Part shown: piece after piece, positions 1-59,824 of the stretch | Layout of the letters: each line of letters begins with the position of its first letter | Position numbering within the stretch: position 1 is the first letter of the stretch | Origin: Escherichia coli | Lineage (GTDB): Bacteria; Pseudomonadota; Gammaproteobacteria; Enterobacterales; Enterobacteriaceae | Reading direction: 5' to 3' (one strand) | Length of the DNA stretch: 59,824 nt | Assembly (NCBI RefSeq): GCF_003334255.1 | Contig: NZ_QOWU01000028.1 | Notes under the pieces: generated by a model | Seen by the model: the letters and a program-made list of their open reading frames with translations, nothing else | Told to the model about the DNA's origin: nothing | The model's database searches: none | Position numbers and translations under genes: made by a program

Positions 1-106
1 AGCGCGGTGGTCCCACCTGACCCCATGCCGAACTCAGAAGTGAAACGCCGTAGCGCCGATGGTAGTGTGGGGTCTCCCCATGCGAGAGTAGGGAACTGCC
101 AGGCAT
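1..106 (+). rRNA. rrfD: 5S rRNA, 3' 106 nt (5' end lies upstream of the window)
   Basis: Identical to the matching part of the complete 5S copy at 232..351; ends in the canonical ...GGAACTGCCAGGCAT. Confidence 0.95.
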
Positions 107-118
107 CAAATTTAGCGT

Positions 119-194
119 GCTGATATGGCTCAGTTGGTAGAGCGCACCCTTGGTAAGGGTGAGGTCCCCAGTTCGACTCTGGGTATCAGCACCA
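119..194 (+). tRNA. thrV: tRNA-Thr (anticodon GGU)
   Basis: 76-nt sequence GCTGATATGG...TATCAGCACCA with CCA end and GGT anticodon in CTTGGTAAG loop; sits between two 5S genes as in rrnD. Confidence 0.95.
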
Positions 195-231
195 CTTTTT
201 AGGTTAAAGTTCGGCAGATTAGAAAAGAATT

Positions 232-351
232 TGTCTGGCGGCAGTAGCGCGGTGGTCCCACCTGACCCCATGCCGAACTCAGAAGTGAAACGCCGTAGCG
301 CCGATGGTAGTGTGGGGTCTCCCCATGCGAGAGTAGGGAACTGCCAGGCAT
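232..351 (+). rRNA. rrfF: 5S rRNA, complete 120 nt
   Basis: Starts TGTCTGGCGGCAGTAGCGCGGTGG, ends CTGCCAGGCAT; second 5S copy downstream of tRNA-Thr. Confidence 0.95.
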
Positions 352-357
352 CAAATA

Positions 358-398
358 AAACGAAAGGCTCAGTCGAAAGACTGGGCCTTTCGTTTTAT
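358..398 (+). terminator. rrn operon intrinsic terminator (T1-like)
   Basis: Hairpin AAAGGCTCAGTCGAAAGACTGGGCCTTT followed by CGTTTTAT, directly after the 5S 3' end. Confidence 0.7.
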
Positions 399-530
399 CT
401 GTTGTTTGTCGGTGAACGCTCTCCTGAGTAGGACAAATCCGCCGGGAGCGGATTTGAACGTTGCGAAGCAACGGCCCGGAGGGTGGCGGGCAGGACGCCC
501 GCCATAAACTGCCAGACATCAAATCAAGCG

Positions 531-565
531 AAAGGCCATCCGAAAGGATGGCCTTTTTGCTTTTC
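531..565. terminator. Bidirectional hairpin terminator (rrn distal end / yhdZ 3' end)
   Basis: GGCCATCCGAAAGGATGGCC stem-loop flanked by A-run upstream and T-run downstream; yhdZ stop at 580 on the opposite strand. Confidence 0.6.
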
Positions 566-579
566 GAACTAACATTCAA

Positions 580-1338
580 TTAATGGATTACCTGCGATAA
601 AAATGCCCTCGTACGCTCTGATTTAGGATGCGCAAAAAATTCATCAGGTGCAGCTTGCTCCACTATTTCCCCACGATCCATAAAAATTACCCGGTCAGCG
701 ACGGTTCGTGCAAACCCCATCTCATGTGTTACACACAACATTGTCATACCCGACTGCGCCAGCCCAATCATCGTATCCAGCACCTCTTTCACCATCTCAG
801 GATCGAGCGCCGACGTTGGCTCATCAAACAACATAATTTTCGGCTTCATACACAGCGAACGCGCAATGGCAACGCGTTGCTGCTGACCACCTGAAATCTG
901 TCCGGGAAACTTATGCGCATGTTCGGCAATTCTCACCCGCTCTAGGTAATGCACCGCCAGATCTTCAGCCTCTTTCTTAGGCATCTTGCGTACCCAAATC
1001 GGTGCCAGGGTACAGTTCTGTAAAACGGTCAGATGAGGGAAGAGATTGAAATGCTGAAAGACCATTCCCACTTCCTGCCTGACGCGCTCAATATTGCGGA
1101 TATCTTCATTAAGTTCGATGCCATCTACCACGATCCGTCCCTGTTGATGTTCTTCCAGATGATTAATACAACGAATGGTTGTCGATTTACCGGAACCTGA
1201 AGGGCCACACAGAACGATCCGTTCTCCCGGTTGCACGGTTAAATTTATATTTTTCAAAACATGGAATTGTCCATACCATTTATTGACGTTTTCCAGCGTA
1301 ATCATCGTGTTAGCAGGTTGCAGTAAAATTTGGCTCAT
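580..1338 (-). CDS. yhdZ: Amino-acid ABC transporter ATP-binding protein
   Basis: 252-aa ORF with Walker [10 protein letters not shown] and ABC signature [13 protein letters not shown]. Confidence 0.9.
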
Positions 1339-1345
1339 AGTGTCC

Positions 1346-2449
1346 TCAATGCGGTGTACGCCCGGTGTTAAAACGTTTTTCCAGATACTGGCTATAGCGC
1401 GACATGCTGAAACAGAAGATCCAGTAGATCAGCGCGGCGAAAACATACCCTTCCGTCGACATACCCAACCAGGCGGGATCAACGGTTGCCTGCTGAACGC
1501 TACTGAAAAGATCGAACAACCCGATAATGATCACCAGGCTGGTATCTTTGAAGAGTGCGATGATGGTATTTACCAGCCCAGGAATTACCAGCTTCAACGC
1601 CTGTGGCAGAATAACCAGCCCCTGAGTTTTCCAGTAACCCAACGCCAGCGACTCTGCCGCTTCATATTGCCCTTTAGGCAGCGCCTGTAATCCACCTCGC
1701 ACGACTTCCGCAACATATGCTGACTGAAACAGGATCACGCCAACCAGCGCGCGGATCAATTTGTCGATACTGGTGCCTTCTGCCATAAACAACGGCAGCA
1801 TGACCGAAGACATAAACAGAACGGTAATCAGCGGCACGCCGCGCCAGAATTCGATAAAAATGACCGATAAGATACGCACAATCGGCATATGGGAGCGGCG
1901 ACCTAACGCCAGTAAGATCCCCCACGGTAGCGCCCCCGCAATCCCAACTGATGCAATAATTAAAGTTAGCGTCAGCCCGCCCCATTGCCGGGTTTCAACC
2001 CGCTCAAGAGCAAAAAAACCGCCATACATCAGCCACCAGACAATCAGTGGGTAAATCACCGCCCAGGCCGCAATATAGCGACCGCGATGCGGGAGTATTT
2101 TCCAGAACATTGGTGCGATCGACACAAGCCCAATCAGTAATGCGAGGTTAATTCGCCAGCGTTGGTCGTGTGGGTAAAGCCCATACATAAACTGACCAAA
2201 TCGTTCGTGGATGAAGACCCAACAGGCACCGGCTTTTGTGCAGTCGGCACGCGTTGAGCCAACCCAGTTAGCCTGCAAAAATGCCCAGTTCAGCAACGGT
2301 GGGATCAGTTCCCACATCAACCATATGCAGCCAATAGTCAGCAGGCTATTGCTCCAGCTGGAGAACAGATTTTTTCGCACCCACACCATCGCGCGGCTTG
2401 AGTTATGGCTCGCCGGGCGCGGGGGATGAGACAGCAATACTTTTGTCAT
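1346..2449 (-). CDS. yhdY: Amino-acid ABC transporter permease
   Basis: Hydrophobic multi-TM ORF in operon with yhdZ; start taken at the second Met of the 368-aa ORF. Confidence 0.85.
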
Positions 2450-2458
2450 CATGACTCC

Positions 2459-3640
2459 TTAGCGTTCAACGATCGCGATGCGGCGGTTATAGATATTCAT
2501 CAGCAGCGAGATAGTCAGGCTGATAATCAGATAGACCGACATGGTCATGGCTATCGTCTCGATGGCTTGCCCCGTCTGATTCAGCACGGTGCCGGCAAAC
2601 AGCGAAACCATATCGGGATAGCCAATAGCGGCGGCAAGAGAGGAGTTTTTGACGATGTTGAGATACTGGCTGGTTAACGGTGGAATAATCACCCGCAATG
2701 CCTGGGGAATAATGACCTGGCGTAGCGTAACCGGGTTGGGTAATCCCAGTGACCGAGCCGCTTCATGTTGACCATAAGGCACTGCCTGGATCCCAGCGCG
2801 GATAATCTCGGCGATAAATGCAGATGTATAAACCGAAAGTGCCAGCGTTAAGGCTGCCAGTTCAGGAATTAAAACCATCCCGCCGCGGAAGTTAAAGCCT
2901 CGTAGGGCTGGGACATCCCAGTGTAGTGCTGCGCCAAAAAGCCATTGCGCCAGTAAAGGCAAACCAATGATCAACACTGCGGCGATCGGCCAGGTGCGGC
3001 GCAGTTGTCCGGTCTTTATCTGGTATGTTTTATTAAAGCGGAATAGCCCAACAGAAAGGACTATAGCCATAACAACAGCCAGGATAAACGCAATAAATCC
3101 GTCTCCCAGCTGCGGTGACGGAATATAAAGCCCACGATTGCTCAAAAAGGCCAGATCAAACGCGCTCACAGCCTGGCGTGGTCCGGGCAAATTGCGCAAC
3201 ACGGCAAAGTACCAGAAGAAGATTTGCAGCAGCGGGGGAATATTACGGAAGATCTCAATATAAATTGTGGAAAGCTTTCGTAGCAGCCAGTTATCCGAAA
3301 GTCTCGCCAGACCGATAAAGAAGCCCAAAACAGAAGCGAACACAATACACAATGCAGAAACCAGTAGCGTATTGAGTAAGCCGACAATAAAAACGCGTCC
3401 GTAGGTGTCGCCCTGCTGGTAATCGATCAAATGCTGGACAATACCGAAGCCAGCGCCGCGATCCAGAAAGGCAAAACCTGAAGTAATGCCACGATTATTG
3501 AGATTCGTTACAGTGTTGTGAAATAACCAACCAACAATGCCGACAACAGCAACAACGGCAAGGATCTGGAATAACCAGGCGCGAACCGTAGGGTTGGCAA
3601 AAGAGAGTGAGCCTTTAACGGTTGAGCGGCGATGAGACAT
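2459..3640 (-). CDS. yhdX: Amino-acid ABC transporter permease
   Basis: Hydrophobic multi-TM ORF; start trimmed to MSHRRSTVKG (393 aa) from the 399-aa ORF. Confidence 0.85.
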   Translation of the reverse strand: MSHRRSTVKGSLSFANPTVRAWLFQILAVVAVVGIVGWLFHNTVTNLNNRGITSGFAFLDRGAGFGIVQHLIDYQQGDTYGRVFIVGLLNTLLVSALCIVFASVLGFFIGLARLSDNWLLRKLSTIYIEIFRNIPPLLQIFFWYFAVLRNLPGPRQAVSAFDLAFLSNRGLYIPSPQLGDGFIAFILAVVMAIVLSVGLFRFNKTYQIKTGQLRRTWPIAAVLIIGLPLLAQWLFGAALHWDVPALRGFNFRGGMVLIPELAALTLALSVYTSAFIAEIIRAGIQAVPYGQHEAARSLGLPNPVTLRQVIIPQALRVIIPPLTSQYLNIVKNSSLAAAIGYPDMVSLFAGTVLNQTGQAIETIAMTMSVYLIISLTISLLMNIYNRRIAIVER

Positions 3641-3707
3641 AGAAACCTCGGAAAGCATAACGCTGAAGAGAGCGCCGCCGTAGCGACGCTCGTTACCTCA
3701 CACCGAC

Positions 3708-4733
3708 TTAACGCACGGGCGGTGCGTACTGAATACCGCCGTTATTCCAGAGATTATTTTGCCCACGTTTAATTTTCAGCGGGCTTTCTGAACCTACGTT
3801 ACGCTCAAAAATTTCCGAGTAGTTACCCACCTGTTTGATGATGTTATAGGCCCATTTATTATCCAGCTTCAGATCCTTGCCGTAATCGCCTTCTTTACCC
3901 AGCAGATGTGCCATATCAGGCGTTGCTGGATTAGCCGCTTTTTCATCGACGTTCTGGGAATTGATGCCCATCTCTTCAGCATTCAGCATGGCGAAAAGCG
4001 TCCAGCGTACAATCGAGAACCATTCATCATCGCCACGACGAACTACCGGACCAAGCGGTTCTTTTGAGATAACTTCCGGTAAGACAATCCATTCAGCTGG
4101 GTTGCTTAATTTGATGCGCAGGGCATACAGTTGTGATTGATCCGAGGCCAGCGTATCGCAGCGACCAGATTCCAGTGCCTTCGCTGATTCGTCAGAGCGA
4201 TCGAAAGTCACCGGTGTGTACTTCATATTGTTTGCCTTGAAGTAGTCGGCGACGTTGAGTTCGGTATCAGTACCCGCCTGAATACAGACGGTAGCGCCAT
4301 CCAGTTCTTTCGCGCTTTTTAGCCCCGCTTTATCGTGCGTCAGGAAGCCAATGCCGTCGTAATAAGTGACGCCGGTAAATGCCATTCCCATCCCGGCATC
4401 GCGAGATGAAGTCCAGGTCGTATTACGGGAGAGCAAATCCACCTCCCCTGACTGTAAAGCGGTGAAGCGTTCTTTTGCAGTGAGCGGGGTATATTTCACT
4501 TTCGTGTCGTCACCAAATACAGCAGCGGCAACACCACGACAAATATCAACATCAATACCTGAAAACTTACCGTCAGCATCGGCATAAGAGAACCCAGGTA
4601 ATCCATCACTGATCCCGCATTGCACAAAACCTTTTTTCTGAACGGCATCAAGCGTCGCGCCAGCATGCGCCTGATTTGCAACGGCAAGCAGCACGCTGGC
4701 GGCAGCCAGTGTGGCTATCATCATCTTTTTCAT
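3708..4733 (-). CDS. yhdW: Periplasmic amino-acid-binding protein of ABC transporter
   Basis: 341-aa ORF with N-terminal signal peptide MKKMMIATLAAASVLLAVANQAHA; first gene of the yhdWXYZ cluster. Confidence 0.85.
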   Translation of the reverse strand: MKKMMIATLAAASVLLAVANQAHAGATLDAVQKKGFVQCGISDGLPGFSYADADGKFSGIDVDICRGVAAAVFGDDTKVKYTPLTAKERFTALQSGEVDLLSRNTTWTSSRDAGMGMAFTGVTYYDGIGFLTHDKAGLKSAKELDGATVCIQAGTDTELNVADYFKANNMKYTPVTFDRSDESAKALESGRCDTLASDQSQLYALRIKLSNPAEWIVLPEVISKEPLGPVVRRGDDEWFSIVRWTLFAMLNAEEMGINSQNVDEKAANPATPDMAHLLGKEGDYGKDLKLDNKWAYNIIKQVGNYSEIFERNVGSESPLKIKRGQNNLWNNGGIQYAPPVR

Positions 4734-4812
4734 AATGCTTCCTGTGAGGCGAAAATTATCGTTATAGGACGTTTGGGAAACGTCTTTTACCTGTCTGTGG
4801 CCATCCTCTTAT

Positions 4813-4830
4813 AAGCAAAAGTAGTGCCAG
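4813..4830 (-). promoter_or_regulatory. Candidate sigma-54 (-24/-12) promoter for yhdW
   Basis: Minus-strand CTGGCACtacttTTGCTT matches TGGCAC-N5-TTGC about 80 nt upstream of the yhdW ATG. Confidence 0.5.
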
Positions 4831-4900
4831 CTTTTGCGCACGATTTCGCGTCGCAATAAGCTGAGTGTAGACAGGAAATAATAAAAACAGCGCCCCGCAA

Positions 4901-4937
4901 TGGTGCGAAAATGAAACATGCGCCACATTTTGGCGCA
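4901..4937. promoter_or_regulatory. Dyad-symmetric NtrC-like enhancer candidate upstream of the sigma-54 promoter
   Basis: TGGTGCG ... TGCGCCAcatttTGGCGCA palindrome about 100 nt upstream of the -24/-12 element; half-sites resemble the NtrC TGCACCA consensus but spacing is 5, not 3. Confidence 0.35.
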
Positions 4938-5130
4938 AAATATTTACGCGTGTTTTACTAAGCAGAATAATGATTGTTAGCGTGAGTATATTTCTGGTGG
5001 GAAGTGTGAAAATTAAATTGATGCGTTATTTCGAAAGCAGCGAAATAACGCGATGTAACATGCTAAATCAGCAGGGAATTACCCAGCAGAATATAGCAAT
5101 ATTTTATCTTATGGAGAGATACTGTATCGT

Positions 5131-5156
5131 TAAAAAGAGCGCGGAACTCCGCGCCC
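5131..5156 (-). terminator. Intrinsic terminator after yhdV
   Basis: Minus-strand GGGCGCGGAGTTCCGCGCTC hairpin followed by TTTTTA, immediately 3' of the yhdV stop. Confidence 0.55.
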
Positions 5157-5163
5157 TGTTCAG

Positions 5164-5385
5164 TTATTTCGATAGAGCGATGATCCCCATCGTCAGGCCA
5201 GCAACAGCAGCTGCCCCGCCGGCAATAGCCCCAGCCGTTTCCCAGTTATCCTGAGTCGTGCCTTTCATACAGGTATTGGTGTGAACCAGACGACCCTGAT
5301 CGTCATAAACCGGAACGCAGGGCGAATCGTGAGCACAGCCCGCCAGCAATGCGGTGAGCAATGCCACAGGAATTAATCTTTTCAT
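5164..5385 (-). CDS. yhdV: Small lipoprotein
   Basis: 73-aa ORF with lipoprotein signal MKRLIPVALLTALLAGC and Gly/Ala-rich C-terminus. Confidence 0.85.
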   Translation of the reverse strand: MKRLIPVALLTALLAGCAHDSPCVPVYDDQGRLVHTNTCMKGTTQDNWETAGAIAGGAAAVAGLTMGIIALSK

Positions 5386-5604
5386 GGTGTTACCTCAGTA
5401 ATAAACGCTAACGCTTAATAAGTTAACTCTCTTATTAACGAGCTGAATGCCATTTTATCACCGGAGGTTATAAATCTTGCGGAATGAATAATGACAAATT
5501 ATGTGAATTGTAAAAATAGTGAAGGGAGCGGGAACTATAGAAAGCTTTTAAAGAGTGAGCAGAAGAATATCTTATTAATTTTTATGGGTTTCACTGGAAA
5601 TAAT

Positions 5605-5626
5605 AAAGGCACCCGAAAGCGCCTTT
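5605..5626 (-). terminator. Candidate terminator hairpin after acrF
   Basis: AAAGGCGCTTTCGGGTGCCTTT hairpin on the minus strand just 3' of the acrF stop; the following T-tract is weak. Confidence 0.4.
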
Positions 5627-5637
5627 ATGTTTCTGAT

Positions 5638-8600
5638 TTATCCTTTAAAGCAACGGCGGATCACCACAAAGAACACCGGTACGAAGAAGATTGCCAGCAA
5701 CGTTGCAGAGACCATTCCTCCCATTACCCCGATACCCACAGCGTTCTGCGCGCCACTGCCGGCACCGTTACTGATAGCTAGCGGTAATACGCCGAGAATA
5801 AAGGCGAGAGAGGTCATCAGGATAGGACGCAGACGCATACGTACTGCCATCAGTGTCGCTTCAACAACACCTTTACCCTCTTTCTCCATGAGATCTTTAG
5901 CGAACTCAACGATCAAAATAGCGTTTTTGGCCGACAAGCCAATTGTCGTTAGCAAGCCCACCATAAAGTAGACGTCATTTTTTTGATTAAAGAGTGTCGC
6001 CGCCAGCAGCACGCCGACAATCCCTAACGGCACTACCAACATAACCGAGACAGGAATTGACCAGCTTTCATAGAGTGCAGCAAGGCACAGGAAAACAACC
6101 ACAAAGGAAATTGCTACCAGAGCGGGAGCCTGGTTTCCCGATAAGCGTTCCTGATACGACATACCCGTCCAGTCATAACCAATGCCCGCAGGTAATTTTG
6201 ACGCAAGGTTTTCCATCAACGCCATGGCATCGCCGGAACTGGTTCCTGGCGCGGCTTCCCCCTGAATCTCCATTGACGGCAGACCGTTGTAGCGTTCCAG
6301 TCGCGGAGAGCCATACACCCAATGTGAAGTGGTAAAGGCCGAGAATGGCACCATTTCGCCGTTGGCGCTGCGGACATAAAGTTTATCGACATCTTCTGGC
6401 AGCATACGGAATTTGGCATCCGCCTGAACATACAACTTTTTCACGCGACCACGGTCGATGAAGTCGTTAACGTAAGTCCCACCCAGCGCCGTTGAAATGG
6501 TCTGATTGATGTCAGAAAGTGAAACACCTAATGCCTGCGCCTTTTCCTGGTCAACTTCCAGTTTAAACTGCGCGGTGTCTTCCAGGCCATTAGGGCGCAC
6601 GCTGACTAAGCTGGCAGGATGTTGCGCCGCCATACCAAGCAACTGGTTACGGGCCTGGGTTAGGGCATCGTGACCCAGCCCAGCCTGATCAATTAACTCA
6701 AAGTCGAAACCCGTTGCCGTGCCCAGTTCAACAATGGCTGGCATATTGAATGGAATGACAAAACCGTCGCGGATCTTGCCCAATTCCATTTTGGCACGAT
6801 GGATTACCGCTTCCGCACTGTTTTCGTCACCATTACGCTCTTCCCACGGTTTCAGACTGACGAAGGCCATACCGGCGTTTTGTGCCTGGCCGCTGAAGCT
6901 AAAGCCGTTAACCGTAAAGACACTTTCAACGTTCGCTTTCTCGTTCTTCAGATAGTAATCCGTAACTTGATCCAACACTTTTTGCGTCCGCTCTTGCGTC
7001 GCGCCAGCGGGTAACTGAATCATGGTCAGAAAGACACCCTGATCCTCTTCAGGTAAGAAGGAAGACGGAAGACGTAAAAACAACACCACCATTCCTGCAA
7101 CAATCAGCGCATAGATCAGTAAATATCGTCCTGTGGATCCGAGGATTTTGCCGACGCTGTTGGTGTAGTGGTTAACGCTATGATCGAAGGTGGTATTAAA
7201 CCAACCGAAGAAACCGCCCTTATTTTCGTGATGCTCAGCAGAGACGGGTTTAAGCAGCGTTGCACATAACGCAGGGGTAAGAATCAATGCCACCAGAACA
7301 GAAAGCGCCATTGCCGAAACGATGGTGATAGAGAACTGGCGATAAATTGCCCCAGTAGAACCGCCGAAGAATGCCATCGGAATAAATACCGCTGACAGCA
7401 CCATCGCGATACCCACCAGTGCGCCCTGAATTTGCGACATCGATTTTTCCGTCGCTTCTTTTGGCGGGAGCTTATCCTCCATCATCACGCGCTCGACGTT
7501 CTCCACCACCACTATCGCATCATCGACAAGCAGCCCGATGGCAAGCACCATCCCGAACATCGTTAGTGTGTTGATGGAGTAACCAAAAGCGGCGAGGATG
7601 GCAAACGTCCCTAACAACACCACGGGTACCGCAATGGTGGGGATCAGCGTTGCTCGCATATTCTGCAAGAACAGATACATCACCAGGAACACCAGCATAA
7701 TGGCTTCGAACAGCGTTTTTACCACTTCGTGAATAGAAAGCTGGACGAATGGCGTGGTGTCATAAGGGTAGAGAACCTTCATTCCCTGCGGGAAGAATGG
7801 CTGTAATTCCGCCAGTTTTGCCTTAATGGCTTTCGCGGTATCGAGAGCATTCGCGCCGGTTGCCAGCTTAATCCCCAGGCCCGCCGCCGGTTTTCCGTTG
7901 ATACGAGCGATAACGTTATAGTTTTCACCGCCAAGTTCAACCCGTGCGACATCTTTCAGGCGTACCACCGAGCCGTCACTGTTTACGCGCAGGGTCACTT
8001 TGCCGAATTCTTCCGGATTTTTAAACCGCGTCTGAGCAATAATCGAGGCGTTCAATTGTTGCCCTGGTAACGCTGGCGTTCCGCCCAACTGTCCGGCAGC
8101 GATCTGATCGTTCTGTACCTTCAACTGGTTAATCACATCAACCGGTGTCAGTTTATATTTGTTTAGCAGATCGGCATCCAGCCAGATACGCATCGCATAC
8201 TGTGCGCCGAAAAGCTGTACGTCACCGACGCCATTCAGACGGCTAAGCGTATCTTTAACGTTAGAGGCCACATAGTCCGAGATATCGTCCTGTGTGGTGC
8301 CTGGGTTATCAGAGACAAAGCCCGCCACCATCAAATAGCTGCTACTGGACTTTTCAACACTGATCCCCTGCTGCTGAACCTCCTGCGGCAGCAACGGCGT
8401 GGCGAGCTGGAGTTTGTTCTGCACCTGCACTTGCGCGATATCAGGATCGGTCCCGGACTGGAAGGTAAGGGTAATTGTCACGCTACCGGCGGAATCGCTG
8501 GTGGAGGACATATACATCAGGTTATCGATACCGTTCATATTCTGTTCGATAACCTGCGTCACCGTATCCTGCACGGTCTGCGCATCAGCGCCCGGATAGT

Positions 8601-8742
8601 TTGCTGAAACAGAAACCGCAGGCGGTGCAATTGTTGGATACTGAGCGACGGGCAATTGTAGGATCGCCAGTGCGCCCGCCATCATCAGAATAATGGCCAG
8701 CACCCATGCAAATATCGGTCGTCGAATAAAAAAGTTTGCCAT
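5638..8742 (-). CDS. acrF: RND multidrug efflux pump inner-membrane transporter
   Basis: 1034-aa ORF with AcrB-family sequence ([36 protein letters not shown]...). Confidence 0.95.
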
Positions 8743-8753
8743 GTCAGATTACC

Positions 8754-9911
8754 TTACTTCGATGCAGTATCTGCGGGGGTATCGGTAGTGGCTTTAACCT
8801 GCTCTCCCGGACGCGCTTTTTGCAGGCCGCTGACAATGACTTGATCGCCAGATTTCAGTCCTTCACTAATCAACCATTTATCGCCAATCGCCTGACTGGC
8901 AACGACAGGGCGCGCTTCAACCTGACTTTTATCGTTAACAATCAGCACGGTTGCATCACCACGCGGTGTGCGGCTAACGCCTTGTTGCGGGATAAGAATG
9001 GCGTCAGGTTGGACGCCTTCATCAATCCGTGCACGCACAAACATACCCGGCAAAAGCGTATGTTGCGGGTTAGGGAAGACAGCACGTAGGGTTATGGAGC
9101 CGGTGCTTTCATCAACGGTCACATCGGAGAATTGCAGCGTACCTTTCAGGGGATAGGTTTGACCGTTTTCCATGACCAACTCTACGTTGCTGGTGGCGTT
9201 TTCCTTATGCAAATTTCCTTGCTCTACGGATTGCTTCAGCCTCATAAAATCGTTGCTGGATTGGGTCACATCAACGTAGATAGGATCGAGCTGCTGGACA
9301 GTCGCCAGTTCAGTCGTTTGCCCATTAGTGACAAGAGCGCCTTCGGTCACAGTCGATTTGCCGATACGTCCGCTAATTGGCGCAGTGACTTTGGTATAAG
9401 CAAGATTGATGCGAGCGCTTTCGACTGTGGCTTTTGCGGCAATCACGGCGGCATCGGCCTGACGAGCATCAGCAATGGCCTGGTCGTACTCCTGCTGGCT
9501 GATGTATTTCGTACCCACGAGCGGAACGTAACGTTTTACCGTCAAATGCGCGATGGCGGCGGCGGCTTCACTTTTCGCCAGTTCGCCTTTCGCGCTGTCA
9601 TAATTTGCCTGATAGGTCGCGGGATCGATCTGGTACAGGGACTGGCCTGCTTGCACATCGCTGCCTTCAGTGAAATTGCGATTCAGTACGATCCCGCTAA
9701 CCTGTGGGCGAACTTCGGCTATACGATAAGCATTGGTGCGGCCTGGTAATTCAGTCTTAACTTCTAACGGGGCCGTTTTTACAATATGAACGGTAACCTG
9801 CGGTTCACCGACGTGAGCTTTCTCTTCTCCCTTATCGTTACAACCGGCGATTAAAGCCGCGGAGATCAGAATAAAGGAGGGCAGGAGGAAAAACCTGGCA
9901 TGTTTCGTCAT
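8754..9911 (-). CDS. acrE: RND efflux periplasmic adaptor (membrane fusion) lipoprotein
   Basis: 385-aa ORF with lipobox LIAGC, immediately upstream of acrF. Confidence 0.95.
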   Translation of the reverse strand: MTKHARFFLLPSFILISAALIAGCNDKGEEKAHVGEPQVTVHIVKTAPLEVKTELPGRTNAYRIAEVRPQVSGIVLNRNFTEGSDVQAGQSLYQIDPATYQANYDSAKGELAKSEAAAAIAHLTVKRYVPLVGTKYISQQEYDQAIADARQADAAVIAAKATVESARINLAYTKVTAPISGRIGKSTVTEGALVTNGQTTELATVQQLDPIYVDVTQSSNDFMRLKQSVEQGNLHKENATSNVELVMENGQTYPLKGTLQFSDVTVDESTGSITLRAVFPNPQHTLLPGMFVRARIDEGVQPDAILIPQQGVSRTPRGDATVLIVNDKSQVEARPVVASQAIGDKWLISEGLKSGDQVIVSGLQKARPGEQVKATTDTPADTASK

Positions 9912-10309
9912 TACTATTCCTCAAAAAACCAAAAGCGCGTTATTTACCCAAAAAGGCAACGCGTTAACTCGCAGAAAGAAAAATACAGTTCGCTATCCTA
10001 CAAATTATCATTCGTCGATGTAAGGAATAGTTATGAATACAGGCATCTCAAGGCACATAAACACAAAAAAAGATTAATATTCTACTGTTTTATTTTGACG
10101 CGGGTTGAAAGAGGCAGAATTAAAACCTCGTAAATTGAAATATATATTGATGTAGTGAATGTATCTTAGGTAAATAATATATATTATTTATTTAACGATT
10201 TATAGCAACTCAATATTAGCCTCTCGTATAAATACACATTAGGTGATAGATTAACCTTCGCTATTTTCTCACTCTGTGTCGAATATATTTATTTCCTGAA
10301 TAATTAATC
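9912..10309. promoter_or_regulatory. AT-rich divergent acrEF / acrS promoter region
   Basis: About 400 bp intergenic region with long A/T tracts between divergently oriented acrE and acrS. Confidence 0.5.
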
Positions 10310-10972
10310 ATGGCAAAAAGAACCAAAGCCGAAGCTCTGAAGACCCGGCAAGAACTGATTGAAACTGCCATCGCCCAGTTTGCGCAGCATGGCGTAAGCA
10401 AGACGACGCTCAACGACATTGCCGACGCCGCTAACGTTACGCGTGGCGCTATCTACTGGCACTTCGAAAACAAGACTCAACTGTTTAATGAGATGTGGTT
10501 GCAACAGCCTTCATTGCGGGAGTTAATCCAGGAACACTTGACGGCTGGATTAGAGCATGACCCGTTTCAACAATTGCGTGAAAAATTGATTGTCGGCTTG
10601 CAATATATTGCCAAAATTCCCCGCCAGCAGGCGTTGCTGAAAATCTTATATCACAAATGTGAATTTAATGATGAGATGCTGGCCGAGGGAGTGATACGCG
10701 AAAAGATGGGCTTTAATCCGCAGACTCTCCGCGAAGTATTGCAGGCGTGTCAGCAACAAGGTTGTGTAGCAAATAACCTCGATTTAGATGTTGTGATGAT
10801 TATTATTGATGGTGCCTTCAGCGGAATTGTTCAAAACTGGTTAATGAATATGGCGGGTTATGATCTTTATAAACAAGCCCCCGCTCTGGTCGATAACGTA
10901 TTAAGAATGTTCATGCCAGATGAAAACATAACGAAATTAATTCATCAAACGAATGAATTAAGTGTCATGTAA
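10310..10972 (+). CDS. acrS: TetR-family repressor of acrEF (EnvR)
   Basis: 220-aa ORF with N-terminal TetR helix-turn-helix (TRQELIETAIAQFAQHGVSKTTLNDIADAANVTRGAIYWHF). Confidence 0.95.
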   Translation: MAKRTKAEALKTRQELIETAIAQFAQHGVSKTTLNDIADAANVTRGAIYWHFENKTQLFNEMWLQQPSLRELIQEHLTAGLEHDPFQQLREKLIVGLQYIAKIPRQQALLKILYHKCEFNDEMLAEGVIREKMGFNPQTLREVLQACQQQGCVANNLDLDVVMIIIDGAFSGIVQNWLMNMAGYDLYKQAPALVDNVLRMFMPDENITKLIHQTNELSVM

Positions 10973-10974
10973 AT

Positions 10975-11154
10975 TCACATTCTGTCCTGAAAATTCAGTT
11001 CGTCACAGTTAACCAGTTTTAGTGGATTAACTGAGTTCATATTGCGGCATTTGTCTGTTTCTGTTGCCAGCAGTTCAATCCACTGCATCAGTAAAGTATC
11101 AAACAGAAAAACGAAGACAGCGAAAACGACGAGCCACCAATACTTGCGAATCAT
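10975..11154 (-). CDS. yhdU: Small membrane protein (DUF2556-like)
   Basis: Start trimmed to MIRKYWWLVVFAVFVF (59 aa) from the 68-aa ORF; single hydrophobic helix. Confidence 0.6.
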   Translation of the reverse strand: MIRKYWWLVVFAVFVFLFDTLLMQWIELLATETDKCRNMNSVNPLKLVNCDELNFQDRM

Positions 11155-11237
11155 TACCTGAGCCTGTGCATGTTTAACCAAGTCTGGCAGGAAATATACA
11201 CGAAATGAATAATCTGAAAACCAGGCTTACACATCCT

Positions 11238-12122
11238 TTACTTTGTAATGAGATCGGGGTCAACTTCGCTTAACCGGCTTCGTTTTGACAGGTTGCCGGT
11301 CTTTCTTTTTTTCACTTTCGCCAGTTCTTCCGCAGAGTAATGCGACGCGACATCCAGCCGTCGAAGCCCCATTTTGATGTACTCGCTGTTGATCTCAATA
11401 CCAATGAATTTTCGTCCGCTGGCGATGGCTACGGCACCGGTAGTAAAGCTACCAGCAAACGGGTCGAGAACGATATCGCCTGGGTTGGAAGAGGCGAGAA
11501 TAATGCGTTTCAGTAAGGCTTCCGGTTTTTGCGTCGGGTGGTTTTCATATTCATCCATCAAATAACGCACGCGCGGAAAATCCCAAACGTTACCCGGTAC
11601 TTTTTGATGATTGTAAGGCTGTGGAGGATTTTTGCGATAATCGATCAACGCGCGCTGCGATCCGGTTTTGGCTTCTACCAGAATAGCATCACCGTTGAAT
11701 GTGTAGTTCTTTGCGTCTTTCACCATCATCAGGATGGGTTCGTACATGGAGCCGTAGTGTTTTTTCGCCTGCACTCCAGAACTGTCATATGACCAGACGA
11801 TGCGACTTTTGATGGTAAAAAGCTTGCGGCACTGGAGATCGATAAAGGGCATGTTTTCCGTACTGTTCATGATGTACATGCTGCCCTGCTTTTTCAGAAC
11901 GCGGTGGCACTCTGCAATCACTTCAAACAGCCAGTCGATAAACAGATCTTCTTTCCAGGCTTCGATCAGACCATCAAAATTTTTACCGATGTTATATGGT
12001 GGGTCGGCAAAGATCAGATCGACACTTTCGGCGGGGATCTTTTTAAGTTCGGCAAGCGCATCACCGTGAATAATGGTCTTAGCTTCATTACCAAACCGGG
12101 TCGGTTCACATCCTGTTCTCAT
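11238..12122 (-). CDS. yhdJ: DNA adenine (N6) methyltransferase, orphan
   Basis: ORF with DPPYN motif IV of N6-adenine methyltransferases; start taken at MRTGCEP (294 aa). Confidence 0.9.
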   Translation of the reverse strand: MRTGCEPTRFGNEAKTIIHGDALAELKKIPAESVDLIFADPPYNIGKNFDGLIEAWKEDLFIDWLFEVIAECHRVLKKQGSMYIMNSTENMPFIDLQCRKLFTIKSRIVWSYDSSGVQAKKHYGSMYEPILMMVKDAKNYTFNGDAILVEAKTGSQRALIDYRKNPPQPYNHQKVPGNVWDFPRVRYLMDEYENHPTQKPEALLKRIILASSNPGDIVLDPFAGSFTTGAVAIASGRKFIGIEINSEYIKMGLRRLDVASHYSAEELAKVKKRKTGNLSKRSRLSEVDPDLITK

Positions 12123-12145
12123 GGTCACTCCCTTTGTGACACCTA

Positions 12146-12185
12146 TAAAAAAGGCGCTTCCCCATGCCGAGTAGCGCCTTTTTAA
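12146..12185 (-). terminator. Intrinsic terminator after fis
   Basis: Minus-strand AGGCGCT...AGCGCCT stem followed by a U-run, between the fis stop and the yhdJ start. Confidence 0.6.
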
Positions 12186-12207
12186 TCAAGCATTTAGCTA
12201 ACCTGAA

Positions 12208-12504
12208 TTAGTTCATGCCGTATTTTTTCAATTTTTTACGCAGCGTACCACGGTTGATGCCCATCATCAGCGCAGCACGGGTCTGGTTACCACGGGTGTA
12301 TTGCATCACCATGTCCAACAGGGGCTGTTCTACTTCAGCCAGTACCAGCTCATAGAGGTCATTCACATCCTGACCATTCAGTTGAGCAAAATAGTTCTTC
12401 AGTGCCTGTTTAACCGAGTCACGCAGGGGTTTTTGGGTTACCTGATCCTGAGAGTTAACGGTAGAAACGGTCAGTACGTCAGAATTTACGCGTTGTTCGA
12501 ACAT
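12208..12504 (-). CDS. fis: Nucleoid-associated protein Fis
   Basis: 98-aa [42 protein letters not shown]...[13 protein letters not shown]. Confidence 0.98.
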
Positions 12505-12529
12505 AGTTCTGTCAGCTCTTTATTTCTGT

Positions 12530-13495
12530 TTACGCAAAATTTTCGAAGTATGCCTCCAACGCCTCCAGCTGTTCGCTGGCATCCTCAATGGCGTTGAATG
12601 TGCGCCGAAACTGGTCATTTGGAGCGTGTTCCTGGAGATACCAGGAAACGTGTTTACGTGCAATTCGGTACCCTTTTGCCGGACCATAAAAGTCATGCAG
12701 TTCCCGAACGTGCGCGCAAAGCAAGCGCTTAACCTCTGCCAAAGGCAGCGGGGGCAGCAACTCCCCAGTGTCCAGATAATGCTGGATTTCCCGAAAGATC
12801 CAGGGTCTTCCCTGAGCTGCGCGGCCTATCATCAGGGCATCCGCCCCTGTATAGTCGAGCACAGCTCTGGCTTTAAGCGGGTCAGTAATGTCGCCATTCG
12901 CGATAACCGGAATGGAAACTTTCTGCTTAACTGCCCGAATACTGTCGTACTCAGCTTCTCCATTGAACAAACAGGCGCGTGTACGGCCATGAATGGTCAG
13001 AGCCTGAATGCCACAGTCTTCAGCCAGTTGGGCAATCTCTTCGCAGTTACGGTGTTCCGGTGCCCAGCCGGTGCGAATCTTCAGGGTAACAGGAACGTCC
13101 ACTGCATTGACGACCTCGGTAAGGATCGATTTAACGACATCCGGGTACTGCAAGAGGGCTGAACCTGCGAGCTTGCGATTCACTTTTTTAGCCGGGCAAC
13201 CCATATTGATATCAATAATCTGGGCACCGCTTTCCACGTTAATACGTGCTGCATCTGCCATTTCTTTCGGATCGCTACCAGCAATTTGCACGGTGCGAAT
13301 ACCGGGTTCATCAATGTGCACCATCCGTAAACGAGATTTGTCGCTTTCCCAAACCTGTGGGTTAGAAGACATCATCTCGGATACTGTCAATCCGGCTCCC
13401 ATCTCGTAGCACAACGTCCGAAAAGGTCTGTCTGTAATGCCAGCCATGGGCGCTGCGATCAGGCGATTTCTGAGCTGATATTGTCCGATGCGCAT
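12530..13495 (-). CDS. dusB: tRNA-dihydrouridine synthase B
   Basis: 321-aa ORF immediately upstream of fis with Dus-family sequence. Confidence 0.95.
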
Positions 13496-13534
13496 GAGTT
13501 AAGAAATGACCATACTGTGACTGCAAGGCGGCGT

Positions 13535-13562
13535 ATATTACGCATTTTTTGCACGAGATGAA
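13535..13562 (-). promoter_or_regulatory. Candidate dusB-fis promoter (-35 TTCATC, -10 TAATAT, GC-rich discriminator)
   Basis: Minus-strand TTCATC-N16-TAATAT followed by CGCCGCC about 40 nt upstream of the dusB start; long AT-rich region further upstream. Confidence 0.5.
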
Positions 13563-13823
13563 AGGCCAAACTTTGACCAATCCTCTGAGATGGATCAAAG
13601 AATTGCATTTAAAATGAGCGTGGTGCGATAATTACTCATAAAAATCATCATATTAGAAAATAGTGACTAAAATTTACACTCAAAGAAATTTGAGTAAGTT
13701 CTCAATTTTTCTTTATGAATGAAAATTTTGGCACGCAAATTTGCGTAAATAATCGGCAAATTTACGTGCCTTTTGTGAGCTTGCTCGCACTTCGCCCCGC
13801 GTCACCCTACGGCGATGCGAAGG

Positions 13824-14705
13824 TTAATTCTTACGACCGGTAATACGGCACCACTCTTCTTTTTCCACGACCGGGTCCAGTGCGAAGCTATCGGCATAAG
13901 CTTCACAAACGCTCTCTGCCTGGCTTGCCAGAATACCGGAAAGGCCCAGCAAACCGCCTGAAACCGGCAGGACGCTGATTAACGGTGCCAGTTCACGTAA
14001 TGGGCCTGCAAGGATGTTAGCGACCACCACGTCGGCTTTCATTTCTTCTGGCTGATCTTTCGGTAAGTAGAGTTCCAGACGGTCAGAAACGCCATTACGT
14101 TCGGCGTTATCGCGGCTGGCCTGAATCGCCTGCGGATCGATATCAATACCAATGGCTTTTGCTGCACCCAGTTTCAGCGCCGCGATCGCCAGAATGCCGG
14201 AACCACAGCCAAAGTCGATGACTGTTTTACCGGTTAAATCGAGGCTGTCGAGCCATTGCAGGCACAGAGAGGTGGTTGGATGGGTACCCGTACCAAACGC
14301 CAGCCCTGGATCTAACATCACGTTGACGGCGTTTTCGTCCGGCACATCACGCCAGCTAGGGCAGATCCACAGTCGTTCACCAAAGCGCATCGGGTGGAAA
14401 TTATCCATCCATTCGCGCTCCCAGTCTTTATCTTCTAGTTGTTCGATTTTATGCGCGAAGCCTGCGCCGAGCAGCGGATGGTTTTCCAGAATCGCCACCA
14501 CGTCGTTCATATCGGTTTCAGCGTCGAACAGACCAATCACATCGGTGTCGCCCCACAGGCGCGTTTCGCCCGGCAGCGGTTCAAATACTGGCGTATCGTG
14601 GGTATCCTGAAAAGTGATAGAAACGGCACCCGCTTCCATCAGCGCATCGCTAAGATCTTCCGCGTTCGCGCCGGTGGTGTTCAGTTTCAGTTGGATCCAA
14701 GGCAT
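13824..14705 (-). CDS. prmA: Ribosomal protein L11 methyltransferase
   Basis: 293-aa [35 protein letters not shown]... with methyltransferase fold motif. Confidence 0.95.
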
Positions 14706-14716
14706 GGCAAAACTCT

Positions 14717-16168
14717 TTATTTATCAGTAGTCAAAACGGTAGCTTGCGGGACGGATGTACCGAAACGGTTTCCGACCAGGAAAGCCAGCAAACTTAGTAG
14801 TAACGAGGGCACGATAGGGTGGAAGCCCAGGTACTGAATATTCAGCGTCGCGAGTACGGCATACAGCACGCCGCCAACGATCATCGCACTTAGCGCGCCT
14901 TTGGCGTTGGCGCGTTCCCAGTAAAGACCCAGCACCAGCGGCCACAGGAAAACGGCTTCCAGCCCACCGAAGGCCAACAAATTCAGCCAGATGATCATTT
15001 CTGGCGGCTTCCAGGCGGCAAGCAGCAGCAACGCGCCGAGAACTAACGTAATTACCGCCGACATCCGCTTCAGACGCGTCTCGTTTTGCATTTGATCCGG
15101 ACGGATATTCAGATAGAGATCTTTAATGATCGTAGCGGAACTTTGCAGCAGTTGGGCGTTAATTGTCGACATGATCGCAGCCATCGGTGCAGCCAGGAAG
15201 ATCCCGGCAGCAAACGGTGGCAGCACTTTTACCATTAACGTTGGGATCACCAGGTCCGGTACGGTGAGATCGGGGATCACCGCCCGACCTAACGCTCCGG
15301 CCAGGTGCATACCGAACATCAGAATTGCGACCACAATCGTACCGATGATGATCCCCCGATGTACGGCTTTGCTGTCTTTATAAGAGATACAGCGCACCGC
15401 AGTATGCGGCAGGCCAATCACGCCAAAACACACCAGTACCCAGAACGACGTCATAAAGGCAGGCGACAGAATATCGTCAGCGCCTTGTGGCGTAACCAGT
15501 TGCGGATCGATGGTTTGCAAGGTCTGTACTGCGTTACTTAAGCCGCCAGCGGCATGTACTACGCCAATAAGCAGCACAACGGTGCCAATCAGCATCACAA
15601 GCCCTTGCATGGTGTCGTTCAGCACGCTGGCGCGAAAGCCACCAAAGGCGGTATATAACGCAATGCTGATACCAAAAATCAGCAGCCCGGTTTCATAAGG
15701 AATACCCGCCGCGGTTTCCAGCAGGCGCGCACCGCCGATAAACTGCACGGTCATCGCACCAACGAACGCAACCAGCAAACTCAAACTCGCCAGCCACACC
15801 AGAAGACGACTCTGGTAGCGGGCAAACAGCATATCGTTCAGCGTCACTGCATTGTAGCGGCGCGCAAGAATCGCAAACTTCTTGCCGAGAATACCGAGTG
15901 AAAGCCAGACTGCAGGAAGCTGAATCATCGCCAGCAATACCCAGCCCAGCCCGTATTTATAAGCAGCTCCTGGCCCGCCGATAAACGAACTGGCACTGAT
16001 ATAGGTCGCGGTGAGCGTCATCGCCAGCACAATACCGCCCATAGAGCGGCTGCCGAGGAAATACTCATTAAGGAAGGTGCCGGTGCTCCGTTTACGCATC
16101 GCATAAACCGAGATACCGAACACCACCACCAGATAGGCGACCAGCGGTAGAATTACTTCAAGCTGCAT
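14717..16168 (-). CDS. panF: Sodium/pantothenate symporter (SSS family)
   Basis: Multi-TM ORF; start at [15 protein letters not shown] (483 aa). Confidence 0.95.
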
Positions 16169-16400
16169 CGTCATCCTCCAGTGGGATATCGCGATAGATA
16201 AATTTCACCATCGCCCAGCACAGTCCAATAAACAGCAGCGGCGTCAGGATGCAGGCCATCTCAAACCAGCGCGGAAAGCCGGTAAAACCGGGGGCAACGC
16301 CAGATAAGTAAGCGGCTACTAACCAAACTGCCAGATACAAAAGGGTCAGCCCCAGCGCCCAGCGCGCCTCTTTATGGGCCTGAACAAAACGAGTGTCCAT
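16158..16400 (-). CDS. yhdT: Small membrane protein (DUF997), overlaps panF start
   Basis: 80-aa ORF with two hydrophobic segments; its stop overlaps the panF start by 11 nt. Confidence 0.8.
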   Translation of the reverse strand: MDTRFVQAHKEARWALGLTLLYLAVWLVAAYLSGVAPGFTGFPRWFEMACILTPLLFIGLCWAMVKFIYRDIPLEDDDAA

Positions 16401-16464
16401 TTTTTGTCCCTGATGGGTGAAGAAAGCGGGGATTGTACCTTATGGGGGTTGTCGATCCCCAGTA

Positions 16465-16494
16465 ATAAAAAAGGCCGGAAAATCCGGCCTTTTG
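16465..16494 (-). terminator. Intrinsic terminator after accC
   Basis: AAAAAAGGCCGGAAAATCCGGCCTTTTG: perfect GGCCGG/CCGGCC stem with flanking A/T runs just 3' of the accC stop. Confidence 0.65.
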
Positions 16495-16508
16495 ACGCTT
16501 TAGCAGTC

Positions 16509-17858
16509 TTATTTTTCCTGAAGACCGAGTTTTTTCTCCAGATAGTGGATGTTAGTGCCACCATGCTGGAAGTTCTCGTCATTCATGATGCGGATCTGCA
16601 GATCAACGTTGGTTTTGATACCGTCGATGATCAGCTCCTGCAGCGCATTCTTCATGCGGGCAATCGCCACGTCACGGTTTTCACCGTAGCAAATCAGCTT
16701 ACCGATCATTGAGTCATAGTACGGCGGTACGGTGTAGCCCGCGTAGATATGAGACTCCCAACGTACGCCAAAACCGCCAGGTGCGTGGAAACGGGTGATT
16801 TTGCCCGGACTTGGCAGGAAGGTGTTCGGATCTTCGGCGTTGATACGACATTCCACCGCATGGCCGCGAACGTGAACTTCTTCTTGCTTGATCGACAGCG
16901 GTTGACCGGCAGCGATACGCAGCTGTTCTTTGATCAGGTCAACGCCGGTGATCATTTCTGTAACCGGGTGTTCTACCTGAATACGGGTGTTCATTTCGAT
17001 GAAATAGAACTCGCCGTTTTCGAACAGGAACTCGAAAGTACCTGCACCGCGATAGCCGATATCAACACACGCTTTAGCGCAACGTTCGCCGATGTAGCGA
17101 CGCAGTTCCGGGGTAATGCCCGGTGCTGGCGCTTCTTCGACCACTTTCTGGTGGCGGCGTTGCATGGAGCAGTCACGTTCCGCCAGATAGATAGCGTTGC
17201 CCTGACCGTCAGCCAGTACCTGAATCTCGACGTGGCGAGGATTTTCCAGGTATTTCTCCATGTAAACCATATCGTTGCTGAAAGCAGCTTTCGCTTCCGC
17301 ACGGGTCATGGAGATGGATTGTGCCAGTTCAGCGTCGCCGCGCACTACGCGCATACCGCGACCGCCGCCGCCGCCGGAGGCTTTGATAATCACCGGATAA
17401 CCAATGCGTTTAGCAATGGCACGGTTTTTATCCATATCGTCGCCCAGCGGGCCGTCAGAACCCGGTACGCAAGGGACGCCCGCTTTTTTCATCGCCGCGA
17501 TTGCGGATACTTTGTCGCCCATCAGGCGAATGGTTTCTGCTTTCGGGCCAATGAAGATAAAGCCGGAGCGTTCAACCTGCTCGGCAAAGTTGGCGTTCTC
17601 GGAGAGGAAGCCGTAACCCGGATGGATTGCTACTGCGCCGGTGATTTCAGCGGCGCTGATGATTGCCGGGATGTTCAGATAACTTTTTACTGACGGAGCA
17701 GGGCCAATACAGACCGTTTCATCTGCCAGTAATACGTGTTTTAGATCGCGATCCGCGCTGGAGTGCACAGCGACAGTCTTGATGCCCAGTTCTTTACAGG
17801 CACGAAGAATACGCAATGCAATCTCGCCGCGGTTGGCAATAACAATTTTATCCAGCAT
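16509..17858 (-). CDS. accC: Biotin carboxylase subunit of acetyl-CoA carboxylase
   Basis: ORF with ATP-grasp motifs; start at [16 protein letters not shown] (449 aa). Confidence 0.98.
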
Positions 17859-17868
17859 GTTCGCCTCG

Positions 17869-18339
17869 TTACTCGATGACGACCAGCGGCTCGTCAAATT
17901 CTACCGGTTGTCCACTTTCGACCAGAATTGCTTTCACGGTACCGGATTTGTCCGCTTCGATCTGGTTCATCATTTTCATGGCTTCAACGATGCACAGGGT
18001 ATCGCCCACGTTGACTTTCTGACCCACTTCGATGAACGCTTTTGCGTCCGGGCTTGGGGTGCGGTAGAAAGTACCAACCATCGGGGAACGTACGATGTGA
18101 CCACTGATTTCCGCTGCTGCTGGCGCTTCCATGGAAGGAACGGTCGCCGGAGCGGCTGCGTTAGATTGAGCTGGCTGCTGCATCATTGGTGCAGCGTAAG
18201 CTTGTTGCATCACAGGGAAACTTGCGGCAGGAGCTGCACGGCTAATGCGTACTGACTCTTCGCCTTCAGAAATTTCCAGTTCGGAGATGCCTGATTCTTC
18301 AACCAGCTCGATCAGTTTTTTAATCTTACGAATATCCAT
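17869..18339 (-). CDS. accB: Biotin carboxyl carrier protein
   Basis: 156-aa ORF with Ala/Pro-rich linker and biotinylation motif [10 protein letters not shown]. Confidence 0.98.
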
Positions 18340-19316
18340 GAGTGGGTTCCGTACTCTTTGTTTAGTGTGATTGTGACAGGCGTTTCACCGCCGTCTGTAA
18401 AGCGTATGCCCCGACAGCTGTATGCATAGCGATAAATTCCAGCAGGCCGGGACGCCGGTCTATTTTGCCCCAGAGTGTCAATGTTAGACTTGACGGACAT
18501 TGTGCAGCGATCTGCTGCTATCCTCCGGCAAAAAACAAAATATACCTTCGTTGCGCCAATGTCACCTTTTCCGCAGCGCAAAAACTGCGTCAGGGAGGAC
18601 GAGGTCGCACATTATAACGATTTCGTAGCAATTGGCAGCTAAATACTGGTCTTATCAGGGAAGATAATCAACAGCTAACATGTAAATAACCTTCAACACC
18701 GTGTAATTTGCAACAAGCCGCACAATTCACGAAATTAGCGCCATCATCGACGGAACTTCTTATAACGTAAGGTGAAAAGCTGAAAAGCCAGCCCTGCGAA
18801 GATGAGGGGCTGCAATGAGATAATCTTCACAGACCACAAATAATGTAGGGATGCCAGGATCGCGACAAGATAGACGACATTACGCAGCGGTTGCTGGGGA
18901 TTACCCAATTTTCACTGCATCGTCTGGATAGATGTGAATGCTAAAGCACGCAAAATTAACCGATTGACAATGCTCAGCATTAAATAGGTTCGAGTGATTA
19001 ATTTGTAGTCAAACAAAATCAGATTATTCACCCCATGGTACCAGAAATAAGTAAGGGGCTAAGCGTAGCGTCGCCCAGGCAAAGCACCATAAACCTAACA
19101 GGCGACGGAGGCGTATCAATAATAGCTGTTTAGTGGAGTATCAATGCGCATCAATTTGTGGTCAGTCGAAATCATGACTTTCCAGTTTGGATGATGTTGT
19201 ATAACTTCCTGACCAAGGTGTTCGACGAAAGCTGTCCGGCTAACCGCTTTTCCCGTTAACCGATTGAATAATGATTTCAAAATGAGTTCCCTCTCTTATT
19301 ATTCCCTGCTAAATGG

Positions 19317-20291
19317 TTAGTTAACCTTCACCAGCGTGCGACCCTGGATCTGGTTATTAATGATGGCCTCGGCAAAGTTCGGTGCCTCTGACAGAGATAT
19401 CTCTTTTGCCGCCTGGGTATAGAATGATTCCGGTAAATCGGCGACCAGTCGCTGCCAGGCTTGTGCGCGGCGTTCTGGTGGCGTCATTACTGAATCCACC
19501 CCTTGCAAACGGACATTACGCAGAATAAATGGCATGACCGTGGTTGGCAGAGTAAAACCACCCGCCAGACCACAGGCCGCCACGCAGCCGCCGTAATTCA
19601 TTTGCGCCAGCACTTTTGCCAGCACTTTGTCGCCAACGGTGTCAATTGCCCCAGCCCAGACTTGTTTTTCCAGAGGACGGGATTCGGCAAACTCATCACG
19701 AGGGAGAACACGGCTAGCACCTAAACTTTTCAGATATTCATGGGTACTTTCGCGACCGGAAACGGCAACGACCTGATAACCCAACTTATGCAGCAGCGCC
19801 ACGGCGGTACTGCCGACGCCACCACTGGCACCCGTCACGACAATCTCCCCGTCCTGCGGGCGAACACCGGCATCTTCCAGCGCCATCACACACAGCATGG
19901 CGGTAAAACCGGCAGTACCGATAATCATTGCTTTACGCGCGTCCAGCCCTTGCGGCATGGCAACCAGCCAGTCACCTTTCACTCGCGCCTGCTCCGCCAG
20001 CCCACCCCAGTGGTTTTCACCAACGCCCCAGCCAGTGAGTAACACCTCCTGACCGGCATGAAAACGCGGATCTTCGCTGGTGCGTACAGTTCCGGCAAAA
20101 TCGATCCCAGGAATCATCGGAAAATTACGGATGATTTTTCCCTTACCGGTAATCGCCAGCGCATCTTTATAGTTCAGGCTCGACCAGTGAACATCGACCG
20201 TGACATCGCCCTCCGGCAGGCGACTTTCGTCCAGAGTCTGTACTGATGCGAGAGTTTTGCCGTCCTGCTGTTCTAAAAGTAACGCCTGCAT
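19317..20291 (-). CDS. acuI: NADPH-dependent acrylyl-CoA reductase / quinone oxidoreductase family
   Basis: 324-aa ORF with zinc-free MDR-family sequence (MQALLLEQQDGKTLASVQTL...). Confidence 0.9.
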   Translation of the reverse strand: MQALLLEQQDGKTLASVQTLDESRLPEGDVTVDVHWSSLNYKDALAITGKGKIIRNFPMIPGIDFAGTVRTSEDPRFHAGQEVLLTGWGVGENHWGGLAEQARVKGDWLVAMPQGLDARKAMIIGTAGFTAMLCVMALEDAGVRPQDGEIVVTGASGGVGSTAVALLHKLGYQVVAVSGRESTHEYLKSLGASRVLPRDEFAESRPLEKQVWAGAIDTVGDKVLAKVLAQMNYGGCVAACGLAGGFTLPTTVMPFILRNVRLQGVDSVMTPPERRAQAWQRLVADLPESFYTQAAKEISLSEAPNFAEAIINNQIQGRTLVKVN

Positions 20292-20442
20292 AAGTGGTCC
20301 TCATGTGCATGATGGATTGGAAAATAATTTCTGAAGACTATACTCGCTAATGGAAAAGCAAAGCCGATGAAGCGCAATAAATTGCGAGATAAATCTGATT
20401 TGCTAGTATGCCCGCTTCCTCACTATCGGAGTTAACACAAGG

Positions 20443-22383
20443 ATGAGATTAACGACGAAATTTTCGGCCTTTGTTACGCTGCTCACCGGGTTAACAATTT
20501 TTGTGACTTTGCTGGGCTGTTCGCTAAGTTTCTACAACGCCATTCAGTATAAGTTTAGTCATCGCGTTCAGGCGGTGGCGACGGCGATTGATACCCACCT
20601 TGTGTCGAATGACTTCAGCGTATTAAGGCCACAAATTACCGAATTAATGATGTCGGCAGATATCGTTCGTGTAGACCTGCTCCATGGTGATAAACAGGTT
20701 TATACCCTGGCCAGAAATGGTAGTTATCGTCCAGTTGGCTCCAGCGATCTGTTTCGCGAACTGAGCGTTCCGTTGATAAAGCATCCGGGGATGTCGTTGC
20801 GTCTGGTTTATCAGGATCCGATGGGCAACTATTTCCATTCGTTGATGACCACCGCGCCGCTCACGGGGGCGATTGGCTTTATCATTGTTATGCTCTTCCT
20901 GGCGGTACGCTGGTTACAACGGCAACTTGCCGGGCAAGAATTGCTGGAAACCCGGGCTACTCGTATCTTAAACGGTGAGCGTGGCTCTAATGTGTTGGGA
21001 ACCATCTATGAATGGCCGCCCAGAACCAGCAGTGCGCTGGATACGCTGCTTCGTGAAATTCAGAACGCACGCGAACAACACAGCCGTCTTGATACGCTGA
21101 TCCGCTCTTATGCCGCCCAGGACGTGAAAACCGGCCTCAATAACCGACTCTTTTTCGATAATCAGTTAGCAACGTTACTGGAAGATCAGGAGAAAGTAGG
21201 TACCCACGGGATCGTGATGATGATTCGTCTGCCGGATTTCAATATGTTGAGCGATACCTGGGGGCACAGCCAGGTTGAAGAACAGTTCTTCACTCTGACG
21301 AATCTGCTGTCGACATTTATGATGCGCTACCCTGGCGCACTGCTGGCGCGTTACCACCGCAGTGATTTTGCTGCGCTGTTACCGCACCGGACGTTAAAAG
21401 AGGCAGAGAGCATCGCCGGTCAGTTAATCAAAGCCGTTGATACCTTGCCGAACAATAAAATGCTCGATCGCGACGATATGATCCACATTGGTATCTGCGC
21501 CTGGCGTAGTGGTCAGGATACCGAGCAGGTAATGGAACATGCAGAGTCTGCCACGCGTAATGCGGGATTGCAGGGCGGCAATAGCTGGGCTATTTACGAT
21601 GACTCGTTGCCTGAAAAAGGACGCGGTAATGTTCGCTGGCGTACGCTTATCGAGCAAATGCTCAGTCGCGGCGGCCCGCGCCTTTATCAAAAACCGGCGG
21701 TTACTCGCGAAGGTCAGGTTCATCATCGCGAACTCATGTGCCGCATCTTCGATGGTAATGAAGAGGTTAGCTCGGCGGAGTATATGCCGATGGTCTTGCA
21801 GTTTGGCTTATCGGAAGAGTATGACCGTCTGCAAATCAGCCGTCTTATTCCACTATTGCGTTACTGGCCAGAGGAAAATCTGGCGATTCAGGTTACCGTT
21901 GAGTCGCTGATTCGCCCGCGTTTTCAGCGTTGGCTGCGCGATACGTTAATGCAATGTGAAAAATCACAACGAAAACGCATAATTATTGAACTTGCAGAGG
22001 CCGATGTAGGTCAACATATCAGTCGTTTACAACCTGTTATTCGTTTAGTGAATGCTTTAGGGGTACGGGTAGCCGTCAACCAGGCTGGTTTGACGCTGGT
22101 AAGTACCAGTTGGATCAAAGAACTTAATGTTGAGTTACTCAAGCTCCATCCGGGGCTGGTCAGAAACATTGAGAAGCGAACGGAGAACCAGCTGCTGGTT
22201 CAAAGCCTGGTGGAAGCCTGCTCCGGGACCAGCACCCAGGTTTACGCCACCGGCGTGCGTTCGCGAAGCGAGTGGCAGACCCTGATTCAGCGCGGTGTTA
22301 CAGGCGGGCAAGGGGATTTTTTCGCGTCCTCACAGCCACTTGATACTAACGTGAAAAAATATTCACAAAGATACTCGGTTTAA
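20443..22383 (+). CDS. csrD: CsrB/CsrC sRNA decay factor with degenerate GGDEF-EAL domains
   Basis: 646-aa ORF with N-terminal TM segments and degenerate GGDEF/EAL region. Confidence 0.9.
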   Translation: MRLTTKFSAFVTLLTGLTIFVTLLGCSLSFYNAIQYKFSHRVQAVATAIDTHLVSNDFSVLRPQITELMMSADIVRVDLLHGDKQVYTLARNGSYRPVGSSDLFRELSVPLIKHPGMSLRLVYQDPMGNYFHSLMTTAPLTGAIGFIIVMLFLAVRWLQRQLAGQELLETRATRILNGERGSNVLGTIYEWPPRTSSALDTLLREIQNAREQHSRLDTLIRSYAAQDVKTGLNNRLFFDNQLATLLEDQEKVGTHGIVMMIRLPDFNMLSDTWGHSQVEEQFFTLTNLLSTFMMRYPGALLARYHRSDFAALLPHRTLKEAESIAGQLIKAVDTLPNNKMLDRDDMIHIGICAWRSGQDTEQVMEHAESATRNAGLQGGNSWAIYDDSLPEKGRGNVRWRTLIEQMLSRGGPRLYQKPAVTREGQVHHRELMCRIFDGNEEVSSAEYMPMVLQFGLSEEYDRLQISRLIPLLRYWPEENLAIQVTVESLIRPRFQRWLRDTLMQCEKSQRKRIIIELAEADVGQHISRLQPVIRLVNALGVRVAVNQAGLTLVSTSWIKELNVELLKLHPGLVRNIEKRTENQLLVQSLVEACSGTSTQVYATGVRSRSEWQTLIQRGVTGGQGDFFASSQPLDTNVKKYSQRYSV

Positions 22384-22561
22384 CCTGCCGTTTAATCCGT
22401 TTTCACGTAGAATAACGCGCGCTGCGTCTCATGGGAGTGTGCTTGTCTGCTCGCCAGATTGTTGCAGCACATATGCAGATGAATGACCTTACGCGGTTGC
22501 AAACAGGCGAGGAATGCTGCTGATGCATTAAGCCTTTCTGGACTCAGGCAGAGATTTGTAA

Positions 22562-23731
<1,170 letters not shown>

Positions 23732-23796
23732 TCGGATGCAGGCAGGGGAAGTGTCTGTTTACCCTGCCTGGTCTGATACGAGAATACGCATAACTT

Positions 23797-25388
<1,592 letters not shown>

Positions 25389-25396
25389 AGGTTTCT

Positions 25397-25990
25397 ATGA
25401 CTTCTCTGTATTTAGCTTCCGGTTCTCCGCGTCGTCAGGAGTTACTTGCGCAACTTGGCGTGACCTTTGAACGTATTGTTACGGGCATTGAGGAGCAGCG
25501 TCAGCCGCAGGAGAGCGCGCAGCAGTATGTTGTGCGTCTGGCGCGCGAGAAAGCACGGGCAGGTGTCGCGCAAACGGCGAAGGATCTCCCGGTGCTGGGT
25601 GCGGATACTATCGTTATCCTGAACGGAGAAGTGCTGGAGAAACCGCGCGACGCAGAGCATGCGGCGCAGATGTTGCGCAAATTATCGGGTCAGACCCATC
25701 AGGTGATGACAGCAGTGGCGTTGGCCGACAGCCAGCACATTCTCGATTGCCTGGTGGTCACCGATGTGACTTTCAGAACGTTAACAGACGAAGACATCGC
25801 GGGCTATGTCGCCAGCGATGAACCGTTAGATAAAGCAGGTGCATACGGTATTCAGGGGCTGGGTGGCTGTTTTGTCAGGAAGATAAATGGCAGCTATCAC
25901 GCCGTAGTCGGCTTACCGCTGGTTGAAACGTATGAATTATTAAGTAATTTTAACGCACTGCGTGAGAAAAGGGATAAACATGACGGCTGA
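25397..25990 (+). CDS. yhdE: Maf-like nucleoside triphosphate pyrophosphatase
   Basis: Start at [21 protein letters not shown] (197 aa); Maf family signature SGSPRR. Confidence 0.9.
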
Positions 25991-27449
25991 ATTGTTAGTA
26001 AACGTAACGCCTTCGGAAACGCGAGTGGCGTATATTGATGGCGGTATTCTGCAGGAAATTCATATTGAACGTGAGGCGCGACGCGGAATAGTAGGCAATA
26101 TCTACAAGGGTCGTGTAAGTCGTGTACTTCCGGGTATGCAGGCGGCTTTTGTAGATATTGGGCTGGATAAAGCCGCGTTTCTTCATGCATCCGACATCAT
26201 GCCGCACACCGAATGTGTGGCGGGTGAAGAACAAAAGCAATTCACGGTGCGCGACATCTCGGAACTGGTTCGTCAGGGGCAAGATCTGATGGTGCAGGTG
26301 GTGAAAGATCCGCTTGGCACTAAAGGTGCGCGCCTGACCACCGATATCACGCTCCCTTCTCGCTATCTGGTGTTTATGCCAGGGGCTTCTCACGTTGGGG
26401 TTTCCCAACGTATTGAAAGCGAATCAGAACGTGAACGCCTGAAAAAAGTGGTCGCAGAGTATTGCGACGAGCAGGGCGGGTTTATCATCCGTACCGCAGC
26501 GGAAGGGGTTGGCGAGGCTGAACTGGCCTCCGATGCCGCTTATCTGAAACGCGTCTGGACCAAAGTTATGGAGCGTAAAAAACGCCCGCAGACCCGTTAT
26601 CAGCTGTACGGCGAACTGGCGCTGGCGCAGCGTGTTCTGCGTGATTTCGCCGATGCCGAACTGGACCGCATTCGCGTTGACTCACGCCTGACTTACGAAG
26701 CGTTACTTGAGTTCACCTCGGAGTACATTCCCGAGATGACAAGCAAGCTGGAGCATTACACAGGACGCCAGCCGATTTTCGATCTCTTTGATGTCGAAAA
26801 CGAAATCCAGCGAGCGCTGGAACGCAAAGTAGAACTGAAATCCGGTGGTTATCTCATTATCGACCAGACCGAAGCGATGACCACCGTGGACATCAATACC
26901 GGAGCGTTTGTCGGTCATCGCAATCTGGACGACACCATTTTCAATACCAATATTGAAGCGACGCAGGCTATCGCTCGCCAGTTACGGTTGCGTAATCTGG
27001 GCGGGATTATCATTATTGATTTCATCGATATGAATAATGAAGATCACCGCCGCCGAGTGCTGCACTCGCTGGAGCAGGCGTTGAGCAAAGACCGGGTGAA
27101 AACCAGCGTTAATGGTTTTTCGGCGCTGGGGCTGGTGGAGATGACGCGTAAACGCACCCGCGAAAGCATTGAGCACGTACTGTGTAACGAATGCCCAACC
27201 TGCCACGGTCGCGGAACGGTGAAAACCGTGGAAACGGTATGCTATGAAATCATGCGCGAGATTGTTCGTGTCCACCATGCTTACGACTCCGACCGTTTCC
27301 TGGTCTATGCTTCTCCGGCAGTAGCTGAAGCCTTGAAAGGCGAAGAGTCACACTCGCTGGCGGAAGTGGAAATTTTCGTTGGCAAACAGGTTAAAGTACA
27401 AATTGAACCGCTCTATAACCAGGAGCAGTTTGACGTCGTAATGATGTAA
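25980..27449 (+). CDS. rng: Ribonuclease G
   Basis: Start at [22 protein letters not shown] (489 aa); RNase E/G catalytic-domain homologue. Confidence 0.95.
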
Positions 27450-27516
27450 ACAGATGCTGGGCCGCCATCCGGCAAAGGGTTTTTGAGTCACATTTTTAGC
27501 AGACAAGGAGTGACGG

Positions 27517-30500
27517 GTGAGGCGATTGCCGGGGATTTTACTGCTTACTGGAGCCGCGCTCGTTGTGATCGCTGCCCTGCTGGTTAGCGGCCTGCGTATT
27601 GCTTTACCGCATCTTGACGCCTGGCGTCCGGAAATCCTCAACAAAATAGAATCCGCGACTGGCATGCCGGTAGAAGCCAGTCAGCTCTCAGCCAGCTGGC
27701 AGAATTTTGGCCCGACGCTTGAAGCACACGACATCCGTGCAGAACTAAAAGATGGCGGCGAATTTTCGGTTAAACGCGTTACTCTGGCGCTGGATGTCTG
27801 GCAGAGCCTGTTACATATGCGCTGGCAGTTTCGCGACCTCACTTTCTGGCAGCTGCGCTTTCGCACCAACACTCCTATCACCAGCGGTGGTAGTGATGAC
27901 AGTCTGGAAGCCAGTCACATCAGCGATCTGTTTCTTCGTCAATTTGACCATTTCGATCTTCGCGACAGTGAAGTCAGTTTCCTGACGCCATCCGGTCAGC
28001 GCGCCGAGCTGGCGATCCCACAACTCACCTGGCTGAACGATCCACGTCGACACCGTGCGGAAGGCCTGGTAAGCCTCTCCAGCCTTACCGGACAGCACGG
28101 CGTGATGCAGGTGCGCATGGATTTGCGCGATGATGAGGGGTTGTTAAGCAATGGTCGCGTCTGGCTCCAGGCGGATGACATCGACCTGAAGCCGTGGCTC
28201 GGTAAATGGATGCAGGACAATATTGCGCTGGAAACGGCACAGTTCTCCCTTGAAGGCTGGATGACGATCGACAAAGGCGATGTAACCGGCGGTGACGTCT
28301 GGCTGAAACAGGGCGGTGCCAGCTGGTTGGGCGAGAAGCAAACGCATACGCTGTCGGTGGATAATCTGACCGCGCATATTACGCGTGAAAATCCGGGCTG
28401 GCAGTTCTCTATTCCCGATACACGGATCACGATGGACGGCAAACCCTGGCCGAGCGGAGCATTGACGCTGGCCTGGATACCGGAACAGGACGTTGGCGGC
28501 AAAGACAATAAACGCAGTGACGAACTCCGGATTCGCGCCAGTAATCTGGAGCTGGCAGGCCTGGAGGGCATACGCCCGCTGGCCGCGAAACTTTCACCTG
28601 CACTGGGTGATGTTTGGCGCTCCACACAACCGAGCGGCAAGATTAACACTCTGGCGCTGGATATCCCGCTTCAGGCGGCAGACAAGACCCGTTTTCAGGC
28701 ATCGTGGAGCGATCTGGCCTGGAAGCAATGGAAATTATTACCGGGTGCGGAACACTTCTCCGGGACGCTTTCCGGCAGCGTTGAAAATGGTTTGCTTACC
28801 GCGTCGATGAAGCAGGCAAAGATGCCTTACGAAACGGTATTCCGTGCGCCACTAGAAATCGCCGACGGCCAGGCAACTATAAGCTGGCTGAACAATAACA
28901 AAGGTTTCCAGCTGGATGGGCGTAATATTGACGTTAAAGCCAAAGCCGTCCATGCGCGCGGCGGTTTTCGTTACCTGCAACCTGCTAACGATGAACCCTG
29001 GCTGGGTATTCTGGCTGGCATCAGTACCGATGATGGTTCACAAGCCTGGCGCTATTTCCCGGAAAACTTGATGGGTAAAGACCTGGTTGATTACTTAAGT
29101 GGCGCGATTCAGGGCGGTGAAGCGGATAACGCGACGCTGGTTTATGGTGGCAATCCGCAACTCTTCCCCTATAAACACAACGAAGGTCAGTTTGAAGTGC
29201 TGGTGCCGCTGCGCAACGCGAAGTTTGCCTTCCAGCCGGACTGGCCTGCATTAACTAACCTTGATATTGAACTGGACTTTATTAACGACGGTTTATGGAT
29301 GAAAACCGATGGCGTTAATCTGGGCGGCGTGCGCGCGAGTAATCTTACCGCAGTGATCCCTGACTACTCAAAAGAAAAACTGCTGATTGACGCTGACATT
29401 AAAGGTCCGGGTAAAGCCGTTGGCCCTTACTTTGATGAGACACCGCTGAAAGATTCTCTGGGTGCGACCCTGCAAGAACTCCAGCTCGACGGCGATGTGA
29501 ATGCTCGCTTACATCTTGATATCCCGCTGAACGGCGAACTGGTAACCGCGAAAGGTGAAGTGACGCTGCGTAATAACAGTCTGTTTATCAAACCACTCGA
29601 CAGCACCCTGAAAAATTTGAGCGGTAAATTCAGCTTTATCAATAGCGATCTGCAAAGTGAACCACTGACAGCAAGCTGGTTTAATCAGCCGTTGAACGTG
29701 GATTTTTCCACCAAAGAAGGGGCAAAAGCCTACCAGGTAGCGGTAAACCTCAACGGTAACTGGCAACCGGCGAAAACCGGCGTTCTGCCTGAAGCGGTGA
29801 ACGAAGCATTGAGTGGCAGCGTGGCGTGGGATGGTAAAGTGGGCATTGATCTGCCTTATCATGCTGGTGCGACCTATAACATAGAGCTGAACGGCGATCT
29901 AAAGAATGTGAGCAGTCACTTACCTTCACCGTTAGCCAAACCTGCGGGTGAACCACTAGCGGTAAACGTTAAGGTTGATGGCAATCTCAACAGCTTTGAA
30001 TTAACCGGACAGGCTGGTGCGGATAATCATTTCAATAGCCGCTGGTTGCTCGGTCAAAAGCTGACGCTCGATCGTGCTATTTGGGCGGCAGACAGTAAAA
30101 CGCTCCCGCCGTTGCCGGAACAAAGTGGCGTTGAACTCAATATGCCGCCGATGAATGGTGCCGAGTGGCTGGCCCTGTTCCAGAAAGGCGCTGCGGAGAG
30201 TGTCGGTGGTGCAGCGAGTTTCCCACAACACATAACGTTACGTACGCCTATGTTGTCACTGGGAAATCAGCAATGGAATAACCTGAGTATTGTTTCGCAA
30301 CCGACGGCAAATGGCACCCTGGTTGAAGCGCAAGGGCGTGAAATCAACGCCACGCTAGCGATGCGTAATAACGCGCCGTGGCTGGCGAATATCAAATATC
30401 TTTATTACAACCCGAGCGTGGCGAAAACTCGTGGTGATTCAACGCCGTCATCACCTTTCCCGACAACGGAGCGCATTAACTTCCGTGGCTGGCCGGACGC

Positions 30501-31317
30501 CCAAATACGATGCACAGAGTGCTGGTTCTGGGGGCAAAAATTCGGTCGCATTGACAGTGATATCACCATTTCTGGCGATACGTTAACGCTGACCAATGGA
30601 CTGATTGATACTGGTTTCTCGCGGCTTACTGCCGATGGTGAATGGGTTAATAATCCGGGGAATGAACGTACCTCGCTGAAAGGAAAACTGCGCGGGCAGA
30701 AAATTGATGCCGCCGCAGAATTTTTTGGTGTCACGACGCCCATACGCCAGTCGTCATTTAATGTGGATTACGATTTACACTGGCGCAAAGCACCCTGGCA
30801 GCCAGATGAAGCGACGTTGAATGGCATCATTCATACTCAACTGGGTAAAGGCGAAATTACCGAAATCAATACCGGACATGCCGGGCAATTGCTGCGCTTA
30901 TTGAGCGTAGATGCCCTGATGCGTAAGCTGCGTTTTGATTTCAGAGACACTTTTGGCGAAGGGTTCTATTTTGACTCCATTCGCAGCACCGCGTGGATTA
31001 AAGACGGCGTTATGCACACCGACGACACGCTGGTGGATGGCCTGGAGGCGGATATCGCCATGAAAGGGTCGGTAAATCTGGTACGTCGCGACCTGAATAT
31101 GGAAGCGGTTGTCGCACCAGAGATTTCTGCGACGGTGGGCGTGGCTGCGGCTTTTGCGGTTAACCCCATTGTTGGCGCGGCAGTGTTTGCCGCCAGTAAA
31201 GTGCTGGGGCCGCTGTGGAGCAAAGTCTCCATTTTGCGCTATCACATTTCGGGTCCGCTGGACGATCCGCAAATCAACGAAGTGTTGCGCCAACCGCGTA
31301 AAGAAAAAGCGCAATGA
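27517..31317 (+). CDS. yhdP: Large AsmA-like inner-membrane protein
   Basis: 1266-aa ORF with single N-terminal TM helix. Confidence 0.9.
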   Translation: MRRLPGILLLTGAALVVIAALLVSGLRIALPHLDAWRPEILNKIESATGMPVEASQLSASWQNFGPTLEAHDIRAELKDGGEFSVKRVTLALDVWQSLLHMRWQFRDLTFWQLRFRTNTPITSGGSDDSLEASHISDLFLRQFDHFDLRDSEVSFLTPSGQRAELAIPQLTWLNDPRRHRAEGLVSLSSLTGQHGVMQVRMDLRDDEGLLSNGRVWLQADDIDLKPWLGKWMQDNIALETAQFSLEGWMTIDKGDVTGGDVWLKQGGASWLGEKQTHTLSVDNLTAHITRENPGWQFSIPDTRITMDGKPWPSGALTLAWIPEQDVGGKDNKRSDELRIRASNLELAGLEGIRPLAAKLSPALGDVWRSTQPSGKINTLALDIPLQAADKTRFQASWSDLAWKQWKLLPGAEHFSGTLSGSVENGLLTASMKQAKMPYETVFRAPLEIADGQATISWLNNNKGFQLDGRNIDVKAKAVHARGGFRYLQPANDEPWLGILAGISTDDGSQAWRYFPENLMGKDLVDYLSGAIQGGEADNATLVYGGNPQLFPYKHNEGQFEVLVPLRNAKFAFQPDWPALTNLDIELDFINDGLWMKTDGVNLGGVRASNLTAVIPDYSKEKLLIDADIKGPGKAVGPYFDETPLKDSLGATLQELQLDGDVNARLHLDIPLNGELVTAKGEVTLRNNSLFIKPLDSTLKNLSGKFSFINSDLQSEPLTASWFNQPLNVDFSTKEGAKAYQVAVNLNGNWQPAKTGVLPEAVNEALSGSVAWDGKVGIDLPYHAGATYNIELNGDLKNVSSHLPSPLAKPAGEPLAVNVKVDGNLNSFELTGQAGADNHFNSRWLLGQKLTLDRAIWAADSKTLPPLPEQSGVELNMPPMNGAEWLALFQKGAAESVGGAASFPQHITLRTPMLSLGNQQWNNLSIVSQPTANGTLVEAQGREINATLAMRNNAPWLANIKYLYYNPSVAKTRGDSTPSSPFPTTERINFRGWPDAQIRCTECWFWGQKFGRIDSDITISGDTLTLTNGLIDTGFSRLTADGEWVNNPGNERTSLKGKLRGQKIDAAAEFFGVTTPIRQSSFNVDYDLHWRKAPWQPDEATLNGIIHTQLGKGEITEINTGHAGQLLRLLSVDALMRKLRFDFRDTFGEGFYFDSIRSTAWIKDGVMHTDDTLVDGLEADIAMKGSVNLVRRDLNMEAVVAPEISATVGVAAAFAVNPIVGAAVFAASKVLGPLWSKVSILRYHISGPLDDPQINEVLRQPRKEKAQ

Positions 31318-31382
31318 TTTGACGAGGGCGCGTAATTGCCCCAATCTCATAGGATAATCGTTGCCAAAGGCCAACGAGCCAG

Positions 31383-31796
31383 AACATAACCGTAGGTCGG
31401 ATAGGGCGTTCACGCCGCATCCGGCAGCCGTTGCCTGATGCGACGCTGTGCGTCTTATCAGGCCTACAAACGGAACATAACCGTAGGTCGGATAAGGCGT
31501 TTACGCCGCATCCGGCAGCCGTTGCCTGATGCGACGCTGTGCGTCTTATCAGGCCTACAAACGGAACATAACCGTAGGTCGGATAAGGCGTTTACGCCGC
31601 ATCCGGCAGCCGTTGCCTGATGCGACGCTGTGCGTCTTATCAGGCCTACAAACGGAACATAACCGTAGGTCGGATAAGGCGTTTACGCCGCATCCGACAG
31701 CCGTTGCCTGATGCGACGCTGTGCGTCTTATCAGGCCTACAAACCGGAACATAACCGTAGGCTGGATAGGGCGTTCACGCCGCATCCGGCAGCCGT
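31383..31796. repeat. BIME/REP array: about 4.5 tandem copies of a 91-bp unit
   Basis: Unit AACATAACCGTAGGTCGGATAAGGCGTTTACGCCGCATCCGGCAGCCGTTGCCTGATGCGACGCTGTGCGTCTTATCAGGCCTACAAACGG recurs with period 91 at 31383, 31474, 31565, 31656, 31747; the ORF track shows duplicate 60-aa ORFs as a by-product. Confidence 0.9.
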
Positions 31797-31822
31797 AAAA
31801 AATCCTCTACTGCAGTAACTAA

Positions 31823-33283
<1,461 letters not shown>

Positions 33284-33334
33284 TAATTTCACTATTTTCA
33301 GAAGGATAATTAATCTTTCTACGTGCACGAACGG

Positions 33335-33371
33335 TCCCCTCGCCCCTTTGGGGTGAGGGTTAGGGTGAGGG
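33335..33371. repeat. GC-rich hairpin element between tldD and aaeR 3' ends
   Basis: CCCCTCGCCCCTTTGGGGTGAGGGTTAGGGTGAGGGG: CCCCTCGCCCC pairs with GGGGTGAGGG (one G-U); second GGGTGAGGGG half repeated. Confidence 0.6.
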
Positions 33372-33416
33372 GAACCCGTTGGCACAGGTTTGTACAACGT
33401 AACAGTACAATATGAA

Positions 33417-34346
33417 TTACTTCTCTTTCCCGCGCCCGTGCATCTCCTGAAACAATTTACCGACCTCAACAAAATAATCCGTCAGCGAGTTGATCACGAC
33501 CTGTACCTTCAGCGGCAGCTTATCTTTTTCGGTATATAACGCATAAACCGGGCGTGGATCTGACTGGTAACGCGGCAGCAGGATCTCCAGCTCCCCACGA
33601 TTGATCTCGTTGATCACCCACATCAGCGGCACGTAGGCGATCCCGGCACCCGCCGTCAGCCAGCGCACCAGCGTCATCGGATCATTAGTCACAAATCTTC
33701 CTTGTGGGATCAGGCGAGTCGAGATCCCTTCCGGTGCGATCAGTTCAAATTCATTGTCGGGCCGCACGCTGTATTCAAGCCATGAATGACTACTCAAATC
33801 GGCGGGTTTTTCCGGTATGCCGTATTGTGTGAGATAGCTTTTCGCGGCGCACACCACCATTGGCATCGCGCCCAGACGGCGGGAAAACAGGCTGGAATCC
33901 TGCAACGCGCCGACGCGGATCACCACATCCAGACCGTCGGCAATCAGGTCGGGGGCTGGAATTCCGGTAACCAGATTGACGCTCAAACCTGGGTATTCTT
34001 TCAGCATTTTGGCTGTCAGCCCGGCGAGAACATTTTGTGCCATAGTTGAAGAACAGCCAATGCGTAGCGTCCCGATGGGGGTGTTATTGAAGGCATACAG
34101 TTGCTCATGAACATCCTGCACTTCATGAAGCATACGACGGCAGCCCTGGTAGTAAATTCTACCGGCTTCGGTCAGGCCAATGCTGCGTGTGCTACGGTTT
34201 AACAGCTTTACCTGCAACTCATCTTCCAGTTTTGATACCGTCTGACTGATGGACGAAACGCTCATCTGTAGCTGTCTGGCGGCGGCGGTAAAAGAGCCAA
34301 ATTCAACTACTTTGGCAAACACCGACATGCGTTTTAGTCGTTCCAT
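33417..34346 (-). CDS. aaeR: LysR-family regulator of aaeXAB
   Basis: 309-aa ORF with N-terminal LysR HTH, divergent from aaeXAB. Confidence 0.9.
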   Translation of the reverse strand: MERLKRMSVFAKVVEFGSFTAAARQLQMSVSSISQTVSKLEDELQVKLLNRSTRSIGLTEAGRIYYQGCRRMLHEVQDVHEQLYAFNNTPIGTLRIGCSSTMAQNVLAGLTAKMLKEYPGLSVNLVTGIPAPDLIADGLDVVIRVGALQDSSLFSRRLGAMPMVVCAAKSYLTQYGIPEKPADLSSHSWLEYSVRPDNEFELIAPEGISTRLIPQGRFVTNDPMTLVRWLTAGAGIAYVPLMWVINEINRGELEILLPRYQSDPRPVYALYTEKDKLPLKVQVVINSLTDYFVEVGKLFQEMHGRGKEK

Positions 34347-34528
34347 TATTCACTCTGACTTAAAAGTGATTTAGATCACATAATATAGATAACAGCATAA
34401 CAGTTACGCTAATATATTAAATATCAATCTACAGCAATGTTGCTCTCGCCCGGCTTTCCATGCCCTTCTCTGCGGCGACAGATGCTGAAAATAATAACGC
34501 CTGCTCTCTCTTTACAACCAAGGTCAAC

Positions 34529-34732
34529 ATGAGTCTGTTTCCCGTTATCGTGGTGTTTGGGCTGTCCTTCCCACCGATATTTTTTGAATTGCTTTTATCA
34601 CTGGCGATTTTCTGGCTGGTGCGCCGGGTACTTGTGCCAACAGGTATCTACGACTTTGTCTGGCATCCGGCGTTGTTCAACACCGCGCTCTATTGCTGCT
34701 TGTTTTATTTGATATCGCGACTGTTCGTTTGA
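34529..34732 (+). CDS. aaeX: Small membrane protein AaeX
   Basis: Start at [23 protein letters not shown] (67 aa) directly upstream of aaeA. Confidence 0.8.
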
Positions 34733-34739
34733 GGTTGAA

Positions 34740-35672
34740 GTGAAAACACTAATAAGAAAATTCTCCCGTACGGCCATCACGGTCGTATTAGTCATTCTGG
34801 CCTTCATCGCAATTTTTAATGCCTGGGTCTATTACACCGAATCCCCCTGGACGCGTGACGCGCGCTTTAGCGCTGACGTCGTTGCGATCGCGCCGGACGT
34901 TTCTGGACTCATTACCCAGGTGAATGTTCATGATAACCAGCTGGTGAAAAAAGGACAGATACTGTTCACCATCGACCAGCCGCGCTATCAAAAGGCGCTT
35001 GAGGAAGCGCAAGCCGATGTTGCTTATTATCAGGTACTGGCACAGGAGAAACGCCAGGAGGCCGGACGTCGTAACCGTCTCGGTGTGCAGGCGATGTCTC
35101 GCGAAGAGATCGACCAGGCCAACAACGTACTACAAACGGTTCTGCATCAGTTAGCGAAAGCGCAGGCGACCCGCGATCTGGCAAAACTGGATCTTGAACG
35201 CACGGTGATCCGCGCGCCAGCAGATGGCTGGGTGACCAACCTCAACGTCTATACCGGTGAGTTTATTACTCGAGGATCAACGGCGGTTGCGCTGGTGAAA
35301 CAGAACTCCTTCTATGTACTGGCCTATATGGAAGAAACTAAGCTGGAAGGGGTGCGTCCGGGGTATCGTGCAGAGATCACGCCGCTTGGCAGTAACAAAG
35401 TGCTGAAAGGGACTGTTGATAGTGTTGCCGCAGGGGTCACCAACGCCAGCAGCACGCGTGACGACAAAGGGATGGCGACTATAGACTCTAACCTTGAATG
35501 GGTGCGTCTTGCGCAACGTGTTCCGGTTCGTATTCGTCTCGACAACCAGCAAGAGAACATCTGGCCTGCGGGCACCACTGCTACAGTGGTGGTCACTGGC
35601 AAACAAGATCGCGACGAAAGCCAGGATTCGTTCTTCCGTAAAATGGCCCATCGCCTGCGTGAGTTTGGTTAA
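34740..35672 (+). CDS. aaeA: Aromatic carboxylic acid efflux pump membrane-fusion subunit
   Basis: 310-aa ORF with N-terminal TM anchor and HlyD-like coiled-coil region. Confidence 0.9.
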
Positions 35673-35677
35673 TCACG

Positions 35678-37645
35678 ATGGGTATTTTCTCCATTGCTAA
35701 CCAACATATTCGCTTTGCGGTAAAACTGGCGACCGCCATTGTACTGGCGCTGTTTGTTGGCTTTCACTTCCAGCTGGAAACGCCACGCTGGGCGGTACTG
35801 ACAGCGGCGATTGTTGCCGCCGGTCCGGCCTTTGCTGCGGGAGGTGAACCGTATTCTGGCGCTATTCGCTATCGTGGCTTTTTGCGCATCATCGGCACAT
35901 TTATTGGCTGTATTGCCGGACTGGTGATCATCATTGCGATGATCCGCGCACCATTATTGATGATTCTGGTGTGCTGTATCTGGGCCGGTTTTTGTACCTG
36001 GATATCCTCGCTGGTACGAATAGAAAACTCGTATGCGTGGGGGCTGGCCGGTTATACCGCGCTGATCATTGTGATCACCATTCAGCCGGAACCATTGCTT
36101 ACGCCGCAGTTTGCCGTCGAACGTTGTAGCGAGATCGTTATCGGTATTGTGTGTGCGATTATGGCGGATTTGCTCTTTTCTCCGCGATCGATCAAACAAG
36201 AAGTGGATCGAGAGCTGGAAAGTTTGCTGGTCGCGCAATATCAATTAATGCAACTCTGTATCAAGCATGGCGATGGTGAAGTTGTCGATAAAGCCTGGGG
36301 CGACCTGGTGCGACGCACCACGGCGCTACAAGGCATGCGCAGCAACCTGAATATGGAATCTTCCCGCTGGGCGCGGGCCAATCGACGTTTAAAAGCGATC
36401 AATACGCTATCGCTGACGCTGATTACCCAATCCTGCGAAACTTATCTTATTCAGAATACGCGCCCGGAATTGATCACTGATACTTTCCGCGAATTTTTTG
36501 ACACGCCGGTAGAAACCGCGCAGGACGTCCACAAGCAGCTCAAACGCCTGCGGAGAGTTATCGCCTGGACCGGGGAACGGGAAACGCCTGTCACCATTTA
36601 TAGCTGGGTCGCGGCGGCAACGCGTTATCAGCTTCTCAAGCGCGGCGTTATCAGTAACACAAAAATCAACGCCACCGAAGAAGAGATCCTGCAAGGCGAA
36701 CCGGAAGTAAAAGTAGAGTCAGCCGAACGTCATCATGCAATGGTTAACTTCTGGCGAACCACACTTTCCTGCATTCTGGGCACGCTTTTCTGGCTGTGGA
36801 CGGGCTGGACTTCCGGCAGTGGTGCAATGGTGATGATTGCGGTAGTGACGTCACTGGCAATGCGTTTGCCGAATCCACGCATGGTGGCGATCGACTTTAT
36901 CTACGGGACGCTGGCCGCGCTGCCGTTAGGGCTGCTCTACTTTTTGGTGATTATCCCTAATACCCAACAGAGCATGTTGCTGCTGTGCATTAGCCTGGCA
37001 GTGCTGGGATTCTTCCTCGGTATAGAAGTACAGAAACGGCGACTGGGCTCGATGGGGGCACTGGCCAGCACCATAAATATTATCGTGCTGGATAACCCGA
37101 TGACTTTCCATTTCAGTCAGTTTCTCGACAGCGCATTAGGGCAAATCGTCGGCTGTGTGCTCGCGTTCACCGTTATTTTGCTGGTGCGGGATAAATCGCG
37201 CGAAAGGACCGGACGTGTACTGCTTAATCAGTTTGTTTCTGCCGCTGTTTCCGCGATGACTACCAATGTGGCACGTCGTAAAGAGAACCACCTCCCGGCA
37301 CTTTATCAGCAGCTGTTTTTGCTGATGAATAAGTTCCCAGGGGATTTGCCGAAATTTCGCCTGGCGCTGACGATGATTATCGCGCACCAGCGCCTGCGTG
37401 ATGCACCGATCCCGGTTAACGAGGATTTATCGGCGTTTCACCGACAAATGCGCCGCACAGCAGACCATGTGATATCTGCCCGTAGCGATGATAAACGTCG
37501 TCGGTACTTTGGCCAGTTGCTGGAAGAACTGGAAATCTACCAGGAAAAGCTACGCATCTGGCAAGCGCCACCGCAGGTGACGGAACCGGTAAATCGGCTG
37601 GCGGGGATGCTCCATAAGTATCAACATGCGTTGACCGATAGTTAA
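35678..37645 (+). CDS. aaeB: Aromatic carboxylic acid efflux pump inner-membrane subunit
   Basis: 655-aa multi-TM ORF downstream of aaeA. Confidence 0.9.
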
Positions 37646-37648
37646 GTC

Positions 37649-37677
37649 AAAACCGACGCCAAAAGCGTCGGTTTTTT
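37649..37677 (+). terminator. Intrinsic terminator after aaeB
   Basis: AAAACCGACGCCAAAAGCGTCGGTTTTTT directly after the aaeB stop. Confidence 0.7.
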
Positions 37678-37736
37678 CATGGCTATACTTAGCGATGCAC
37701 GGCAGAACTCGCCGCGAAACGTGACGGTGGCAACAG

Positions 37737-38009
37737 ATGAATATTTATACCTTTGATTTTGATGAGATTGAGAGTCAGGAGGATTTTTATCGTGACTTTA
37801 GCCAAACCTTTGGTCTGGCGAAAGATAAGGTACGCGATCTCGACTCACTATGGGATGTGTTAATGAACGATGTCCTGCCGCTACCACTTGAGATTGAATT
37901 TGTTCATCTGGGAGAGAAAACGCGTCGCCGTTTTGGCGCGTTAATATTGCTGTTTGATGAGGCAGAGGAAGAGCTGGAAGGGCATTTGCGTTTTAATGTT
38001 CGTCATTAG
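37737..38009 (+). CDS. yhcO: Barstar-like (ribonuclease-inhibitor fold) protein
   Basis: 90-aa acidic [30 protein letters not shown]... resembling barstar. Confidence 0.85.
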
Positions 38010-38012
38010 CGC

Positions 38013-38038
38013 AAAAAAAAGCCCCCGAACCGGGGGCA
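38013..38038. terminator. Bidirectional terminator between convergent yhcO and yhcN
   Basis: AAAAAAAAGCCCCCGAACCGGGGGC hairpin with an A-run on one side, between two convergent stops. Confidence 0.6.
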
Positions 38039-38064
38039 ATATCGTCGGACAAGACGATGAGGGT

Positions 38065-59824: not shown

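Follow-up and report, generated by a model that had tools for sequence, protein, structure and literature searches.

The sigma-54 promoter of yhdWXYZ in Escherichia coli is preceded by two conserved blocks that are probably weak NtrC sites

In Escherichia coli, the glnAp2 promoter combines a -24/-12 element with two NtrC sites lying about three helical turns (32 bp) apart, centred at -113 and -81 from the start of the promoter motif and matching the NtrC consensus at 13 and 12 of 14 positions. The glnHp2 promoter likewise places NtrC sites and a sigma-54 promoter before a gene for an amino-acid binding protein; its NtrC sites overlap by 13-bp steps, each of them near consensus, so that there is precedent for alternative registers within a single stretch of DNA. 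The canonical NtrC box is TGCACCA-N3-TGGTGCA, in which the most conserved bases are GCAnnA...TnnTGC according to PMC8743547. The general amino-acid permease of Rhizobium leguminosarum, AapJQMP, provides a comparison at the level of transporters rather than promoters: it is homologous to the YhdWXYZ transporter, with YhdW the homologue of AapJ, and aapJQMP is positively regulated by nitrogen limitation (cited in bioRxiv 10.64898/2026.05.04.722672).

The yhdWXYZ operon of E. coli has itself been described as NtrC-regulated. ChIP-seq of NtrC in nitrogen-starved cells placed it at peak 17 with 16.2-fold enrichment, as compared with 71-fold at glnALG, 75-fold at glnHPQ and 40-fold at glnK-amtB in the same table, and the same authors cite an expression analysis for NtrC dependence of the operon (Brown et al., PMC4066584). 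The coordinates of the ChIP peak fall on the promoter or slightly downstream of it. As the glnA, glnH and glnK peaks are placed in the same way relative to their sigma-54 motifs, the offset between ChIP peak and enhancer stems from the data set itself. In addition, the NtrC-3 iModulon includes yhdWXZ along with rutABCD (PMC11748552), and yhdW stands in the RegulonDB list of sigma-54 promoters (PMC3118216). The first-pass annotation of this DNA had described yhdWXYZ as nitrogen-regulated and NtrC-dependent, which these sources bear out. AtoC was considered as an alternative activator and set aside; the AtoC paper names yhdW only within that same RegulonDB list (PMC3118216).

It has thus been shown that sigma-54 holoenzyme is present at the promoter, that NtrC is cross-linked there in nitrogen-starved cells, and that the operon takes part in the response to nitrogen limitation. 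Since a sigma-54 promoter yhdWp with NtrC regulation is already documented, its confirmation adds nothing new. What the present comparison of sequences adds is minor: a fine map of the enhancer, a conserved 13-nt box and a covarying stem. In the literature searched, which did not include Zimmer (2000) and Reitzer and Schneider (2001), we found no NtrC footprint or mutational mapping of sites at yhdW.

The window, by which we mean the whole stretch of 59,824 nucleotides that was analysed, derives from the E. coli chromosome. Many E. coli chromosomes match an 801-nt part of it (4600..5400) with 100% identity, and this part is found in 5400 of 5426 complete genomes. In the RefSeq annotation the genes run acrS, acrE, acrF, a gene for a small membrane protein (yhdV in K-12), yhdW, yhdX, yhdY and yhdZ, followed by an rRNA operon. 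The gene that the promoter serves is the following:

3708..4733, minus strand: yhdW, an intact open reading frame of 341 aa, encoding an amino-acid ABC transporter substrate-binding protein; yhdX, yhdY and yhdZ lie downstream.

The ATG is at 4733. The 300 nt upstream of the sigma-54 promoter are identical in K-12 MG1655 and in the window. Within the gene, MG1655 has one A missing at nt 68, corresponding to window position 4666 on the minus strand, and because of this loss yhdW is a pseudogene in K-12. During co-culture evolution under nitrogen limitation, K-12 repeatedly gained small deletions at the yhdW frameshift, and the authors of that work suggested that these deletions could restore transport. 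More recently, the yhdW transporter has been linked to host colonisation by Citrobacter rodentium and, in E. coli K-12, to antibiotic homeostasis (bioRxiv 10.64898/2026.05.04.722672).

Two observations concern the neighbouring yhdV side of the region. The yhdV–yhdW spacer contains, in a stretch not conserved among genera, an inverted repeat at 5023..5051 whose 11-nt arms, GCGTTATTTCG / CGAAATAACGC, match perfectly and are separated by 7 nt. At the 3' end of yhdV (5132..5193, minus strand) there is a sub-threshold Rfam match to the Salmonella sRNA STnc40, at 20.6 bits against a gathering score of 45.

The first-pass annotation had placed a sigma-54 motif, TGGCAC-N5-TTGC, on the minus strand about 80 nt before yhdW. 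We found it there, as TGGCACTACTTTTGC at 4829..4815 (minus strand); this is the sole match to the pattern in the whole window, in sense orientation relative to yhdW, with its GG and GC exactly 10 bp apart and its 3' end 82 nt from the ATG. The feature is as follows:

4814..4830, minus strand: yhdWp, the sigma-54 (-24/-12) promoter CTGGCACTACTTTTGCT, identical to a published ChIP-seq motif, with the GG at 4828/4827 and the GC at 4816/4815.

That the motif is a sigma-54 promoter, as the annotation proposed, is established by published work. Site OS34 of the E. coli sigma-54 ChIP-seq survey (PMC4591121) is the same 17-mer on the yhdW strand, with a fold-above-threshold of 29, a PSSM score of 12.5 and a predicted start 70 nt before yhdW. 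The EcoCyc column of that survey gives OS34 the letter ‘P’ and footprinted promoters such as glnA the letter ‘C’, which may stand for predicted and confirmed. PMC8743547 reports a genomic SELEX peak of RpoN holoenzyme at 3417032, between yhdV and yhdX. We found no mapped transcription start for yhdW in the literature searched; the published rule of 19 bp downstream of the motif centre predicts a start near 4803, 70 nt before the ATG. A yhdWp–gfp fusion has a perfect -24/-12 match, yet its activity was among the lowest of twelve sigma-54 promoters (PMC7045595).

Conservation was assessed in 80 enterobacterial yhdW loci with 90–99% protein identity, 79 of which have enough upstream DNA. The set covers Escherichia, Citrobacter, Enterobacter, Kosakonia, Phytobacter, Trabulsiella, Lelliottia, Leclercia, Siccibacter, Cedecea, Atlantibacter, Buttiauxella, Pluralibacter and others (more than 15 genera in all). 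The pattern TGGCA[CT]-N5-TTTGCT was kept in all 79 loci, its first base 92–116 nt upstream of the ATG, with invariant flanks and a variable spacer. Fixed flanks around a free spacer make a textbook footprint.

Farther upstream, the annotation had noticed a perfect 19-bp dyad, TGCGCCA-CATTT-TGGCGCA, and a half-site TGGTGCG. Both are present: the dyad at 4919..4937, with perfect 7-nt arms, a 5-nt spacer and a centre (4928) that is 106 bp from that of the promoter (4822), and the half-site on the plus strand at 4901..4907, reading CGCACCA on the minus strand. In a weighted alignment, conservation starts abruptly at 4940 and runs to the ATG, whereas the sequence farther upstream is unconserved. 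The dyad and the half-site belong to two conserved blocks:

4919..4937, minus strand: enhancer block 1 (distal, centred about -125 relative to the predicted start), the 19-bp dyad TGCGCCA-AAATG-TGGCGCA, which in the 17-bp NtrC register reads TGCGCCAAAATGTGGCG at 4921..4937.

4891..4907, minus strand: enhancer block 2 (proximal, centred about -96 on the same scale), CGCACCATTGCGGGGCG, which includes the half-site CGCACCA and in most genera reads TGCACCA-NNN-CRGGGCG.

Anchored on TGC, the spacing of the two blocks is exactly 30 bp in 79 of 79 loci. Per-position counts were made on 75 loci, leaving out the Cedecea clade. The consensus of block 1 is TTT-T1 G2 C3 [T/G]4 C5 Y6 R7 N W W T11 G12 T13 G14 G15 C16 [G/A/T]17 [C/T]18 A19, in which T11, G12, T13, G14 and G15 are invariant and G2, C3, C5 and C16 are conserved at 98–100%. 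That of block 2 is TTT-[T/C]1 G2 C3 A4 C5 C6 A7 NNN C11 R12 G13 G14 G15 C16 G17, in which G2, C3, C5, G15 and C16 are invariant and A4, C6 and G13 reach 96–98%. The pairs G2C3 and G15C16 are therefore conserved at 98% or more in both blocks, exactly at the positions of the 17-bp NtrC box. In the Cedecea clade (loci L063, L064, L068, L069 and L076) the sigma-54 promoter and the 30-bp distance between the blocks are retained; in the region about 60–150 nt upstream of that promoter, block 2 is an NtrC site of canonical 17-bp form, TGCACTATTTCGGCGCA, and block 1 is TGCTCTGAAATGCGCCG.

The motifs could in principle be functionless chance matches. The promoter pattern alone has an expectation of 0.25 per window and occurred at least once in 24 of 100 shuffles, while perfect 7+7 dyads of arbitrary sequence are expected, by our estimate, about 3.7 times per fixed spacer in 60 kb. 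Because neither the promoter pattern nor the dyad is improbable alone, the case for them rests on context, namely their orientation and position before yhdW, conservation in 79 of 79 loci, their matrix ranks and the published ChIP data. The fixed architecture, this complete conservation and the published ChIP and gSELEX signals refute chance, to which we assign a negligible probability.

The annotation had also cautioned that the dyad spacing differs from that of the canonical NtrC site. This caution was justified, as the best sites of other E. coli NtrC promoters have a 3-nt spacer. In a control, eleven other NtrC-dependent promoter regions of MG1655 were scanned with every spacer from 0 to 7. 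The best matches fell at spacer 3 for glnA, glnH, nac, astC, rutA and the promoter-proximal glnK site; gltI and ddpX gave off-spacing matches only, and argT, patA and yeaG gave no NtrC-type match at any of these spacers. It is thus not unusual for a genuine NtrC target to have weak or atypical sites, as the scans of these last five regions indicate. Halves of the TGCGCCA and GGCGCA types are present in the best canonical-format sites of astC, rutA and glnH. The only match with a 5-nt spacer that reached at least 10/14 in the control regions was in glnH, where a canonical site is read 2 bp shifted.

In the 17-bp register each yhdW block matches 10 of 14 consensus positions, while the 19-bp register gives the best raw match, 12/14. 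A half-site matrix was built from ten control sites; as these were chosen by consensus the matrix is circular, and it was used for ranking only. With it, blocks 1 and 2 score 10.8 and 12.2 bits in the 17-bp register, as compared with 12.7–19.9 bits for the ten reference sites, and rank 5th and 3rd of about 60,000 window positions at the canonical spacer. At the 5-nt spacer they rank 1st and 3rd. The two spacer-3 matches, spaced 30 bp apart, precede the window's sole sigma-54 motif. The best spacer-3 match in the window is located elsewhere, at 21323..21339, where the canonical-format 17-mer TGCGCTACCCTGGCGCA scores 17.8 bits; this 17-mer belongs to the coding sequence of csrD, and could be either a chance match or an intragenic NtrC site.

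Block 1 might accordingly be read in the 19-bp register, TGCNCCA-N5-TGGCGCA, bound either by NtrC in a non-canonical mode or by a second dimeric regulator that co-operates with NtrC at block 2. The highest half-site scores come from the 5-nt spacer: in E. coli it reaches 19.0 bits, more than any other position of the window, and its mean over the orthologs is also the best, 13.0 as against 11.7 bits. In block 1 there is little or no variation at T13, G14, G15, C16 and A19, as one would expect if TGGC..A formed the inner portion of a half-site. Furthermore, most genera have T at position 4 of block 1, and T13 and G14 are invariant where the NtrC consensus has G13 and T14; such invariance, read from the alignment, would not be explained by a merely degenerate half-site. 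An Lrp ChIP signal at yhdW (bioRxiv 10.1101/276808) indicates that other proteins bind there. Against the 19-bp register, the outer G and C of its right half (positions 17 and 18), which are the most conserved bases in NtrC logos, are conserved at only 61% and 64%, with TGGCTTA in Citrobacter, and its left half is TGCTC in most genera. The perfect dyad is confined to E. coli. An independent 5-nt-spacer site matching at least 10/14 was found in none of the other NtrC promoters examined, the lone glnH match overlapping a canonical site. We know of no E. coli regulator with the motif TGCNCCA-N5-TGGCGCA. This use of block 1 therefore seems unlikely to us.

The dyad might also act as RNA, forming a hairpin or weak intrinsic terminator against read-through from yhdV or an upstream promoter, rather than as a protein site. 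A terminator scan flags both blocks, the first as a 7-pair stem followed by TGTTTCATTT and the second followed by CGCTGTTTTT, and the E. coli dyad folds with -10.8 kcal/mol. In other genera, however, the hairpin is weak (-1.4 to -8.5 kcal/mol) and the changes are not compensatory, so that sequence rather than pairing has been kept. Moreover, yhdV already has a strong terminator-like hairpin with a T-run at 5133..5160, and no Rfam family matches at the dyad. As the hairpin is specific to E. coli and the changes elsewhere are uncompensated, we reject a terminator at the dyad, and regard an RNA role as very improbable.

The phylogenetic footprint settles most of the worry about spacing, as the conserved core of both blocks appears to stand in the 17-bp register. 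Given that the outer G and C are variable in the 19-bp register, the odd spacing of the E. coli dyad most likely reflects a local pattern superimposed on a canonical, weak NtrC site. The exact contacts of NtrC at both blocks are ones that we infer. A weak enhancer fits the moderate ChIP signal, the low reporter output and the absence of the locus among the top in vitro gSELEX peaks, in so far as these are represented by the intergenic NtrC sites of Table 2 in PMC8743547, which do not include yhdW; the study counts 93 peaks in total (Table S3).

The DNA between the enhancer and the promoter is also conserved. The distance from block 2 to TGGCA is 78–80 bp in 30 loci and 89–91 bp in 49 loci, with none between. 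As the two distance classes differ by one helical turn, the enhancer keeps the same side of the helix turned towards the promoter in both. Two features lie in this interval:

4863..4875, minus strand: a 13-nt box, CCTGTCTACACTC, with the core CTACACT[CGT] in 75 of 80 sequences and each position at least about 80–90% conserved.

4834..4856, minus strand: a covarying stem-loop, TTGCG...CGCAA, directly upstream of the -24 element, supported by alignment pair counts.

In the pair counts of the stem, 78% of cells are paired, as compared with 28–53% when the partner is slid, and 57 cells carry double changes, as compared with 22.5 ± 5.1 in shuffles, none of 500 of which reached 57. The inner pairs show up to six standard pair types, and the folds of individual sequences have a mean z of -2.4. 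There is no T-run following the stem on either strand. It is the loop that lengthens by one helical turn between the two distance classes, and its length sets the distance between enhancer and promoter in such steps. The five loci of the Cedecea clade have neither box nor stem. The 3' arm of the stem, GCAAAAG, is complementary to the -12 region, CTTTTGC (4815..4821 / 4831..4837).

The box resembles the -10 element of sigma-S and sigma-70 promoters, and matches KCTAYRCT, which we take to be the sigma-S type -10 consensus. A scan for sigma-70 promoters gave no match on the box; its only matches, at 5012..4985 (minus strand) and 4943..4971 (plus strand), are in poorly conserved sequence. An IHF-like core, ACTCAGCTTATTG, lies at 4854..4866 (minus strand) after a T-rich tract; it overlaps the box and has one mismatch to WATCARNNNNTTR, a level at which there are 128 matches in the window. 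Several other genera have a perfect IHF core, AATCAGGCGGTTG, in the stem loop instead. In an Rfam scan of 4600..5300, no family came close to threshold within the regulatory region. LexA, PurR, GlrR, RutR, Nac, CRP and the marbox were compared by eye, as consensus sequences, with the dyad, box and stem, and none fitted.

Downstream of the promoter, the predicted start defines a leader:

4734..4803, minus strand: predicted 70-nt 5' leader of yhdW, with a conserved start and a hairpin.

The leader start, ATGGCCACAGACAGGT (4789..4804, minus strand), is highly conserved, and the hairpin, GACGTTT-CCC-AAACGTC (4768..4784, minus strand), shows compensatory-looking differences in the consensus of other genera (GGCGTT...GAACGC). 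ATGGCCACAGACAGGT also contains a 9-nt perfect complement to nt 153–161 of GcvB (CCUGUCUGU). We did not retain pairing between GcvB and the leader as a candidate: it is marginal, the best local duplex, of -19.2 kcal/mol, being equalled by 3 of 40 shuffles and the whole-length energies being no better than shuffled.

Box and stem, lying between the NtrC sites and the -24 element, might together form an undescribed cis-regulatory module, either a second promoter or a structural DNA element, a suggestion that we put forward tentatively and think rather doubtful. As a second promoter of the sigma-S or sigma-70 type, the module may give a transcript with a conserved 5' hairpin, and its -35 region may be overlapped by NtrC site 2, by analogy with glnAp1. 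A preprint reports activity of the yhdW promoter in LB, with induction by lomefloxacin (bioRxiv 10.64898/2026.05.04.722672); as this would not be expected of a purely NtrC-driven promoter, the observation lends weak support to a second promoter. As a structural element, box and stem may instead fix the geometry between enhancer and promoter in steps of one helical turn.

We believe it highly probable that the region is yhdWp, a sigma-54-dependent, NtrC-activated promoter of yhdWXYZ with two weak NtrC sites in the canonical register. On this reading, sigma-54 RNA polymerase would sit as a closed complex on TGGCAC-N5-TTGC, where published ChIP and gSELEX show occupancy. By analogy with glnAp2, phosphorylated NtrC would bind the two sites upon nitrogen limitation; these are centred near -96 and -125, a separation of three helical turns. 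Each would be a 17-bp site with one good and one degenerate half, TGCGCCA-AAA-TGTGGCG and CGCACCA-TTG-CGGGGCG, with the perfect 19-bp dyad an overlay specific to the E. coli lineage. By the same analogy, dimers on both blocks would seed an oligomer that loops the DNA to the closed complex and opens the promoter by ATP hydrolysis, and transcription from near 4803 would yield the 70-nt leader. Imperfect sites would make a weak enhancer, in line with modest occupancy and output.

The likeness to glnAp2 extends to geometry. The sites are 30 bp apart at yhdW and 32 bp apart at glnAp2. In E. coli yhdW their centres are at -99 and -69 from the motif start; in the 89–91 bp class of yhdW loci they are at about -110 and -80, where they nearly coincide with the glnAp2 sites. 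The yhdW blocks are poorer matches in the same register (10/14 as compared with 13/14 and 12/14), their NtrC ChIP enrichment is lower (16-fold as compared with 71-fold; PMC4066584) and reporter output is low (PMC7045595). At glnH the alternative registers lie a full 13-bp step apart, whereas those of yhdW are 2 bp apart and could not be occupied jointly.

The yhdW promoter controls an amino-acid transporter that scavenges nitrogen, and the conserved map tells the experimenter which bases to mutate there: the blocks in their 30-bp register, the length classes that differ by one helical turn, the 13-nt box and the stem.

Follow-up and report, generated by a model that had tools for sequence, protein, structure and literature searches.

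An intact wild-type acrS-acrEF efflux locus of Escherichia coli with a native, AT-rich control region

The segment at positions 5638 to 10972 of the analyzed stretch of E. coli DNA (hereafter the window; 59.8 kb, 50.7% G+C) is the ordinary acrS(envR)-acrEF backup drug-efflux locus in its wild-type allele, and as such is already known. It is almost certainly a native, uninterrupted locus that would be poorly transcribed through the action of H-NS and AcrS/EnvR and would be activated by loss of hns or by insertion of an IS element. The identities and intactness of its genes, the operon layout, the base composition, the absence of an insertion, and the distribution of the locus in the population were all observed directly, and no evidence against the identification was found.

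Results

Genes of the locus

The locus comprises two genes on the minus strand and one on the plus strand, separated by a spacer of 398 bp. The first-pass annotation had described an adaptor, an RND transporter, and a divergently transcribed TetR repressor; the open reading frame coordinates match this description to the base, and the assigned NCBIfam families agree with it.

acrF, 5638..8742, minus strand: RND inner-membrane permease, 1034 aa, 51.5% G+C (open reading frame, TIGR00915, identity to K-12 b3266)
acrE-acrF junction, 8743..8753, minus strand: 11 nt with an AAGG ribosome-binding site, ...GAAGTAAGGTAATCTGACATGGCA (direct reading of the sequence)
acrE, 8754..9911, minus strand: periplasmic adaptor lipoprotein, 385 aa, 52.1% G+C (open reading frame, TIGR01730, identity to K-12 b3265)
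acrE/acrS divergent control region, 9912..10309, no strand: 398 bp, 30.7% G+C, uninterrupted (composition, identity to K-12)
acrS (envR), 10310..10972, plus strand: TetR-family repressor, 220 aa, 44.2% G+C (open reading frame, NF007430, identity to K-12 b3264)

Against NCBIfam, the 1034-aa protein scored 1862.8 bits with the RND permease subfamily TIGR00915 (cut-off 940.35; residues 1 to 1033) and 1656.5 bits with NF000282 (cut-off 1250). The AcrB and AcrD equivalogs were both rejected as its identity, with scores of 1968 (cut-off 2150) and 1641 (cut-off 1854), respectively; these sub-cut-off scores, together with 100% identity to K-12 AcrF, identify the permease as AcrF. The proton-relay residues of AcrB, D407, D408, K940, R971, and T978, have counterparts in AcrF at D407, D408, K939, R970, and T977, the one-residue offset having been placed by eye. 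The 385-aa protein matched the RND adaptor family TIGR01730 with 287.3 bits (cut-off 94.9) and fell short of the AcrA equivalog (614; cut-off 765). Its residues 20 to 24 form an L-I-A-G-C lipobox, which indicates a lipoprotein signal, and its ATG is preceded by a GAGGA Shine-Dalgarno sequence 7 nt 5' of it. Across its full length (residues 1 to 220), the third protein scored 434 bits with NF007430, the equivalog named "acrEF/envCD operon transcriptional regulator" (cut-off 274), and was rejected as AcrR (181.5; cut-off 271). That the locus is a paralogue of the main efflux pump, as had been claimed, is borne out both by these near misses of the AcrB and AcrA equivalogs and by the published similarities of 77.6% between AcrF and AcrB and 69.3% between AcrE and AcrA (PMC4462101).

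The 11-nt junction and its AAGG place acrE and acrF in a two-gene operon arrangement. Two open reading frames that overlap the spacer, 9900..10133 on the plus strand and 10304..10504 on the minus strand, were dismissed as chance frames, being unannotated in both K-12 and RefSeq. A terminator scan 3' of acrF found none, and a search of 5638 to 10972 against Rfam at gathering thresholds returned no RNA families.

Identity to K-12 MG1655

All three products are identical to those of K-12 MG1655: AcrF over 1034/1034 residues (b3266), AcrE over 385/385 (b3265, annotated there as a membrane fusion lipoprotein), and AcrS over 220/220 (b3264). The acrE/acrS spacer is likewise identical at 398/398 bases. 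As the spacer equals that of K-12 base for base, the locus is in its native configuration without an IS element, in agreement with the first-pass annotation, and nothing that would mark an IS-activated allele, namely an insertion between acrS and acrE, is present in the window. The gene order yhdV-acrF-acrE / acrS-yhdU-yhdJ-fis is also shared. The window is nevertheless not MG1655 itself, because the neighboring yhdW, an intact 341-aa open reading frame here, is a pseudogene according to the MG1655 annotation; the locus proper shows no differences. RefSeq carries the same gene annotation in genomes that are 100% identical across 5.9 kb. It also follows from the identity to K-12 that acrF here lacks the 45-bp insertion reported as conserved in acrF of O157:H7 (ST11) (PMC10202319).

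Composition of the spacer and silencing by H-NS

The first-pass annotation had called the intergenic region strongly AT-rich with long A/T tracts, and the composition upholds this. Among all 398-bp frames of the window, the one lowest in G+C lies in the spacer, and only 0.02% of frames are equally low. Of the 25 annotated intergenic regions that measure 80 bp or more, none is as AT-rich as the spacer, whose center, 10112-10211, falls to 23% G+C. The spacer has eight runs of 8 nt or longer made up of A and T only, an ordinary number relative to shuffles (P = 0.26), whereas the longest run exceeds expectation even at the composition of the spacer (P about 0.01; 20,000 spacer shuffles).

Longest A/T-only tract, 10171..10195, no strand: 25 nt, TAAATAATATATATTATTTATTTAA, inside the 23% G+C core
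Sigma-70-like match TTAAAA-17-TATATT, 10120..10148, plus strand: the only such match in the spacer, pointing to acrS (consensus scan)

The longest tract overlaps a 15-nt inverted repeat (10166-10180/10181-10195), and a search of the spacer for inverted repeats returned low-complexity AT palindromes only. The single sigma-70-like match compares with 2.2 expected in shuffles, which gives no evidence of function; on the acrE strand of the native spacer, the consensus promoter scan found no sigma-70-like site.

AT-richness is what is expected of a region silenced by H-NS, and the spacer displays it both in composition (30.7% vs 50.7% G+C) and in its 25-nt A/T run. The high-affinity 10-nt H-NS motif TCGATAAATT matched nine times in the window with at most one mismatch, which is no enrichment, and none of the matches lies in the spacer. 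Two other loci of E. coli are silenced by H-NS: bgl, a cryptic operon switched on by IS insertion, and mdtEF, which loses its repression along with acrEF when hns is mutated; both represent other gene families with other regulators, and their likeness to acrEF is one of regulatory logic only.

For the low expression itself we rely on literature, in reviews and secondary citations, that concerns the identical K-12 sequence, as we do for H-NS repression, regulation by EnvR, and activation by IS elements. Reviews describe acrEF as barely expressed in wild-type K-12 and repressed by H-NS, and report that deletion of hns alone de-represses it (PMC4462101). The statement of the first-pass annotation that acrEF is normally silent and is activated by upstream insertions or by loss of silencing accords with the reviews, which name IS1, IS2, and IS10 (PMC9330008). 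H-NS probably acts directly on the DNA of 9912-10309. SdiA has been reported as an additional regulator (PMC4462101). The title of Lau and Zgurskaya (2005), as cited in PMC4462101, ties AcrEF-TolC deficiency to cell-division defects, which implies some expression; "silent" is accordingly a relative term.

H-NS preferentially silences AT-rich acquired DNA, and the spacer at 30.7% G+C and acrS at 44.2% could on this ground be read as marks of a horizontally acquired island silenced as foreign. The acrE and acrF genes, however, match the window in composition (52.1% and 51.5% vs 50.7%), and the locus lies in a conserved core context beside fis, dusB, and rrnD, with no flanking mobile-element genes here. 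About 96% of E. coli genomes moreover carry it, and envR has been reported to be a core gene of Escherichia and Salmonella (PMC6790063). An acquired origin is already largely refuted on these grounds and is scarcely credible.

Regulation by AcrS and a candidate operator half-site

The acrR-acrAB locus has the same layout, with a divergent TetR repressor, an adaptor, and an RND permease, and with TolC encoded elsewhere. The two differ in expression, acrAB being constitutive and induced by MarA/SoxS/Rob (PMC4462101) whereas acrEF is repressed by H-NS. They differ as well in their spacers: that of acrR-acrA in K-12 is 141 bp long and contains the full 24-bp palindrome of the AcrR operator (TACATACATTCACAAATGTATGTA), whereas that of acrEF is 398 bp long, far AT-richer, and has a half-site only, which the two loci hold in common.

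Candidate AcrS/AcrR half-site ATACATTCAC, 10155..10164, minus strand: 10 nt, exact match to half of the 24-bp acrR-acrA palindrome

This sequence occurs once in the 59.8-kb window, within the spacer, with 0.11 occurrences expected; a search for the full palindrome with up to three mismatches found no match in the window. Its core, GAATGTAT, is invariant across five divergent E. coli spacers, but the spacer is at its most polymorphic in the flanks of that core. Judging from these matches, 10155-10164 may be part of an operator of the AcrS/AcrR type.

EnvR/AcrS has been described as a regulator of the divergent acrEF operon that also represses acrAB (PMC6790063). This description, together with the divergent TetR layout, the equivalog assignment of the regulator, and a half-site unique to the spacer within the window, would suit a model in which low expression arises mainly from AcrS bound at a spacer operator in the manner of acrR-acrAB, H-NS and AT-richness being secondary. 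Such a model is unlikely: hns deletion by itself de-represses acrEF according to the reviews, and the AcrS target that experiments have emphasized is acrAB, to go by the title of Hirakawa 2008 as cited in PMC4462101. The half-site also lacks its partner and sits among the polymorphic flanks noted above, and acrS is annotated as intact in XJ55 and AR436, two genomes that carry IS1 upstream of acrE. Silencing by H-NS, with AcrS as a local contributor, remains the preferred reading.

IS insertions and distribution in the population

Upstream integration of IS1 or IS2 in E. coli, and of IS1 or IS10 in Salmonella, activates acrEF (PMC9330008). The acrEF-envR locus of Salmonella enterica, an orthologue in another genus, resembles the present one according to the literature: the title of Nishino 2009 describes it as repressed by H-NS, and Olliver 2005, as cited in PMC9330008, as activated by IS1/IS10 insertion in acrB mutants.

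The first-pass annotation had proposed comparing 9912..10309 with resistant isolates for IS insertions; a comparison with other E. coli genomes yielded two IS1 sites, both of them empty here.

IS1 site in XJ55, 9966..9974, no strand: AACTCGCAG, 9-bp target duplication, 63 bp upstream of the acrE ATG
IS1 site in AR436, 10040..10048, no strand: CAGGCATCT here and CTGGCGTCT in carriers, 137 bp upstream of the acrE ATG

These cases were found with a spacer query to which IS1 had been appended, which recovers IS1 cases only, and amount to at least three genomes when AR_0374 is included, whose match to the AR436 site was inferred from equal span, piece count, and score. A consensus scan of the IS1-acrE junctions of AR436 and XJ55 found no hybrid outward promoter, only the IS1 insA promoter. 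Among the 5426 complete E. coli genomes surveyed, 5215 have an intact spacer and 20 have one that a large insertion splits, whereas in 195 it went undetected; about 17 genomes with split spacers are thus additional to XJ55, AR436, and AR_0374. Other genomes carry IS1 within acrE (13KWH46 and Ec1120) or IS903B within acrE (Ec-2939), IS-flanked deletions elsewhere remove either the acrE 5' end, spacer, and acrS or acrEF, and acrF of XJ55 contains an internal stop. Taken together, these cases suggest that in nature the locus is inactivated more often than it acquires promoter-proximal insertions of the kind selected in the laboratory.

Such inactivations, easily found as they are, invite the view that acrEF is a dispensable, decaying duplicate whose silence reflects relaxed selection on the way to pseudogenization. 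The conserved 45-bp acrF insertion of ST11/O157:H7 (PMC10202319), the 195 of 5426 genomes in which the spacer went undetected, and the drift suggested by PMC6790063 would fit this view. We consider it improbable, since all three open reading frames here are uninterrupted and equal those of K-12, about 96% of the surveyed genomes retain an intact spacer, and most of the 5.9-kb locus is in one piece in 5194/5426. Reviews state that acrEF gives multidrug resistance when cloned or activated (PMC4462101); this and the reported core status of envR in both Escherichia and Salmonella (PMC6790063) likewise speak against decay.

Discussion

The properties of the locus are consistent with the following mechanism. 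The AcrE adaptor and the AcrF RND proton antiporter would join TolC, encoded elsewhere, to export much of the drug range of AcrAB-TolC. The AT-rich upstream region, without a consensus-like promoter, would serve as the substrate for H-NS silencing and leave acrEF very poorly transcribed, and the divergent TetR-family AcrS/EnvR would add local repression and also repress acrAB. Loss of H-NS, or insertion of an IS element into the spacer upstream of acrE, would break the silencing and make the pump phenotypically relevant; such activation would typically be selected in the absence of AcrB or in the presence of antibiotics.

Two further ideas are offered tentatively, and we regard them as possible at best. 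Its extreme AT-richness could make the spacer a recurrent natural landing pad for IS1, such that a few wild or clinical E. coli carry a pre-activated acrEF; separately, the GAATGTAT core at 10157-10164 could be a site of cross-regulation of both pumps by AcrS and/or AcrR. Neither confers novelty on the window, which holds the silent wild-type allele and hence no new biology.

The survey gives a rough idea of how often the spacer is disrupted in nature (20 split plus 195 undetected, out of 5426). As a reserve pump, AcrEF has clinical relevance: a single transposition or hns mutation can restore multidrug efflux to cells that have lost AcrAB or in which it is inhibited, and whether a genome carries a silent or an activated acrEF allele is therefore useful for the prediction of resistance.

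Identity and architecture of the acrS-acrEF locus

The six-frame ORF list of the window returned acrF, acrE, acrS and a 398-bp gap at exactly the coordinates assigned to them in the first-pass annotation:

5638..8742, minus strand: acrF, RND permease (1034-aa ORF; TIGR00915)
8754..9911, minus strand: acrE, RND periplasmic adaptor (385-aa ORF, 11 nt upstream of the acrF ORF; TIGR01730)
9912..10309: divergent acrE/acrS spacer (398 bp between the two start codons)
10310..10972, plus strand: acrS/envR, regulator (220-aa ORF, divergent from acrE; NF007430)

The assignment of these genes as an adaptor, an RND transporter and a divergent TetR repressor was borne out by NCBIfam matches and by 100% identity to K-12. 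AcrF scored 1863 bits against TIGR00915 (cut-off 940), slightly below the AcrB and AcrD equivalog cut-offs; AcrE scored 287 against TIGR01730 (cut-off 95), below the AcrA cut-off; and AcrS scored 434 against NF007430, "acrEF/envCD operon transcriptional regulator" (cut-off 274). Identity to K-12 MG1655 extends over 1034/1034, 385/385 and 220/220 residues of AcrF, AcrE and AcrS/EnvR, respectively, and over 398/398 bases of the spacer, which thus lacks an insertion, as had been claimed. Many E. coli chromosomes carry 100%-identical copies of 5400-11300 (megablast), annotated acrF, acrE, acrS, yhdU and yhdJ, and the gene order yhdV-acrF-acrE / acrS-yhdU-yhdJ-fis-dusB is common to the window and MG1655. 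A LIAGC lipobox is present in AcrE, AcrF has both aspartates of the proton relay (D407/D408) along with the K, R and T farther downstream, and Shine-Dalgarno sequences precede both acrE and acrF; an Rfam search inside the locus matched no family. The pump needs TolC, which is encoded elsewhere. The intact ORFs, together with broad conservation and resistance upon activation, contradict a model in which the locus is a decaying pseudogene.

Downstream, acrS (+) and yhdU (-) converge with stop codons 2 nt apart (10972-10975), leaving no room for separate terminators, so that convergent transcripts would overlap. At 3708-4733 (minus strand), yhdW, which encodes the yhdWXYZ ABC transporter's periplasmic binding protein, is intact over 341 aa, whereas the MG1655 annotation lists this gene as a pseudogene; the window thus does not derive from MG1655 itself, although the acrS-acrEF locus is identical in both. 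Positions 1-349 (+) cover the end of an rRNA operon that has two copies of the 5S gene, matching the K-12 rrfD-thrV-rrfF arrangement:

1-104, plus strand: partial 5S
119-191, plus strand: tRNA-Thr
234-349, plus strand: second 5S, complete

Rfam RF02564 naRNA4 (CssrE) has four tandem hits, approximately 91 bp apart, at 31395-31737 (+; 71-77 bits, gathering threshold 59.5) within the yhdP-tldD intergenic region, the most G+C-rich of the window (56.6%).

Composition of the divergent spacer

The spacer had been described as strongly AT-rich with long A/T tracts, and the composition agrees: its G+C content is 30.7%, whereas the window averages 50.7%; it holds the 398-bp frame with the least G+C in the 59.8 kb (0.02% of frames are equally low), and among the 25 intergenic regions annotated at 80 bp or longer it is the most AT-rich. 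G+C drops to 23% at its centre (10112-10211). A/T-only runs of 8 nt or more number eight in the spacer, which is not unusual relative to shuffles (P = 0.26); the longest, of 25 nt (10171-10195), exceeds expectation for this composition (P ~0.01, 20,000 shuffles). The G+C contents of acrE (52.1%) and acrF (51.5%) are native and the locus lies in a core genomic setting, both of which contradict a foreign-island model.

Further intergenic regions with a strong AT bias are yhcN/argR (38238-38601, 32.7% G+C), dcuC/nanR (48907-49284, 33.3%) and yhdV/acrF (5386-5637, 34.5%). Among five aligned E. coli spacers (94-100% identical), substitutions concentrate in the central ~70 bp (10103-10171; alignment columns 222-290), and the acrE-proximal 160 bp and acrS-proximal 120 bp are near-invariant.

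Silencing and regulation

Because the locus is base for base that of K-12, published K-12 results apply. AcrF shows 77.6% similarity to AcrB, and AcrE 69.3% to AcrA; acrEF deletion confers no resistance phenotype, AcrEF rises when H-NS is inactivated, and IS elements recombined upstream raise acrEF expression, suppressing the hypersensitivity of acrB mutants to solvents and fluoroquinolones (PMC4462101). PMC6599122 agrees, citing Kobayashi 2001 (IS1/IS2) and Jellen-Ritter & Kern 2001, and for a Salmonella IS1/IS10 case Olliver 2005. The operon has been termed HNS silenced (PMC10202319), and IS activations have been tabulated (PMC9330008). These four sources uphold, for the identical K-12 locus, the claim of normal silence relieved by upstream insertions or lost silencing.

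H-NS silencing of acrEF is thus supported by the K-12 literature, with direct binding to the spacer putative; no near match to a high-affinity H-NS motif was found within the spacer. A consensus scan of the spacer turned up one weak sigma-70-like site facing acrS, a count below that of shuffles; the acrE strand had none, in keeping with a weak native promoter. The divergent acrEF operon is regulated by EnvR, which also binds upstream of acrAB (PMC6790063), and AcrS is documented as an acrAB repressor at least as well as an acrEF repressor. Silencing dominated by this TetR regulator is possible as a contributing layer, but the reported hns phenotype argues against it as the main explanation.

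A 24-bp palindrome, TACATACATTCACAAATGTATGTA, sits in the K-12 acrR-acrA spacer. The acrS-acrE spacer, in contrast, has only a 10-nt half, ATACATTCAC, at 10155-10164 (-), its single occurrence in the 59.8-kb window (0.11 expected); the full palindrome is absent from the whole window at up to 3 mismatches. The core GAATGTAT is invariant across the five aligned spacers (94-100% identity), and the bases immediately to its left are their most polymorphic part. From sequence, the half-site fits, without proving, a candidate site common to AcrS and AcrR.

Natural insertions and loss

The first-pass annotation had proposed comparing the spacer with resistant isolates for IS insertions. Among 5426 complete E. 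coli genomes queried with the spacer alone, it was found in 5231 (94 to 100% identity) and unmatched in 195; it was in one intact piece in 5215 and split between two places, i.e., by an insertion of more than ~700 bp, in 20. With a two-flank query, the acrE and acrS 5' ends lay >800 bp apart in 89 genomes and the joined match was missing in 179. On records labelled plasmids, the spacer matched once and the 5.9-kb locus query in three places; these hits could reflect chromids, misassembly or paralogues.

IS1 cases were brought up by adding IS1, in both orientations, to the locus query, followed by annotation and junction reading; their count is a lower bound (40 pieces reached in 1079 records). 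In XJ55, whose acrF has an internal stop, IS1 is inserted 63 bp upstream of the acrE start codon (target 9966-9974); in AR436 the distance is 137 bp (target 10040-10048), and in AVS0247 IS1 lies at the start codon itself (ATG to CTG). Each insertion has a 9-bp target duplication, and the insA end points toward acrE (3/3 genomes read). From identical span, piece count and score, we infer that AR_0374 carries the AR436 insertion. No consensus hybrid promoter was seen at the upstream IS1 junctions of AR436 and XJ55, both scanned, so any activation in those isolates is putative.

Inactivating events were easier to find. IS1 interrupts acrE in 13KWH46 and Ec1120, and IS903B does so in Ec-2939 (L009 3000-3968) and in Ec-050-T20-ESBL (L011 5162-6130), the latter with a deletion as far as yhdU; the IS903B insertion in acrE is probably behind many of the 89 genomes with separated 5' ends. 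Res13-Lact-PEA12-26 has an IS1-flanked deletion of acrE-5'/spacer/acrS/yhdU-3', and strain 035152 has IS1 61 bp upstream of acrS and has lost acrEF-yhdV. The truncated acrE remnant (1029 bp) is identical in the two IS903B isolates, which are unrelated-looking and human. IS1 has hit the acrE-acrS region repeatedly in natural isolates (XJ55, AR436, AVS0247, 035152 and records L004, L005 and L010), with adjacent deletions too: on the acrE side it occupies three different positions within the spacer or on its border, two sites fall inside acrE, and another lies 61 bp upstream of acrS.

Together with a published 45-bp insertion in O157:H7 acrF (PMC10202319), these insertions and deletions suggest that loss or disruption of the locus is frequent, which fits a rarely expressed gene set; acrS-acrEF is still kept in ~96% of genomes. 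The locus in the window is the textbook wild-type acrS-acrEF allele, already known, and only the by-products are mildly new: the IS1 sites seen in natural isolates, the finding that inactivating events predominate, and the unique operator half-site.

Follow-up and report, generated by a model that had tools for sequence, protein, structure and literature searches.

Escherichia coli yhdJ most probably encodes a solitary beta-class ATGCAT methylase that was captured from a restriction-modification (R-M) system, is fed by leak-through of the transcriptional terminator in front of it, and is more likely protective than regulatory; we put the probability of this joint explanation at roughly 0.85. 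Since 2007 the literature has covered the gene together with its target, its lack of a partner and its K-12 silence, and yhdJ is of low interest as such. The puzzle is that a silent methylase without a phenotype stays intact in almost all E. coli, Salmonella and Citrobacter, and the evolutionary link and the promoter-less placement described here are small additions that make this retention testable.

The open reading frame is yhdJ of E. coli K-12. It lies on the minus strand of the window (the whole stretch of 59,824 nucleotides, 59.8 kb, that was analysed), a strand that the earlier note had not given with its coordinates, and it runs from the ATG at 12122 to a TAA stop at 11238-11240. An alternative in-frame GTG at 12128 would give a protein of 296 aa, two residues more, while RefSeq uses the ATG (product adenine-specific DNA-methyltransferase, WP_001258895.1). 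The NCBIfam equivalog NF008572 matched the protein with 589.5 bits (cut-off 292, E 9.7e-178, residues 1-294 on model positions 1-294), and Pfam PF01555 (N6_N4_Mtase) matched residues 34-251 on model positions 1-218 of 221 with an i-Evalue of 3e-64. These matches, the RefSeq annotation and the motif at residues 40-44 bear out both the gene name and the class, an N6-adenine methylase with DPPYN, that the earlier note had proposed. The 1701 bases of DNA around yhdJ were 100% identical to K-12-type E. coli chromosomes, and some match to this surrounding 1.7 kb was present in 5426/5426 complete E. coli genomes. The main features of the gene are:

11238..12122, minus strand: yhdJ (M.EcoKII) coding sequence, 294 aa, beta-class N6-adenine DNA methyltransferase (NF008572, PF01555, RefSeq WP_001258895.1)
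11991..12005, minus strand: catalytic motif IV, D40-P-P-Y-N44, inside the block LIFADPPYNIGK, invariant in 18 family members
11436..11471, minus strand: AdoMet-binding motif I, V218-LDPFAGSFTTG-229 (VLDPFAGSFTTG), conserved block VLDPFxGSFTT

In an alignment of the 18 family members the catalytic blocks were invariant, and motif IV lies N-terminal to motif I, which is the beta-class motif order. YhdJ carries out AdoMet-dependent methylation at the second adenine of ATGCAT, a specificity that we take from the literature.

The neighbours fis and yhdU, which the earlier note had named, are those annotated in RefSeq:

12530..13495, minus strand: dusB, first gene of the dusB-fis operon, from which transcription would most likely reach yhdJ (RefSeq)
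12208..12504, minus strand: fis, upstream of yhdJ on the same strand (RefSeq)
10975..11154, minus strand: yhdU (DUF2556, 59 aa), downstream of yhdJ on the same strand (RefSeq)
10310-10972, plus strand: acrS (RefSeq)

Beyond yhdU lie acrS and acrEF, and on the other side prmA, panF and accBC. The order fis - yhdJ - yhdU was found in the window and in the E. coli, Salmonella and Citrobacter loci, and yhdU accompanied yhdJ in all fis-linked loci whose sequence extends far enough; in E. albertii only fis-yhdJ was visible, the contig ending within yhdJ. The Fis protein is 100% identical in Salmonella and Citrobacter. In Salmonella a further gene that E. coli is without, encoding a 699-aa MHYT-GGDEF-EAL protein, separates yhdU from the acrS homologue (L003 6283-8382; L094 and L097-L099 5165-7264), and the region downstream of yhdJ-yhdU is therefore a variable spot. 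In E. coli strain 58-3 (NZ_CP050036.1; L002 5262-7441) the whole acrF-acrE-acrS-yhdU-yhdJ block is gone, replaced by an IS1A copy and a 446-aa DUF6602 gene that ends about 620 bp from fis; the acrF-to-yhdJ block is thus dispensable. Farther away in the window, the gene upstream of yhdX (about 3709-4733), for the substrate-binding protein of an amino-acid ABC transporter, carries a frameshift annotation in an identical K-12-type record (L001 4810-5834). The tRNA-Thr (GGT) at 119-194 belongs, in the matching RefSeq record, to the last part of an rRNA operon, where it is flanked on each side by a 5S rRNA gene.

No restriction gene was annotated in RefSeq within 12 kb on either side of yhdJ, and when the whole 59.8-kb window was searched by tblastn for relics of an R or C gene, a C protein and four endonucleases of the EcoT22I family as queries gave nothing but noise (best E about 0.5-1 overall and about 0.7-1 for the endonucleases). 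The earlier note's statement that there is no restriction partner nearby therefore stands, in cis only, and because the R and C genes were searched for in the window and are absent, yhdJ is not a complete R-M system. The 83-nt spacer between yhdJ and yhdU held no endonuclease relic. We also considered yhdU itself as such a relic and rejected it, as it has no similarity to the endonucleases and shares its strand with yhdJ, unlike the convergent R gene of the closest relatives.

As the search covered 59.8 kb and cognate endonuclease genes do exist in the species, one might argue that yhdJ is not truly an orphan and that its restriction partner is encoded elsewhere on the chromosome. We regard this as extremely unlikely. 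The cognate endonuclease family occurred in just 3/5426 complete E. coli genomes, always on small plasmids of 4.4-6.2 kb and each time with its own methylase. NsiI cleaves the DNA of K-12 except when yhdJ is overexpressed (PMC4444293), which means that an active ATGCAT endonuclease would be lethal in K-12, and the published list of K-12 restriction genes (Table 2 of PMC4444293) contains no ATGCAT endonuclease. For K-12 the idea of a hidden partner is effectively refuted.

The relatives of YhdJ are found in R-M systems. In a protein search the family outside the fis locus reached 66-77% identity in Citrobacter, Yersinia, Marinobacterium, Photobacterium, Shewanella and Nostoc. In each locus of these relatives that we read, the methylase (70-77% identical to YhdJ where linked to the endonuclease) has a convergent, 3'-overlapping open reading frame of 343-346 aa that has no Pfam match; most of these loci also carry a small HTH (C-protein-like) gene. 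The partner matched the PADLOC model REase_II PDLC03455 at 1.7e-71 and is named 'type II restriction endonuclease' by several sources, and the best PADLOC model for YhdJ was MTase_II PDLC03299 (517 bits). The E. coli endonuclease cluster comprises 299 contigs, with one member named 'Type II restriction endonuclease EcoT22I'. M.EcoT22I is routinely used to mimic M.AvaIII of Anabaena (PMC3265524), and this equivalence fits the cyanobacterial relatives of YhdJ. The R-M loci have the following settings:

Marinobacterium and Photobacterium: islands that carry a large serine recombinase and interrupt a ChlI/comM-type gene
Nostoc: methylase tail-to-tail with the endonuclease, on a cyanobacterial chromosome
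Citrobacter freundii: P4-like island
E. coli: 4.4-kb Rop/Mob (ColE1-type) plasmid, methylase 75% identical to YhdJ

The R-M islands of Marinobacterium zhoushanense (L004 677-8466) and Photobacterium phosphoreum (L006 1086-8192) are about 6 kb long and split the ChlI/Mg-chelatase (comM-like) gene into a long part and a part of 67-74 aa, so that two distant genera share the target. No statement of the relation between yhdJ and EcoT22I was found in the literature searched, which was covered in part. The relation is probably familiar to REBASE curators.

The linkage to an endonuclease was then counted in a census that combined scanned genome contigs, in which few enterobacterial representatives were listed, with exact-protein look-ups for the enterobacteria. 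By identity to YhdJ and by linkage to fis, the loci divided as follows:

70-77% identical methylases, 8 loci with 5 distinct methylases: endonuclease in all, convergent (among the loci listed)
52-63% identical methylases, 30 loci: endonuclease in 21/30, directly downstream on the same strand (among the loci listed)
below 40% identical methylases, 47 loci: endonuclease in 0/47 (among the loci listed)
fis-linked methylases, 5 loci: endonuclease in none
fis-linked methylases, 9 further loci, called genes only: endonuclease in none; order fis - methylase - DUF2556

When 25 methylases were compared by neighbour joining (200 bootstraps), ten orphans of Escherichia, Salmonella, Citrobacter and Intestinirhabdus fell into one clade with a bootstrap value of 100, the linkage to fis being verified for 4/10 of them. 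This clade was sister to the enterobacterial endonuclease-linked methylases (93), and both together (100) were nested among endonuclease-linked methylases. The fis-linked orphans have lost the R and C genes without trace. These results are most simply explained by a single ancestral capture, in which the methylase half of an ATGCAT R-M system would have been placed directly 3' of the fis terminator, probably in the ancestor of Escherichia, Salmonella and Citrobacter.

A relative without yhdJ, whose Fis protein is 100% identical, locates this junction. Its similarity to E. coli stops right after the U-tract of the terminator, which puts the junction just behind the fis terminator, on its 3' side. 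In this genome (GCA_043358095.1; L096 3798-7297) the fis terminator is conserved with two base changes in loop and stem, and yhdU is missing too; three open reading frames (72, 765 and at least 314 aa) that match nothing in Pfam lie downstream of fis on the opposite strand.

The activity of the enzyme differs between hosts. According to three papers (PMC4444293, PMC9150344, PMC13337833), all citing Broadbent 2007, overexpressed M.EcoKII methylates the second A of ATGCAT and the native K-12 copy is silent, in agreement with the ATGCAT methylation and the very low laboratory expression that the earlier note had given. Protection of DNA from NsiI by plasmid-borne yhdJ, and no phenotype for a K-12 yhdJ deletion, are also described (PMC4444293). 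SMRT sequencing of ER2796 gave no m6A signature at 1644 ATGCAT adenines (PMC4444293), tests of 6mA detection in K-12 use the motif as their negative control (PMC9150344), and among 84 E. coli strains yhdJ is prevalent and core ATGCAT methylation sites are absent (PMC13360123). In S. Typhimurium, YhdJ is active: 513 ATGCAT sites are methylated, and all of this methylation is lost on yhdJ deletion (PMC9239280). Only 61% of the Salmonella ATGCAT sites are methylated at some growth stage, with more sites methylated in mid-exponential than in late stationary phase (bioRxiv 10.64898/2026.01.27.702048), and both growth in SPI-2 medium and mutation of metJ increase ATGCAT methylation (PMC9239280). The methylome analysis that the earlier note had suggested as a check has thus largely been done already, by SMRT in K-12 and by SMRT and nanopore sequencing in Salmonella (PMC4444293; PMC9239280; bioRxiv 10.64898/2026.01.27.702048).

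The DNA between fis and yhdJ contains two features that bear on expression:

12147-12183, minus strand: intrinsic terminator of dusB-fis, AAAAAGGCGCU...AGCGCCUUUUUU, identified by folding, strong, ending 24 nt before the yhdJ ATG
12128..12134, minus strand: Shine-Dalgarno-like AAGGGAG, 5 nt before the ATG, with the alternative GTG at 12128 inside it

Across E. coli, E. albertii, Salmonella and two Citrobacter species the terminator varies at one place only, a substitution in Citrobacter FP75, and the yhdJ ATG lies 22-25 nt past it in all five yhdJ-carrying species. A consensus scan of the minus strand from 12123 to 12500 found nothing promoter-like. A TCGGCA-17-TATAGG element overlapping the terminator, picked out by eye, was rejected as weak (4/6 matches per hexamer, final T missing). 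With a terminator 24 nt upstream and no promoter-like site, leak-through of the fis terminator is the likeliest source of yhdJ transcription, and as there is no terminator-like fold between yhdJ and yhdU, this transcription probably continues into yhdU. The conditional regulation that the earlier note had suggested from the place of yhdJ after the dusB-fis terminator would fit this anatomy, in which the ATG stands 24 nt past the U-tract with no promoter-like site. Read-through would give low expression coupled to dusB-fis, which is consistent with the partial, mid-exponential-biased methylation in Salmonella. The low YhdJ level that would result from leak-through may be sub-stoichiometric for about 800 genomic sites, and such a shortage could leave methylation undetectable in K-12 and partial in Salmonella.

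Several observations speak against simple read-through. The fis terminator is identical in silent E. coli K-12 and active Salmonella, and since neither SPI-2 medium nor the metJ mutant is a high-fis condition, the raised ATGCAT methylation there is not what simple read-through would produce. In a dusB-fis deletion yhdJ mRNA was unchanged versus the control strain (PMC4751926), a comparison that is unclean because the control carried a cat cassette between fis and yhdJ (PMC4751926). A difference in the ribosome-binding site as the cause of K-12 silence was rejected, as AAGGGAG of E. coli looks better than UGGAA of Salmonella; comparison of terminator and ribosome-binding site thus gave no explanation of K-12 silence versus Salmonella activity. 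Codon 2 of yhdJ (window 12117-12119) is the rare AGA in E. coli and E. albertii, AAA in Salmonella and AAC in Citrobacter, and the rare codon may add a little to poor translation in E. coli.

Folds of the yhdJ leader in four species were no better than those of shuffled sequences (z -0.8 to +0.9). A UCACA in the leader and a UGUGA in codons 5-6 (window 12100-12140, minus strand; equivalents in L003, L012 and L042) show no change among five species; in the minimum-energy folds they pair and enclose the ribosome-binding site and the AUG, with energies no better than those of shuffles. Because the two are invariant, their pairing is not assessable by covariation, and coding conservation alone may account for the invariance. 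A search of Rfam returned only a spurious, sub-threshold miRNA match, mir-7918 at window 13726-13775 (27 bits against a gathering score of 80), which is a chance match in the region upstream of dusB.

What yhdJ is kept for is the less certain part of the explanation. Of 5426 complete E. coli genomes, 5418 have a match to the gene and 5388 have 80% or more of it. Its conservation in Salmonella has been surveyed (PMC9239280); the 'YhdJ-like' of PMC5935869 is a domain label only, and that paper is irrelevant here. In species pairs involving Citrobacter, where dS could be estimated although synonymous sites are near saturation, dN/dS was 0.065-0.093. Between E. coli and Salmonella, with synonymous sites saturated, dN was 0.156 for yhdJ, 0.033 for prmA and 0.019 for dusB. 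The gene is dispensable yet, judging by these substitution rates, under purifying selection. A simple account of yhdJ would be that it is a functionless relic of a decayed restriction system, kept as harmless and barely expressed. This account draws on the K-12 silence and the phenotype-less deletion (PMC4444293) and on natural losses, namely those of strain 58-3, where a deletion associated with IS1 spans yhdJ to acrF, of E. coli strain EC25, which has an IS inserted in the yhdJ interval, and of S. Paratyphi A, which carries a truncated allele (PMC9239280). Purifying selection argues against a pure relic, however, as do the invariant catalytic motifs, the retention of at least 80% of the gene in so many E. 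coli genomes and an enzyme that is active when expressed (PMC4444293) and natively active in Salmonella (PMC9239280), and we consider the relic account unlikely.

YhdJ might instead be an epigenetic regulator like Dam or CcrM, its position after fis providing a growth-phase-dependent ATGCAT methylation that switches target promoters. An orphan methylase at a conserved chromosomal position would suit this role, no other motif of the Salmonella methylome is as condition-dependent as ATGCAT (PMC9239280), intergenic regions are enriched in ATGCAT sites that lack methylation (bioRxiv 10.64898/2026.01.27.702048), and the closest solved structure is CcrM (6pbd, 3.6e-33). Yet deletion of yhdJ in Salmonella had almost no effect on transcriptome, growth, motility or virulence (PMC9239280; bioRxiv 10.64898/2026.01.27.702048): 12 transcripts changed in LB and 0 in SPI-2 medium, and fitness in mice was not reduced (PMC9239280). 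Differential methylation at ATGCAT does not go along with changes in expression (PMC9239280; bioRxiv 10.64898/2026.01.27.702048), and the undetectable methylation in K-12 and the missing core sites in the 84 E. coli strains likewise count against a regulator, as does the failure of YhdJ to reach the CcrM equivalog cut-off (135 bits versus 830). Within the window ATGCAT is neither enriched nor unusually avoided, with 9 sites observed against 14.2 (zero order) or 10.5 (Markov) expected, which is mid-range among the 64 six-base palindromes; an alternative expectation of 26 apparently counted both strands of the palindrome. The nearest site, at 18422, is 6.3 kb from yhdJ, so that the gene does not regulate itself through its own motif. 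Taken together, a regulatory role is quite unlikely. These counts (9 versus 10.5-14.2) were also considered as a footprint of past restriction, and avoidance or enrichment of this kind was rejected.

We favour protection as the function of the captured methylase. Its selected role could be to shield the chromosome against incoming or departing EcoT22I-type R-M elements; in our analysis this is likelier than gene regulation and may be the most likely selected function, at a modest probability, because a silent or partial methylase would shield poorly from the cognate endonuclease. In its most specific form, the proposal is that yhdJ serves as a chromosomal 'vaccine' against EcoT22I/AvaIII-type R-M elements on enteric small plasmids and islands, fed by leak-through of the fis terminator. 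This form is tentative and, as it stands, rather unlikely. If it were true, a burst of enzyme would come in outgrowth, when replication is fastest, and ATGCAT methylation would blunt both the establishment shock and post-segregational killing; it would also explain the purifying selection on a seemingly useless gene.

Finally, we compared yhdJ with known systems. From YhdJ/M.EcoKII of K-12 there is no difference: it is the same gene, with DNA identical to the K-12 type, the same fis-yhdJ-yhdU synteny and an end-to-end match to NF008572. Methylases of the M.EcoT22I/M.AvaIII type, which form the sister and outgroup clades, share 70-77% identity with YhdJ over the whole length, identical catalytic motifs and the same reported target ATGCAT (PMC3265524 for the equivalence of EcoT22I and AvaIII; PMC4444293 for YhdJ). 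Their genes lie on mobile DNA, tail-to-tail with an overlapping endonuclease gene of about 345 aa and usually with a C-protein gene, whereas yhdJ, with neither an R nor a C gene, occupies a fixed core-genome position after fis, and the C-terminal tail of its protein is shorter and different. CcrM of Caulobacter (GANTC) is, like YhdJ, an orphan with the same beta-class PF01555 domain and DPPY. It differs in its target and in its length of 366 aa compared to 294 aa, the C-terminal extension being absent from YhdJ, which scored 135.4 bits against the 350-position CcrM equivalog NF050803 (cut-off 830); unlike CcrM, YhdJ is non-essential and has no known cell-cycle or regulatory role (PMC9239280). 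YhdJ is thus 'CcrM-like' in its catalytic domain only. Dcm is also a chromosomal solitary methylase that is conserved in enterics, and it shares its specificity with the plasmid-borne EcoRII R-M system of the same species. Dcm is reported to protect against killing on EcoRII loss (cited in PMC11602122). While Dcm is expressed and methylates essentially all of its own sites and yhdJ is silent or partial, the layout of yhdJ and EcoT22I parallels that of Dcm and EcoRII: a solitary methylase in the core genome, with sister genes next to an endonuclease on small plasmids of the same species.

Follow-up and report, generated by a model that had tools for sequence, protein, structure and literature searches.

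Does YhdT, a small membrane protein of Escherichia coli whose gene runs into that of the symporter PanF, serve this transporter, or is it an ordinary operon neighbor? We addressed this question in a stretch of E. coli DNA of 59,824 nucleotides (the window), in which the genes accC-yhdT-panF-prmA follow one another on the minus strand, as in E. coli K-12. The 2-kb yhdT-panF stretch is 100% identical to that of K-12 and was found in all 5426 of the complete E. coli genomes examined. The reading we favor, at a probability of about 65%, is that YhdT is a real two-helix inner-membrane protein and a dedicated partner of PanF, probably acting as a small accessory subunit.

The yhdT and panF genes and their junction

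The genes and the elements that surround them have the following positions in the window.

16158..16400, minus strand: yhdT coding sequence, DUF997/YhdT family, 80 amino acids plus a TGA stop (open reading frame, Pfam, NCBIfam, RefSeq)
14717..16168, minus strand: panF coding sequence, sodium/pantothenate symporter of the SSS family, 483 amino acids plus a stop (TIGR02119, RefSeq)
13824..14705, minus strand: prmA, the next gene downstream, after an 11-nt gap behind panF (open reading frame and annotation)
16407..16411, minus strand: weak Shine-Dalgarno-like AGGGA, 6 nt 5' of the yhdT ATG (sequence reading)
16469..16493, minus strand: intrinsic-terminator-like hairpin and T run after accC (consensus scan)

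The yhdT reading frame extends on the minus strand from the ATG at 16400 to the TGA at 16160-16158, a length of 80 codons. Its product matches Pfam DUF997 (PF06196) with an E value of 4.5e-28 over residues 7-77 of 80, and the NCBIfam model NF007918 with 165.8 bits (cut-off 107). PanF matches the TIGR02119 equivalog with 758.2 bits (cut-off 328.05) over residues 4-471, and its sequence is identical to that of RefSeq K-12 panF. By these matches, the earlier note on this DNA had correctly identified the two genes as DUF997 yhdT and SSS-family panF. An AlphaFold2 model of PanF has a fold that matches SGLT1/2, SiaT, and vSGLT. The assignment of pantothenate transport to PanF rests on published genetics, a panF deletion being synthetic-lethal with panB, panC, panD, and panZ in rich medium (PMC5120140).

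The hairpin on the accC side has, in the consensus scan, an 11-bp stem with 6 G-C pairs followed by TTATTA, and appears to form the upstream boundary of a yhdT-panF(-prmA) unit. The same kind of scan found no consensus sigma-70 promoter in the 68 nt between this terminator-like hairpin and yhdT. At the other end, prmA is found downstream of panF in the gammaproteobacterial loci L002 and L013 but is absent from this position in loci of the Desulfovibrio and Synergistota types. Judged by these gene orders, prmA belongs to a conserved gammaproteobacterial neighborhood and lies outside the DUF997-PanF pair.

Three elements define the junction itself.

16158..16168, minus strand: 11 nt common to the 3' end of yhdT and the 5' end of panF (sequence reading)
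16175..16179, minus strand: Shine-Dalgarno GGAGG for panF, within yhdT codons L74-E75-D76 and 6 nt 5' of the ATG at 16168
16172..16174, minus strand: alternative in-frame panF ATG two codons upstream (MTMQLEV...; a start in the list of open reading frames)

Because positions 16158-16168 lie in both genes, yhdT and panF overlap by 11 nt, read as GAT GCA GCT TGA in the yhdT frame and as ATG CAG CTT GA in the panF frame. The claim of an 11-nt overlap between the yhdT stop and the panF start is confirmed by the sequence and by the RefSeq annotation of K-12 MG1655, which shows the same arrangement (yhdT at 3201-3443 and panF at 3433-4884 of the extracted locus, L001). The overlap is standard annotation, and hence there is no novelty in the overlap itself. 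Bacterial operons often contain overlapping genes, and an overlap in a single genome is therefore unremarkable; it is the degree to which this overlap is conserved that exceeds chance. Among the best 80 of >500 matches, the 11-nt overlap is kept in 78 of 79 Enterobacterales species, the panF start at this position being ATG in 76 and GTG in 2, and a GGAGG is found no more than 11 nt 5' of the conserved start in 69 of the 79. In-frame panF starts at -14 (18/79) and -17 (39/79) are much rarer in the same best 80 of >500 matches. Because of this conserved start position and the rarity of the others, we favor the ATG at 16168 as the panF start. The ATG at 16174-16172, which would make the overlap 17 nt and leave no spacing to the GGAGG, is probably unused. 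Metagenomic junctions are also tight: in a non-redundant set of 68, an overlap of 1-16 nt occurs in 55, a gap of 0-16 nt in 11, and a larger gap (110 and 224 nt) in 2. Short gaps with a separate Shine-Dalgarno sequence were found in the loci of Fusobacteriota and of Bacillus sp. N5-665.

The structural hallmark of a coupled pair is thus present, with a stop/start overlap and a panF ribosome-binding site within yhdT, both conserved in relatives. Ordinary coupled operon pairs (ATGA, TGATG) likewise combine a stop/start overlap with a downstream Shine-Dalgarno sequence inside the upstream reading frame, but yhdT-panF differs from these in that the unit is conserved across phyla while the remaining neighborhood turns over. 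The conserved overlap and internal Shine-Dalgarno sequence suggest translational coupling from yhdT to panF. In the mechanism we propose, yhdT and panF would lie head-to-tail on one mRNA and, in the Enterobacterales, ribosomes ending YhdT would be handed to the panF start, since they terminate 11 nt into panF and the Shine-Dalgarno sequence of panF is itself part of yhdT. Both proteins would be produced at the same membrane site, where YhdT would pack onto PanF and aid its insertion, stability, or activity. The coupling may be dispensable for panF, because panF has its own strong GGAGG and the junction RNA shows no excess of structure over shuffled sequence (minimum free energy of -24.4 kcal/mol, z = +0.76). 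The same z value leaves RNA structure that masks the panF ribosome-binding site unsupported. As for synthesis rates, neither gene is listed in the supplements of PMC10746267.

The tight junction would also suit a different role, in which yhdT is a cis-acting leader. The nascent YhdT hairpin would bring the translating ribosome with its mRNA to the translocon, and termination would feed the panF start, to the benefit of PanF with its N-out first helix and almost no N-terminal tail; the finished YhdT would have no lasting role in transport. We consider this unlikely. Overlapping or near-touching junctions in 66 of 68 metagenomic and 79 of 79 enterobacterial loci (best 80 of >500 matches) are consistent with it, but the pair persists across gaps of 110 and 224 nt, and with short gaps and separate Shine-Dalgarno sequences in Fusobacteriota and Bacillus sp. 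N5-665. Because of these gapped loci reinitiation is not universal, and panF carries its own GGAGG.

Linkage of DUF997 to PanF across phyla

Linkage was examined in both directions. Starting from the small protein, we placed ten DUF997 proteins, 23-51% identical to YhdT, on their contigs. In 10 of 10 loci the NCBIfam model best matched by the next gene on the same strand was TIGR02119 PanF, and the full-length PanF partners scored above the curated TIGR02119 cut-off in 5 of 5 cases. Starting from the transporter, each sample consisted of the best 80 of >500 matches. A search of genome contigs with E. coli PanF as the first sequence gave matches exclusively from Enterobacterales, and DUF997 lay directly upstream of panF in 79 of 79 assessable species (best 80 of >500 matches). 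Wider sampling was obtained from a metagenome search that began from a distant PanF; the proteins found are 41-70% identical to the PanF of a DUF997 group with Synergistota and Bacillota as its named relatives. DUF997 was found upstream in 74 of 80 metagenomic PanF loci (best 80 of >500 matches), and the remaining 6 fall outside the count because their contigs end within 160 nt upstream. All 10 of the metagenomic PanF partners sampled passed the TIGR02119 cut-off (432-752 bits). The PanF genes of Cetobacterium, Fusobacterium, Bacillus, and Cytobacillus also had DUF997 upstream (4/4). Named taxa with the pair comprise Pseudomonadota, Desulfovibrio, Synergistota, Bacillota, and Fusobacteriota. 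The phylogenetic profiling that the earlier note had proposed was strongly positive in both directions and across at least 5 phyla.

PanF is the sole constant neighbor of DUF997. Gammaproteobacterial loci have accBC and prmA nearby, and elsewhere the pair is accompanied by genes for a glucokinase, an HD-domain protein, an amidohydrolase, or an aminotransferase. No DUF997 gene apart from PanF was found among the sampled loci. No fusion of DUF997 to PanF or another SSS protein was seen among matches of 79-131 amino acids in one set and <200 amino acids in another; longer DUF997 matches proved to be frameshifted read-throughs, and one of 637 amino acids (P0191, repetitive) is probably spurious. 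That DUF997 was never apart from PanF and never fused to it in the loci sampled would also be expected of a cis-acting leader. From these gene contexts, DUF997 appears to pair only with the PanF clade (TIGR02119) and not with SSS transporters at large, a narrower pairing than had been expected. PanF clades lacking DUF997 may exist beyond the sampled loci, because the samples were the best 80 of >500 matches. The strict DUF997-PanF linkage goes beyond the earlier note; the overlap was already known from annotation.

These data bear on the simplest alternative, that the function of YhdT has nothing to do with pantothenate transport, the overlap being ordinary and the neighborhood a product of shared ancestry or expression economy. 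Overlaps are common in operons, and the gammaproteobacterial block accB-accC-yhdT-panF-prmA otherwise mixes unrelated functions. Yet beyond the gammaproteobacteria all neighbors change save PanF, and co-occurrence in 10/10, 79/79, 74/74, and 4/4 assessable loci (the 79 and the 74 being from the best 80 of >500 matches) in at least 5 phyla far exceeds what inherited gene order would give. We regard this alternative as close to refuted.

Architecture and conservation of YhdT

The transmembrane helices of YhdT and the signature between them map to the window as follows.

16305..16361, minus strand: YhdT transmembrane helix 1, approximately residues 14-32 (hydropathy, AlphaFold2)
16263..16280, minus strand: family signature G41-x-P43-x-W45-F46, in the predicted periplasmic turn and at the start of helix 2
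16200..16268, minus strand: YhdT transmembrane helix 2, approximately residues 45-67 (hydropathy, AlphaFold2)

YhdT has hydropathy peaks at residues 14-36 and 45-69. AlphaFold2 predicts helices at residues 3-32 and 44-67 with a mean pLDDT of 92, arranged as a two-helix hairpin. The original description of YhdT as a two-helix protein holds by both approaches. In the predicted topology the N- and C-termini are cytoplasmic and a short periplasmic turn bears the G-x-P-x-W-F signature. A conserved, predicted-cytoplasmic motif, Q7-x-x-[KR]-E11-A12, precedes helix 1, and helix 2 is followed by a predicted-cytoplasmic F/Y69-[KR]-D71-x-x-L74-[DE] and an acidic tail.

Residue conservation was computed on 113 DUF997 sequences with pairwise identity <70%. 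P43 and W45 are conserved at 100%, E11 at 98%, F46 at 88%, L74 at 86%, C50 at 84%, G41 and W26 at 81%, and F/Y69 at 80%. The residues G41, P43, W45, and F46 are also invariant or nearly so in a 72-sequence DUF997 alignment. The YhdT of the window has all of the family traits, these being a length of approximately 80-130 amino acids, two hydrophobic helices, and the E11...G-x-P-x-W-F...L74 signature. The median dN/dS of yhdT across Enterobacterales is approximately 0.19, and the gene is under purifying selection. We also considered whether the conservation of L74-E75 merely reflects the Shine-Dalgarno sequence encoded by CTG-GAG-G; this was rejected, L74 being conserved at 86% in phyla with different junction DNA.

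The conservation pattern bears on the leader role as well. For membrane targeting any hydrophobic hairpin would suffice, but in at least 5 phyla P43 and W45 do not vary, and E11, F46, C50, and L74 are conserved at 84-98%. By the positive-inside rule the C-terminus of YhdT would be inside and the N-terminus of PanF outside, which would make a fusion topologically awkward; this is a point in favor of a leader.

The cytoplasmic motifs raise the prospect of a regulatory subunit, bound to PanF and dispensable for basal transport, that would tune uptake, for example by curbing it when the cell has ample CoA or pantothenate. The strict linkage to PanF fits such a regulator equally well, and Q-x-x-[KR]-E-A, F-[KR]-D-x-x-L-[DE], and the acidic tail could sense or gate. 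YhdT nevertheless contains no ligand-binding domain and has merely about 25 residues outside the membrane, and the present data give regulation no specific support. We judge this role quite improbable. The earlier note had suggested an accessory or regulatory subunit; of these proposals, the two-way linkage supports that of a dedicated partner.

A proposed association of YhdT with PanF

We infer both a physical association between YhdT and PanF and a requirement for YhdT in transport. A linked AlphaFold2 model (PanF-GS20-YhdT, 24 paired sequences) gave a pTM of 0.84. Because the approximately 475 ordered residues of PanF alone give at most about 0.815, the predicted placement of YhdT relative to PanF would have to supply part of this value. 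The pLDDT of the YhdT part was approximately 86 in the linked model versus 92 alone, and so did not rise. Given a membrane protein, AlphaFold2 is prone to dock whatever hydrophobic hairpin it is offered. A Foldseek comparison of the linked model with the PDB confirmed the SSS fold but cannot place the docking of YhdT, and our search found no solved structure of YhdT or PanF.

Genetic data are available for the yhdT deletion of the Keio collection, which is synthetic-lethal with panB, panC, panD, and panZ, the same as the panF deletion; the authors ascribed this phenotype to disruption of panF (PMC5120140). In Keio strains, a gene close behind the deleted one is known to yield less protein (PMC8547470), and polarity is expected for the yhdT deletion because of its design and because panF overlaps downstream. 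The phenotype fits the partner idea, but polarity on panF would account for it just as well. The loss of protein from closely following genes upon removal of an upstream reading frame (PMC8547470) also agrees with a leader function of yhdT. With respect to regulation, the deletion resembles a loss rather than a gain of uptake, a comparison that polarity confounds.

A stronger form of the partner reading, which we put forward tentatively and consider somewhat doubtful, is that PanF-type symporters are obligate two-component systems, with the DUF997 hairpin as the universal second subunit wherever PanF exists in at least 5 phyla. Without YhdT, PanF would be uninserted, unstable, or inactive, and the published yhdT-deletion phenotype would be a true loss of function rather than polarity. 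More speculative is a variant in which the pair must be made in cis and YhdT acts in co-translational insertion of the N-out first helix of PanF.

Small partners of other SSS transporters provide a comparison for YhdT as an accessory subunit of PanF. YjcH (DUF485, PF04341) is also a small two-helix membrane protein whose gene lies just upstream of, and overlaps, that of an SSS transporter, ActP; the overlap of yjcH with actP in E. coli K-12 is 4 nt, compared to 11 nt for yhdT and panF. DUF4212 (TIGR03647) is likewise a small hydrophobic protein in conserved context with an SSS large subunit (TIGR03648, the VC_2705 family). The need for DUF4212 in transport began as a curator prediction and later gained support from transposon cofitness; from these data, DUF485 as well as DUF4212 was inferred to be a small component that SSS transporters need (bioRxiv 10.1101/072470). 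DUF485 thus has cofitness support as a permease component, whereas for DUF997 the likeness is one of architecture and gene context. Homology of DUF997 to DUF485 was rejected, alignment of the DUF997 profile with YjcH by hhalign giving a probability of 1.6%, and the YhdT match to DUF4212 had a non-significant E value of 8 in a Pfam scan, the sole homology check for that family. Because of these two values, the resemblance of YhdT to the DUF485 and DUF4212 subunits would appear to be functional and architectural rather than by descent. The large partners also belong to other clades, PanF scoring 42-58 bits on ActP models (cut-offs 750-1099) and 71 bits on TIGR03648 (cut-off 321). A further parallel is MAP17 (PDZK1IP1), a small membrane protein bound to the SSS-fold transporters SGLT2 and SGLT1. 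MAP17 spans the membrane once, and SGLT2 activity depends on it; MAP17 differs in being eukaryotic, in having a gene unlinked to that of the transporter, and in being unrelated to YhdT in sequence. Among solved structures, the PanF model most closely matched SGLT-MAP17 complexes (8hb0, 7vsi, 7wmv).

If YhdT is a subunit of PanF, then DUF997, a Pfam family of the DUF class, and yhdT of E. coli K-12 would gain a function, and the textbook picture of a single-protein pantothenate permease would change. Dismissal of the Keio yhdT phenotype as polarity needs complementation first. If YhdT is a subunit, heterologous expression or engineering of PanF, for example for uptake of CoA-precursor analogues, should include yhdT. 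DUF997 would be the third unrelated family of small bacterial partners after DUF485 and DUF4212, with MAP17 in mammals, which would suggest several independent recruitments of small membrane partners by SSS transporters.

The yhdT-panF locus and its junction

All genes of the region lie on the minus strand. The features relevant to expression of YhdT and PanF are as follows.

16493-16469, minus strand: terminator-like hairpin of accC, 68 nt ahead of the yhdT ATG
16400-16158, minus strand: yhdT ORF of 80 codons, ATG at 16400 to TGA at 16160-16158 (from sequence)
16179-16175, minus strand: GGAGG, the panF Shine-Dalgarno, 6 nt before the ATG at 16168
16172-16174, minus strand: alternative in-frame panF ATG (MTMQLEV...), two codons upstream, with which the overlap would be 17 nt
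16168-14717, minus strand: panF, the long ORF after yhdT, starting with ATG at 16168 and ending at 14717 (from sequence and TIGR02119)

The earlier note had described an 11-nt overlap between the yhdT stop and the panF start, and the sequence and RefSeq annotation bear it out in every detail. RefSeq gives the gene order accB, accC, yhdT (YhdT family protein), panF (sodium/pantothenate symporter), prmA, dusB, fis; in the K-12 MG1655 locus (L001) yhdT spans 3201-3443 and panF 3433-4884, again an overlap of 11 nt. From 14600 to 16600 the sequence agrees with E. coli K-12 MG1655 at 100% identity, and every one of 5426 complete E. coli genomes carries this 2-kb stretch; the overlap is ordinary sequence that had been annotated previously. 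YhdT matches Pfam DUF997 (E = 4.5e-28) as well as NCBIfam NF007918, and the panF product scores 758 bits against the PanF equivalog TIGR02119 (cut-off 328). The identities proposed in the earlier note, a small two-helix DUF997 protein and PanF, hold, the two helices being seen in hydropathy and AlphaFold2 modeling.

The junction reads CTG GAG GAT GAC G ATG CAG CTT GA, the panF start being the ATG after GAC G, and the TGA stop of yhdT is made from panF codons 3 and 4. We compared starts in 79 Enterobacterales species, collected with the PanF alignment from the best 80 of more than 500 matches. A start at the 11-nt position was found in 78 of the 79 listed (76 ATG, 2 GTG), preceded by GGAGG in 69, and in-frame starts at −14 (18/79) and −17 (39/79) were sporadic. 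The yhdT stop was TGA in 78 of the 79; the sole deviant junction among them, in Klebsiella sp. BIGb0407 (L050:2480-2515), has an 8-nt overlap (ATGCATAA) and a TAA stop. The recurrence of the −11 start and of GGAGG thus indicates that it is the annotated panF start, and with it the overlap of 11 nt, that has been conserved. A consensus scan found no sigma-70 promoter in the 68 nt between the accC hairpin and the yhdT ATG, so yhdT-panF may be expressed from a weak promoter or by read-through from accBC.

Linkage of DUF997 and PanF

Ten DUF997 proteins with 23-51% identity to YhdT were placed on contigs. For the next same-strand gene, the top NCBIfam model was TIGR02119 PanF in all ten, and the five full-length partners all scored above the curated cut-off (399-758 bits). 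The junctions were overlaps of 4 nt (five loci), 11 nt (three) and 1 nt (one), and a 43-nt gap (one). Other neighbors on the gammaproteobacterial contigs were accBC and prmA; elsewhere they were glucokinase, an HD-domain protein, an amidohydrolase or an aminotransferase. The contig L002, which encodes P0125, a DUF997 protein assigned by NCBI to Necropsobacter rosorum (Pasteurellaceae), carries a Ser_hydrolase-family gene (L002:4707-5252) between panF and prmA, with the accC-DUF997-panF part intact.

Starting from PanF, DUF997 lay directly upstream in 79 of 79 assessable Enterobacterales (best 80 of more than 500 matches). A metagenome scan was led by a distant PanF, the partner of the DUF997 protein P0208, which has named relatives in Synergistota and Bacillota. 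Among the best 80 of more than 500 loci (41-70% identity to that PanF), 74 had an upstream DUF997; the remaining six, with at most 160 nt of upstream DNA, fell outside the assessable set. In one locus (L113:1-170) the upstream ORF overlaps the PanF start by 11 nt (ATGAGCGGTAA) and the contig ends ahead of a possible DUF997 domain; this ORF is probably a long-tailed DUF997. All ten metagenomic partners sampled passed the PanF cut-off (432-752 bits). With start codons inferred, overlaps, most often of 4, 8 or 1 nt, account for 55 of 68 non-redundant metagenomic junctions; the genes lie 0-16 nt apart in 11, and 110 and 224 nt apart in the other two (L160 and L136, respectively). DUF997 is still directly upstream of PanF in these two, and overlap-based coupling is therefore not universal.

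In a plasmid collection that includes mislabelled chromosomes, DUF997 was immediately upstream of PanF in Cetobacterium somerae, Fusobacterium vincentii, Bacillus sp. N5-665 and Cytobacillus spongiae; the gaps were short in the Fusobacteriota and Bacillus sp. N5-665, and C. spongiae has an 8-nt overlap. Several of the records (H9, H11, H12, H15, H19-H21, H23, H24) are 2-5.5 Mb and evidently whole chromosomes, mostly with little or no gene table. Further named taxa with DUF997 were Necropsobacter, Aeromonas, Desulfovibrio, Synergistales, Pectinatus, Oscillibacter and Lachnospiraceae, and the pair spans at least five phyla. Profiling of DUF997 beside SSS transporters, which the earlier note had proposed, thus found it always with the PanF clade (10/10; 79/79; 74 assessable; four named taxa). 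Because the linkage was found from both sides, these comparisons indicate a two-way association, particular to the PanF clade, as the sole constant of the neighborhood.

YhdT as a protein and its relation to PanF

Four grounds indicate that yhdT encodes a real protein: dN/dS, homologues, conserved residues and a predicted hairpin. Over codons 1-72, with E. coli as reference, median dN/dS was 0.19 (median dS approximately 0.9), compared with a median of 0.045 for panF. An exhaustive profile search recovered 160 cluster representatives. One hit, P0191 (637 aa), is repetitive, with ten partial matches around an 'ITGLPHW' motif, and has the look of repeated DNA translated spuriously, not of a true DUF997 member. 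In 113 members with pairwise identity below 70%, P43 and W45 are invariant, followed by E11 (98%), A12 and F46 (88%), L74 (86%), C50 (84%), and W26 and G41 (81%). Conservation of L74 merely as an out-of-frame Shine-Dalgarno was rejected, the residue being kept in phyla with other junction DNA. AlphaFold2 predicts a hairpin (helices 3-32 and 44-67, mean pLDDT 92), consistent with the hydropathy profile; by the positive-inside rule both termini would be cytoplasmic and the G-x-P-x-W-F turn periplasmic.

YhdT is best supported as a dedicated small partner of PanF, the two being made from one mRNA at one membrane site. The accessory-subunit interpretation is supported in part: comparative genomics speaks strongly for a specific YhdT-PanF partnership, and translational coupling, binding and a need for YhdT are what we infer beyond it. 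The conserved overlap and the location of the panF ribosome-binding site within yhdT make such coupling plausible. panF carries its own strong GGAGG, and the junction RNA had no unusual structure relative to shuffled controls (z = +0.76).

No solved structure of PanF or YhdT was found. A single-chain AlphaFold2 model, PanF-GS20-YhdT, built from 24 paired sequences, gave a pTM of 0.84, with pLDDT of the YhdT part no better than alone. The approximately 475 ordered PanF residues, out of 583 in all, could account for a pTM of no more than about 0.815; the rest must derive from placement of YhdT relative to PanF, a faint hint of physical association. We saw no DUF997-SSS domain fusion, every DUF997 match being short and single-domain. 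Direct fusion would be topologically awkward, joining the predicted cytoplasmic C-terminus of YhdT to the predicted external N-terminus of PanF, and this mismatch may be why fusions are absent.

Deletion phenotypes and small partners of SSS transporters

Next to nothing has been published on yhdT or DUF997, and one result is relevant. Apart from deletions of recA and recC, only those of yhdT and panF showed synthetic lethality with each of panB, panC, panD and panZ; the authors explained the yhdT lethality by the overlap, through which panF would be disrupted (Côté et al. 2016, PMC5120140). The Keio design places the cassette 21 nt ahead of the deleted gene's stop so as to spare the downstream ribosome-binding site; applied to yhdT, this would retain the panF ATG and GAGG. 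Protein loss is known for genes close behind a Keio-deleted gene (PMC8547470), and the yhdT phenotype therefore fits, rather than proves, a requirement for YhdT.

YhdT-PanF resembles YjcH(DUF485)-ActP, the other E. coli pairing of an SSS transporter with a small membrane protein, which has overlapping genes and the same architecture (4-nt overlap in K-12, L098:4855-6815). The DUF4212 small subunits of VC_2705-type symporters are another close analogue. Transposon cofitness led to the inference that DUF485 and DUF4212 are needed for transport, in a preprint from which DUF997 is absent (bioRxiv 10.1101/072470). A third analogue is MAP17-SGLT1/2; in structure, the PanF model is matched best by the solved complexes of this pair. 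Homology of DUF997 was detected neither to DUF485 (hhalign probability 1.6%) nor to DUF4212 (Pfam E = 8), and by analogy YhdT is probably akin to the DUF485, DUF4212 and MAP17 systems in mode of action while standing outside their families. YhdT as a partner of PanF will not greatly surprise the specialist; through the partnership, an E. coli y-gene and a DUF would each acquire a function.

Follow-up and report, generated by a model that had tools for sequence, protein, structure and literature searches.

The acuI-accB spacer of Escherichia coli holds the decayed remains of three genes around a conserved accBC promoter

The 977 bp that separate acuI from accB in Escherichia coli consist of what is left of three decayed genes, with one live and highly conserved promoter among them. 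We analysed this spacer in a stretch of E. coli DNA of 59,824 nucleotides (the window), which is reversed relative to K-12. Reading from acuI towards accB, the spacer contains the start of a DUF1444-like gene (yrdF'), a large internal part and end of an msrQ gene (yrdE'), and what appear to be the two ends of an aroQ gene, which now lie in the accB leader. We consider it very probable that the spacer as a whole is such a stack of dead genes, all on the minus strand, around a single live control region, and, as part of the same explanation, that the yrdF' and yrdE' relics are non-functional. The spacer is real as a description, ordinary as biology and largely known already. The K-12 genes yrdF and yrdE are the same sequence, their annotated coordinates mapping without any difference to 19280..19138 and 19137..18744, and both appear as pseudogenes in two papers (PMC7648144; 10.1101/359208). 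What the present analysis adds is their origin, in the start of a DUF1444-like gene and in an ancestral, accB-linked copy of msrQ. The region illustrates neatly how a large "intergenic" gap can come about in a well-studied genome, with three dead genes stacked around a live promoter while a pair of alternative deletion alleles continue to segregate in E. coli.

The spacer is found in all 5426 complete E. coli genomes, and it matches K-12 MG1655 3404459..3405435 collinearly at 976 of 977 positions. A first-pass annotation of the window had described an ORF-free spacer of about 1 kb, with no ORF of 60 aa or more across roughly 735 bp of it, and this description holds: the gene ends at 18339 and 19317 leave 977 bp between them, and the ORF listing has no such ORF lying wholly inside 18582..19316 on either strand. 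Its further statement that only ORFs of 12-32 aa occur was wrong, as ORFs in the spacer reach 55, 54, 54, 50, 42 and 39 aa, and two 54-aa ORFs on the minus strand (19116..19280 and 18744..18908) are the very remnants that identify the region. A repeat search returned short chance repeats only, with no REP element and no IS remnant, and in a promoter and terminator scan the promoter-like matches on the plus strand were at chance level. The features discussed below are collected in Table 1.

Table 1. Features of the acuI-accB spacer and its surroundings, in window coordinates.
Feature	Position	Strand	Remarks
accC	16509..17858	minus	
accB	17869..18339	minus	start at 18339
acuI/yhdH	19317..20291	minus	stop at 19317
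csrD		plus	
acuI-accB spacer	18340..19316		977 bp
yrdF' (K-12 b4697)	19138..19280	minus	TTG start and first ~47-48 codons of a DUF1444-like gene; K-12 annotation
yrdE' (K-12 b4646)	18744..19137	minus	msrQ (yedZ) relic, codons ~69-195; K-12 annotation, homology
Hairpin CAGCCC-N12-GGGCTG	stem-loop 18812..18789, T-rich tail to 18772	minus	inside yrdE' codons for QPLIFAGL
Invariant box CTGATAAGACCAG	18646..18658	minus	just upstream of -35; invariant in 12 genera
accBC promoter (originally aroQ-accBC)	18611..18638	minus	-35 CTGCCA, 16-nt spacer, -10 TATAAT
aroQ 5' UTR, now first third of accB leader	18501..18604	minus	conserved in 12-genus and 47-sequence alignments
aroQ start codon and first ~7 codons (relic)	18480..18500	minus	ATG aligned with the aroQ ATG of 6 genera
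aroQ last 15 codons and stop (relic)	18362..18408	minus	tblastn 14/15 identical, E 3.5e-7
Ancestral 22-nt aroQ-accB spacer	18340..18361	minus	accB ribosome-binding region (GAGTACGGAAC...)
62-codon relic ORF	18312..18500	minus	old aroQ ATG to 25 nt inside accB, in another frame
Rho termination region	19257 (K-12 3404518 +)	minus	PMC7815308 supplementary file 2, score 2.54, significance 4.2e-7
Weak orphan Term-seq 3' end	18948 (K-12 3404827)	minus	inside yrdE'; 789 reads, PMC7815308
Weak orphan Term-seq 3' end	18402 (K-12 3405373 +)	minus	63 nt before accB; 1014 reads, PMC7815308 supplementary files 1, 3

The proximal part of the spacer had been expected to hold the accBC promoter and a long leader, and this expectation is borne out by a -35/-10 match that sits in a block invariant across 12 genera. 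The match agrees with the sigma-70 consensus at 10 of 12 positions, with a spacing inside the usual 16-18 nt, and in the 12-genus alignment there is hardly any variation in the surrounding block (about 18670 to 18500). Transcription of accBC is predicted to start near 18604, giving a leader of ~265 nt. This is the locus at which Li and Cronan, in 1993, reportedly found an accBC promoter with an unusually long leader of ~300 nt; the promoter is likewise far upstream here, but the predicted leader is the shorter of the two. James and Cronan are said to have described the autoregulation of AccB in 2004. The core of the invariant box upstream of the promoter, AGACCAGTA, recurs at the same place in the loci of Vibrio, Aeromonas and Proteus. 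The box resembles the FadR operator, and we regard it as a putative one. FadR has been suggested to regulate acc operons directly (PMC11602165), and the autoregulation of AccB and growth-rate control have been summarised elsewhere (PMC3896788; PMC11602165).

What the earlier reading overlooked is that the leader itself appears to be the relic of a gene. We compared the region with 80 accB loci from other species and found aroQ directly before accB in 69 of them; in Enterobacter cloacae, for instance, the ORF in this place (locus L081, 5527..5979) encodes a type II 3-dehydroquinate dehydratase (TIGR01088, E 1.7e-62). Across Enterobacterales, the invariant box and the promoter hexamers recur, and the distance to the next ATG, which in most genera is that of aroQ, is fixed at ~110 nt. 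When the E. coli leader is set against the gammaproteobacterial aroQ-accB-accC cluster, the promoter block, the 5' UTR, the ATG, the last 15 codons and the 22-nt spacer before accB are all in register, but about 314 nt of aroQ are missing. At the start of the relic, 10-15 of the first 13-21 nt are identical to those of aroQ-bearing genera. At its end, the 69 nt from 18408 to 18340 agree at 67-68 positions with the loci of Kluyvera, Pluralibacter and Pseudocitrobacter, which retain aroQ. The 22-nt spacer, whose GAGTACGGAA motif is present throughout Enterobacterales, is identical to that of aroQ-bearing genera at 19 of 19 positions or better. Between the two ends, ~70 nt (18479..18409) cannot be aligned to aroQ, and the loss may have involved more than one internal deletion. 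The remnant lies where aroQ lies elsewhere, directly upstream of accB and behind the shared promoter, with both its start and its end in register. Against the AroQ profile (TIGR01088, ~140 residues), the translation of 18358..18500, which includes the surviving C-terminal frame of AroQ, gave no NCBIfam match; the match to AroQ is confined to the last 15 residues, in tblastn. The gene is absent from the accB loci of Citrobacter, Superficieibacter and Phytobacter too. In place of AroQ, E. coli relies on AroD, which is a type I enzyme.

Taken together, these alignments give good support to the view that the long accB leader is the hollowed-out aroQ of an ancestral aroQ-accBC operon. On this history, the 404 bp next to accB would be the ancestral control region of aroQ-accBC with aroQ emptied out of it, in which the promoter, the invariant box, the aroQ 5' UTR and ATG, the last 47 nt of aroQ and the 22-nt spacer would have survived almost unchanged. 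The hollowed-out gene would also explain why the promoter stands about 265-300 nt away from accB, and so offers an origin for this odd distance. The conserved pieces presumably survive because the expression of accB depends on them. We put forward tentatively, as a possibility that we would not call probable, the full reading in which the leader is a hollowed-out aroQ whose pieces were kept because accB expression still runs on the signals of the dead gene. One candidate mechanism would be translation of the 62-codon relic ORF, ending inside accB; in another, the pieces would serve as the target on which AccB autoregulation acts. The short, almost invariant segments 18646..18658, 18501..18604 and 18340..18408 are the places in which to seek the basis of AccB autoregulation and the control by FadR. 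The aroQ origin of the leader is not marked in the K-12 annotation, and we found no mention of it, and nothing relevant linking aroQ or msrPQ to accB, in a literature search of incomplete coverage; we make no claim of priority.

Only E. coli and E. albertii have an open ORF running from the old aroQ ATG into accB; in Citrobacter and other genera it is closed, and this lack of conservation outside Escherichia rules it out as a conserved upstream ORF. It might nevertheless still be translated in E. coli, with ribosomes that end 25 nt inside accB tuning accB translation and the leader serving as a working upstream ORF. The ribosome-binding site and ATG of aroQ are conserved, the 69 nt preceding accB are almost invariant, and the length of the ORF, 62 codons, is the same in the two species despite two mutually offsetting indels, which keep the frame. 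This arrangement is, however, interrupted in Citrobacter and kept in no other genus that lacks aroQ, the 62-aa peptide (18315..18500) matches no NCBIfam family, and a small-ORF ribosome-profiling supplement has no entry at its coordinates (10.1101/2021.07.02.450978). We regard a working upstream ORF as unlikely.

The only Rfam model to touch the leader is Ysr190 (RF02764), the Yersinia "sRNA 190", which has a weak match at 18537..18636 (25.3 bits, E 0.41) that is well below its gathering threshold of 66. At the orthologous place in Yersinia and Serratia the same model scores 77-131 bits, where it covers the promoter -10 element and the first ~70 nt of the leader. That the model maps to the promoter and 5' UTR in these genera explains the weak match in E. 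coli, and because it begins upstream of the -10 box, Ysr190 probably describes part of a 5' UTR and not an sRNA that stands by itself. RNAalifold found no consensus structure in 47 aroQ/accB 5' UTRs. When the first ~40 nt of the leader were folded sequence by sequence, the median z was -0.67, and 30% of the sequences fell below -1.5. A hairpin before GGUGACA is present in many Enterobacteriaceae leaders, but it is not general.

The distal half of the spacer is dominated by yrdE', for which descent from msrQ is clear. Positions 19131..18750 align with nt 205-585 of K-12 msrQ at 77% nucleotide identity (E 3e-82), and the frame-corrected peptide is 68% identical to residues 69-195 of K-12 MsrQ and matches the NCBIfam MsrQ model NF003831 (E 9e-26) at profile positions 70-193 of 212. 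It falls short of a full-length MsrQ, with 90.7 bits against a cut-off of 130 and the N-terminal ~68 codons gone. The reading frame carries a +1 frameshift near 19040, an in-frame TGA at 18914..18912 that derives from CGA, and a premature TGA at 18746..18744 ahead of the ancestral TAA at 18737..18735; in CFT073 and other strains, PGAP annotates the relic as a YedZ pseudogene that is partial. MsrQ (YedZ) is the heme-binding membrane subunit of the MsrPQ methionine sulfoxide reductase. While yrdE' is homologous to it and still has the ancestral RYKKFR motif at its C-terminus, the first ~68 codons, the start and the msrP partner are gone, the frame contains the frameshift and two stops, and there is no constraint at the protein level. 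It is a relic and not a working MsrQ. No MsrP match was found in the spacer of the window or in E. albertii, and msrP has left only faint 5' remnants, in the long allele described below.

Among the 80 accB loci, msrP-msrQ stand directly upstream of accB in 45, of which 34 also have acuI, and the genera with accB-linked msrPQ include Citrobacter, Enterobacter, Kluyvera, Erwinia, Pantoea, Serratia, Yersinia, Hafnia, Edwardsiella and Budvicia. The spacer is therefore the ancestral msrPQ site. The ancestral order, which holds across Enterobacterales, is csrD, acuI-msrP-msrQ-aroQ-accB-accC. The working msrPQ genes of K-12, by comparison, adjoin hiuH/hprRS. In a neighbour-joining tree of msrQ (382 columns, with a long branch for the pseudogene), yrdE' is a long-branched sister of K-12 msrQ and the pair is sister to Citrobacter, a placement that fits a duplication of msrQ within the Escherichia lineage. 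All 47 accB-linked MsrQ proteins end in RYKKFRQWWR* or a close variant of it. The relic ends in KKFRR*WR* in E. coli and in KKFRQWWR* in E. albertii, whereas the working K-12 MsrQ instead ends in KKLRSLFNRLRKQVHNKLSV*. By this contrast, the relocated msrQ seems to have lost its last few codons and the accB-linked copy to be the original. The tree, together with the contrast between a relic with the ancestral C-terminus and a working copy with a new tail, suggests that msrPQ would have been copied to the hiuH/hprRS locus in the Escherichia lineage. The comparison thus indicates that msrPQ first sat beside accB and was relocated in Escherichia.

The other member of the pair, yrdF', is the beginning of a gene that is still intact elsewhere. 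A 271-aa gene in E. albertii (locus L006, 4308..5123) opens with the same 48 residues, as does a 276-aa version in another E. coli (locus L086), which is annotated as a DUF1444 domain protein. The intact gene matches DUF1444 weakly (Pfam E 0.009; NCBIfam E 7.5e-5, well short of the cut-off), and the family of such intact genes is tiny. Its relatives, at 62-63% identity, lie on contigs that also carry KfrA and Aca2-type genes, for which reason the gene looks like the cargo of a mobile element, and the parent of yrdF' looks, by this genomic company, to have been acquired horizontally.

In E. coli, the locus occurs as two alleles, which have spacer positions 1-179 and 281-977 in common. The K-12-type allele, to which the window belongs, has 101 private bases (19137..19037), corresponding to msrQ nt ~197-300. 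The long allele has 856 private bp and was found in 670 of the 5426 genomes (about 12%). The first shared segment ends at spacer position 179, which is window position 19138, and it is at about this point that yrdF' is broken off. Downstream of the DUF1444 stop codon, the long allele contains remnants of the acuI-msrP spacer and of the 5' part of msrP (E 2e-8 against E. cloacae and 2e-7 against Citrobacter). Because these remnants follow the gene directly, the DUF1444-like gene would have been inserted between acuI and msrP in the Escherichia lineage. The private sequence in each allele, 101 bp against 856 bp, rules out the long allele as the parent of the K-12-type allele. In the simplest history, an ancestor with the order acuI-DUF1444-msrP-msrQ-accB would have lost msrPQ twice, through independent, overlapping deletions with different end points. 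The first would have given the long allele, in which DUF1444 is intact and is followed by stubs of msrP and msrQ; the second would have given the K-12-type allele, in which yrdF' is fused to yrdE'. The order of duplication, DUF1444 insertion and two deletions is a parsimony reading of a few genomes, in which E. coli and E. albertii represent Escherichia. Several finer comparisons at the junctions were set aside. The ATTGATAC repeat at the yrdF'/yrdE' junction did not serve as the recombination site, since both copies are still there, 25 nt apart. Where the long-allele insert ends on the right, what looked like an msrQ match is not significant, and this edge resembles msrP nt ~205-232 more, though these matches too are weak. 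Nor is the tail of K-12 msrQ significantly similar in DNA sequence to the start of the DUF1444 gene, the two sharing only a weak match at the peptide level.

The first-pass annotation had called the distal half unexplained and suggested that it might hold a long acuI 3' UTR, a small RNA or a small protein. This half is the annotated pseudogene pair yrdF'/yrdE', and as a hidden RNA or small-protein candidate the spacer is of no importance. Decay of the sequence, an IS1 insertion, a cassette without phenotype and Term-seq all leave these suggestions unsupported. Sequence comparison identified the distal half as the fastest-diverging segment of the locus, with changes that are mostly non-synonymous. 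Compared with CFT073, yrdE' is 92-95% identical, as against 98.4-99.6% for acuI, accB and accC and 99.6-100% for the 404 bp before accB; compared with E. albertii, yrdE' is 84% identical, with gaps. The ratio of non-synonymous to synonymous codon changes is 16:2 in yrdE', 5:11 in acuI and 0:17 in accC, while yrdF' has few substitutions, too few for a test of selection. One natural clinical isolate carries an IS1 within yrdE'. A kanamycin cassette at about 18703, just downstream of the distal half, left growth and cell shape unchanged (10.1101/359208).

These data bear on the idea that one of the leftover ORFs, the 54-aa YrdF' or a 54-aa fragment of MsrQ membrane helices, is a working small protein, or that the region encodes a small RNA. 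Both 54-aa ORFs are indeed open, yrdF' retains the native start and the upstream spacer of the intact gene with few substitutions, and there is the weak orphan 3' end at 18948. However, the signature of a conserved, selected ORF is missing: the divergence of yrdE' is mostly non-synonymous, and the homologous ORF of E. albertii differs in length and sequence. The other allele, in about 12% of E. coli, and the IS1 insertion in one isolate speak against it as well, as does Rho termination inside yrdF', which implies poor translation. No match to a protein family was obtained, and the small-ORF ribosome-profiling supplement (10.1101/2021.07.02.450978) has no entry at 3404400-3405499, provided that the table uses the same K-12 genome version. 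For an RNA, an Rfam search at E up to 1 returned no family above threshold and only the sub-threshold Ysr190 match, which argues that no known RNA family lies in the distal half. We therefore judge a working small protein or small RNA to be very unlikely, and decayed gene remnants remain our explanation of this half.

The hairpin that drew attention to the distal half does exist: the inverted repeat CAGCCC-N12-GGGCTG, followed by GCTTTTCAGCTTTTCAC, lies on the minus strand, and the distance from acuI that had been given as about 500 nt comes to about 505 nt from the acuI stop. Like an intrinsic terminator, it has a G+C-rich 6-bp stem followed by T-rich sequence, but it differs in its 12-nt loop, its interrupted T-run (GCTTTTCAGCTTTTC), a stability at chance level and the lack of a mapped 3' end. 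Folded as RNA, it reaches a minimum free energy of -11.6 kcal/mol (z = -1.05), a value equalled or bettered by 31 of 200 dinucleotide shuffles. A scan of 18200..19450 for short G+C-rich stems with a loop of 3-8 nt and at least 5 T right after the stem returned no site, the hairpin failing because of its loop and its interrupted T-run. In the two E. coli lineages that were compared, all 6 of the 6 stem pairs can form; the homologous codons of the working K-12 msrQ (CAGCCG...GGGCTG) form 5 of the 6 pairs, and those of other genera 0-4 of 6. By these comparisons the hairpin is best taken as an incidental leftover of msrQ codons. The complete Term-seq tables published by Adams et al. in 2021 (PMC7815308) list no 3' end at the hairpin, in K-12 ~3404963-3405003 (34049xx/34050xx). 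The reading of the distal half as a long acuI 3' UTR with this hairpin as its intrinsic terminator, which would draw on a stem-loop and T-rich tail on the acuI strand about 505 nt past the stop and on a fully paired stem in both lineages, is already close to refuted and very improbable, given folding no better than that of shuffles, the failed scan, a repeat inherited from msrQ codons, the missing 3' end and a recorded Rho region (3404518) far upstream of the hairpin (PMC7815308).

That Rho region, at 19257, falls within yrdF', 60 nt beyond the acuI stop. According to these published data, transcripts of acuI that enter the relics are stopped by Rho, as expected for untranslated RNA. The positions of the 3' ends were transferred from K-12 to the window through the collinear match of 976 of 977 positions. 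Of the two weak orphan ends, only the one at K-12 3405373 is scored, in supplementary file 3, with a Rho score of 0.93 and an intrinsic score of 2.1, below the study's cut-off of 3 (PMC7815308). The weak 3' ends at 18948 and 18402 indicate that some RNA from the region does accumulate.

The 69 nt preceding the accB start are nearly invariant among genera between which synonymous sites are otherwise saturated, and this near-invariance persists even where the C-terminus of AroQ is encoded there. This segment contains a possible hairpin, GACGGCG-GTnAAA-CGCCTGTC. The candidate hairpin varies in sequence in Serratia, Yersinia and Photorhabdus, with pairing still feasible. A weak published 3' end lies just ahead of it.

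In Yersinia and Serratia, the interval between msrQ and aroQ matches Ysr190, an Rfam "sRNA" family, on the accB strand (see table). Because the first ~30 positions of Ysr190 cover the invariant promoter, including its -10 box, Ysr190 appears to correspond to the 5' end of the aroQ-accBC mRNA and not to a separate sRNA gene. We found that aroQ is also absent from Citrobacter (three species), Superficieibacter and Phytobacter. In all of these, msrPQ, the promoter and the 5' UTR are retained, as is the final stretch of ~50 nt ahead of accB.

Relatives of the DUF1444-like protein, 62-63% identical, are carried by metagenomic contigs, where they adjoin KfrA_N, Aca2_YdiL and ResIII-type genes. These neighbors suggest that the gene that left yrdF', the broken DUF1444-like gene start, was of plasmid or phage-borne origin. 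The DUF1444-like protein begins with (M)KSLFNRLTGKAV..., a sequence native to its family, and this N-terminus is similar to the Escherichia-specific tail, LRSLFNRLRKQV..., of the working MsrQ. At the peptide level the match has an E value no better than 0.007, from a search of tiny size; the corresponding DNA segments, the 3' end of K-12 msrQ and the DUF1444 gene start, do not match significantly. The likeness of the two peptides hints that the copied msrPQ segment was joined to the start of the DUF1444 gene, for example via a tandem or circular intermediate. Separately, a called protein of 205 aa from a Logan contig (P0011) consists of full-length AccB joined directly to the yrdF' peptide; this fusion is probably an artefact of assembly or rearrangement.

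The msrQ relic, yrdE', is interrupted by an IS1A element in E. coli strain 14EC017, and acuI (yhdH) is itself annotated as frameshifted in E. coli strain 16843. In the symbiont Candidatus Pantoea persica, csrD, msrP and msrQ each gave split tblastn matches, a pattern that would be consistent with pseudogenisation still in progress in this neighborhood.

Coordinates of the features discussed; L-numbers denote comparison loci or contigs, each with its own coordinates
Feature	Position	Remark
69 nt before accB	window 18340..18408	same place in L015, L022, L024, L038, L044
Weak published 3' end	window 18402
Ysr190 matches	L062 5380..5481; L042 5238..5339; L040 5380..5481; L027 5379..5480	accB strand; Rfam
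aroQ-less loci	L007, L008, L056, L014, L025, about 5730..6000 in each
DUF1444-like relatives	L087 3898..4731; L088 698..1531	metagenomic contigs
Compared segments	L005 5060..5119; window 19280..19240	K-12 msrQ 3' end vs DUF1444 gene start
IS1A in yrdE'	L089 about 940..1720	window about 18980..19030
acuI/yhdH annotated as frameshifted	L002 2478..3451	strain 16843
Split tblastn matches to csrD, msrP, msrQ	L053 1546..5303	Candidatus Pantoea persica

Follow-up and report, generated by a model that had tools for sequence, protein, structure and literature searches.

The window (the whole stretch of E. coli DNA analysed here, 59,824 nt) carries a tandem array of REP palindromes between the co-oriented genes yhdP and tldD. 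The spacer between the two genes is 520 bp long, and the array lies wholly inside it and is extragenic (Table 1). Both flanking genes had been named in a first-pass annotation of the sequence, and the ORF list and RefSeq annotation agree with it. Tandem Repeats Finder (TRF) reports a single array, with a period of 91, 4.5 copies, 97% matches, 0% indels and a score of 772. This bears out the roughly 4.5 nearly identical 91-bp units noticed at first; of the span then given, 31383-31796, the array itself and its end stand, while TRF moves the start to 31382. The repeat finder places four in-register copies at a spacing of 91 bp, and unit-by-unit dissection gives 92 for the last spacing, by way of one extra C.

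Table 1. Features of the yhdP-tldD region, in positions of the window (strand as assigned; free energies are predictions)
Feature	Position	Strand	Basis and remarks
yhdP CDS, gene upstream of the array	27517..31317	+	ORF list; RefSeq annotation of identical DNA in E308 and K-12; stop TGA 31315-31317
Promoter-like block, candidate tldD promoter, upstream of the array	31319..31347	+	TTGACG 31319-31324, 17-nt spacer, CAATCT 31342-31347; putative
BIME-2 array, 4.5 units of 91 bp, last full unit 92 bp	31382..31796	.	TRF, repeat finder, unit dissection
Z2-type REP 1	31392..31425	-	Edge variant GCCGGATGCGGCGTGAACGCCCTATCCGACCTAC; unit dissection
Y-type REP 1	31433..31467	+	GCCTGATGCGACGCTGTGCGTCTTATCAGGCCTAC; repeat finder, unit dissection
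Z2-type REP 2	31483..31516	-	Internal variant; unit dissection; RNA hairpin -18.2 kcal/mol (+ strand), -15.3 (- strand)
Y-type REP 2	31524..31558	+	Unit dissection; RNA hairpin -20.2 kcal/mol
Z2-type REP 3	31574..31607	-	Unit dissection
Y-type REP 3	31615..31649	+	Unit dissection
Z2-type REP 4	31665..31698	-	Variant GTCGGATG...; unit dissection
Y-type REP 4	31706..31740	+	Unit dissection
Z2-type REP 5	31757..31790	-	Unit dissection
Rfam RF02564 (naRNA4) matches, four, one per Z2+Y pair	31395-31464, 31486-31555, 31577-31646, 31668-31737	+	Covariance model, full model 1-77
60-aa ORFs, two, one residue apart	31438-31620, 31529-31711		In-register translations of the repeat
tldD CDS, co-oriented gene downstream of the array	31838..33283	+	ORF list, RefSeq; ATG 41 nt past the array end

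The array contains nine REP palindromes, with five of the Z2 type on the minus strand alternating with four of the Y type on the plus strand. The sequence of the minus-strand Z2 REPs is given by GCCGGATGCGGCGT(A/G)AACGCC(T/C)TATCC(G/A)(A/G)CCTAC, and that of the plus-strand Y REPs by GCCTGATGCGACGCTGTGCGTCTTATCAGGCCTAC. The two inverted palindromes per unit that had been quoted in the first-pass annotation correspond to these two types and are found in every unit: GCCGCATCCGGCAGCCG is the 3' half of the Z2-type REP in plus-strand reading, and GCCTGATGCGACGC...GCGTCTTATCAGGC is the Y-type REP. Neighbouring REPs are joined by a head-to-head linker of 5 nt (GCCGT) or a tail-to-tail linker of 15 nt (AAACGGAACATAACC). 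All nine have the GTAG/CTAC foot (GTAGG/CCTAC), and a stem mismatch or internal loop is present in every predicted hairpin. The single-base variants between copies, also seen at first reading, are resolved by the dissection into ATAGGGCGTTCACGCC in units 1 and 5 and ATAAGGCGTTTACGCC in units 2-4, with unit 4 distinguished by CCGACA and the extra linker C. Units 2 and 3 do not differ from each other, and the K-12 MG1655, DH10B and BL21(DE3) references lack one of the two. The last REP (Z2 REP 5), which is the same in the window, K-12 and E308, is identical to the sole REP of the O157:H7 EC4115 allele. A fuzzy E. coli-type regular expression with a variable loop finds no further REPs elsewhere in the 59.8-kb window; as this expression misses the Citrobacter and Salmonella variants with an extra base (GATGGCG), the zero count refers to E. 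coli-type REPs. The copy of the MG1655 RefSeq record that was inspected contains no REP repeat_region features.

BIME-2 elements are defined by z2 and y REPs in inverse orientation, a short S linker, and tandem copies whose number varies between strains (Ton-Hoang et al., PMC3333891). The array has REPs of both types, its Z2 being one base off the Z2 of REP325 and its Y equal to the Y of REP325 outside the loop, and REP325 has itself been described as Y + Z2 (PMC4550694). The orientations alternate, the linker is of the S kind, the copies are tandem and extragenic, the GTAG foot and stem mismatch are present, and the copy number varies. The array is a textbook BIME-2, ordinary as an element type, and the original REP/BIME assignment is sharpened to this class by the linker, the REP types and the tandem copies. 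BIME-1/RIP/RIB elements (z1 + y) are also inverted REP pairs in extragenic DNA, but they are single-copy and have a long conserved linker with an IHF site, whereas the array is tandem, has a 5-nt linker and lacks an IHF consensus. The IHF site is a feature of the long L linker of single-copy BIME-1 (PMC3333891), and a search of the array for the IHF core consensus WATCAANNNNTTR was empty, the nearest matches in the window being at 12184 and 40530. This rules out the IHF/BIME-1 reading, and the IHF binding put forward in the first-pass annotation is not upheld.

There is also some likeness to REPIN/RAYT systems. A Z2+Y pair of the array can be folded as one REPIN-like hairpin (-43.3 kcal/mol), and all of the REPs retain the GTAG foot and stem mismatch needed by the E. 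coli TnpA_REP (PMC3333891). The difference lies in the mode of growth, which for the array appears to have been local duplication including flanking DNA, as opposed to repeated independent insertion. No tnpA_REP gene flanked by REPs, the arrangement of a REPtron, occurs within the yhdP-tldD spacer. The locus is listed by name, as tldD-yhdP, among the BIME-2 of E. coli K-12 (MG1655/W3110) (Sutormin et al. 2019, PMC6379681); the array at this position is already published, and as a find it adds no new biology.

Unit number across strains and assemblies

The locus was matched in all 5426 of the 5426 complete E. coli genomes of the collection, and these genomes differ from one another by whole units. 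The variation between strains that had been expected, and that was to be checked by comparing unit numbers, is seen as four alleles: 4.5 units with a spacer of 520 bp (the window and E308), 3.5 units with 429 bp (MG1655 and 5CRE51), 2.5 units with 338 bp (ETEC6335), and 0.5 units, i.e., a single REP, with 155 bp (O157:H7 EC4115). Allele frequencies were taken from two systematic samples down the ranked match list, which comprise 96 chromosomes with the top row of each sample excluded. The single-REP allele accounts for 63 of these (∼66%), the 3.5-unit allele for 32 (∼33%) and the 2.5-unit allele for one (∼1%), in a collection of complete genomes that is a non-random sample of the species. These frequencies agree with the 1852 of 5426 genomes that cover at least 80% of the query. 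The 4.5-unit allele is present in 19 of the best 60 ranked records, and hence in at least 19 of the 5426 genomes. With about two thirds of the complete E. coli genomes lacking the array, whatever function it has is dispensable.

The K-12 BIME-2 at tldD-yhdP has the same locus, flanks and units as the array in the window, and the two are base-for-base equal apart from one extra internal unit: K-12 has 3.5 units in a 429-bp spacer, versus 4.5 units in 520 bp here. We consider the chances about even that this extra unit was introduced during assembly and is foreign to the strain itself. The assemblies of the K-12 lab strains Stbl4, XL1-Blue, TOP10 and Origami2, which have neighbouring accessions, are the only ones to match 25 kb of the window without a break or a difference, and other genomes with 100% identity fall short by exactly 91 bp. 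BL21(DE3) has 4.5 units in this same accession series versus 3.5 units in the BL21(DE3) reference, and 3.5 units are found in the DH10B reference, MG1655, C600 and J53. We take TOP10 to be a DH10B-type strain. The examination of long-read assemblies, which had been suggested as a check on the array, turns up a disagreement of one unit between the lab-strain series and the MG1655, DH10B and BL21(DE3) references. An independent gain of the same unit by seven lab strains of two lineages is unlikely, so that a systematic error of assembly has to be taken seriously, and the long-read assembly of P276M is garbled inside the array. Set against this, the 4.5-unit allele is also present, identical or nearly so, in twelve natural isolates outside the lab-strain accession series, long reads have no difficulty in bridging a spacer of 520 bp, and the extra unit is free of errors. 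The array is in this respect a caution for assembly, with unit counts exactly one apart when the same lab strains are assembled independently.

Origin of the unit and gyrase cleavage

Species-representative genomes were scanned with the C-terminus of YhdP, which returned 57 loci. A single Z2 REP, within a spacer of 148-155 bp, occurs in E. albertii, E. whittamii and two other Escherichia species, at the site of the array's last REP (Z2 REP 5). The spacers of other genera range from 56 to 185 bp, and the Citrobacter and Salmonella spacers that were read (L013, L019 and L028) contain REP insertions of their own at other positions. That four further members of Escherichia have just one REP here points to the array as a derived local duplication. 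Direct reading shows that the sequences on either side of the single REP recur in the linkers, the left one (CGGAACATAACC) in the tail-to-tail linker and the right one (GCCGT) in the head-to-head linker. Because the linkers repeat the flanks of the single REP, the 91-bp unit can be understood as a 52-bp native module (flank, Z2, flank) joined to a 39-bp Y module, and we infer that tandem duplication at the site, and not a series of insertions, enlarged the array.

The ancestral state would be a single Z2 REP at the yhdP-tldD site, as in other Escherichia. A Y REP would then, in certain E. coli lineages, have come to be sandwiched between two copies of the Z2 REP with its immediate flanks, and copies of the resulting 91-bp unit may have been gained and lost, through unequal recombination or slippage during replication, to give the alleles of 0.5, 2.5, 3.5 and 4.5 units. 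Since contraction to one REP would regenerate an allele of ancestral appearance, some of the single-REP E. coli could be secondary. In a diverged E. coli lineage (L007), which has a 2.5-unit array, the Z2 stem is changed on both sides, from GGCG/CGCC to GGTG/CACC, and the hairpin is kept.

Of the activities ascribed to such arrays in the first-pass annotation, that of gyrase is documented at tldD-yhdP itself, for the K-12 allele, as cleavage sites in four conditions (PMC6379681). The interval, which is 307 bp in the W3110 reference (Table DS3, PMC6379681), has 35 sites with ciprofloxacin (Cfx), versus 11 for the best other BIME-2 (eco-mqo, 654 bp). The corresponding numbers are 13 versus 7 with rifampicin and ciprofloxacin together, 10 versus 5 with oxolinic acid, and 3 versus 2 with microcin B17 (PMC6379681). 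Summed over all 263 BIME-2 intervals there are 104 Cfx sites, and tldD-yhdP has 35 of the 104, about a third (Table DS3, PMC6379681). The array is, as the 3.5-unit allele, the most heavily gyrase-cleaved BIME-2 of the K-12 chromosome, and gyrase binding and cleavage is the only activity shown here by experiment, for the 3.5-unit allele in a W3110 derivative.

Gyrase prefers y to z2 REPs, and the BIME-2 signal rises when transcription is blocked by rifampicin; BIME-1 intervals are depleted of gyrase sites, with 3 observed versus 9 expected (PMC6379681). In the 3.5-unit K-12 allele, the gyrase signal is independent of transcription, with cuts falling mainly in the Y REPs, and we assume that this activity carries over to 4.5 units. 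REP325 (582 bp) has 0 Cfx sites, and three other arrays of 282-387 bp have 0 each (PMC6379681). Because the REPs of REP325 are near-identical to those of the array but REP325 has no Cfx sites, REP content alone does not explain the gyrase hotspot.

The array might nevertheless be without function for the host, that is, a selfish or neutral repeat whose frequent expansion and contraction is harmless and whose cleavage by gyrase is a by-product of its sequence. Such a view agrees with the restriction of the array to about one third of the complete E. coli genomes, the rest having a single REP, and with the one REP of the four outgroup Escherichia species. It agrees as well with the unrelated REP insertions elsewhere in the Citrobacter and Salmonella spacers, which indicate that the site tolerates REPs, and with a copy number that differs even among assemblies of the same lab strains. 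We nevertheless find it doubtful, though possible: a locus holding one third of the K-12 BIME-2 gyrase sites is unlikely to be without local topological consequence, deletion of REP325 alters the expression of both its neighbours as well as growth (10.64898/2026.03.23.713779), and the L007 hairpin has been preserved by a change on both sides of the stem.

Likeness to REP325 and expression of tldD

REP325 has 5.8 units of 100 bp and is flanked by yjdM and yjdN, two genes of the same orientation. Both it and the array are made up of tandem Z2+Y pairs between co-oriented genes, with Z2 followed by Y in the direction of transcription, and 80 positions per unit are identical, with most of the differences in the linkers; here the yhdP stop (31317), the array and the tldD ATG (31838) follow one another on the plus strand, in the same orientation as in REP325. 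The two arrays differ in unit length (100 versus 91 bp), in copy number (5.8 versus 4.5 in the window), and in the linkers, which in REP325 are 11 rather than 5 nt head-to-head and 17 rather than 15 nt, of other sequence, tail-to-tail. They also differ in the Y loop (CTTGCGC versus CTGTGC here) and in the number of Cfx sites, which is 0 at REP325 and 35 at tldD-yhdP. The matches of Table 1 to Rfam RF02564, a family built on REP325, score 71.1-77.3 bits on the plus strand, above the gathering score of 59.5, and the minus-strand scores of 50.8-55.8 bits are below it. This naRNA4/REP325 match of each unit is absent from the first-pass annotation.

As RNA, the array is predicted to be highly structured. 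Beyond the single Z2 and Y hairpins (Table 1), each Z2+Y pair folds at -43.3 kcal/mol, and the RNA of the whole 520-nt spacer folds at -247.4 kcal/mol, versus -176.6 ± 6.7 for shuffled sequences (z = -10.5). A terminator scan finds no intrinsic terminator in the spacer, and no U tract follows any of the hairpins; the last one is followed on the plus strand by GUAAAAAAUCC, so that the combination of a GC hairpin and a U tract is not present.

According to a 2026 preprint, REP325 stabilises the mRNA of the upstream gene yjdM and brings about a partly Rho-dependent attenuation before yjdN (bioRxiv 10.64898/2026.03.23.713779). Deletion of REP325 raises yjdN (log2FC 3.36), and a ladder of truncated transcripts is reported (10.64898/2026.03.23.713779). 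The effects of REPs are described there as context-dependent, and Rho dependence was not seen with 2-4 hairpins (10.64898/2026.03.23.713779). By analogy with REP325, the yhdP-tldD array would be transcribed as the 3' UTR of yhdP, where its stable hairpins would block 3' exonucleases, with the effect that the yhdP mRNA would be protected, and would partly attenuate read-through into tldD. On this analogy the array probably protects the 3' end of yhdP and dampens read-through into tldD. No experiment on effects of the array on yhdP or tldD mRNA was found in the literature. tldD is well expressed in K-12, with a baseMean of about 6976 (RNA-seq, Harris 2026 supplement), so that the 3.5-unit array is not a tight terminator.

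The array is preceded by the promoter-like block of Table 1, which is part of a conserved segment. Conservation of the first 30 nt past the yhdP stop extends from Escherichia as far as Pantoea and Erwinia; of 56 enterobacterial loci, 50 share TTGACG, the exact 17-nt spacer and CA..CT, whose C, A, C and T are invariant. In the genera without REPs, the tldD ATG follows the end of the block after 33-63 nt, a distance that fits a promoter and short leader, and in E. coli the REPs are inserted between the conserved block and the conserved ribosome-binding region of tldD. If the block were the tldD promoter, the whole array would also be the tldD leader. The 41 nt from the array to the tldD ATG yielded no promoter-like site. 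A sigma-70 scan of the spacer called nothing, with the block below threshold and its -10-like hexamer matching at 2 of 6 positions. A sigma-32-type reading of the same block (TTGACG-N14-CCCCA) was also considered. A conserved hairpin in the block was rejected by eye, as its palindrome is paired in one register in E. coli and in another in Klebsiella.

These features could be read as a stronger version of an RNA-level role, in which the array is mainly a copy-number-dependent regulator, placed between a conserved tldD promoter and tldD and at the same time in the yhdP 3' UTR, and in which unit number sets the expression of the TldD protease by strain. In its favour are the conservation of the block, its distance from the ATG in REP-less genera together with the insertion of the E. 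coli REPs in between, the lack of a promoter-like site in the 41 nt downstream of the array, and the strong lowering by REP325 of its own downstream gene. We regard it as rather unlikely all the same, as the block is poor as a sigma-70 -10 element and escapes the scan, 3.5 units leave tldD well expressed in K-12, and read-through from yhdP may suffice; no data on the tldD transcription start were found in the literature. A still wider proposal combines this regulator with the gyrase results, making the array a fast-evolving copy-number dial between the promoter-like block and tldD as well as the dominant BIME-2 gyrase hotspot, with unit number and linker geometry, not REP sequence, setting both supercoiling and TldD expression. 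This we judge improbable; were it true, changes in unit number would be frequent enough to set stocks of one lab strain apart.

Remaining readings and significance

The RF02564 matches raise the question of whether the units are naRNA4-like nucleoid-associated RNAs that, with HU, condense the chromosome. Four plus-strand matches exceed the gathering score, and the RNAs of REP325 were originally reported to bind HU and to condense nucleoid DNA (PMC4550694). This role is very unlikely here, since it has already been largely refuted for REP325 itself: in the 2026 preprint, deletion or overexpression of REP325 is without effect on nucleoid volume (bioRxiv 10.64898/2026.03.23.713779), and neither a stable ternary complex nor REP-REP contacts in Hi-C are found (10.64898/2026.03.23.713779). 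The preprint shares an author, S. Adhya, with the earlier naRNA/HU work that it contradicts (10.64898/2026.03.23.713779). As the RF02564 model mostly recognises any Z2+Y pair, a match to it indicates sequence class and not function.

Besides the two 60-aa ORFs of Table 1, the array holds a 44-aa copy and a 76-aa ORF on the minus strand, and the RefSeq records inspected annotate no gene in the yhdP-tldD spacer. That the 60-aa and 76-aa ORFs are real small genes can be dismissed almost entirely, even though the array ORFs begin with ATG and are 44-76 aa long, as they are the repeat in translation, duplicated in register with the 91-bp period, missing from the two thirds of strains that have one REP, and never annotated in the records inspected. 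Real small proteins from the 60-aa ORFs were rejected on the grounds of repeat derivation and the 91-bp register, and the initial description of this duplicate pair as artefacts is confirmed.

We hold with considerable confidence that the array is the known BIME-2 of the yhdP-tldD spacer, and that a local duplication origin, gyrase activity and a REP325-like role at the RNA level belong together as one explanation of it. The contrast with REP325 could help to define what turns a BIME-2 into a gyrase site. The natural alleles of 0.5, 2.5, 3.5 and 4.5 units form a ready series in which BIME-2 copy number can be set against supercoiling and the expression of the neighbouring genes.

Unit number of the array in laboratory strains

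The tldD-yhdP BIME-2 array has 4.5 units in all seven laboratory-strain assemblies of neighbouring accessions (TOP10, XL1-Blue, Stbl4, BL21(DE3), BL21-RIPL, Rosetta2 and Origami2; records CP080620, CP081007, CP081009, CP081489, CP083273, CP083274 and CP084529), whereas the reference genomes of MG1655, DH10B and BL21(DE3) have 3.5 units each. Across 25 kb, four of these seven are the only assemblies identical to the window in one piece. The disagreement, which concerns units 2-3, could stem from a systematic assembly artefact or reflect an unusual instability of the array. The assembly of strain P276M (NZ_CP044293.1) is garbled in the second unit and at the start of tldD, with 93.7% identity, and its tldD is annotated as beginning late; the garbling looks like uncorrected consensus errors within the repeat.

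Features of the window and of the loci compared with it
Feature	Location	Strand
Tail of ribosomal RNA operon	window 1-349	+
5S rRNA, 5' truncated	window 1-104	+
tRNA	window 119-191	+
Second 5S rRNA, complete	window 234-349	+
yhdP frame past the stop, to in-frame TAA	window 31315-31335	
Conserved block (TTGACG, exactly 17 nt, CA..CT)	window 31319-31347	
Units 2-3 of the array	window 31473-31654	
REP325	L006 (comparison locus) 706-1285	
Garbled stretch, P276M	L064 (comparison locus) 619-1095	

The window opens with the tail of a ribosomal RNA operon, whose two 5S rRNA genes and tRNA gene lie on the plus strand throughout.

Array sequence and gyrase cleavage

In the K-12 allele of the array, which has 3.5 units, gyrase cleavage under ciprofloxacin was mapped at 35 sites, out of 104 in all BIME-2 intervals together; REP325, the array between yjdM and yjdN, has none (Sutormin et al. 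2019, PMC6379681). The REPs of the two arrays are nearly identical, and their copies are more numerous in REP325; the sequences differ in the linkers, the unit length (91 versus 100 bp) and the Y loop.

E. coli SCPM-O-B-8794 carries a diverged array of 2.5 units at the same site, in a yhdP-tldD spacer of 339 bp. Its units are closer to one another than to the K-12 units, a mutual likeness from which we infer concerted evolution, and its Z2 stem has changed on both sides (GGCG/CGCC to GGTG/CACC) with the hairpin preserved.

The conserved block and REP insertions in the spacer

A block immediately 3' of the yhdP stop is kept in 50 of the 56 enterobacterial loci, Pantoea and Erwinia among them, and the spacer also contains a conserved AATTGCC. 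Judged by its sequence, the block looks like a candidate tldD promoter, with a sigma-32-like CCCCA as a possible alternative -10. Past its TGA stop, the yhdP frame runs for five more codons (TTT GAC GAG GGC GCG) to an in-frame TAA, which falls inside the conserved GTAATTGCC; the conserved block probably yields this extension by chance.

The E. coli array is positioned downstream of the block. Citrobacter youngae, C. koseri and Salmonella enterica subsp. diarizonae have REP or REP-pair insertions of their own in the spacer, at positions that differ from that of the E. coli insertion, each of them lying downstream of the conserved 5' block and upstream of the conserved ribosome-binding region. 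The yhdP-tldD spacer is a place where REPs land repeatedly.

Follow-up and report, generated by a model that had tools for sequence, protein, structure and literature searches.

Between the convergent stop codons of tldD and aaeR in Escherichia coli lies a series of GC-rich blocks predicted to fold into a strong hairpin, and the question that this locus raises is what the element is and what, if anything, it does for the transcripts of the two genes. The original prediction, made from a 59,824-nt stretch of contig NZ_QOWU01000028.1 (assembly GCF_003334255.1; the whole stretch is hereafter called the window), was that the element belongs to a small dispersed family of hairpins recurring at gene 3' ends, that it is not a canonical intrinsic terminator, and that it possibly acts on RNA 3' ends. 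The window is E. coli K-12-like, and its tldD-aaeR spacer is 100% identical to that of MG1655 and many other strains.

A BoxC copy between the tldD and aaeR stop codons

The GC-rich blocks are present in the order CCCCTCGCCCC-TTT-GGGGTGAGGG-TTA-GGGTGAGGGG at 33336-33372 on the plus strand (Table 1), that is, with each end shifted by one nucleotide from the 33335-33371 given originally; in all else the original description is exact. The distance from the tldD stop codon to the first block is 53 nt, and that from the last block to the aaeR stop codon is 44 nt. The third block, which had been described as a hairpin half repeated once more, is in fact the family-defining block; together with the preceding blocks it makes up a hexamer repeat, (GGGTNA)3, and it is required for the in-vitro triplex and the four-tract G-quadruplex discussed below. 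The RefSeq annotation of the spacer holds no feature, leaving this copy unannotated.

Table 1. Coordinates in the window of the tldD-aaeR element, its parts and the neighbouring features, with the basis of each assignment.
Feature	Position	Strand	Basis
tldD CDS, 481 aa	31838-33283	+	ORF list and RefSeq annotation of identical E. coli sequence
tldD-aaeR spacer between convergent stops, 133 nt	33284-33416	.	sequence reading
Outer stem, left half GTGCACGAACGG, locus-specific, pairs with 33376-33385	33323-33334	+	predicted folds
Whole BoxC copy including left flank (..CGGTC) and right flank (GAA)	33324-33375	+	nhmmer profile, E = 6.7e-18
C-rich block CCCCTCGCCCC, hairpin 5' arm	33336-33346	+	sequence and pattern match
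First loop TTT	33347-33349	+	sequence reading
Middle G-rich block GGGGTGAGGG, pairs with the C block via one G.T(U) wobble	33350-33359	+	predicted fold and alignment
Second loop TTA	33360-33362	+	sequence; marks 'type A' in Holder et al. 2015 (PMC4666352)
Third block GGGTGAGGGG	33363-33372	+	sequence reading
Outer stem, right half CCGTTGGCAC	33376-33385	+	predicted folds
Antisense-aaeR stretch crossed by the tldD transcript	33376-33718	+	Adams et al. 2021 supplementary file 2 and coordinate mapping
aaeR CDS, 309 aa	33417-34346	-	ORF list and RefSeq annotation of identical E. coli sequence
nanA-nanT two-block hairpin TTTCCCCTCGC..GGGTGAGGGGAAA, not part of the tldD-aaeR element	51187-51221	+	sequence

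This element is one copy of BoxC, also known as PIT (potential intrastrand triplex), TMECO type A and HPG1. BoxC is a GC-rich repeat of roughly 50 bp that occupies intergenic regions, about 18-30 of them per E. coli genome (the number of detectable copies being about 18-20), and prior publications describe both the repeat and this very copy. According to Holder et al. 2015 (PMC4666352), BoxC was found in the 1990s, redescribed by Maher's group as PIT and then renamed TMECO, with the consensus CCCTCNCCC-N3-6-GGGNGAGGG-N3-GGGNGAGGG. Table 1 of that paper gives TMECO no. 14 as CCCTCGCCCCTTTGGGGTGAGGGTTAGGGTGAGGGG, labelled 'A mm', at MG1655 3,390,494-3,390,529; in NC_000913.3 these coordinates belong to the spacer between aaeR and tldD, and the sequence is identical, in every letter, to the 36-nt core of our element. 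The second loop is TTA, as in type A, rather than the CCG of type B. Kaplan et al. 2016 (PMC5100583) catalogue the same copy as HPGQ no. 37 of group HPG1 and place it between aaeR and tldD, and BoxC was also recovered as a known stem-loop family by Petrillo et al. 2008 (PMC2267715). The published BoxC/PIT/TMECO identity had been missed in the original prediction.

That the element belongs to a small dispersed family was predicted correctly, and the genome-wide search proposed at the time does return additional copies: a 49-nt query with the element at its centre gave hits in each of the 5426 complete E. coli genomes (median, 18 places per genome), and 17 sibling copies were taken from 12 other MG1655 loci. 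A BoxC profile built from 11 MG1655 type-A copies, and used with nhmmer, gives a repeat length of about 52 nt, wider than the 37 nt originally delimited. These 11 aligned copies share an invariant core that runs from C-GTCCCCTC to GGGGAA, with C-GTCCCC and GGGGAA as the invariant left and right flanks, respectively, and the further left flank gcGCaCgnACGGTC being weakly conserved. The tldD-aaeR copy has the same three blocks, TTA loop, CGGTC and GAA flanks and dispersed intergenic distribution as the family, and does not differ in substance from it except for one base in the middle block, which is T here and A in the ten other aligned copies; the T results in a G.T(U) wobble where most type-A copies have a G.A mismatch.

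The gene contexts of the family are mixed. Among the 13 MG1655 loci examined, four are convergent (tauD/hemB, frlR/yhfS, zntA/tusA and tldD/aaeR), seven are tandem, and two (yagA/yagE and fepB/entC) are divergent, i.e., promoter regions. BoxC is thus common after gene 3' ends but is not confined to them, 2 of the 13 loci being exceptions. Since a 3'-end role is impossible in divergent promoter regions, such a role cannot explain the existence or the spread of the repeat, whatever it may do at individual loci.

The three-block element itself is more than chance: the TMECO consensus pattern matches the window once, at 33337-33371 (+), and matches none of 100 shuffled versions. The RNA of the plus strand is predicted to fold with -34.7 kcal/mol (z -2.8; one of 200 shuffles equally good) and that of the minus strand with -32.2 kcal/mol (z -3.4; 0 of 200), and the locus-specific outer stem is predicted in every E. 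coli allele subjected to folding. Sequence reading finds no T-run after the hairpin on either strand, and a terminator scan called no site at the element. A canonical Rho-independent terminator shares with this BoxC copy a GC-rich stem-loop downstream of a gene but has, in addition, a U-tract of 7-8 nt, which the copy lacks on both strands; a canonical intrinsic terminator is accordingly ruled out, in agreement with what had been predicted. A search of Rfam (4227 families) returned no match at 33324-33385, and with no REP match there, we also rejected membership in the REP/BIME elements (including naRNA4). The Rfam matches in the window all lie elsewhere and comprise a 5S rRNA, one tRNA, and four copies of naRNA4 (REP325), the latter at 31395-31737.

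Variation of the spacer within E. coli and across genera

The tldD-aaeR spacer (133 nt) is found at 99% identity or higher in only 957 of 5422 genomes, compared to 5280 of 5410 E. coli genomes for a comparable stretch of the nanA-nanT region. To a rough approximation, based on 30 evenly spaced rows of the ranked BLAST list and on RefSeq genomes, which are a non-random sample, the alleles are distributed as follows: full length (333 bp) in 11 of the 30 rows (about 37%), 326-328 bp (5-7 nt shorter) in 14 (about 47%), 321 bp (12 nt shorter) in 4 (about 13%), and a broken match in one, which represents a strain with ISEc13 inserted within the element. Roughly 60% of the sampled E. coli genomes thus have a third block that is about 6 or 12 nt short of full length. 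In an alignment of seven alleles, what the shortened ones have lost from the (GGGTNA)3 tract is one or more hexamers, complete or nearly so. With such a period, the G-rich arm would be a likely site of slippage in the DNA, and slippage in the hexamer repeat would be sufficient to account for both the 6- and the 12-nt deletion alleles. No empty site, of the kind by which the insertion of a MITE would be recognised, was seen among E. coli genomes for this locus (5416 of 5426 genomes hold at least 80% of the region), and the other genera have a different spacer sequence.

The alleles differ in which structures they could form. Alleles with the 12-nt deletion are plain hairpins, e.g., CCCCTCGCCCC-TTT-GGGGTGAGGGG, and in none of the shortened alleles is a three-block triplex possible, or are there as many as four G-tracts. 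In contrast, folds of -25 to -36 kcal/mol are predicted on either strand for all seven alleles with an intact right flank, five of which have a third block shortened by 5-7 or 12 nt. Hence, judged by predicted folds, the hairpin is the conserved feature among the inspected alleles and the triplex capacity is not. In our view, the capacity for triplex and quadruplex formation belongs to the K-12 allele and is not the selected feature at tldD-aaeR.

To look at the same position in other genera, we reached the orthologous spacers via AaeR homologues and their encoding contigs; a protein of '[Enterobacter] lignolyticus' was left out, its synteny with tldD being lost. The spacer of Salmonella enterica (122 nt) holds REP-like palindromes, and that of metagenome contigs whose AaeR is 94% identical (94 nt) holds two REP-like hairpins. 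The spacer of Enterobacter cloacae (49 nt) is nearly all a full type-A BoxC, in the orientation opposite to that of E. coli. Unrelated GC hairpins fill the remaining spacers, i.e., those next to a Pseudescherichia vulneris-named protein on a metagenome contig and a protein named from an 'Escherichia sp.' MAG (45 nt each, the two hairpins resembling each other), a Kosakonia-named protein on a metagenome contig and an E. asburiae-named protein (43 nt each, again resembling each other), and a Cronobacter malonaticus-named protein (40 nt). In every orthologous spacer fetched, the predicted fold is a strong hairpin, with energies that range from -19 to -52 kcal/mol. It is therefore the strong predicted hairpin, not the sequence, that is conserved at the tldD-aaeR position across genera. 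The opposite orientation of the copy in Enterobacter cloacae suggests an independent arrival, and BoxC appears to have come to this gene pair at least twice. With respect to the comparison across related species suggested originally, then, BoxC does occur in one of them, but the other genera fetched have REP-like or unrelated hairpins in its place.

Transcript ends, Rho and a proposed role of the hairpin

The available transcriptome data for the tldD-aaeR copy itself come from the Rho side. In supplementary file 2 of Adams et al. 2021 (PMC7815308), termination by Rho is reported antisense to aaeR, for a region at 3390148 (-) that has a Rho score of 5.99 and p = 5.5e-18. On the tldD strand, this peak (position 33718 of the window) is reached some 350 nt after the element, and it follows that the tldD transcript reads through the element; the same file has no entry for a Rho region on the aaeR strand. 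The first 100 nt after the element (33376-33475) are C-rich and G-poor (C/G = 1.93), as is expected near a Rho-loading site. Regarding the 3' ends proper, supplementary file 1 of the same study has no dominant Term-seq end for tldD or aaeR, the SMRT-Cappable-seq supplements have no transcript end at this copy, and the TERMITe tables have no entry for it. The two genes may be too weakly expressed for their 3' ends to be listed, but the missing end counts against a 3'-end role at this copy.

Sibling copies do have listed ends. By matching BoxC words to the 61-nt strings in supplementary file 1 of Adams et al. 2021, we found ends after glnH (847200, minus strand, 58 nt after the stop codon, and seen in all three growth conditions), cstA (632098, plus strand, 99 nt), yjbD (4231270, minus strand, 89 nt), ppiC (3959467, minus strand, 65 nt) and lldD (3781065, plus strand, 48 nt). 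In these five sibling copies, folding places the dominant 3' end 2-4 nt past the hairpin, in both orientations of the repeat, with no U-tract. In the G-rich orientation the RNA ends within the second loop, and the third block is thus outside the stable RNA. Dar and Sorek 2018 (PMC6061677) reported that Rho-terminated E. coli mRNAs end just past stable U-less stem-loops that protect them against trimming by PNPase and RNase II, with the Rho-loading site located just downstream, and the ends at the BoxC siblings are the signature described there. The literature that we searched holds no link between BoxC and mapped RNA 3' ends. It should be noted that a Term-seq end beside a hairpin may come from trimming or from termination assisted by the hairpin, and that the data do not tell the two apart. 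Overlaid on 3'-end data in this way, the RNA 3'-end role proposed originally becomes plausible through the ends at five siblings, but not through any end reported at the tldD-aaeR copy.

Of the functions considered for the tldD-aaeR element, a role at the RNA 3' end is the best supported one, and we infer it for this copy. Specifically, we favor the hypothesis, with a probability of roughly 0.55, that the U-less BoxC hairpin caps and shields both convergent mRNAs after Rho termination. Under this hypothesis, BoxC would sit in the 3' UTR of both tldD and aaeR, and either RNA would fold into a very stable hairpin without a U-tract. The hairpin would not stop RNA polymerase, the tldD transcript would pass through, and Rho would end it a few hundred nt further on, inside antisense aaeR, as the published data indicate. 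The hairpin would then act as a barrier against exonucleases that sets and stabilises the steady-state 3' end of the tldD mRNA, and the same barrier on the other strand would probably do so for the 3' end of the aaeR mRNA. The stability of the hairpin is computed, and the barrier role at this copy is the part that we infer. The known protective stem-loops of Rho-terminated mRNAs resemble the tldD-aaeR copy in being U-less, GC-rich hairpins soon after a stop codon, and in having C-rich sequence and a Rho region downstream, which the copy matches on the tldD strand; they have their steady-state end at the stem-loop, a feature that BoxC displays at the five siblings, whereas none is listed at the tldD-aaeR copy. 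Such 3'-end stabilising of Rho-terminated mRNAs is carried out by REP elements and other U-less stem-loops. REP elements, although mRNA stabilisers as well, are a different sequence family and have no counterpart of the third BoxC block.

It is important to note that BoxC has been without a demonstrated function since the 1990s and that publications have centred on exotic DNA structures, while a simpler and testable role is suggested here, namely that of a two-way protective hairpin for Rho-terminated transcripts. This role is based on the 3' ends at five siblings, on Rho termination downstream, and on the hairpin being kept without its sequence. Its value is modest and interpretive, and it carries little weight as a discovery. 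The tests of Maher's group, in the part of them that Holder et al. 2015 (PMC4666352) summarise, did not address exonuclease protection, and no function of BoxC is demonstrated so far in what is related there.

Alternatively, the element might have no function at this locus, being a selfish or decaying repeat in a tolerant convergent spacer that is passively transcribed and folds only incidentally. The published tests, as far as they are summarised in Holder et al. 2015 (PMC4666352), revealed no function, and the low share of genomes with a near-identical spacer (against that for nanA-nanT), the ISEc13 insertion within the element in one strain, the presence of BoxC in all kinds of intergenic contexts, and the opposite-oriented, apparently independent arrival at the same gene pair in Enterobacter would all fit such a repeat. 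We nevertheless find this explanation rather unlikely, since a strong predicted hairpin occurs in every allele and genus examined despite differing sequence, which looks like selection, and dominant RNA 3' ends are found at five sibling copies; neither a transposase nor a RAYT was found beside the motif copies searched in four distant genomes, or in the gene contexts given by Holder et al. 2015 (PMC4666352). For an action at the DNA level, Holder et al. proposed that the unwound G-rich strand forms an intrastrand purine-motif triplex that disturbs replication or repair and causes local variability. Type-A and type-B oligonucleotides, with and without mismatch, do form stable triplexes in vitro (Tm 70-82 C, by CD and NMR), and TMECO loci were more variable than control loci in 56 E. 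coli strains (PMC4666352), in line with the polymorphism of the tldD-aaeR locus; the type-A 'mm' sequence of Holder et al. is apparently one base different from our copy. We consider an action of this kind improbable, given that in-vivo DMS footprinting left the triplex guanines unprotected and duplex oligonucleotides stayed duplex (PMC4666352), that ordinary slippage explains why a hexamer repeat has become about 6 or 12 nt shorter, and that about 60% of the sampled genomes lack part or all of the third block and have kept the hairpin.

The remaining two hypotheses concern transcription directly. A non-canonical, bidirectional terminator without U-tract, serving both tldD and aaeR, would fit the strong hairpin between convergent stops and the RNA 3' ends at sibling copies, and was speculated on by Kaplan et al. 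2016 (PMC5100583). The lack of the U-tract and the location of the Rho signal on the tldD strand, some 350 nt further downstream, which implies that polymerase passes, both speak against it, and Maher's group, in the tests that Holder et al. 2015 (PMC4666352) summarise, saw neither promoter nor terminator activity, nor any effect on RNA polymerase; termination at the hairpin itself is very improbable on these grounds. Kaplan et al. further suggested that such sequences switch between G-quadruplex, hairpin and duplex and in this way regulate transcription of the neighbouring genes. The K-12 allele does contain a canonical four-tract motif, GGGG-TGA-GGG-TTA-GGG-TGA-GGGG (at least 3 G per tract, loops of 1-7 nt), the copy is listed in that study, and ion-dependent CD changes were observed there for a related HPG2 oligonucleotide (PMC5100583). 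Yet the predicted hairpin, at -34.7 kcal/mol, compares with -12.6 kcal/mol for the quadruplex of the G-rich part alone, the 18 imino signals in the NMR of Holder et al. were read as triplex and not quadruplex (PMC4666352), the 6- and 12-nt deletion alleles hold only three or two G-tracts, and the position of the element is downstream of both genes rather than in a promoter, all of which makes a regulatory switch the least probable of the readings considered here.

Relatives of the element in and beyond E. coli

The closely related element reported originally after nanA is a real two-block hairpin, in the nanA-nanT region of the window (Table 1), and shares the words CCCCTCGC and GGGTGAGGGG with BoxC; for the pattern of these two words, 0.01 occurrences per window are expected. 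The relationship is weak: the BoxC profile gives E = 0.13 for it, as opposed to 6.7e-18 for the tldD-aaeR copy, and aligns to it as it does to a 12-nt deletion allele. Supplementary file 1 of Adams et al. 2021 (PMC7815308) has no Term-seq end at the hairpin. We therefore did not accept it as a full BoxC member, considering its E-value, its two blocks, its nearly invariant sequence and the missing Term-seq end, and, from its sequence, it may be a decayed or short relative of BoxC.

More broadly, one could hypothesize that BoxC represents a second, REP-like class of plug-in 3'-end hairpins, which land repeatedly and independently, are retained after stop codons for shielding against exonucleases, and whose triplex and quadruplex capacity is a by-product or part of a single-stranded DNA mobility mechanism. 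We offer this view tentatively, as a possibility that is somewhat more doubtful than not. A species-wide scan for the three-block motif returned at least 120 stretches, nearly all from one Mitsuaria genome, and did not cover the Enterobacteriaceae; it hence gives no taxonomic distribution. Among the matches listed, the same three blocks occur in Mitsuaria (Burkholderiales), with 145 matches in 0.9 Mb, and also in Methylomirabilota, in Contendobacter and in an unclassified MAG; the loops and flanks of these distant copies are lineage-specific, and many of the copies form inverted pairs.

A tblastn search with the E. coli RayT as the single query, over 120 loci of four distant genomes that together span 1.07 Mb and contain 166 motif copies, returned only noise (E of 3 or higher) near the motif. 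The single rayT of K-12 belongs to the REP family. In REPIN/RAYT systems, i.e., REP doublets mobilised by a tyrosine transposase, a transposase gene is part of the system, whereas no RAYT-like gene was detected beside the BoxC-like motif copies in this 1.07 Mb, and Holder et al. 2015 (PMC4666352) reported no transposases or integrases near TMECO copies. What BoxC does have in common with REPINs is that both are short imperfect palindromes that often occur as inverted pairs: at least 27 such pairs are found at the Mitsuaria loci, and 5 of the 18 TMECO loci of MG1655 are inverted pairs as well (Holder et al. 2015, PMC4666352).

BoxC and other hairpins in the tldD-aaeR spacer

A full type-A BoxC nearly fills the 49-nt tldD-aaeR spacer of Enterobacter cloacae (contig JBGESJ010000007.1, comparison locus L148:1728-1776) and is inverted relative to the E. 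coli element, which suggests that the element arrived at this convergent gene pair independently in the two species. Stem words resembling CCCTC and GAGGG are also present in the otherwise unrelated spacer hairpins of Cronobacter and Kosakonia (see the table), and these may be either coincidence between GC-rich stems or a sign of remote kinship with BoxC. Within E. coli, the tldD-aaeR BoxC of O127:H6 EPEC1 (NZ_LT903847.1, a record described as an E2348/69-derived construct) is interrupted by an IS4-like element, ISEc13 (L126:1672-3057), inserted directly 3' of CCCCTCGCCCCTCTGGGGTTC.

BoxC-like blocks outside E. coli

In 0.9 Mb of loci from Mitsuaria chitosanitabida NZ_BCYP01 (L009-L115), the three-block motif is matched exactly at least 145 times, and the block sequences are the same as those of E. 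coli despite the host belonging to a distant class. In these copies GCTTGC is near-fixed as the first loop, the right flank TCTTCGGG is conserved, and at least 27 neighboring pairs are inverted, with a spacing of 25-272 nt. The blocks CCCTC[T/G]CCC, GGGAGAGGG and GGGTGAGGG also occur beyond Proteobacteria among the matches listed (see the table); the loops of these copies differ, and some form inverted pairs with 15-31 nt between them.

RNA 3' ends at related MG1655 sequences

A degenerate BoxC, GGGGAGAGGATTAGGGTGAGGGG, is located between glnH and glnP of MG1655 (847000-847400, L142), and a strong Term-seq 3' end maps to it, 58 nt past the glnH stop, in all three growth conditions; this could account for differential expression within the glnHPQ operon. 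Outside the window, GGGTGAGGGATAACCTCGCCCTTTTT is followed by a Term-seq 3' end at MG1655 2945855 (-) (Adams 2021, supplementary file 1, PMC7815308). This sequence is a canonical terminator that shares its words with BoxC but in reverse order, GGGTGAGGG and CCTCGCCC being followed by a T-run.

Other features of the window

The naRNA4 array, located between tldD and the long ORF that precedes it (27517-31317), is an already-known feature, and the RNA genes at the start of the window appear to be the distal part of an rRNA operon.

Coordinates of the features (L-numbers are comparison loci from other genomes; positions after a colon are within the locus)
Feature	Location	Strand	Sequence or source
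Block matches, Methylomirabilota MAG	L001-L008		
Block matches, unclassified MAG	L116-L120		
Cronobacter spacer hairpin, stem words	L153:1346-1385		TCGCCCCTC..GAGGGGCGA
Kosakonia spacer hairpin, stem words	L150:1725-1767		TTCACCCTCT..AGAGGGTGAA
naRNA4 (REP325, nucleoid-associated ncRNA), four tandem copies	window 31395-31737	+	Rfam
5S rRNA (cut at window start), tRNA, second 5S rRNA	window 1-349	+
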